From a virus (lineage: Duplodnaviria > Caudoviricetes), in the IMG/VR virus record IMGVR_UViG_3300017913_001218, positions 1 to 27,968 of that record: a stretch of DNA of 27,968 nt. One strand, written 5' to 3'. Numbering within the stretch: position 1 is the first letter of the stretch; each line of letters starts with the position of its first letter. Both the position numbers and the translations under genes were made by a program. The notes under the pieces were generated by a model. It searched no databases, was not told the origin of the DNA, and worked only from the letters and a program-made list of their open reading frames with translations. Of the stretch, positions 1 to 27,968 are shown in pieces.

Positions 1-2
1 TG

Positions 3-509
3 AAGCACGAAGGCGGGTTCGTTAACCACCCGGAGGATCCGGGCGGCATGACAAACAAAGGCATCACGGCCAGGGTCTATGAACAATGGCTGTCTGAGAC
101 CATCGACTCCGACCCGGTGATTACAGAAGACACGATGCGAAACATACCGGCCAACCACGTCGCGGCTATCTACCGCGAAGAGTATTGGAACCGGGTATCT
201 GGTGACCAGCTGCCAGCCGGCCTGGACTGGGCTGTATTTGACTGGGCTGTGAATAGCGGCGTCGGTCGGTCAGCTCGCACATTACAGAAGATTGTAGGCG
301 TGACCGTTGATGGTGGTATTGGCCCCATGACCCTGGGCGCTGTAAATATCCATGAGCCGGAGAAGCTCATTACAGATATGTATTCCCGGCGCCAGGCTTT
401 TTATGAGCGCCTCAAAACATTCGAGACATTCGGCAAGGGCTGGACGCGGCGTAATGAAGAAACGCTGGAGCAGGCCATAAAGCTGTGTCGCGGAGAGGTC
501 GATGGCTAA
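3..509 (+). CDS. Endolysin, glycoside hydrolase family 108 with C-terminal peptidoglycan-binding region (5' truncated)
   Basis: Frame is open from nt 3: KHEGGFVNHPEDPGGMTNKGIT (EGG catalytic motif), then YW, FDWAVNSG, DGGIGPMT, FGKGWTRR. Confidence 0.9.
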   Translation, partial: KHEGGFVNHPEDPGGMTNKGITARVYEQWLSETIDSDPVITEDTMRNIPANHVAAIYREEYWNRVSGDQLPAGLDWAVFDWAVNSGVGRSARTLQKIVGVTVDGGIGPMTLGAVNIHEPEKLITDMYSRRQAFYERLKTFETFGKGWTRRNEETLEQAIKLCRGEVDG

Positions 510-759
510 GGCAAAAAAGAAATCTGTAAACCTATCTGTCGGGCGCGGTGAAAAGCGCTCGGTCAAACAGGGTGGCGGTCTCACGGCAAAAGGTCGTGCG
601 AAATACAACCGGGCAACAGGCAGCAAACTAAAGGCGCCAGTGACCGGCAAGGTAAAGCCAGGCAGCAAGGCTGCCAAAAGACGCAAGAGCTTCTGTGCCA
701 GATCCAAGAGCTGGACTGGCCCAAGAGGAAAGGCCGCAAGGCGCAGATGGAAATGTTAG
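502..759 (+). CDS. Small highly basic protein (DUF6321-like)
   Basis: 85 aa, K/R-rich; GGLTAKGRAKYNR..GSKLKAPV..RRKSFCAR..ARRRWKC pattern recalled from marine phage proteins; GGAGAGG RBS. Confidence 0.8.
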   Translation: MAKAKKKSVNLSVGRGEKRSVKQGGGLTAKGRAKYNRATGSKLKAPVTGKVKPGSKAAKRRKSFCARSKSWTGPRGKAARRRWKC

Positions 760-768
760 GAGATGCAC

Positions 769-879
769 ATGTACGGTAAGAAAAAAGCTGCCAAGAAAAC
801 AGGGCTGACTAAAAAGCAGAAGACACTGCCGAAGGCTCTGCAGTCTAAAATCATGAAGGCCAAGAAGAAGAAAAAGTAA
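769..879 (+). CDS. 36-aa lysine-rich peptide (not in ORF track)
   Basis: AGGAG RBS at 758-762; MYGKKKAAKKTGLTKKQKTLPKALQSKIMKAKKKKK (16 of 36 Lys); TAATG coupling to the next gene. Confidence 0.7.
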   Translation: MYGKKKAAKKTGLTKKQKTLPKALQSKIMKAKKKKK

Positions 880-1061
880 TGGCCAAGAAAAGCCAGGTAA
901 ACAAGGCCGGCAACTACACCAAGGCCGGCATGAGAAAGCGGCTGTATAAGTCTATTCTGGGCAGAGCTACGCACGGCACAGCCGCTGGTAAGTGGAGTGC
1001 TCGGAAAGCGCAGCTGCTTGCGAAGGAGTACAAAAAGCGGGGCGGGGGCTATAGAGACTGA
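879..1061 (+). CDS. Small basic protein, N-terminal half of a DUF5872-like family
   Basis: NYTK..GKWSARKAQLLAKEYKKRGGGY motif; translationally coupled on both sides. Confidence 0.8.
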   Translation: MAKKSQVNKAGNYTKAGMRKRLYKSILGRATHGTAAGKWSARKAQLLAKEYKKRGGGYRD

Positions 1062-1294
1062 TGCGCGCACCACAACGGTCATTGAAGAATTGGGGCAAAC
1101 AGAAATGGCGCACCAAGAGCGGCAAGAAGAGCAGCGAGACAGGCGAGCGGTATCTGCCGGAAGCAGCTATCAAAGCTCTGAGCCCCAAGGAATATGCCGC
1201 TACTACGAGGGCGAAGCGCAAGGCGAAACGCCAGGGCAAACAGTTCTCGAAGCAGCCCGAAAGCATCATGAAGAAAACCAGGCGCTTCAGGTAG
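1061..1294 (+). CDS. Small basic protein, C-terminal half of a DUF5872-like family
   Basis: QRSLKNWGKQKWRTKSG..RYLPEAA..LSPKEYAATTRAKR..GKQF motif; TGATG overlap with the upstream gene. Confidence 0.8.
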   Translation: MRAPQRSLKNWGKQKWRTKSGKKSSETGERYLPEAAIKALSPKEYAATTRAKRKAKRQGKQFSKQPESIMKKTRRFR

Positions 1295-1393
1295 TATGCC
1301 GCTACGGTTTTGAAACTGATAATATGCCCGGCTGGGACATGACCCGCATGTCCGGGCATCACGGCGCAGAGGGCAGGGTTATATGGACACGCC

Positions 1394-1436
1394 GGGTCAC
1401 ATACACTTTGTGACCTGGGTCACAGCTGGGTCACAG
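1394..1436 (+). repeat. Left (P) arm-type integrase binding repeats of attP
   Basis: GGGTCACA 1394-1401; inverted TGTGACC 1409-1415; tandem CTGGGTCACAG at 1415-1425 and 1426-1436. Confidence 0.8.
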
Positions 1437-1526
1437 ACTAGGCGGGATTGAATGGGATAATGCAGTATATGCTTGCACCGTAAATCACTGTAATATATCG
1501 TGATGGGACATGTTAGGACGCTTTCT

Positions 1527-1556
1527 TGACAGGTTCGAGTCCCGTCACTCCCGCCA
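1527..1556 (+). other. attP: attP core: 3' end of tRNA-Asp (T arm, acceptor strand, CCA)
   Basis: GGTTCGAGTCCCGTCACTCCCGCCA at 1532-1556; core inverted repeat TGACAGG-[TTCGAGT]-CCCGTCA centred on the T loop; no 5' tRNA half; lies next to the integrase operon. Confidence 0.85.
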
Positions 1557-1559
1557 CCC

Positions 1560-1596
1560 AAGTCGTTGAAAGCATTAGCTTTTGACGGCTTTTTTT
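1560..1596 (+). terminator. Rho-independent terminator after the tRNA 3' fragment; overlaps an IHF-like site at 1559-1571
   Basis: Stem AAGTCGTTGAAAGC-ATTA-GCTTTTGACGGCTT followed by a T run; reverse strand TTTCAACGACTTG has one mismatch to WATCAANNNNTTR. Confidence 0.7.
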
Positions 1597-1600
1597 GTGC

Positions 1601-1622
1601 CTGGGTCACAGATGGGTCACAA
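1601..1622 (+). repeat. Right (P') arm-type integrase binding repeats of attP
   Basis: Tandem 11-mers CTGGGTCACAG and ATGGGTCACAA. Confidence 0.8.
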
Positions 1623-1651
1623 GAAATCATGGGTGGGTGCGGGATTTTACC

Positions 1652-1695
1652 TTGACCTTGACGGAAACCGTCACTATATTTGACGTATAAGGTTA
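1652..1695 (+). promoter_or_regulatory. Sigma70-type promoter of the int operon with two operators
   Basis: TTGACC-17 bp-TATATT; inverted repeat TGACGG-AAA-CCGTCA (1659-1673) in the spacer; TGACGTATAAGGTTA at 1681-1695. Confidence 0.7.
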
Positions 1696-1711
1696 AGAAA
1701 GGGAGAACGAA

Positions 1712-1936
1712 ATGAACAATACATTTTTCACTGCCGCTGAACTCGCTGCCGATTACGATCACGTCGCTGATTACTTTGACGGCGGCCTGGCTGCCTACCG
1801 CGCCAAGGACACAGGCCTGCTTCGCATTATCGACGCAGACAGCGGTGGCTGCATCCTCGCAATGGGTGGTAACCCATTTACCAAAAACATTGAAGATGCC
1901 AAGCGCATTGCAGATGACAAGATGGCGGTGGCCTAA
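1712..1936 (+). CDS. Hypothetical protein (74 aa)
   Basis: GGGAGA RBS; first gene after the promoter. Confidence 0.7.
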   Translation: MNNTFFTAAELAADYDHVADYFDGGLAAYRAKDTGLLRIIDADSGGCILAMGGNPFTKNIEDAKRIADDKMAVA

Positions 1937-1962
1937 CAGCCCCGCCCCACAGGGAGAACGAC

Positions 1963-3081
1963 ATGCATATCGTAGTCAAAGAAATCAAATCACGCGCAAA
2001 GGCAGGAAAGGCTGCCTTCTGCGTAGACACACGCACCCTGGTCGATGGCGGCAAGCAGCGCTTCTTCGCAACCAGGCAACAGGCTCAGGCCTACGCTGAC
2101 CAGCTCGTATCTGAGCTGGCGCCTAACCTGGGCGAAAGCTGGGACTGGACGTTCCAGCAGCTGCGCGACCATTTCATTGCACACGTTGAGCGCGCCTACG
2201 AAGACGGCGACGTGACACGTTCTAGCCTGATTGAGAAACGCCGGCACAGCCAGGCGTTTATCGACCTGAAGCTCAGCAACAAGGCGCTGGCTAAATCGAA
2301 GGTGCGCGACCTGACCACTGGCCAGATCCGGCTGCAGCTGATGGACGAGCTGAAGGCCGGCCGCTCTGTCAAAACTGTTAAGAACATCATGGGCAATGTC
2401 CGCGTGATGCTCGACTACGCTATTGATTCGGGCTGCCGCAACAGCAACCCAGCGCTGGGCGTTAAGGCAAAAGGCATGAAGACGCAGGACACTGGCAAAG
2501 CACAGCGCATCCAGCCGGCAGTGATTGAGACTATTATTGCACATATGCCCGAGGCTTGGGCGCTACGCGCTCGCTTTGCTGCGACTACTGGCCTGCGCCA
2601 GGGTGAGCAACGCGCCCTGCTGTGGTCAGACATCGACCTGGATGCCGGCTATGTGTACGTCACCAAGGCTGTAAAGCACCGCGCCGAGGTAGGCGACACT
2701 AAGACTGCCAAGGGTAACCGTAAGGTGCCACTTACCCCTGACGTTAAACAGCTGCTGCAAGAGCTCTATCTGCGCGCTGGGCGGCCATCAGCTGGTCAGC
2801 TGGTGTTCCCTAGCACAACCGGCAACGTGCTCTCTGATAGCCGTTTCCTGGCCGCTCTGCACAAGGCCTGTGATGCAGCTGGTGTTGAGCGCATCCGCTG
2901 GCATGACCTTCGCCATTACTATGCCAGCCGTATCCTGCAGGCGTTCAACGGTGACTGGTGGACAGTGACTAACCTGATGGGTCATGAAAGCATTAAGACA
3001 ACCACCAACATCTATGGCCATTGGCTCGAAAGCGAAGAGCAGGACGCCAAGATTGCTGACGCTATCTCGGGGGCGTTCTAA
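1963..3081 (+). CDS. int: Tyrosine recombinase (phage integrase)
   Basis: TGLRQGE (R), KTAKGNR (K), HDLRH (HxxR), LMGH, IYGH (Y); NPA motif after the core-binding domain. Confidence 0.95.
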   Translation: MHIVVKEIKSRAKAGKAAFCVDTRTLVDGGKQRFFATRQQAQAYADQLVSELAPNLGESWDWTFQQLRDHFIAHVERAYEDGDVTRSSLIEKRRHSQAFIDLKLSNKALAKSKVRDLTTGQIRLQLMDELKAGRSVKTVKNIMGNVRVMLDYAIDSGCRNSNPALGVKAKGMKTQDTGKAQRIQPAVIETIIAHMPEAWALRARFAATTGLRQGEQRALLWSDIDLDAGYVYVTKAVKHRAEVGDTKTAKGNRKVPLTPDVKQLLQELYLRAGRPSAGQLVFPSTTGNVLSDSRFLAALHKACDAAGVERIRWHDLRHYYASRILQAFNGDWWTVTNLMGHESIKTTTNIYGHWLESEEQDAKIADAISGAF

Positions 3082-3494
3082 TGGAACCGCGTCTTATAGA
3101 AAAGTATCGTGTCGGGGGTAATATCAAAACCCTCGGCGCGCACGAAACCAGGTGGCAGTTTGGCAACCATGAGATTCGTGTTCGGGTACGCCGGGGCAAC
3201 TGGCAGTTTCACATCAACGCCAACGCCAGGATATCTGGTTGGAATGACCGCGTCTTGGCAGATTTCCCGGAATGGCTGGACGTCCGCTGCCCTACAATGA
3301 CAGACGAACAGCTGCCTGACGTTGAGGCATGGATGCGCCGGATTTTAGATGAAGACGAAGACACCAGGCAGTTCTTTGTCAGCAATGAAAGATATCTGCC
3401 GCGTCAGAAAGAGTTTGTCGGGCAGCCGTCCAGGTATTGGATGCCTGATTGCGACAGGGGCAAACCCGAAAGAGTACAGAGCTGGACAGAGTAA
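3081..3494 (+). CDS. Hypothetical protein (137 aa) coupled to int
   Basis: TAATG overlap with the int stop; ends at a terminator. Confidence 0.65.
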   Translation: MEPRLIEKYRVGGNIKTLGAHETRWQFGNHEIRVRVRRGNWQFHINANARISGWNDRVLADFPEWLDVRCPTMTDEQLPDVEAWMRRILDEDEDTRQFFVSNERYLPRQKEFVGQPSRYWMPDCDRGKPERVQSWTE

Positions 3495-3522
3495 GGGGCG
3501 CCTCAGCGCCCCTTCTTTTTTT
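3493..3522 (+). terminator. Rho-independent terminator between convergent operons
   Basis: AAGGGGCGC-CTCA-GCGCCCCTT then CTTTTTTT. Confidence 0.85.
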
Positions 3523-3706
3523 CTTTGATGTGAAACGGATCTATCTTATCCGAGTGCGGTATGTCCGCAGACGTAGAGCTGTAGACAAAGGTCTCGGGGC
3601 GTTTCACCCGCTGATATCTGTCCGGCTCATCTTCAGCAGCTGGGTCATCAATAAATCCCTCTTCTGGTTTCCCTGGCTGCTTGGTGGAATCGGAACGCGA
3701 TGTCAT
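3503..3706 (-). CDS. Hypothetical protein (67 aa)
   Basis: Fills the gap between xis and the terminator; no motif recognised; competes with an overlapping frame. Confidence 0.4.
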   Translation of the reverse strand: MTSRSDSTKQPGKPEEGFIDDPAAEDEPDRYQRVKRPETFVYSSTSADIPHSDKIDPFHIKEKKKGR

Positions 3707-3711
3707 CTAGC

Positions 3712-3963
3712 TCATCCGCTGTTGCTTTCCTGGTCACGAATTGGCCAAGCACTATCGCGCAGACCTTGCCCGGCACCGGGTACACCAGAAATTCCGCAGA
3801 CGTCGTCAAGCACAGCTCGTGCGACATAGATTTTCTTGCCAGACGAGATCGTTTGGACGTCATTGCTTTTAATAAGGCGCCACGTCCGTTTGTACGTTGC
3901 GTCTGTGTCTTCGCCAAAAAGGTACGCAGCTGCTTCATGCAGCGTGAGAAGATTACCATCCAT
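3712..3963 (-). CDS. xis: Excisionase-like helix-turn-helix protein
   Basis: MDGNLLTLHEAAAYL..TWRLIKS..GKKIYVAR pattern of HTH_17/Xis; start moved to the ATG at 3963; convergent with int. Confidence 0.7.
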   Translation of the reverse strand: MDGNLLTLHEAAAYLFGEDTDATYKRTWRLIKSNDVQTISSGKKIYVARAVLDDVCGISGVPGAGQGLRDSAWPIRDQESNSG

Positions 3964-4339
3964 TACCGCCCCCTTTGGCTGCCTCATAGCTTTGAGCCGG
4001 TGCAGCTGCAGTTGTTGGTGGCGGCGTGTAGCCCTGCGGGTCGTTGACCATCAGCTGAAACTGCATCACCTTGGGGTAGTCCCGCACATCTTCGACGCCT
4101 GGCACCCGCTGCGATACCGTGACACCGAGCTCGACGCCGGCATCAGCCAGCTGCTTGTGCAAGTCTTCGCAGATTTGCTTCTGCTCGGGGGTCATTGGCG
4201 TGAAGCGCTTCGCCTGGTCATCCCATTCAGTGCGAAACTGAATAAAGGCTATGCCCCGGTATTCGATGTGTTCGCCGGTCTCGTCCATCATCTGGACGTT
4301 GCCTCTCATCTTAAATTTAGAACGTGAAAAATGCGGCAT
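3953..4339 (-). CDS. Hypothetical protein, possibly ssDNA-binding
   Basis: Follows the SSAP gene; beta-rich N-terminus with a flexible Pro/Ala/Gly tail ending in Trp; function is positional inference. Confidence 0.6.
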   Translation of the reverse strand: MPHFSRSKFKMRGNVQMMDETGEHIEYRGIAFIQFRTEWDDQAKRFTPMTPEQKQICEDLHKQLADAGVELGVTVSQRVPGVEDVRDYPKVMQFQLMVNDPQGYTPPPTTAAAPAQSYEAAKGGGNGW

Positions 4340-5010
4340 TATCTTACTCCTGAATTTAGTTCATCATATTTGGCGCCGTAGTGGTCTTTGAGCTCAGCGC
4401 ATAGCTCTCTGTCAGCCTCGAAAAGGTCATGTCTCGCCTTCTCGGTACTGCTTGCCCAGCGGTGCAAAGCATTGATGTCTTTCTTTTCATCAATGCGTCT
4501 TTTTTCCTGGTCTACCCAGTCCCGCCAGGGGTTATCGTCAAAGGGGATATCATCCAGTGCCGGTGGCGCTGGCGTGTCTTTCGGCGGGTCAGCTGATGGC
4601 TGCGGCGCCCCGCCCATGTTTTCTGGCCGTTCTTCTTTGAAGGCGTCTGCTTCATCTTCTGAATAAACAAAACCGGCCACGCCAATCAGCTTGAGAATCA
4701 CCCGGTCTTTCGCGCGCTTCTCTGCCATAGCATAGGGATAGCTGTTCTTATTGTTGTAAGGCACAGCTTCGCCAATCGACCATTCGACGGCATCCCCTAG
4801 CCGGCCAGACACTTGCATGACAACTGTCTTTTTCTCGGCGTTAGCTTCAATGATAACCGGCGGGTCAAAAGTGATGCCCAGGTGAGCAGCGACCTGTTCC
4901 AAAGCCTTGTGCAGCGCAACCGGGGTGCCGTGGCAATCCCAGGTGGCCTGCTCTCTTGTGAGACCTATGTCTTTGAAGATCTCAATTAGTTTTTTAGGCA
5001 AGTCAGCCAT
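4339..5010 (-). CDS. Single-strand annealing protein (Rad52/Sak/Redbeta-like)
   Basis: AMAEKRAKDRVILKLIGVAGFVYSEDEAD resembles the SSAP core motif; Pro-rich linker and helical C-terminal domain; same operon as a nuclease. Confidence 0.7.
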   Translation of the reverse strand: MADLPKKLIEIFKDIGLTREQATWDCHGTPVALHKALEQVAAHLGITFDPPVIIEANAEKKTVVMQVSGRLGDAVEWSIGEAVPYNNKNSYPYAMAEKRAKDRVILKLIGVAGFVYSEDEADAFKEERPENMGGAPQPSADPPKDTPAPPALDDIPFDDNPWRDWVDQEKRRIDEKKDINALHRWASSTEKARHDLFEADRELCAELKDHYGAKYDELNSGVR

Positions 5011-5353
5011 TCAAATTCTCCAAAAAGTCGATGCCTTTGTCGGTGATTTTCCACACCACCTCTTGGCGTTTACGTTCATTCCTGGCGCGCTCGCCGCTAT
5101 CGGCGACCAAGCCCATGCGCTGCAGCTCAGTGATGCGAGGCTTGACGCTGTACAACCAAGCGCCCATCCTGTCAGCAACCTGGCTACCAGTCAGGCCGGG
5201 CTGGGCTGAGGCGAGGCTTTGCAGGGCTTGCAACCTCAGTCCAGTCACCTTTGGCGCTATAAATTCAGCTGCCGCTATCTCTGTGTCTTTCGCGTCTTTG
5301 TGGACGTTTGGGCCAGGGTCACCAGGCCATTCAAGAAGGTCTTGCTGTACCAT
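5003..5353 (-). CDS. Winged-helix DNA-binding protein
   Basis: GLTGSQVADRMG..SVKPRITELQRMGLV..SGER..VWKIT; start at the ATG at 5353 (TAATG coupling). Confidence 0.75.
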   Translation of the reverse strand: MVQQDLLEWPGDPGPNVHKDAKDTEIAAAEFIAPKVTGLRLQALQSLASAQPGLTGSQVADRMGAWLYSVKPRITELQRMGLVADSGERARNERKRQEVVWKITDKGIDFLENLNG

Positions 5354-5463
5354 TACCAAGCCCCCTCTGGTGCAAGCACCCACAATAAAAAGTAAAGCTC
5401 AGCCATGAGCAGGGCGAAGGCTAAGCCCCCGATTATTTCTTTAATCCATTCCCATTTTGTCAT
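5353..5463 (-). CDS. 36-aa single-pass membrane peptide (not in ORF track)
   Basis: MTKWEWIKEIIGGLAFALLMAELYFLLWVLAPEGAW; TAATG overlaps at both ends fill the gap exactly. Confidence 0.75.
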   Translation of the reverse strand: MTKWEWIKEIIGGLAFALLMAELYFLLWVLAPEGAW

Positions 5464-6401
5464 TACACACTCCATATTTTCCGGGCTTCAGCTAGGTATG
5501 TTTCAGGTTCCTGCCAGTAGATTGCCTGCCAGTCAGGCGCGACTAGACCCAGCAGCTCGTCTTTCGTGCTGGCAGCTCGCAGGATGTTTTCGGTGGTTTT
5601 GCACTGCAGGATGATGTCGTTGAGCACGTCCTGCAGAAAGTCGTCGCGCAGCTCGGGCGCGTTCTCGGGCGTGAACACCCGGTAGTCTGTGGCGTTGGCG
5701 TACACCAGGAAAGGTGGACGGTGGCCGTTCAATGCCCAGAATCCACAAGACTGGTACACGTTGTTCATGTCGAACATGCCGGTCAGTGACGTAGGCAAAC
5801 TGCCGGCCTGCCAACCTGATTTGGCTCTGGAGCTCGGGCGTGACCATTTTGTTTTCAGGTCACCCCGGTTGGCATAGTCCGGGCGCGTGTCATACGGCAC
5901 CGCCAGGCCGGGCATGAGACCCAGCAGCTGCTTCTCACCCAAAATCCTGTTCTCGCTAGCCATAGCCTCTTGCAGGCCTTTTATGGCGTGTTCTGCGACC
6001 AGGGGCAGCTCTTCCAGATATTTATCTTTCCGGGCTGCGTCGTCTTCATCTTTGGGTTTGTAGTTTTGCAGCTGCTCGACGCCGGCATGTGTGGCGTCAG
6101 CCAGGCTGAGTGTCTCGCCGTTCTCATCCATGACCAGGTGTAGGTCAGTGATTGTCTGGGTAGCCTTGCCGGCTTCCATGTTGGCTGAGCTGCGCCTGTC
6201 GTTCAGGCGGTACAGAACATCTTTGGCTCGCAGCTTGTCAGCGTCTGAGGCATCAGTGTCCCGCAATACATCAAAGGCCGCGCCGATTAGCGGCCTCACA
6301 TGCGTTTTTTCAAAAAGGTTTTTCGCTCGGTCTTTTGAGCGAGGATTGGAATGGGTACGCACATTGTGGCGCGTTGCCCAGTCCGGCACGTCATGAAGCA
6401 T
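5463..6401 (-). CDS. PD-(D/E)xK superfamily exonuclease
   Basis: E..TRPDY..GDLKT motif and a downstream YQ helix; likely start MLHDVP at 6401 after GGGAGA (alternative start 6416). Confidence 0.7.
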   Translation of the reverse strand: MLHDVPDWATRHNVRTHSNPRSKDRAKNLFEKTHVRPLIGAAFDVLRDTDASDADKLRAKDVLYRLNDRRSSANMEAGKATQTITDLHLVMDENGETLSLADATHAGVEQLQNYKPKDEDDAARKDKYLEELPLVAEHAIKGLQEAMASENRILGEKQLLGLMPGLAVPYDTRPDYANRGDLKTKWSRPSSRAKSGWQAGSLPTSLTGMFDMNNVYQSCGFWALNGHRPPFLVYANATDYRVFTPENAPELRDDFLQDVLNDIILQCKTTENILRAASTKDELLGLVAPDWQAIYWQEPETYLAEARKIWSV

Positions 6402-6430
6402 GATAGTCTCTCCCATACTGTTATGGGATA

Positions 6431-6461
6431 AAACGTATTACGCCATGACGTTATATGTCAA
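6431..6461 (-). promoter_or_regulatory. Leftward early promoter (PL-like) with tandem operators
   Basis: Minus strand TTGACA (6461-6456)-18 bp-TACGTT; operators TGACGTTATATGTCA (6446-6460) and AAACGTATTACGCCA (6431-6445). Confidence 0.7.
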
Positions 6462-6462
6462 G

Positions 6463-7128
6463 CTACTTATCTAATACTACCTCAACCTGGCGAAGCTCAG
6501 GCCTCAAGCTGACGGCTAATAACGGAGAAGCCCATTCAAGTTTTAGGCCTTTCCTAATCTTGTCATTCAGCACGTTGTGAATTGTATATGTGCCGCCTGG
6601 CTCTGGGTATACGACGCCAAACAATAGCCCAGACTCTGCTGAGGAATCAGCATCAGGAATGTCGCCAATAACTTTAACAAATGATTCGTGCATGATTGCG
6701 TCAGGGTCAACTTCGCCTTTTTCTATTGGCGAGCGTTTTATGAAGGCCACAGCGTTTTTCCAGCCAAAGTGACGGCCAGCGTAGTCTTTATCAGCGCTGT
6801 AAATGATTGCCGCTGTATCGCTTTGCATATGGTTGTGCAGATATACTTTGCCTAAAGATTTCCCGGCAGCTATCGACCTAGTCATGCTGTCATCTTTGTT
6901 GATGTGCATGTAGCCAATTATTTTGACCGGCTTCTGCGCGAACAATATATCTTGGGGCATACAATCAAGGATCTTGGCGTATTGTTCTGCATCCTGCAGC
7001 GTCATCTGTATCTTGCCATGAACATGACGCGACAAGGTCTCAGGCGTAATGCCTTTCAGCTCCGCGACGTTTCTCTTTGTCATGCCTGATTTGGCAATCA
7101 TAATTTCTAAGTTATTTGGCATCAGCAT
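6463..7128 (-). CDS. cI: CI-like repressor (XRE HTH plus degenerate S24-like C-terminal domain)
   Basis: SGMTKRNVAELKGITPETLSRHVHG HTH; divergent from the cro-like gene; AAGGTGA RBS. Confidence 0.8.
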   Translation of the reverse strand: MLMPNNLEIMIAKSGMTKRNVAELKGITPETLSRHVHGKIQMTLQDAEQYAKILDCMPQDILFAQKPVKIIGYMHINKDDSMTRSIAAGKSLGKVYLHNHMQSDTAAIIYSADKDYAGRHFGWKNAVAFIKRSPIEKGEVDPDAIMHESFVKVIGDIPDADSSAESGLLFGVVYPEPGGTYTIHNVLNDKIRKGLKLEWASPLLAVSLRPELRQVEVVLDK

Positions 7129-7140
7129 AATATATCACCT

Positions 7141-7208
7141 TTACGGTTTCCGTTAAAGCCAGAAGATGACGATAAACAACTAGACGGCATACGTCAAGGT
7201 GTGATACT
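7141..7208. promoter_or_regulatory. Divergent PRM/PR-like promoters and operators
   Basis: Minus strand TTGACG(7197-7192)-17-TATCGT; plus strand TAGACG-16-GATACT with a TG extension; operators at 7141-7155 and 7182-7196. Confidence 0.7.
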
Positions 7209-7216
7209 GATTACGC

Positions 7217-7429
7217 ATGACACTTGATGATTTTAGACGCAAAAAGGGCTGGTCGTACAGCGAATTGGCCAGGCAAGTAGGGGCATCACATGCGACTGTG
7301 TCGCGCCGCTGGTGCCTGCCGCATGGCCATGAAGACCGGCTCATACCCAATGAATTGTTTATGGAACGCATTGTTCAGGTCAGTGCGGGTGAGGTGATGC
7401 CTAATGATTTCTACCTACGCCGAGACTGA
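7217..7429 (+). CDS. cro: Cro-like XRE regulator
   Basis: MTLDDFRRKKGWSYSELARQVGASHATVSRRW..IVQVSAGEVMPNDFY; no SD sequence, so probably a nearly leaderless transcript. Confidence 0.85.
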   Translation: MTLDDFRRKKGWSYSELARQVGASHATVSRRWCLPHGHEDRLIPNELFMERIVQVSAGEVMPNDFYLRRD

Positions 7430-7793
7430 GGACGAGCTACAGAAAAGAGTAGTCGAATGGCTGAACATAGCGCTGCCGCCTGGTTGTGTATTTCATCACA
7501 GCCCGAATGAAGGGCGCCGGCATGTGGCCTTTAAGCGCAAGCTGCGGCAGATGGGTACGCAGTATGGCTGGCCTGACCTAGAGATATTTGTGCCGGGCGA
7601 CCAGGCCGTGCATGGCATCAGCACAGCAATCTTTATAGAGCTAAAGCGCCCCAAGGGCGGCAAGCTCAACGCGAATCAAGAAGAGATGAAGGCACGGCTG
7701 CTGCTTGCCGGCTGCCACTGGGGGCTAGCCCGGTCTATCGAACAGGTACACGAGATACTGGAGCCCCTGGTCAAACTAAGGGCTGGTGTATGA
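7404..7793 (+). CDS. VRR-NUC family nuclease (possible Holliday junction resolvase)
   Basis: EDELQ..HSPNEG..GWPDL..FIELKRPKGGKL..NQ..ARS. Confidence 0.85.
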   Translation: MISTYAETEDELQKRVVEWLNIALPPGCVFHHSPNEGRRHVAFKRKLRQMGTQYGWPDLEIFVPGDQAVHGISTAIFIELKRPKGGKLNANQEEMKARLLLAGCHWGLARSIEQVHEILEPLVKLRAGV

Positions 7794-8029
7794 TTATGGA
7801 CGGTGACGGCACATGGCACACCAGGCTCCGCTGGGGCAGATGCCCAAAGTGTGAAACGACACTGCCCGACCGCGAGGGCGGCCTGGTTGTTTGCAACACC
7901 TGTGGCCTGGGCATAGCTGTAAAGCCCTGTGATGAATGTAAAGACGGCATGGTGCGCGAGCCTGACGGTTATGGCTGTGTGCAATGGACGAGCTGCTACC
8001 GCTGCGACGGCAAGGGGTGGACAGCATGA
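7790..8029 (+). CDS. Zinc-finger protein
   Basis: Four CxxC pairs (CPKC, CNTC, CDEC, CYRCDGKG); ATGA overlaps. Confidence 0.75.
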   Translation: MIMDGDGTWHTRLRWGRCPKCETTLPDREGGLVVCNTCGLGIAVKPCDECKDGMVREPDGYGCVQWTSCYRCDGKGWTA

Positions 8030-8556
8030 GCGACCGGCAGAAAGACGACTGGTATCCTACACCGCCGGAAGCGACCGAGGCTTTACTATCTTGTGAACAG
8101 TTCACAGGATTGATTTGGGAGCCGGCTTGTGGCGACGGCGCCATATCTGAGCACCTGAAGCTGCACGACTACGACGTAGTCAGCACAGACCTGAACAGTT
8201 ACGGCTACCCGGATGCCCAGACGAACATAGATTTTCTGATGGAACGTCAGCCCCTGGCCGACACAATCATCACAAACCCGCCTTACAAGCTCGCTGGTGA
8301 GTTTATCAGCCATGCCATAGACCTGGGTGTAGAGACACACGCCTGGCTGCTACGGCTGGCCTTCCTAGAGGGCAAGGCACGGTATCAAACACTGTACAGC
8401 AAGCACCCGCCGGCAGCTGTTTACGTTTTCAGTCAAAGGCTGACCATGATTCGTGGCGACCATGACGAAAGCTGGTATGGCAGCGGCAAGATGGCGTTTT
8501 GCTGGATGGTATGGCGCAAGGACTGGAGCGGTACGCCCCAGCTGGGTTGGATATGA
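8026..8556 (+). CDS. Orphan amino-DNA methyltransferase (m6A or m4C)
   Basis: DWYPTP, IWEPACGDG (SAM binding), ITNPPY (catalytic); start MSDRQK at 8026. Confidence 0.85.
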   Translation: MSDRQKDDWYPTPPEATEALLSCEQFTGLIWEPACGDGAISEHLKLHDYDVVSTDLNSYGYPDAQTNIDFLMERQPLADTIITNPPYKLAGEFISHAIDLGVETHAWLLRLAFLEGKARYQTLYSKHPPAAVYVFSQRLTMIRGDHDESWYGSGKMAFCWMVWRKDWSGTPQLGWI

Positions 8557-8852
8557 CCCGGCGTGAGTATGCCCTGCAGCAGGCTGATGCTGAGATACGC
8601 CGTTTGATTCGTGAAGGATTTGGTTTGTTTAGGATTGCTGAGCTCTACGACGTGCCGGTGATTAGGTACTGCACAGACACACAGGCTGAGATGGATACCA
8701 ACTGGATGAATCTGCCGGAGTACATAAAGGCGCAAGGACATGGGGTCATAACAGAGCGTTATCTGCGTGAGCGCCTCGCAGATCAGGTAGAGGAGATTTT
8801 GGACAATGAATCACGAGAGAGGAAAGTGCTGTGTCTGCGAAAAACCGGCTGA
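8553..8852 (+). CDS. Hypothetical protein
   Basis: ATGA coupling with the MTase stop; MTRREYALQQ start. Confidence 0.65.
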   Translation: MTRREYALQQADAEIRRLIREGFGLFRIAELYDVPVIRYCTDTQAEMDTNWMNLPEYIKAQGHGVITERYLRERLADQVEEILDNESRERKVLCLRKTG

Positions 8853-9012
8853 CGCGAAAATCTCAGAAGAGCTTTTTTGCGCCAGACACGCAAAGGAAAA
8901 GCAGCTGTCAAGCCTGCGGCCAGGAACATTGGATAGACGCAGGCACCTGGGTGATACTAGCCAGCGGCGCCCTGGTATGCAGCAACGACAAGTGCTGGCG
9001 AATATTAGCTAA
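8806..9012 (+). CDS. Possible small Zn-finger protein
   Basis: CCVCEKPA..LFCARH; overlaps a competing ORF. Confidence 0.4.
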   Translation: MNHERGKCCVCEKPADAKISEELFCARHAKEKQLSSLRPGTLDRRRHLGDTSQRRPGMQQRQVLANIS

Positions 9013-9052
9013 CTGGTACAAGGAGAAGGAAGATGCCAAGAAACTGGACTAA
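8831..9052 (+). CDS. Possible small Zn-finger protein
   Basis: GTG start after GAGAGGA; CQAC..CSNDKC. Confidence 0.5.
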   Translation: MSAKNRLTRKSQKSFFAPDTQRKSSCQACGQEHWIDAGTWVILASGALVCSNDKCWRILANWYKEKEDAKKLD

Positions 9053-9170
9053 AGCACAGCGGGAAGCACAGTCTCGCAAAATAAAAGCAGCCTGGGAAAA
9101 GAAGAAAAAAGCCCGGCTTACCTGGTGGCAGCGCGTCATGCAGCTTATCGGATTACGCAAGGGGGCTTGA
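9033..9170 (+). CDS. 45-aa basic peptide (not in ORF track)
   Basis: AAGGAGAAGGA RBS; MPRNWTKAQREAQSRKIKAAWEKKKKARLTWWQRVMQLIGLRKGA. Confidence 0.7.
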   Translation: MPRNWTKAQREAQSRKIKAAWEKKKKARLTWWQRVMQLIGLRKGA

Positions 9171-9196
9171 CAGGTGGTTGAAAATAAAAATAGAAT
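9167..9196 (+). promoter_or_regulatory. Sigma70-type promoter candidate
   Basis: TTGACA-18 bp-TAGAAT. Confidence 0.55.
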
Positions 9197-9497
9197 TGCC
9201 GTAGGCACACAAGCTAAGCATAAGCTAAGCTCAGCACAAGTCTCAGCAAACCCCCAAATAAATAAACTAATAAATAACATAGCTAAGAACACTAGCTATG
9301 CTTATAGCTCAGCTGTAGCTAGAGCTAAGCAACAGCCGCTCGATGAGCTTCAGCGCCGCGTATTTAAGCGGCTTCGCCCCAGATACAGTGCTACCAGGTT
9401 TGCAGAGCTTATGCTTGCTGTGAGCACTATGTCGCCGCTAGACCGCTTCGACTGGCTGACCGAAGAACAGCGCAGGCTCGACAATGAACGTCGGTAG
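9174..9497 (+). CDS. Hypothetical protein containing the repeat-rich origin candidate
   Basis: GTG start after AAGGGGG; 107 aa; overlaps the next gene start. Confidence 0.55.
   Translation: MVENKNRIAVGTQAKHKLSSAQVSANPQINKLINNIAKNTSYAYSSAVARAKQQPLDELQRRVFKRLRPRYSATRFAELMLAVSTMSPLDRFDWLTEEQRRLDNERR
9211..9330. repeat. AGCT-rich repeats flanking an A/T-rich core (replication origin candidate)
   Basis: Nine AGCT in 9212-9326; tandem AAGCTAAGC at 11-bp spacing; core AAATAAATAAACTAATAAATAACAT. Confidence 0.55.
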
Positions 9498-9882
9498 GGC
9501 GAGCATCACAGAGCTCGACGAGCTGTTCATGGAAGCTGCTGAGACTGAGCGGAAGCTGCCAGCTGCTATTCGCAAGCAGAAGATGAGCTCATGGCCTGAG
9601 TATGTCCAGGAATGGTCAGCTTACGGCTATCACGCCTTCGAGGTGCCTATCATCAAGGCTACGCCTGTTCAGATAACCAGGTATGAGATAGCGCTTGAGC
9701 TTGGCATTACGAAGATGGATCAGGATGACAGGCGCCTTGTCTGGGCTGTAGCTCACTCAGCTGCGTTCAGAGAACGTGGCCCAGCTTGGTCTAAGCTGGC
9801 ACGGATTCTTGGATTGAACGACCCCAGGATAGTCAAGCGAAGGTATCAGGATGCCCTGGTCAGGCTGTATTATCAGCTGTGA
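9484..9882 (+). CDS. Late transcription regulator candidate (DUF6362-like, sigma region 4-like HTH)
   Basis: EAAETERKLP..WPEY..AYG..DRRLVWAVA..WSKLARILG..RRYQDAL; Q-like position directly upstream of terS. Confidence 0.7.
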   Translation: MNVGRASITELDELFMEAAETERKLPAAIRKQKMSSWPEYVQEWSAYGYHAFEVPIIKATPVQITRYEIALELGITKMDQDDRRLVWAVAHSAAFRERGPAWSKLARILGLNDPRIVKRRYQDALVRLYYQL

Positions 9883-10071
9883 TGACGTAATATGTTAAGC
9901 CCTATTGACGCCAATGCACCGAATGTAGTATCAATATTTATAGAATGGCACAACATATGGCTATTCATTTTTCCTCCCTTAACTGACCTTACGCAGCTTG
10001 GTTGCCAAACACAGCCAGCTGCACCAGTAACTAGCAGGCTCATCGTTGCACGGCGGTGGGCCTGCGCTTTT
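9883..10071 (+). promoter_or_regulatory. Late promoter/leader with operator and two hairpins
   Basis: Operator at 9883-9897; TTGACG at 9905-9910 (the -10 is ambiguous); hairpins at 9993-10022 and 10034-10065, the second followed by TTTT. Confidence 0.5.
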
Positions 10072-10081
10072 ATGGATTATC

Positions 10082-10495
10082 ATGGCGAAGATACGAGTAA
10101 CGAAAAAGCAGATGGACATCATCTGTGAGCGGATAGCTGAAGGCACAAGCCTGACGCGGATCTGCAACGAAGACAGTGCGCTGCCTTCGTGGCGTACCGT
10201 GCTGCGCTGGGTGCAAGAGAATGAAGAGGCTTACACGCAGTATCGTGTAGCCAGGACATTGCAGTGTGAAGCAATGCGAGACCAAATCATTGACCTGGTC
10301 GAAGCACCATTGCCTGACGACCCGAAGCTAGCAATGGCTGAGGTGCAACGTCGTAGGCTAGAGGCAGACCACAAGGACAAGCACATCAGGCAGATGCAGC
10401 CTCTTGGTATCAGAGACAAGGCAGAGGACAACAAGCAAAGCAGCGGGACAATCACGTTGACCTGGGGCAATGCAGAGCCGGCAACAGTAGGCTGA
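10082..10495 (+). CDS. terS: Terminase small subunit (Sf6 gp1-like)
   Basis: IICERIAEGTSLTRIC..LPSWRTVLRWV..QYRVAR..VQRRRL pattern; upstream of terL. Confidence 0.85.
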   Translation: MAKIRVTKKQMDIICERIAEGTSLTRICNEDSALPSWRTVLRWVQENEEAYTQYRVARTLQCEAMRDQIIDLVEAPLPDDPKLAMAEVQRRRLEADHKDKHIRQMQPLGIRDKAEDNKQSSGTITLTWGNAEPATVG

Positions 10496-10587
10496 GATAT
10501 ATAAAAGGCTGGCTCTGTTGGCAGTGCTCGCGCGCACGAGGCAGGCCGGCTTTTGATTTTCACAGATTGATGCCAGGCTTGGCCAGC

Positions 10588-10662
10588 TTGTGACCGGGCT
10601 GTGACCTGGCAAGCTGGAGCCCTAGAAAAACATAGCGGTGGGCGCGGGATACAAGCCTGTCA
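10588..10662 (-). promoter_or_regulatory. Second integrase-type site (core plus arm pair), inverted relative to attP
   Basis: Minus strand: TGACAGG-CTTGTAT-CCCGCGC, 32 bp, CCAGGTCACAG CCCGGTCACAA; same layout as the attP core and P' arm. Confidence 0.6.
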
Positions 10663-10757
10663 GGGTGGGCAAAATCCTGAGCGGCACCCCCACCCACCCC
10701 AGACCAACCCGCCGGAATCTATAGCGTATATTACCTGAACATGAGCCTGTCTCTCAC

Positions 10758-12038
10758 ATGAACATTGAAATTCCCTACACGCCAAGACCAGGGCAGGCGC
10801 AGCTACACGGTGAGCTGCAGGCTAAGCGCTGGGGCGTCGTAGTCTGTCATCGTCGCTGGGGCAAGACGGTGATGGCCATTAATCACTTGCTCCGGGATGC
10901 TGTGCTAAACGGCAAGACTAACCCGCGCTTTGCTTACATAGCGCCTACCTATCGCCAGGCTAAGGCTGTGGCGTGGGATTATCTCAAGCAGTTTGCAGGG
11001 GCTGTGCCTATGGTGCGGTTCCATGAGACTGAGCTCCGGGCTGATTTGCCTAATGGGGCAAGGATACAGCTGCTGGGTGCTGAGAACCCTGACAGTCTGC
11101 GGGGCATCTATTTGGATGGCGCTGTGCTGGATGAGATGGCTGATATGCCGGAAAGTTTGTTTCCAGAGATTATCAGGCCGGCGCTAAGTGACCGTAAGGG
11201 CTGGGCGTTGTTCATTGGTACACCCAGGGGGCATAACGCCTTCTTTGATCTTTACACGGCTGCTGAGGGGCAGGACGACTGGCATACGTCGATATACCGG
11301 GCGAGTGAGACCGGGATACTGGACAGCGAGGAATTGGACGCTGCCAGGGCGATGATGACGCCAGACCAGTTTGAACAGGAATTTGAGTGCAGCTGGGTCG
11401 CTAATGTGCCTGGGGCTGTATTTGGTAAAGAGCTTCAAGAGATACAGGAAAAGGGGCGCATTGCTTCAGTTCCGTATGACCCAACCTGTAAGGTAGATAC
11501 CTGGTGGGATTTGGGCGTCGGTGACAGCACGGCTATTTGGTTTACGCAAAGTGTAGGCCGGGCGGTGCATGTCATAGATTTTTATGAGAACCGGGGCGAG
11601 GGGCTGCCTCATTACGCAAAGGTTCTTGCTGATAAAGATTATTTTTATGGGACGCATAACGCGCCGCATGACATTGAGGTCAGGGAATTAGGCTCTGGCA
11701 AAAGCAGGCGCGAGACTGCCTGGGATTTAGGAATAAATTTTAGGGTGGTTCCTAAGCTGCCTGTCGAGGATGGGCTTCATGCTGCACAGATGCTTATCCC
11801 GCGCTGCTGGTTTGACGCGGAGCTTTGCAAGCCAGGCCTTGAAGCGCTTAGGCAGTACCACAGAGCATATAACGAAAGGCTGCGGACGTTTAGGAACACG
11901 CCTGTCCATGACTGGTCGAGCCACGCTGCAGATGCTTTTCGGTATCTCGCGGTCGGTCTTAAAGAAAATACGCAGTATGACCGGCCACCACAGGCCATAG
12001 CTGACAGCAGCTACAACCCGCTGGGAGTAAGTTTGTAA
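10758..12038 (+). CDS. terL: Terminase large subunit
   Basis: Walker A HRRWGKT, LRG..VLDE Walker B, GTP coupling motif, WDLG..DSTA and HAADAFRY nuclease motifs. Confidence 0.95.
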   Translation: MNIEIPYTPRPGQAQLHGELQAKRWGVVVCHRRWGKTVMAINHLLRDAVLNGKTNPRFAYIAPTYRQAKAVAWDYLKQFAGAVPMVRFHETELRADLPNGARIQLLGAENPDSLRGIYLDGAVLDEMADMPESLFPEIIRPALSDRKGWALFIGTPRGHNAFFDLYTAAEGQDDWHTSIYRASETGILDSEELDAARAMMTPDQFEQEFECSWVANVPGAVFGKELQEIQEKGRIASVPYDPTCKVDTWWDLGVGDSTAIWFTQSVGRAVHVIDFYENRGEGLPHYAKVLADKDYFYGTHNAPHDIEVRELGSGKSRRETAWDLGINFRVVPKLPVEDGLHAAQMLIPRCWFDAELCKPGLEALRQYHRAYNERLRTFRNTPVHDWSSHAADAFRYLAVGLKENTQYDRPPQAIADSSYNPLGVSL

Positions 12039-12313
12039 TGGGATTTTTGAAACCAAAGGTAATGGTGCCACCGCCACCGCCGCCACCCCCGCCGCCTGTT
12101 GCGGTTCCTGAGCCGGTAACCCCGGATCCAGTAGTGCGGCCAAATAGTGTGGTTGATGCGACCAAAGAAAAGATGACCGGCGATAAGGCAAAGAAGAAGG
12201 CTAATCAAAAGACCAACGTGAAGACGTCGGCACAGGGCGTGATGACCGACGCGCCTATTCAGTATTCATCATTACTCGGGTCATCAGGAAATCAGAACAC
12301 AGGAGGCCAATAA
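12038..12313 (+). CDS. Small Pro-rich virion/assembly protein (T7 gp6.7/7.3-like position)
   Basis: MGFLKPK..poly-Pro..VKTSAQGV..DAP..SLLG. Confidence 0.75.
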   Translation: MGFLKPKVMVPPPPPPPPPPVAVPEPVTPDPVVRPNSVVDATKEKMTGDKAKKKANQKTNVKTSAQGVMTDAPIQYSSLLGSSGNQNTGGQ

Positions 12314-12684
12314 TGGGCGGTGTAGTCAGAACCATTCGCCGGGCGGTGGGTAGCATCACCGGCGCCAACAAAGCGAAGAAACAAGCAGCTGCGGCACAAG
12401 CGGCAGCTGAGGCACAAGCTAGAGCACAGGCTGAAGCAGCCGCTAAGGCAAAAGCAGAGGCAGAAGCAAAGGCAAAAGCTGAAGCAGCCATGAAGGCGCA
12501 ACAGCAAGTGAAAGTCGTTGATGCACCGGGTGACCCGAATAACCCGGCAGATGTTGTCTATTCCGGCGAAGGCGACGATATGGGCGGCAAAAAGAAAAAG
12601 AAGAAAAAGAGCACAATCCTGACTGGCTCACAGGGCGTAATCGGTGACGCACCTACCGAGAAGAAAACCCTGCTAGGTGGATAG
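12313..12684 (+). CDS. Small Ala/Lys-rich virion/assembly protein
   Basis: AGGAGG RBS; coiled-coil AEA/AKA repeats; STILTGSQGV..DAP..KKTLLGG. Confidence 0.75.
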   Translation: MGGVVRTIRRAVGSITGANKAKKQAAAAQAAAEAQARAQAEAAAKAKAEAEAKAKAEAAMKAQQQVKVVDAPGDPNNPADVVYSGEGDDMGGKKKKKKKSTILTGSQGVIGDAPTEKKTLLGG

Positions 12685-12687
12685 ATA

Positions 12688-12948
12688 ATGGGTGGTGCGT
12701 TCAGAAAAGCGATTTCTTCGGGCGTTAGTAAAAAGCTCATAAAAGCAGTGAACGCCGAAAAAGCTGCTGCTGCGGCTGAGCAGTCCACTGCAAATGCGAA
12801 AAAAACTGTTGAACCCGATGCAGTGACTTCAATCCGACCGGCTAAGGTTGTGGATGCAAAAAGTACAAGACGAAATGGGGCTAAGAAAAAAGAAAAGAAA
12901 AAAAGCTCTTTGTTGAAAACAAAAGGATTATTAGCGGATAGTAATTAA
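12688..12948 (+). CDS. Small basic protein
   Basis: MGG start; KKKEKKKSSLL..GLL tail; abuts the portal gene. Confidence 0.65.
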   Translation: MGGAFRKAISSGVSKKLIKAVNAEKAAAAAEQSTANAKKTVEPDAVTSIRPAKVVDAKSTRRNGAKKKEKKKSSLLKTKGLLADSN

Positions 12949-14583
12949 ATGGCTGATGAAATTGCAACCATACTGCTGAAAAGATTCGGCAGCCTGGAGA
13001 CACAGCGCCAGACATGGGAAAGCCACTGGCAAGAGGTGGCAGACTATGTCGTCCCAAGGAAAGCTGATGTGACCAAAAACCGCTCGCCGGGCGACAAGCG
13101 CTCTGAATTAGTCTTTGACGGCACCGCTATTCATGCCGCTGAGCTGCTAAGCGCTTCGCTGCACGGTATGCTGACCAATGGCAGCACGAGCTGGTTTAGC
13201 CTGCGTTATTCAGACAATGACCTGAATGGTGACGATGAAGCGATGGAATGGCTGCAGGGCGTCGAAGACGTCATGTACCAAGCGTTCAACCGCTCCAACT
13301 TTCAGGAACAAATCCATGAGCTTTACCAAGATCTGGTGACCTTCGGTACAGCTGTGATGTATGTGGATGCAGACGACGAACAGCAAGTGCGGTTCAGCAC
13401 CCGGCACATCAAAGAGTGTTTCTTGTCAGAAGATGATAAGGGGCGGGTCGATACGGTATTTAGAAAATTCAAAATGCCGGCCAGGGCAGCTGTTGCGCGT
13501 TTCGGTGAAGAAAAGCTGAGCAGCAAAATTCTGAAAAAGGCCACCGAAAACCCATATGAACAAATCAATCTAATTCACGCCGTATATGAGCGCCAAGAGC
13601 GCGACGTCACCAAGGTGACAGCTGATAACAAGCCATTTGCGTCTGTGTACATTGAGCCTGAAGAAAAGGTGGTTCTGTCCGAATCAGGCTTCGATGAGTT
13701 CCCATACATGGCGCCACGCTACACCAAGTCATCTTTCGAGATTGGCTATGGTCGCAGCCCTGCGATGACTGCACTAGCAGATATCAAAATGTTGAACAAA
13801 ATGAGTGAGGTCACGATCAGGGCTGCTCAGAAACAGGTAGACCCACCGCTCCTGGTGCCGGACGACGGCTTCATGCTGCCAGTTCGTACTATCCCAGGTG
13901 GCCTTAACTTCTACCGCTCAGGGACACGCGACCGCATTGAACCGCTCAACATTGGTGCCAACAACCCGCTCGGTCTGAACATGGAAGAGCAGCGCCGGCA
14001 GGCAATCCGCTCAGCGTTCTATGTAGACCAGCTCATTCTGGGGACAGGGCCGCAAATGACTGCCACAGAGGTTGTGCAGCGTACCGAAGAAAAAATGCGC
14101 CTGCTAGGGCCGCTTACAGGCCGCCTGAGCCAGGAGCTGCTGCAGCCGCTAATTACCCGCGTCTATAGCATCCTAGCGCGTCAGAAGGCTTTTATGCCGG
14201 CTCCAGACTTTATGAGAGAGCAGCCGCTGTCTATCGAGTATGTGAGCCCATTGGCGAAAGCGCAGCGTCAGGGCGATATTCAGTCCATGACCCGCCTGCT
14301 GGAGCTGATGACACCGCTGTCGCAGCTTGACCCAGGCATTATGGATTACGTCGATAGCGACGGTATTTCCAAGCACCTGATTAAAATCCTGGGTGTGCCG
14401 GCTACAGCTGTACGCGGTGACCGTGAGGTTCAGCAGCTGCGAGCTCAGCGCCAGCAGCAACAGCAAGAACAGATGGAACAGATGCAGCTGATGCAGACAG
14501 CTGAGGCTGCCGGCAATGCAGCGCCTATGGTTCGAGCATTGGATGATACCGGCACGACATTAGATGAGGTTTTGCCTGAATGA
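12949..14583 (+). CDS. Portal / head-tail connector (T7 gp8, BPP-1 type)
   Basis: WESHWQE, FDGTA, SNF..LVTFGTA, YGRSPA, QMTATEV..R.EE, IEYVSPLAKAQ. Confidence 0.92.
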   Translation: MADEIATILLKRFGSLETQRQTWESHWQEVADYVVPRKADVTKNRSPGDKRSELVFDGTAIHAAELLSASLHGMLTNGSTSWFSLRYSDNDLNGDDEAMEWLQGVEDVMYQAFNRSNFQEQIHELYQDLVTFGTAVMYVDADDEQQVRFSTRHIKECFLSEDDKGRVDTVFRKFKMPARAAVARFGEEKLSSKILKKATENPYEQINLIHAVYERQERDVTKVTADNKPFASVYIEPEEKVVLSESGFDEFPYMAPRYTKSSFEIGYGRSPAMTALADIKMLNKMSEVTIRAAQKQVDPPLLVPDDGFMLPVRTIPGGLNFYRSGTRDRIEPLNIGANNPLGLNMEEQRRQAIRSAFYVDQLILGTGPQMTATEVVQRTEEKMRLLGPLTGRLSQELLQPLITRVYSILARQKAFMPAPDFMREQPLSIEYVSPLAKAQRQGDIQSMTRLLELMTPLSQLDPGIMDYVDSDGISKHLIKILGVPATAVRGDREVQQLRAQRQQQQQEQMEQMQLMQTAEAAGNAAPMVRALDDTGTTLDEVLPE

Positions 14584-14804
14584 CCCCGGAAGAAATTATA
14601 GAGCTGTACAAGGTCGTCTTTTCAACAGAAGACGGCCAGCGCGTTCTTGAGGACATGGGCGTGAGATTTTGTGAACATAGTTCAACTTTTTCCACAGACC
14701 CCTGTGAAACAGCATACCGCGAAGGTCAGCGGACGGTGCTGCTGTTTATCAAATCTATGCTCCGCGACCGTAAACCATTAGAGGACATTGCATCAGATGA
14801 GTGA
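14580..14804 (+). CDS. Bbp19-like small protein
   Basis: YKVVFSTEDGQRVLEDM..TAYREGQRTV pattern directly after the portal gene. Confidence 0.7.
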   Translation: MTPEEIIELYKVVFSTEDGQRVLEDMGVRFCEHSSTFSTDPCETAYREGQRTVLLFIKSMLRDRKPLEDIASDE

Positions 14805-15618
14805 AGAACAGGTAGCTGAGGTCTCTGCTGACGTAGAGGTAGCCCAGTCTGTCGCCGATGATTGGCGCTCAGGTATCCCCGAAGAAATCCGGGGACATAA
14901 ATCATTAGAACATATTCAGGACGTAGGTGCTCTGGCGAAATCCTACGTTAACGCACAGTCTATGATTGGCGCGGATAAGGTTGCCATCCCTGGCAAACAC
15001 GCGACCGATGAAGATTGGGGCGAGGTATATCGGCGTCTTGGCCGGCCAGATAGCCCAGAGGGCTATGAGCTGACCAACGAGCTGCCGGAAGGTGCTGAGG
15101 CCAGCGACGATTTGCTGTCCTGGTTCAAAGGCGCCGCACATGACGCCGGGCTGACCCCACAGCAAGCACAGAAGCTGCTTGGCGGGTATAATGAAATGCT
15201 CGGCACTATGATGCAAAACGATGACGGCCAGGTTGACCAGATGCGCGTTGATGCTGAAATGGAGCTGAAACGCGAGTTTGGCGCGGCCTATGATGACCGC
15301 ATGGCAAACGGTAACGCTGTGCTAGCAGAATTTGGCACAGATGACATTTCTGAAATCCAGCTGGCTGATGGCCGGCTGCTGGGCGACCACCCAGACATGA
15401 TTAAAATGATGGTGAACATAGGCGAGTTCATCAACAGCAAGATCGGCGAAGACAGCCTAGAAGGCATCAAAACATCTGGCGCGCTAACACCAGGTGATGC
15501 CCAAGACCGTCTGAGCGAGCTTACTGCTCAAGGCTCGCCATATTGGGATCAGCGCCACCCCGAGCATGAGTTCTATGTGAACGAAGCTCTGAAATATAGG
15601 GGGATGATGAGTGGCTGA
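14797..15618 (+). CDS. Capsid scaffolding protein
   Basis: DWRS..LAKSYVNAQSMIG..LGRPDSPEGY..GLTPQQAQ..LKREFG; acidic; between portal and capsid. Confidence 0.8.
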   Translation: MSEEQVAEVSADVEVAQSVADDWRSGIPEEIRGHKSLEHIQDVGALAKSYVNAQSMIGADKVAIPGKHATDEDWGEVYRRLGRPDSPEGYELTNELPEGAEASDDLLSWFKGAAHDAGLTPQQAQKLLGGYNEMLGTMMQNDDGQVDQMRVDAEMELKREFGAAYDDRMANGNAVLAEFGTDDISEIQLADGRLLGDHPDMIKMMVNIGEFINSKIGEDSLEGIKTSGALTPGDAQDRLSELTAQGSPYWDQRHPEHEFYVNEALKYRGMMSG

Positions 15619-15805
15619 TTCAGAAACAGACCGCGAGTTCCGGCTTGAGGTGCTGAGGCTGACATTGGAATCAGGCTCAGCTGCGATTATCGCAAACCCG
15701 CTCGAACACGCAGAAAAGAATTTGCAATGGTGCTTACAGCCTATTGATAAGCCACAAGCCCAAAAGGCTACGGCACCTAGCAAAAAACCCGGACAAGCTG
15801 CATAG
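15611..15805 (+). CDS. Hypothetical protein (64 aa)
   Basis: GTG start overlapping the scaffold stop; RLEVLRL helix. Confidence 0.6.
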   Translation: MADSETDREFRLEVLRLTLESGSAAIIANPLEHAEKNLQWCLQPIDKPQAQKATAPSKKPGQAA

Positions 15806-15864
15806 CCCCGGTCGGCGCAACCGCTATTGCAACAACCTATCGTCCGACAGGTGTCGGGTAGCGA
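15787..15864 (+). promoter_or_regulatory. Structured RNA leader upstream of the capsid gene
   Basis: Two hairpins with asymmetric internal loops: CCGGACAAGC-TGCATA-GCCCCGG and TCGTCCGACA-GG-TGTCGGGTAGCGA. Confidence 0.45.
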
Positions 15865-15900
15865 GCTTATCAAAACGCTTGTGTGTAAAAGGAGGCAGTA

Positions 15901-16764
15901 ATGTCTACACAAATCACCACCGCGTTTTCCCAGCAGTTTAGCGCCAACGTGCAACTGCTCTCTCAGCAGACTGGTTCCATCCTTCGTGGTGGTGTCTCTG
16001 AGGAAGCTGTTACTGGTGAGAAGGCTTTCTTCGACCAGGTTGGAGCTGCAGCCGCTGTGAAGCGCACATCACGCCATCAGGATACTCCGATGGTTGAGAC
16101 CCCACATAGCCGCCGCATGGTGACTATGGATTCGTATGAATGGGCAGATCTGATTGACGATGCGGACAAGGTTCGCATGTTGATTGATCCGACTAGCACT
16201 TACGCTCGTGCAGCTGCTGCTGCAATGGGTCGTGCTATGGACGATGCCATCATCGAAGCAGCAACAGGCACAGCTAAGACAGGCAAGTCTGGCGGCACTA
16301 GCACATCAATGCTAGCTGCACATCAGATTGCTAACGGCTCAGCTGACCTTACACTGGCGAAACTGATTGAGGCCAAGAAGACACTTGACCTTGCATCTGT
16401 TGACCCATCCATCCCGCGTCACATTGCCGTTGGGCCTGACCAGATTGAAGCACTGCTGAACAGCACAACTGTCACCAGCTCTGATTTCAATACTATCAAG
16501 GCTCTTGTGCAGGGTGAGATTAACACATTCCTGGGCTTCCAGTTCCATGTGTCTACTCGTCTTGCTAAGTCTGGCAATATCCGCACATGCTTTGCTTGGG
16601 CCGAAGACGGCATCAAGTTGGCTGTCGGTAAAGACGTAATGTCACGCATCGATGAGCGCTCTGACAAATCTTATTCTACCCAGGTGTATTACTGTGCCAC
16701 TTTCGGCGCCACCCGGATGGAAGAAGAAAAAGTCGTGCAAATCGACTGTGACGAATCAGCATAA
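15901..16764 (+). CDS. Major capsid protein (BPP-1 Bbp17-like)
   Basis: AAGGAGG RBS; MSTQITTAF..LLSQQ.GS.LR, TPHSRR, DKVRMLIDPTS.Y, SSDFN..ALVQGEI..FLGF, GATRMEEEKVV. Confidence 0.9.
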   Translation: MSTQITTAFSQQFSANVQLLSQQTGSILRGGVSEEAVTGEKAFFDQVGAAAAVKRTSRHQDTPMVETPHSRRMVTMDSYEWADLIDDADKVRMLIDPTSTYARAAAAAMGRAMDDAIIEAATGTAKTGKSGGTSTSMLAAHQIANGSADLTLAKLIEAKKTLDLASVDPSIPRHIAVGPDQIEALLNSTTVTSSDFNTIKALVQGEINTFLGFQFHVSTRLAKSGNIRTCFAWAEDGIKLAVGKDVMSRIDERSDKSYSTQVYYCATFGATRMEEEKVVQIDCDESA

Positions 16765-16778
16765 GGAGGGTTTGAACA

Positions 16779-17246
16779 ATGACTTTATATTCAAATGTTC
16801 GTACTGACCTTACGCAGGATGATCCTACAGAGTTCGTGAAGGCTAACCAGCTTGCTGGCGTCCTTCGCGTAGCACATGCTCAGTATGAAGCATCAGCGCA
16901 AACAGCAGAGACAATCGAAATGTTTGCTCTGCCTAATGGTGCTCGCGTTGTTGAGGCAAAACTTTGCCATGACGCACTGGGCGCCGGCACAACATTGGCT
17001 GTTGGCCACGCGGCTTACACCAATTCAGCTGGCACGTCTGTTGCTGCTGACACTGCCCATTACAAGGCAGCTGCAGCATCGACAGCGGCTCAGTGTGTTG
17101 ACGCTGCGGCTACTCTGGCGCTAGGTTCCGGCGAAGAGGTCGACCTGGAAGGCGACACAAAAGATAACGAGTACATCGTTACTGTTACCTCAACTGGTAC
17201 TGCAACTGGTACCATTGAGCTGACTATGTACTACGTCGTCGACTAA
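16779..17246 (+). CDS. Capsid decoration/cement protein
   Basis: TAAGGAGG RBS; beta-rich Ala/Thr sequence (LPNGARV..TLAVG); between capsid gene and terminator. Confidence 0.7.
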   Translation: MTLYSNVRTDLTQDDPTEFVKANQLAGVLRVAHAQYEASAQTAETIEMFALPNGARVVEAKLCHDALGAGTTLAVGHAAYTNSAGTSVAADTAHYKAAAASTAAQCVDAAATLALGSGEEVDLEGDTKDNEYIVTVTSTGTATGTIELTMYYVVD

Positions 17247-17250
17247 CCAT

Positions 17251-17283
17251 GAGAGGGGCAGCTTCGGCTGCCCCTTTTTCTTG
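17251..17283 (+). terminator. Rho-independent terminator after the head genes
   Basis: AGGGGCAGC-TTCG-GCTGCCCCT-TTTT. Confidence 0.9.
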
Positions 17284-17296
17284 TAAGGGGATCTAA

Positions 17297-17887
17297 ATGG
17301 CATCTGTTGTTGATATCTGTAACAGCGCTCTTAATCAGATTGGCGCGTCTAACATTATCAGTTTGACTGAAGACAGTAAGGCTGCGCGCATCTGCAATCA
17401 GCGCTACAATTTTGTCCGCGATAGTGTGTTTCGCTCGCACCCCTGGAATTGCCTGACCACCAGGATTGCAATCACCCCGGATACAGCTGCCCCAGCTTTC
17501 GAGTTTACCAAGCAGTTTACACTGCCGACCGACCCATTCTGCTTGCGCGTTCTAGCGCTGAGCGACACAGATATCCTGTATAAGATTGAAGGTCGCAAGC
17601 TGCTGTGCAACGAAAGCACAATTGAAATGATTTACATTGGCCGGGTTGAAGACGGCAACCAATATGACTTGTTGCTGATTGAAGCGCTCGCTGCAGCAAT
17701 GGCAGCTGACCTGGCCTACCCGCTGGTCGGCAGCTCATCACTGGGCGCTAACATGTATCAGCTCTATCAGAACAAACTGACTGAAGCGCGCTTTGTTGAC
17801 GCGACTGAAGACAATGACATTAACACATCTGTGATCTCTGACAGCCGGACTGTCGCAGCGGATACCTTCATTAACGCGAGGTACTAA
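17297..17887 (+). CDS. Tail tubular protein A / adaptor (T7 gp11-like)
   Basis: SVVDICNSALNQIGA..I.SL.E.S..A..C..HPWN..LPTD. Confidence 0.85.
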   Translation: MASVVDICNSALNQIGASNIISLTEDSKAARICNQRYNFVRDSVFRSHPWNCLTTRIAITPDTAAPAFEFTKQFTLPTDPFCLRVLALSDTDILYKIEGRKLLCNESTIEMIYIGRVEDGNQYDLLLIEALAAAMAADLAYPLVGSSSLGANMYQLYQNKLTEARFVDATEDNDINTSVISDSRTVAADTFINARY

Positions 17888-20160
17888 TGGCGAAGGCGTC
17901 ACCAGCTTTTACCAATTTCACAGCCGGCGAGCTGAGCCCCAGGCTTGATGGCCGGACTGATGTTGGAAAGTATTTTAACGGCTGTAAGAAGCTGCAGAAT
18001 TTTGTCGTGCATCCGCATGGCGGCGCCAGCCGGCGTCCTGGCACTGTGTTTGTACGCGAGGTTAAGAACAGCGCTCATAATGTGCGTTTGATACCTTTCG
18101 AGTTTAACGTCACCCAGACCTATATCCTGGAGTTTGGCGACCAGTATTTCCGCATCCATAAAGACGGCGGCACGGTTGTGTCGAGCGGGGTTCCTGTAGA
18201 GGTGACGACGCCATACGCGCATACCGACCTGGATAAGTTAAAGTTCACGCAGTCAGCTGATGTTATGTACCTGGTGCATCCTGACTATGCCCCGCGCAAG
18301 ATTACGCGCACCAGCCACACAGCCTGGACAATCGCTGAGGTTGACCTACTGCGCGGCCCAATGGGTGAAGACAACACAAGCAGCACAACACTGGTGGCTG
18401 ACGCTAGAACCGGCAACGTCACTATCACAGCCAGCGCCAACACATTTGCAAGCAATGATGTTGGCCGGATAGTCAGGCTGCATGAGGGTTTTGCTAAAAT
18501 TACAGCCTTTACAGATGCACAGAATGTAGATGCTGACGTTCAAGAAAATGTAGATGGCCGCACCGAGCTGATGCCTAGTTACACAGCAACAACGCTGTCA
18601 GCTCACGAAGGCGACCCATCAGCTACCGGCCTAGAGCATAATGACCGTTTCCAGGATTCATCTGGTCAGTTTGTAGCTCAGGGCTTCAAGGTGGGCATGA
18701 AGGTTTCGGTAACTGGTTTCACAACCGCAAACAATAATGAAACCTCGGCAATCGTTGTTAAAGTGACGGACGATACGCTGCTGTTAGCACCATCGTCAGA
18801 CCTGACAGATGAAGCAGCCGGCGACAGCGTAACAATCAGCGGAGACCTGACGGCCAGCACAGATTGGGCATTGGGCGCGTTTTCAGCGTCCACAGGCTAC
18901 CCTGCCGCTGTTGCCTTCTATGAACAGCGCCTGGTGTTCGCTTCGACGACTGAGCAGCCTCAAACGCTGTTTTTCTCTGTAGGCGGCAGCTTCGAGGATT
19001 TCGCTGCCGGCGTCGATGCAGATGATGCGCTGACATACACCCTGGGTTCTAACCAGGTAAATATCATCAGATATCTGCAAGCTGGCCGTGTGCTGCTTGT
19101 CGGAACGTCCGGCGGTGAATTTGTGGTGACCAGTTCAGAGGATGCGCCTCTAAGCCCTACAAATGCCGTTGTGAAGCGACAAGCGACATATGGGTCGGCT
19201 GACCTACAGCCGGTGCAAGTGGCCAACGTGACGCTGTTTGTACAGCGAGCAAAGCGCAAACTGCGCGAGCTGGTGTTTGACCTGAACACAGATTCATATC
19301 AAGCGCCGGACATGACTATTCTGGCTGAGCACATTACTGAGGGCGGCATCAAAGAAATGTCGCTGCAGCAAGAGCCGGACAACGTCGTCTGGTGCGTACT
19401 AGAAAACGGCAAGTTTGTCGGCATGACCTACCGGCGCGAAGAGAATGTGATTGCCTGGCATGAGCATATTCTTGGTGGCGAGTTCGGCTCAGACACGTTT
19501 GGCCATGTTGAAAGTGTAGCAACCATACCCGGCGACCTAAACGAAGATGACACATACATGGTGGTCAAGCGCACCATCAACGGCGGCACAAAAAGATATG
19601 TCGAGTATTTCAGCAGCTTCGAGTTTGGCGATGATGTTGAAGACGCCTTCTTTGTAGATAGCGGCCTGACCTATTCTGGCGCAGCTGCAACGTCTATTAG
19701 CGGCCTAGACCACCTGGAAGGTGAGACTGTTTCTATCCTGGCCAACGGCGCTGTCCACCCGGACAAGGTTGTCAGCTCAGGATCAGTCACCTTGGATTAT
19801 AGCGCCACAAAGGTGCATATCGGCCTTAACTACTCATCGACGCTGCAGACGATGCGTATTGAGGCAGGCGGCACAGAAGGCACAGCCCAGGGCAAAACAA
19901 AGCGAATCCATGAGGTGGTGCTGCGTTTGTTCAGGACTGTTGGCGTGAAGGTAGGCAGTTCGGAAACAGAGCTGGACAGGATACCGTTCAGGTCATCAGC
20001 TGCAGCGATGACAAAGGCTATTCCGTTATTCACTGGTGATAAGGAGATTGAATTTAGAGGCGGGTTTGACACAGATGGTTTTGTTGTTGTTCAGCAAGAC
20101 CAGCCGCTGCCGCTGACCATCATTGGCATATTCCCAAGACTGATCACTTTCGACCAGTGA
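17887..20160 (+). CDS. Tail tubular protein B / nozzle (T7 gp12-like)
   Basis: NFTAGELSPRL.GR.D, GGASRRPGT, QSADV, YPAAVAFYEQRL, AWH.H, VDSG, GLDHLEG. Confidence 0.9.
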   Translation: MAKASPAFTNFTAGELSPRLDGRTDVGKYFNGCKKLQNFVVHPHGGASRRPGTVFVREVKNSAHNVRLIPFEFNVTQTYILEFGDQYFRIHKDGGTVVSSGVPVEVTTPYAHTDLDKLKFTQSADVMYLVHPDYAPRKITRTSHTAWTIAEVDLLRGPMGEDNTSSTTLVADARTGNVTITASANTFASNDVGRIVRLHEGFAKITAFTDAQNVDADVQENVDGRTELMPSYTATTLSAHEGDPSATGLEHNDRFQDSSGQFVAQGFKVGMKVSVTGFTTANNNETSAIVVKVTDDTLLLAPSSDLTDEAAGDSVTISGDLTASTDWALGAFSASTGYPAAVAFYEQRLVFASTTEQPQTLFFSVGGSFEDFAAGVDADDALTYTLGSNQVNIIRYLQAGRVLLVGTSGGEFVVTSSEDAPLSPTNAVVKRQATYGSADLQPVQVANVTLFVQRAKRKLRELVFDLNTDSYQAPDMTILAEHITEGGIKEMSLQQEPDNVVWCVLENGKFVGMTYRREENVIAWHEHILGGEFGSDTFGHVESVATIPGDLNEDDTYMVVKRTINGGTKRYVEYFSSFEFGDDVEDAFFVDSGLTYSGAAATSISGLDHLEGETVSILANGAVHPDKVVSSGSVTLDYSATKVHIGLNYSSTLQTMRIEAGGTEGTAQGKTKRIHEVVLRLFRTVGVKVGSSETELDRIPFRSSAAAMTKAIPLFTGDKEIEFRGGFDTDGFVVVQQDQPLPLTIIGIFPRLITFDQ

Positions 20161-20603
20161 GGATTATAGATTACGACCAAAGCCACCTTCACGAGCTGAT
20201 GGATGGCCCACTAAACGAAGGTGCGCCTGAGCACATAGGATATATGAAAGACTATGCCGGGGAGCTGCAGCAGCCCGGCTGGTCATACACACTAATAGAA
20301 AACGGATACATCATCTGTTGCGCCGGCATTGTTGATATGTGGCCGGGCGTAGGTGAGGCCTGGTTTATCGCCAGCAACAAAATACACGAGTACCCACGGC
20401 CTTTCATTAGGTTTGCCAAAACCGACGTTATGCAGAAGGTGGTGGACGAAAATGGACTGTGGCGGGTTCAAGCGGTCTGCAAATCAGACTGGCCTGCAGC
20501 GCTCAAGTTTGCGCGCTTCATGGGCTTCGAGCCTGAAGGCGTTATGCGTAAGTATGGCCCCGAGGGAATGGATTACATCAGAGTGGCATGGGTTAGAGAA
20601 TGA
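20157..20603 (+). CDS. GNAT-fold protein (T7 gp13-like position)
   Basis: CAG..GVGEAW..RVQA..ALKFARFMGFEPEG. Confidence 0.7.
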   Translation: MRIIDYDQSHLHELMDGPLNEGAPEHIGYMKDYAGELQQPGWSYTLIENGYIICCAGIVDMWPGVGEAWFIASNKIHEYPRPFIRFAKTDVMQKVVDENGLWRVQAVCKSDWPAALKFARFMGFEPEGVMRKYGPEGMDYIRVAWVRE

Positions 20604-21046
20604 GCTTCTTATTTGAATTGTCAGCCGGCAAACAAGAACAGGCGGCGTACAACTACAACGCAGACATCAATGAGCGAAACGCGAAGGCGTCTGACCAGGA
20701 AGCTGCCCAGCTGATATTCAGCGAAGATCAAAAGATTGTTGAGTTCCGCGAGCAGTTCTCGGATCTGCAAGACGCCCAGGCACAGGCTTACAGATATAAC
20801 GGCTGGATTGCAGAAGAAGGCACCCCATTAAAAGTGGCGCTGGCAAGCGCGCAAGAAGCTGACGAAGAGATTGCTGCACGGCGCTATAACGCGAAGGTCG
20901 GGGCGACAGAGCTCCGCGAGCAGGGCGTTCAGGAGCGGATGCAAGGCACACTGAACACCATGTATGGCAAGGCAGCTAGAACACGCAGCAAAGGCGCTGC
21001 TCTACAGAGCCTTATTCAAACTGGCACAGCTATAGCGAGCGCATAA
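20600..21046 (+). CDS. Internal virion/ejection protein (gp14-like)
   Basis: Ala/Gln-rich helical protein; GTPL motif; conserved position. Confidence 0.7.
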   Translation: MSFLFELSAGKQEQAAYNYNADINERNAKASDQEAAQLIFSEDQKIVEFREQFSDLQDAQAQAYRYNGWIAEEGTPLKVALASAQEADEEIAARRYNAKVGATELREQGVQERMQGTLNTMYGKAARTRSKGAALQSLIQTGTAIASA

Positions 21047-22896
21047 TGAGAGTACCAACCTATCAAAGACAGACTGGGGCAACAGCTAAGACCGGGGCTA
21101 TCAACTTTTCGGTCAGGGCAAACCCTGGTGCTCTAGCGCAAGGTCAGCGCGGTGTAGGCGCTGCGTTTGCTTCAGCTGAGAAAGCTGCTGTCGATTGGTA
21201 CGCGCAAGAACAAAAGCTGAAGCGCGCCGATGAGCTGAGCAAAAAAGAAATCGAGCTAGATAATGCGCTAACGCAGCTGAAGAATGACCAGCGTAATCGT
21301 AACCCCAACTTTATTTTGGATGGCGACCCAGCCAAGAATGAGCTTAGCTTCAACCAGCTGGCCGTTGATAAGCTCAATGAGATTGCTGCCGGCATCCAGG
21401 ACAAGCGCGTAAAAAGAGCTTTTCTTTCTGGCTCTCGGCAAACCGTTAACAGCACACAGATATCTGTTAACCAGGACGCCAGAAACCGCCTGATTGATTC
21501 GGCGGCAGCCTCTGCACTGCAAGCAGCTGCTAATCTGGAAGATAAGATAGTCATGGGCAACGGCGCTGAGCGCGCAGCTGCTAGCTTGAAGCTGTTTGGC
21601 GGCCAAGATGCAAATGGCAACAATGTCCTGGGCGCTTACTATCAGATGGCAGCTGATGGTTTGATTAAACAGGTCAAGGCGTTTGAGCTTACGCGCAAGG
21701 CAGAGGTAAGTGTGCGCGACCGGCAGAAGGCAGCAGACGCCGCTATTCTGCAGCAGAACACTAACGACCGGGTGATTACTGCCGGCGATGTAACCTTGCC
21801 TATAGAAACACGCCGCAACGCTGTAGAGAACGGCAATAAAGAAATCACTGCTGCTGTAGCTAACAACACCATTACGATGGAAGAAGGCCAAGAGCTTATA
21901 GCAAAGGCCACAGACGATACTGTCCGCGCTATCGGCCTGGGGCTTTTGACGTCATCAGGCGATGCCACCGGCACTGCACTGGCCATTGCTTCTGGAAATG
22001 TTCCGCAGGATCCTATCCTGGACAGCATGTTGAAAACTATGGATCCGAGCGACAAGCAAAAGGTCTTCACCGATTTATTCACCATAGCGACCAAGATAGA
22101 CACAGAGCGCCGGGAACAAGAAGAAGCAGAGGAAGAAAAAGCAGACGCCGCAAACGTCAGTCTGTATGAAAGCATCATAAATACAGACATTAGTGATGAA
22201 GAGGCGCTTAACACTGCACTGCAAAACCATCAGACGCTGCTGCAGCGTAACTGGTACAACCCAACGCAGCGCAAGGCAGCTGAGACATTCCTGGGGCTAA
22301 AGAAAGAAAAGCAGGCCGGAACAGAGGTCAAAACGACACCTGAAGCGCTCAAGGTTCTCAACCGGGCAGACAACGATAACATTTTGACTGTTGACCTGGT
22401 TGACCAGTACGCCGGCCAGCTATCTATCAGCGACTACAATGCTTTCTATAAGCGCGCTATTGCTGAGGGCAAAGATGGCCGCACAGCTGCTAAAGGTCTT
22501 ATCTCTAGCCGGTTGCGTTACAACGAGTTCAAAGACAGCAACAACGCTCTGGGCGATGCAGCTGACATGATGTTCCAGCAAAGCATGTTTGAGTTGGACG
22601 ACTGGTTGAACACGCCAAAAGCTCAAGGCGGCGGCCAGGGCGCTACCTATCAGCAAGTCGTAACAAAGGCTCGGGAAATCAACAGCGGCAACGAAGCCGA
22701 ATATATGACGATGATGAAAGAGGCATTTATTAGCTATCTGCAAAGCTCGCAAACGCTAGTGCCTAATTTGCCGGTCGATTTGGACAACCCAATAAATTCA
22801 GCCAAAGAATGGCTGGCCACACAGAACCAATCTGACCCCATCATCAGGGGCATCACACAGACAATTCAAAGCTATGTTAAAATAGGGGTGCGCTAG
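21046..22896 (+). CDS. Internal virion/ejection protein (gp15-like)
   Basis: MRVPTYQRQ N-terminus; long helical protein; position. Confidence 0.7.
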   Translation: MRVPTYQRQTGATAKTGAINFSVRANPGALAQGQRGVGAAFASAEKAAVDWYAQEQKLKRADELSKKEIELDNALTQLKNDQRNRNPNFILDGDPAKNELSFNQLAVDKLNEIAAGIQDKRVKRAFLSGSRQTVNSTQISVNQDARNRLIDSAAASALQAAANLEDKIVMGNGAERAAASLKLFGGQDANGNNVLGAYYQMAADGLIKQVKAFELTRKAEVSVRDRQKAADAAILQQNTNDRVITAGDVTLPIETRRNAVENGNKEITAAVANNTITMEEGQELIAKATDDTVRAIGLGLLTSSGDATGTALAIASGNVPQDPILDSMLKTMDPSDKQKVFTDLFTIATKIDTERREQEEAEEEKADAANVSLYESIINTDISDEEALNTALQNHQTLLQRNWYNPTQRKAAETFLGLKKEKQAGTEVKTTPEALKVLNRADNDNILTVDLVDQYAGQLSISDYNAFYKRAIAEGKDGRTAAKGLISSRLRYNEFKDSNNALGDAADMMFQQSMFELDDWLNTPKAQGGGQGATYQQVVTKAREINSGNEAEYMTMMKEAFISYLQSSQTLVPNLPVDLDNPINSAKEWLATQNQSDPIIRGITQTIQSYVKIGVR

Positions 22897-25766
22897 TGGA
22901 CTATGAATCTCAACAGCTCGACGCATACGAAACAGCAGACGCTGAGCGCTTCCTGATTGGCTCTGTGAAAAAGCCGGAGGCTGAGCCGGAAATCTTCGGT
23001 GTGCCGCTCAGTGAGCTTGAGGACGCCAGCAATCGGGTAAAGAGTGGCGCAGCCTTCGTAGGCAGCGAGTTGTACCGCATGGGCGTCGGTGGCGCTCGTG
23101 ATGCCGGCCAGGCTATTATTAAGTTTGGCCGCGACGTCCTAGAGGCAGAAGGCGAAAAGTTTCTTGAAGCTAGCGGCCTGCGCGCAATTGACCAGGAAGG
23201 CAACCTTAGCAAAATACGTCTGAGTATCCCAGCGCCGCGTCTGCCAGAGGTGGCAGAGCCAAAGACATTTGCTGCTCAGCTCGGGCGTGATTTTGTGCAG
23301 TTCGGTGTGGGCTACCTAGCATCCCCAAACAAGTTCGGTGTGCTTAATCCTATCCTGCGGTCGGGTTCAGCTGATGCTGCGTTCTTCGACCCAGAAGAAG
23401 GCGGGTTTATCAGGCCTTTGATTGACCTGGGCGTTCTGCCCGAGGCAATGGAGTTTCTGGCTGTAGATGACGTCAATGAAGAAAGCCTGGCAGAAGACCG
23501 CCTGAAAGCTCGCCTGCAGATGGCCGGCGAAGGTGCGCTGGCTGGCGGCCTTGTTGATGGCATGATTAAAACCCTAAAAATTATTAAGAATGACCAGCGC
23601 TTGCTGCGCGCATCTGTAATGTCGATTGCTGGGGCTACAGGCGCCACCATCAATCCTGATGCGGCAGAAGGTATGCCCATCAAGACCCTGATTAAATCGC
23701 TGTCACAGGCCGAAACAGACGCCATTACAAAGACAGCGAAAAAAAGAAAAGCCAAAGACAAAAAGAACATTTCTGACGACGACCTGGTGCAGACCGTCAC
23801 CGAGGAAGCGCTGCGCGTCAAAAATCAATATCCGACCGGCGACGGCTGGCTGCCTATCAACATCAACCCAGAAGGTAGCGCCCCGACATTTAAGGTCAAA
23901 AGCAACGGCTCTATCGCCATCAAGTGGCAAGAGCCTAGTTACCAGTTCCATCTGCCGTCTAGCTATGTAGGCACCAAGAAAAAGCCCAAGCCGGACGAGG
24001 TCGCGGCTCATAAGGCTGCCCTGGTAGACCGCACAGTAAACGACGTCCAGGCCGTAGTAGACCGGGCAAAGGCTGGCGACCAGGACGCGATTGAGATCAT
24101 CAACCAGGCAAACTGGTATCGTTCTATGCGTACCCGGCTGCGCCAGGAGTTTGGCGGCTTGGGTGATGTGTTCGCTGATGTTATCGGCGCAACATCTGCA
24201 CAGACCGGCGTACAGCAAAACTATGACAATGCGCTAGTTATCCTGCGTCGTTTCAGCCGGGGCGAGTTTGATTCGGAAATTGCCGCATATCAGAAGATGG
24301 TCGCAGACGGTGAACCGCTAGACCAGAAGACATTGACGGCATTACACAAGGATCCTAACAGTCCATTTAAGCTAATTACAAAAGCAGGCGGCGAGCTGTT
24401 CAACACCAACAGCCCAGCTGCTACCGGCGCCATTCTTGACATGTTCCGGCAAATCAAGGTCGGCCAAGCGCCTAAAACCATCAACTTTACCGGCAACCTG
24501 ATTGGCTACGGTAATGAGGCAACCATTGATGTATGGGCTGCCAGGTATCTGCGTGATGCAGCTGGCCTGCCGCGCATCCCGCCACCAGCTGAAAAGGCTG
24601 TGGCCGGCAAGCACCTGACCGGGTCAAACATGGACAACCCGCGTATCGGTGGTGAGTTTGGTTTTGGCCAAGAGGTTTTTGCTGACGCAGCGGAGCGCAT
24701 CAACAGCTCTGGCATGATACGCGACGTAAATGCAGACCTGGGCGACCTGGGCGCTGATGACCTACAGGCGGTCATTTGGTTCCTAGAAAAAGAGAAATGG
24801 ACGAAGAACGGCTGGACGTCAAAGATTGGCGAAGGCGGGTCTCTCGACTATGAAAGTGTCTATGGTGGTTCACCAGACCGTGCTCGGGTTGCAGAGCTGC
24901 GTTCCATCATCAACAAGAAGGGCAGCACCCCTGAGCAGATAGCAGACGCAAAGGCAGAGCTAGAAACGCTGCAGGGCGCACCTCAGCGCTTTACAGCTGG
25001 TGTATCTATGGAGCGGCCTAATCAACGGCCTACGAACCCAGAGCAAGCGCAGCTGGCGTCTGAGCTCACAGCGCCATTGCGGGATGACCAGAAGGTCATT
25101 GGCTACCAGGCAAACAATACATATGGCGAGTTTATGGGCGAAGCTGAGCGAGCTCTGAATTTTGAGGTCGTCACACAGACTGATTTTGACCCGACCAACA
25201 TGACCAAAGCCCTGGTCGAGGCCGGTCGCAAGTATGACCAGGACGCTGTGTTTATCTCAAAGGTGGTGCCATCTGGTACGGCTAATGCGCGACCTGGCGT
25301 AGAAATCTATTTCCGGGACAGGCAGGGCGCCGACTACGCACAGCAGATTACAGCGCTACTGCGTGAGCGGGGCATCGATGGGTTTACCTTTGTGACAGAC
25401 GCCCGGCAGATGGATCGCGTTGACGTGCAGGCAGCTGGTGACGAGGACATTGCAGGCCTTGTTGGCATCAGGTTCCAGTACATCCCAGAGTTCGATGATG
25501 GGTTTGACGCGACACGTCAACAGGACATCTTTGACGAGAAAGCTGAGGTGTTTGCAGACGTCATGGAAGATATCGGAAAAATCGATGGCGTGACATACGC
25601 GGACGTGGTATACTATGACACGACTGTGTTTAAGAACACAGATAGGTCAGGAACGGAGTGGATAAATGGCGGAACAAGTTACGAAGAACACCTTAGAGGC
25701 GTTGCTGGAGAAGCAGCTAGCGAAGTCGGGGGGCAAGGAGACCTTTTCAGTGAAGCAGCTCCGTAG
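22896..25766 (+). CDS. Large putative ejection/polyvalent protein with HhH-GPD-like and SAM-lyase-like segments
   Basis: 956 aa within the ejection module; Gly/Ala-rich N-terminus; ATSAQT, PKT-x-TIDVW, LQAVIW motifs; YGEF..AER..YDQDAVF. Confidence 0.75.
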   Translation: MDYESQQLDAYETADAERFLIGSVKKPEAEPEIFGVPLSELEDASNRVKSGAAFVGSELYRMGVGGARDAGQAIIKFGRDVLEAEGEKFLEASGLRAIDQEGNLSKIRLSIPAPRLPEVAEPKTFAAQLGRDFVQFGVGYLASPNKFGVLNPILRSGSADAAFFDPEEGGFIRPLIDLGVLPEAMEFLAVDDVNEESLAEDRLKARLQMAGEGALAGGLVDGMIKTLKIIKNDQRLLRASVMSIAGATGATINPDAAEGMPIKTLIKSLSQAETDAITKTAKKRKAKDKKNISDDDLVQTVTEEALRVKNQYPTGDGWLPININPEGSAPTFKVKSNGSIAIKWQEPSYQFHLPSSYVGTKKKPKPDEVAAHKAALVDRTVNDVQAVVDRAKAGDQDAIEIINQANWYRSMRTRLRQEFGGLGDVFADVIGATSAQTGVQQNYDNALVILRRFSRGEFDSEIAAYQKMVADGEPLDQKTLTALHKDPNSPFKLITKAGGELFNTNSPAATGAILDMFRQIKVGQAPKTINFTGNLIGYGNEATIDVWAARYLRDAAGLPRIPPPAEKAVAGKHLTGSNMDNPRIGGEFGFGQEVFADAAERINSSGMIRDVNADLGDLGADDLQAVIWFLEKEKWTKNGWTSKIGEGGSLDYESVYGGSPDRARVAELRSIINKKGSTPEQIADAKAELETLQGAPQRFTAGVSMERPNQRPTNPEQAQLASELTAPLRDDQKVIGYQANNTYGEFMGEAERALNFEVVTQTDFDPTNMTKALVEAGRKYDQDAVFISKVVPSGTANARPGVEIYFRDRQGADYAQQITALLRERGIDGFTFVTDARQMDRVDVQAAGDEDIAGLVGIRFQYIPEFDDGFDATRQQDIFDEKAEVFADVMEDIGKIDGVTYADVVYYDTTVFKNTDRSGTEWINGGTSYEEHLRGVAGEAASEVGGQGDLFSEAAP

Positions 25767-25848
25767 GCAAATCGCAGCTGCTAAGTCTGGTCAGACTAGC
25801 CAAGAGCTATACGTCACTGGTTCATATAAACGACAAAGCACCGCATAA
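25666..25848 (+). CDS. Small protein overlapping the end of the 956-aa gene
   Basis: GGAGTGGA RBS; 60 aa, helical; 101-nt overlap. Confidence 0.6.
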   Translation: MAEQVTKNTLEALLEKQLAKSGGKETFSVKQLRRQIAAAKSGQTSQELYVTGSYKRQSTA

Positions 25849-25909
25849 CACACTATGTGGTGCTTGGGGTAGTCAAAGCCCCCAAATTCTGGTACTAATT
25901 AATAAAATC

Positions 25910-25938
25910 GGCGCTTCGTGTGAGGCGCCTTTTTCTTT
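25910..25938 (+). terminator. Rho-independent terminator-like hairpin
   Basis: GGCGCTTC-GTGT-GAGGCGCC-TTTTTCTTT. Confidence 0.7.
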
Positions 25939-25947
25939 GGAGTTTTC

Positions 25948-27968
25948 ATGGCAACACCAGGTAGACAGGCGGCCGAGGCACTGCGCTCGGGCGGGGTGAC
26001 GCGCTTTGCCGACACAAACCCGACTGACGATGATGGCATCCAGCTCGCAGGGCTATTTAGCACACTGATTAAGAAATCAGCTAAGGGTTCGGCTCGTGAG
26101 GGTACTATTGTGCCTGAGCCACCGACAGAGCGCCTGCTGCCTGAAGGACAGACAACCGAATCAGTACAGGAAGATTTAGCGCCACAAATGCTGTCTGATG
26201 AAGGTCAGGCACGTTTTGAAAGCGGCGGCGGCGATGCTCGCACAGCTATTGGGCTGCCCACAGCGCGTGAGATAGACGAAGCGCCCGAGGTCATGGTGGA
26301 CGCCCCGCCAGAGCCTGCAGCTGACATTGCAGTTACAGAGACAGCAGAAAAGGCACGTCGCGGGTTCAGCACCGGCCTGGCTGATGAAGGCGACGCTGAC
26401 GACCTAATCACGTCTATAACTACGCCTGGCGTAGTCGATGCGACTACCGGCATTGATTTTAATTTTAATAACTTTGATAGCGGCGAAGATATCAACCGGG
26501 TCATCAATTCGATGTCCGAGATTATTGCCAACCCTACAGAAGCAGCAAAGCGCGGCGTCCGTACTAATGACCAGACACTGGCCGCAGCTGACCAGCTGCT
26601 GGCTGACGAGCTCGGTCTTACAAAAGAAATACTGCGTAGAAAAAGCGGTAGTGTACTAAACGCAGAACAAATGACTGCTGTGCGTATTTTGCTGCAAAAG
26701 TCAGCTGCGCGGTTAGAAACAATGGCCAAGCAGATTCAGGCCGGCGAAGGCAGCCCGGCTCTGTTGGTAGAGTTCCGGCGCCAGATGTCTATTCACGCCG
26801 GCATCCAGATGAAGGCCAAGGGCGCGCAGACAGAGATTGCTAGAGCGCTGCAGGCGTTCAAGATACCGGCAGGCACACAGGTGCCAGCTGAGGCGCTCAA
26901 CGCCATGCTGCAGGAAACAGGCGGCGGCAAGCTAGCTGAGAAGATGGCTAAGGGTTATCTGGACGCACTTGAAGAAGGTGGCCAGGCTAACGCGAATAAG
27001 TACGTTAACGGCGCCTGGGGGCAGCGTATCGAAGGTGTTTGGATGGAGGTCTACATCAATGGCCTGCTGTCCTATTTTCCAACGCACCTGAAGAACGCCA
27101 TAGCTAACCCGCTGTTCATGACCTACAATACGCTGACTGACCTGACAGCTGCATCTATTGGCACTGTCACGCGGACTGGTGCGCGCATGGTCGGCAAAGA
27201 CGCAGACCCAGATGGCGTATATTTCCAGGACGTGTTTGCGCGCGTTTATGGTTTTAGCCAGGCATTTGGCGACGCATGGGTAACAGCAAGCAAGACCTTT
27301 GCTCAAGAGGCGCCGGCAGATACCCTTAACAAGGTAGAGGCTGGCAGCCTGCGCGCTATTGATGCGGAAAACCTGGGGATTACAAACAACGCTGTCGGCA
27401 AAGCTGTAGACCACCTGGGGCGCGTTATACGCCTGCCAGGCCGGGCTTTGATGTCTGCGGATGATTTCTTTCGGGTGATTGCATCACGCGGCGCTTTGTA
27501 TGAAGAAGCTATCCGCACAGCCAGAAAGTCAAAGGCAGCTGGCCGGACAGACGCAGAGGCGCTGGATGACGGCATGATGGTTTTGCTGGATCCTAAGTTT
27601 GCCGGCGATGAGATGGACGCGGCGTCGCGTTATGCCACAATGACGTCTGACTTGGGCGACGGCATGATTGGCACGTTTACAACCAAGTTTCGGACACACC
27701 CAATCGGCAAGCTCATAATGCCTTTTGCTAAGGCGCCTACAAACACAATGCTTCGTGTAGCCGAGGGTCATCCATTTATTAACGCAGCAGCTATGCTTAA
27801 TCCTAACAGCAAGATTCGACAAAATTTGTTAGGCCAAAATGGCGCTAAGGCTCAGCAGCGCCAAATGGCCAGGCTGTCTATGGGTGCGGGAACCATGTAT
27901 ATAATGCACCAGATGGCGCTGAATGGCCGCCTAACTGGGGCTTACCCATCAGATAGACAGATACAAAA
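25948..27968 (+). CDS. Large internal virion/ejection protein (gp16-like), 3' truncated, not in ORF track
   Basis: GGAG RBS; MATPGRQAAEAL..; open to the window end; EVYINGLLS..THLKN and LMSADDFF motifs typical of large podovirus ejection proteins. Confidence 0.8.
   Translation, partial: MATPGRQAAEALRSGGVTRFADTNPTDDDGIQLAGLFSTLIKKSAKGSAREGTIVPEPPTERLLPEGQTTESVQEDLAPQMLSDEGQARFESGGGDARTAIGLPTAREIDEAPEVMVDAPPEPAADIAVTETAEKARRGFSTGLADEGDADDLITSITTPGVVDATTGIDFNFNNFDSGEDINRVINSMSEIIANPTEAAKRGVRTNDQTLAAADQLLADELGLTKEILRRKSGSVLNAEQMTAVRILLQKSAARLETMAKQIQAGEGSPALLVEFRRQMSIHAGIQMKAKGAQTEIARALQAFKIPAGTQVPAEALNAMLQETGGGKLAEKMAKGYLDALEEGGQANANKYVNGAWGQRIEGVWMEVYINGLLSYFPTHLKNAIANPLFMTYNTLTDLTAASIGTVTRTGARMVGKDADPDGVYFQDVFARVYGFSQAFGDAWVTASKTFAQEAPADTLNKVEAGSLRAIDAENLGITNNAVGKAVDHLGRVIRLPGRALMSADDFFRVIASRGALYEEAIRTARKSKAAGRTDAEALDDGMMVLLDPKFAGDEMDAASRYATMTSDLGDGMIGTFTTKFRTHPIGKLIMPFAKAPTNTMLRVAEGHPFINAAAMLNPNSKIRQNLLGQNGAKAQQRQMARLSMGAGTMYIMHQMALNGRLTGAYPSDRQIQ

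What the first reader, a model, noticed from the sequence alone, without database searches (positions are those of the whole stretch)
10588..10662. Cryptic second integrase site, inverted, between terS and terL
Seen: attP reads TGACAGG-TTCGAGT-CCCGTCA-53 bp-CTGGGTCACAG-ATGGGTCACAA. The minus strand here reads TGACAGG-CTTGTAT-CCCGCGC-32 bp-CCAGGTCACAG-CCCGGTCACAA. The two share the same first core half-site, 7-bp spacer length, 11-bp arm tandem and orientation; the core-to-arm distance differs by 21 bp (two helical turns) and the intervening DNA is unrelated. Only one arm is present (attL-like) and the overlap matches at 3 of 7 positions. I found no other GGTCACA tandem outside attP. Known: lambda-family Int bridges arm and core sites in a phase-dependent way and normally needs overlap identity, though Tn916/CTnDOT integrases tolerate mismatch; Flp inversion amplifies the yeast 2-micron plasmid. 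Inference, with alternatives: (a) Int bound next to the packaging region couples excision to terL expression or pac cleavage; (b) Int inverts the 9.1-kb early block, or makes a stalled Holliday junction, switching theta replication to concatemer synthesis (the origin candidate is about 1.3 kb away and replication genes are missing); (c) an alternative attachment site or Int decoy. I know of no described system with this layout.
Basis: partly seen in the sequence, partly recalled or inferred. Interest (0 to 1): 0.88.

Follow-up and report, generated by a model that had tools for sequence, protein, structure and literature searches.

The report
Second integrase site replaces host dif
A marine phage keeps, between its two DNA-packaging genes, a second copy of its integrase's docking-and-crossover signal that changes in step with the integrase in related phages and is swapped for a look-alike of the host's chromosome-untangling (dif) site in relatives without an integrase, so it likely lets the phage recombine its genome with itself, probably to close incoming DNA into a circle.

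Summary
The site is real. The terS-terL gap of this HTVC010P-related podophage holds an arm tandem plus a core with a 7-bp spacer (0 of 3000 shuffles). In 21 phages with both sites, the tandem matches the phage's own attP arm motif (19 of 21 automatically, p<=5e-6). The motif switches with integrase residue 32 (Q: TCAC, R: TGCC). Core spacing is fixed (45 of 47), but the overlap varies (26 types) and never equals attP's (0 of 19). No inversion junction was found, and one relative has the site in direct orientation, so inversion with attP is unlikely. Relatives without the tandem carry an alphaproteobacterial dif-like site in the same slot (9 of 13 rows, never both); 11 of 11 near-complete dif-bearing genomes lack a tyrosine integrase. 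Best reading: a self-by-self recombination site, likely circularising terminally redundant DNA as P1 loxP does (recalled; 0.5). Binding, recombination and the pac position are untested. The scan noted integrase-arm sites and dif sites beside terminases before, on other DNA; their exchange in one slot was not in the notes I saw.

The parts
10588..10609 (-). Two direct 11-bp arm-type repeats (GGTCACA core), same motif as this phage's attP arms
   Evidence: co-variation with attP arms and Int residue 32 in relatives
10610..10641 (.). 32-bp arm-to-core spacer of conserved length; no convincing IHF site
   Evidence: distance 42-43 nt in 45 of 47 unique sites; best match to the recalled IHF consensus 6 of 9, no enrichment over control
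10642..10662 (-). Core-type site: two inverted half-sites around a 7-bp overlap (TGACAGG CTTGTAT CCCGCGC)
10525..10543 (.). Conserved GC-rich palindrome followed by a T-rich tract, present in both arm-type and dif-type relatives; candidate packaging-recognition element (untested)
10686..10703 (+). Conserved C-rich tract upstream of terL, also in cultured pelagiphages; role unknown
10046..10495 (+). terS, Sf6-like small terminase
   Evidence: phrog_1482 E 4e-21; PF20901 E 2e-22
10758..12038 (+). terL; best cultured hits are HTVC010P-type pelagiphages (57-58% identity)
1527..1556 (+). attP core (1527-1547) within the 3' end of tRNA-Asp; the overlap is the T-loop
   Evidence: the same 3' end lies in a whole tRNA-Asp(gtc) in L230; attR-like junction L335
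1395..1435 (.). attP left arm: four GGTCACA copies, one inverted
1601..1622 (+). attP right arm tandem; an IHF-like site (1559-1571) and a terminator hairpin (1560-1591) lie between it and the core
1637..1657 (+). Extra core-like half-site overlapping the -35 box (1652) of the promoter-like site upstream of the int operon; likely autorepression (inferred)
1963..3081 (+). Tyrosine integrase with an N-terminal three-strand-plus-helix domain; residue 32 (codon 2056-2058, Q) and residue 16 (2008-2010, K) track the arm motif

Best explanation
The terS-terL gap holds a second arm-plus-core site matching the phage's own integrase, which likely recombines with another copy of itself rather than with attP, most likely to close the incoming linear genome into a circle. 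Shown by sequence: (1) the arm tandem follows each phage's attP arms and integrase residues 32 and 16; (2) a two-half core with a 7-bp overlap sits at a fixed helical phase; (3) the overlap drifts freely and never equals attP's; (4) relatives with no integrase gene carry a dif-like XerCD site in this slot instead. Inferred: integrase binds and cuts here. Packaging would start at a pac site in or just after the Sf6-like terS and run towards terL, so first-headful genomes would carry the site twice in direct repeat. Early integrase (or host XerCD in dif-type phages) would join the two identical copies, giving the circle needed for replication or integration. The mismatched overlap would keep the site from reacting with attP.
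For: Own-motif tandem in 19 of 21 linked phages by an automatic rule; the two misses carry it. Cross matches 40 of 420; best of 200,000 permutations was 10. At least seven motif classes, including HTVC028P and L224 with unrelated integrases. Residue 32 is Q in 13 of 13 TCAC rows and R in 12 of 12 TGCC rows, some near-duplicates. Sister integrases switch motif at both sites: window/L004, L063/L074, L088/L092. Core at 42-43 nt in 45 of 47 unique sites against 0.15 hits at other offsets. 26 overlaps among 47 sites; 0 of 19 identical to own attP. Tandem versus dif in 80 rows: 67 tandem only, 9 dif only, 4 neither, 0 both. The dif-like arms match Rhizobiales dif in PMC2731167 (passage). 11 of 11 dif-bearing records at least 90% complete have no PF00589 match; 10 of 10 arm-type contigs of 33 kb or more have an integrase. 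59 of 79 dif-pattern viral loci lie within 1 kb of a terminase gene, across several terminase families. Site orientation varies, which self-by-self recombination tolerates. TerS is Sf6-like; Sf6 and P22 are headful packagers, with pac inside terS for P22 (PMC7672466 passages).
Against: Neither the pac position, the packaging direction nor any terminal redundancy was shown; no read-level test was obtained. In headful series only some virions would carry two copies (once in four events for SPP1, PMC7672466). The phage encodes a PD-(D/E)XK-like nuclease and a weak Sak-like lead, which could circularise by homologous recombination instead. No crossover hot spot at the core was seen in the mosaic analysis. 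No IHF enrichment between arm and core. Variable dif spacers do not exclude integration: gokushovirus dif motifs vary and still integrate (PMC7062461 passages). Pelagibacter ubique is reported to lack dif/Xer, so integrase-less pelagiphages such as HTVC010P do not clearly fit. 4 of 80 rows have neither element, and two arm-type records (84% and 87% complete) show no integrase. The rows are related and not independent.
Confidence: 0.5

Rival explanations
1. Same chemistry, different job: the site recombines with itself to resolve replication dimers into monomers (like plasmid cer, psi or dif sites) or to build concatemers for packaging.
For: All the self-by-self evidence applies. dif's normal role is dimer resolution (PMC2731167). 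Three dif-pattern loci lie beside a plasmid-type replication gene.
Against: Dimer resolution needs no link to terminase genes, yet 59 of 79 dif-pattern loci and all arm-type sites found lie there.
Confidence: 0.2
2. Integrase bound here is regulatory or architectural: it represses terL or guides or blocks terminase at pac, coupling packaging to excision.
For: The site lies about 100 bp upstream of terL among conserved elements. Integrases repress promoters through arm sites (KplE1, PMC2951348 abstract and section 8). Tn916 integrase was reported to lend specificity to the oriT relaxase, a result the citing paper says needs confirming (PMC6499999 passage).
Against: KplE1 repression did not need the core site, whereas here a two-half core with an exact 7-bp spacer is kept. 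No plus-strand sigma-70-like promoter in 9850-10800. It does not explain the dif replacement.
Confidence: 0.17
3. Alternative attachment site or integrase decoy; in dif-type relatives the slot would serve XerCD-mediated integration at the host dif.
For: Phage dif motifs with variable spacers integrate through XerCD (PMC7062461). The site looks derived from the right half of attP in G010 (overlap 6 of 7, right half 7 of 7).
Against: Arm-type phages already have a complete attP with a tRNA core and an attR-like junction. The second site has one arm and 26 different overlaps. Integration here would split terS from terL. A decoy needs no phased core.
Confidence: 0.07
4. Integrase inverts the 9.1-kb early block, or makes a stalled junction, between attP and this site.
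For: The site is inverted relative to attP in 20 of 21 linked phages. Overlap identity to attP averages 3.2 of 7, above the 1.75 expected by chance, with position 7 often shared.
Against: Lambda recombination needs 7 bp of overlap identity (PMC1807965 passage); 0 of 19 have it. 0 junctions in 42 viral and 15 metagenome hits and 0 in a direct search. Direct orientation in L224. dif-type phages have no attP partner.
Confidence: 0.04
5. Neutral relic or chance match.
For: None beyond its attL-like origin.
Against: It switches in step with attP and the integrase between sister phages; 0 of 3000 shuffles.
Confidence: 0.02

Closest known systems
Lambda-type attL (core, bending site, P' arms) and the attL-by-attL 'bent-L' pathway of lambda integrase (site layout from PMC1807965 passage; the bent-L pathway is recalled, its single mention was not displayed)
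   Same: Heterobivalent tyrosine integrase; one arm tandem plus a core with a 7-bp overlap in the same helical phase as attP.
   Different: A separate natural site 9.1 kb from attP in the free phage genome, with its own overlap and a spacer two or three turns shorter; kept under selection, whereas bent-L is a laboratory pathway (recalled).
Phage P1 loxP/Cre cyclisation and dimer resolution (recalled; searches gave no supporting passage)
   Same: A site-specific recombination site near the packaging genes, proposed to be duplicated in the terminal redundancy and used with itself.
   Different: No dedicated Cre-like gene was seen in this partial record; the integrating enzyme itself would be used through arm sites, and relatives replace it with a host XerCD site.
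dif/XerCD of Alphaproteobacteria and Xer-exploiting elements such as CTX phage and gokushoviruses (PMC2731167, PMC3025954, PMC7062461; passages)
   Same: Relatives carry two 11-bp arms with a 6-bp centre that match Rhizobiales dif.
   Different: The window has no dif at this place; the dif-type relatives are tailed dsDNA phages with the site at the terminase genes, and integration is not shown.
Integrase autorepression in KplE1 (PMC2951348; abstract and section 8) and Tn916 integrase at oriT (PMC6499999; passage)
   Same: An integrase acting through its DNA sites outside plain integration.
   Different: The KplE1 sites are attL itself and the core is dispensable; here the site is separate and keeps a complete core.
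Flp/FRT inversion of the yeast 2-micron plasmid (recalled)
   Same: Two related recombinase sites in inverted orientation in most genomes.
   Different: The two overlaps differ in 19 of 19 phages, and the orientation is direct in one.

Membership tests
Heterobivalent tyrosine-integrase site (attL-like) | Arm repeats of the cognate integrase's motif | tested here: met
Heterobivalent tyrosine-integrase site (attL-like) | Two inverted core half-sites around a 7-bp overlap | tested here: met
   the pattern was used to pick the core, and the fixed distance is the independent support
Heterobivalent tyrosine-integrase site (attL-like) | Arm and core in helical phase | tested here: met
   distances 35-36 at the second site versus 45, 56-58, 68-69 and 79 at attP
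Heterobivalent tyrosine-integrase site (attL-like) | IHF site between core and arm | tested here: inconclusive
   6 of 9 in the window, no enrichment over control; attP scores 8 of 9 (consensus recalled)
Heterobivalent tyrosine-integrase site (attL-like) | Integrase N-terminus has the arm-binding fold | tested here: inconclusive
   model has three strands and a helix, residue 32 starts strand 3; no significant structure or sequence match
Heterobivalent tyrosine-integrase site (attL-like) | Integrase binds and cleaves the site | not testable with these tools
   needs purified protein
Recombination partner of attP (true attL, or Flp-type inversion site) | Overlap identical to the partner's | tested here: not met
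   0 of 19
Recombination partner of attP (true attL, or Flp-type inversion site) | Recombinant junctions exist | tested here: not met
   0 of 57 pattern hits and 0 direct hits in assembled contigs; contigs drop rare forms
P1 loxP-type cyclisation site | Site lies in the terminal redundancy downstream of pac | not testable with these tools
   no read data obtained; only the Sf6-like TerS points to headful packaging
P1 loxP-type cyclisation site | Dedicated arm-less recombinase | tested here: not met
   the only tyrosine recombinase among the ORFs scanned is the arm-domain integrase; the record is partial
dif/XerCD site | 11-bp XerC arm, 6-bp centre, 11-bp XerD arm (window) | tested here: not met
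   no dif pattern in the window's terS-terL gap
dif/XerCD site | Same feature in integrase-less relatives | tested here: met
dif/XerCD site | FtsK-orienting motif aimed at the site | tested here: not met
   0 of 13 non-tandem rows and 1 of 67 tandem rows on the one strand checked (motif recalled)

The most novel reading that the evidence does not exclude
A large group of marine podophages needs a site-specific recombination step at the packaging start to circularise its genome. Temperate members use their own integrase as a Cre-like enzyme at a second, one-armed site, lytic members borrow host XerCD, and the two cassettes are interchangeable.
Probability: 0.45. Interest if true: 0.9.

Novelty: new variant of a known kind. 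Interest (0 to 1): 0.8.

Why it matters
Phage integrases are taken to act only at att sites, for integration and excision. A second, selected site at the packaging genes would give them a job in the lytic cycle, and its exchange with dif would link two recombination systems to one unsolved step: how these abundant marine phages circularise or resolve their DNA. It is testable now, because cultured HTVC028P, whose integration was verified (PMC8477408), has the arm tandem upstream of terL. The natural switches (residue 32 Q or R, residue 16 W or other, against the arm motif) also give a simple candidate recognition code for arm-binding domains.

Tried and rejected
Inversion junctions: none. Crossover hot spot at the core: not seen; rank correlations between neighbouring segments were 0.14-0.50, with 0.24 across the core, and only 2 discordant pairs of 990; inconclusive. 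IHF between arm and core: no enrichment. FtsK-orienting motif: absent. Overlap as a tRNA anticodon loop: dropped, because the flanks do not pair and most relatives do not fit. Structure match for the N-terminal domain: nothing significant; the wider fold search never ran. Prophages in genome collections: only two phage contigs in MAG bins, so the host is unidentified. Xer-like inverted repeats upstream of terL in cultured integrase-less pelagiphages: seen by eye but with 6-8 bp centres in AT-rich DNA, no chance control, and the host is reported to lack dif/Xer; not counted. Contig ends cluster just after terS (8 of 80; many of the 46) but fall at scattered places, often near homopolymer tracts; not counted as genome ends. 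A binder other than integrase was considered because integrases 94% alike have different motifs; set aside once residue 32 tracked the motif. I did not test TerS or other proteins for co-variation. No read-level evidence was obtained. No supplementary files were read; those of PMC8477408 may bear on genome ends.

Full report
Setting. The window is a 27,968-base virus record of a podophage related to HTVC010P-type pelagiphages: TerL is 57-58% identical to theirs, and the tail-tube and head genes fit. It encodes a tyrosine integrase at 1963-3081. attP lies at about 1395-1622. Its core is the 3' end of tRNA-Asp, since the same end sits in a whole tRNA-Asp(gtc) gene in L230, and L335 looks like an attR junction. 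TerS belongs to the Sf6 family (PF20901). The host is unknown; an alphaproteobacterium is inferred from the dif type in relatives.

The observation. The arm tandem (10588-10609), the 32-bp spacer and the core (10642-10662) are as described. The tandem occurs three times in the window, twice at attP and once here, against 0.01 expected. It appeared in 0 of 3000 approximate dinucleotide shuffles of the DNA outside attP.

Co-variation with attP. I fetched 80 TerS loci and 21 integrase loci, 42 attP-pattern loci, further stretches and cultured genomes. For 21 phages both sites could be located; obvious duplicates and contigs lacking one site were left out. An automatic rule (commonest 7-mer around attP, then a tandem of it in the terS-terL gap) matched in 19 of 21. 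Cross pairs matched in 40 of 420, and the best of 200,000 permutations was 10. The two misses, L019 and L028, carry the GGTCACA tandem. Motif classes include GGTCACA, GTGCCAA, CATCACA, GGTCACT, CATGCCA, CGACAAC, GTTCGCA and TAGTGAA. The last is cultured HTVC028P, with an unrelated integrase whose tRNA-Asn integration was verified (PMC8477408 section 21). For L224 and HTVC028P I show the arm tandem only; a core was not established.

The binder is very likely the integrase. Integrases 94% identical can have different motifs, so I aligned them. Residue 32 is Q in 13 of 13 rows with a TCAC motif and R in 12 of 12 with TGCC. Some rows are near-duplicates, one motif (L053) comes from the second site only, and four rows were unknown or unalignable. 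All 6 rows with W at residue 16 have GC at the motif's 5' end, and L103 (W16, R32) has the combined motif GCATGCCA. On a tree of the integrase without its N-terminal domain the two classes need 4 changes, no fewer than shuffled labels often need. Sister pairs differ at both sites together: window/L004, L063/L074 and L088/L092, with L088 standing for L089. A model of the N-terminus has three strands and a helix, with residue 32 starting the third strand, the layout recalled for arm-binding domains. Structure and sequence searches found no significant match.

The core. Of 82 loci, 65 gave tandem plus core (47 unique). The 17 others were 9 dif-type, 4 with neither element, 3 with a tandem but no pattern match and 1 mis-parsed. 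The core pattern helped pick the site, so its conservation is partly built in. The independent support is distance: 42-43 nt from the arm in 45 of 47, against a mean of 0.15 hits at other offsets. Core-to-arm distances fall on an 11-bp ladder at both sites. The overlap takes 26 forms among 47 sites and matches the phage's own attP overlap at 1 to 6 of 7 positions, never 7, in 19 phages. In L057 and G010 the arm-side half also follows a changed attP half.

Not a partner of attP. Lambda recombination needs 7 bp of overlap identity (PMC1807965 passage). All 42 viral and 15 metagenome hits of a pattern with a free overlap had the tRNA overlap, with attP-type or tRNA left flanks where the flank was long enough to read. 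A direct search for the other junction found none. L224 has the arms in direct orientation. Assembled contigs can miss rare forms.

The slot is shared with dif. Relatives without the tandem carry GTCGCATAA-(6)-TTATGG at the same place, in either orientation. This matches Rhizobiales dif in PMC2731167 (passage). Among 80 rows (75 contigs; five tandem rows are re-fetches), 67 have the tandem only, 9 dif only, 4 neither and 0 both. 11 of 11 dif-bearing records at least 90% complete have no PF00589 match; three of them have a variant XerD arm. Serine recombinases were not searched. 10 of 10 arm-type contigs of 33 kb or more have an integrase; two arm-type records at 84% and 87% completeness show none. 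Within the window's terminase group the table is 10 against 2, Fisher p 0.015, on related genomes. The dif pattern hit 119 viral contigs with 45 different centres. Of the 79 new loci with flanks, 59 lie within 1 kb of a terminase gene and 25 between terS and terL, across several terminase families; the pattern came from this group and may favour kin. Earlier scan notes report Xer sites in prophages, one with an integrase (e1-6311789, e1-6776084; unchecked), so exclusivity may be local to this family.

Mechanism. A site with its own freely drifting overlap, either orientation, and a host resolution site as substitute is best read as recombining with an identical copy of itself. Its place beside an Sf6-like terS favours circularisation. 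P22 and Sf6 package by headfuls from a pac site, inside terS for P22, and give terminal redundancy (PMC7672466 passages). A site just downstream would then be present twice in first-headful genomes, as recalled for P1 loxP. A promoter-like site precedes the int operon, so early integrase is plausible. All of this is inference. Against it: pac and redundancy are unmapped; only part of the virions would benefit; the phage may have its own nuclease and annealing protein; no crossover hot spot or IHF enrichment was seen; variable dif spacers are compatible with integration (PMC7062461 passages); and Pelagibacter ubique is reported to lack dif/Xer. I put circularisation at 0.5, multimer control at 0.2, a regulatory or packaging role at 0.17, alternative attachment or decoy at 0.07, inversion at 0.04 and relic at 0.02. 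KplE1 repression did not need the core (PMC2951348 section 8), which weakens the purely regulatory reading.

Known systems and novelty. It is built like a one-armed lambda attL, and it would work like P1 loxP or a plasmid Xer site, but it fails membership as an attP partner and as a Cre system. Searches combining HTVC010P-type with integrase and attP, dif with XerCD and terminase, loxP with terminal redundancy, arm-type with terminase, phage termini and bent-L listed nothing that describes this layout. I saw listings and abstract starts only, and the library lacks most subscription journals. The passages I read of the HTVC010P-type paper do not mention it. PMC11769102, PMC3025954 and PMC6499999 were read as passages; no supplements were read. 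The scan's own notes reported integrase-arm sites beside terminases (e1-3503274, e1-9720072, e1-3496701) and dif beside terminases (e1-6336650, e1-5932390, e1-9700440, e1-306807) on other DNA. I opened them after forming this reading and do not count them as support.

Verdict. A real, selected second site of the phage's own integrase at the packaging genes, interchangeable with a host dif-like site. New variant of a known kind; interest 0.8; function inferred, and testable in a cultured phage.

Noticed in passing
window 10525-10662; L274-L318 downstream of terS: The cassette palindrome, AT-rich element, recombination site is mirror-imaged between two phage groups: the asymmetric AT element reads forward in 35 of 80 rows (0 reverse) of the window's group, and reverse in 24 of 41 rows (4 forward) of a second, dif-bearing group. 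It may move as a unit tied to packaging direction.
   Followed up: partly
window 1637-1657 and 1441-1449: Extra core-like half-sites beside the attP arms; the right one overlaps the -35 box of the int-operon promoter and changes with the core type in relatives.
   Followed up: partly
L307 versus L308-L311, just after terS: Sequences are nearly the same up to the outer edge of the dif-like site and unrelated after it, as a module swap at that site would give.
   Followed up: no
L340, around 1058: An attP with GGTCACA left arms and GGTGCCT right arms: a chimeric attP or an assembly chimera.
   Followed up: no
L335, 2501 to end: Phage left arm and core followed by non-phage DNA: attR-like junction at tRNA-Asp.
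   Followed up: no
L274-L318, end of terS: A perfect DnaA-box-like 9-mer (label recalled) at the end of terS, about 40 bp before the dif-like site.
   Followed up: no
L102 490-520 and L266-L271 upstream of terL: Cultured integrase-less pelagiphages have inverted repeats of the form GATAA-(6-8)-TTATC just before the C-rich tract, although their host is reported to lack dif/Xer.
   Followed up: partly
L063, L329 and others, between arm tandem and core: A CTGTGA-like element about 20 bp from the core is kept in many relatives whatever the arm class; possibly an accessory-protein site.
   Followed up: no
window 5463-6416 and 4339-5010 (minus): A PD-(D/E)XK-like nuclease next to a protein with a weak Sak-like lead: a possible phage recombination pair.
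   Followed up: partly
L106, L140, L163: The same dif pattern lies 480-500 bp from a plasmid-type replication gene (phrog_22671) in these larger records.
   Followed up: no
L075-L080: AT-richer relatives with a 12-bp or worn tandem and a different core-like repeat; no integrase region was available to test them.
   Followed up: no
L224, L225: Phage contigs of this group sit in bins labelled Pontibacterium and Methanobacteriota; probably misbinned.
   Followed up: no
   Followed up: no
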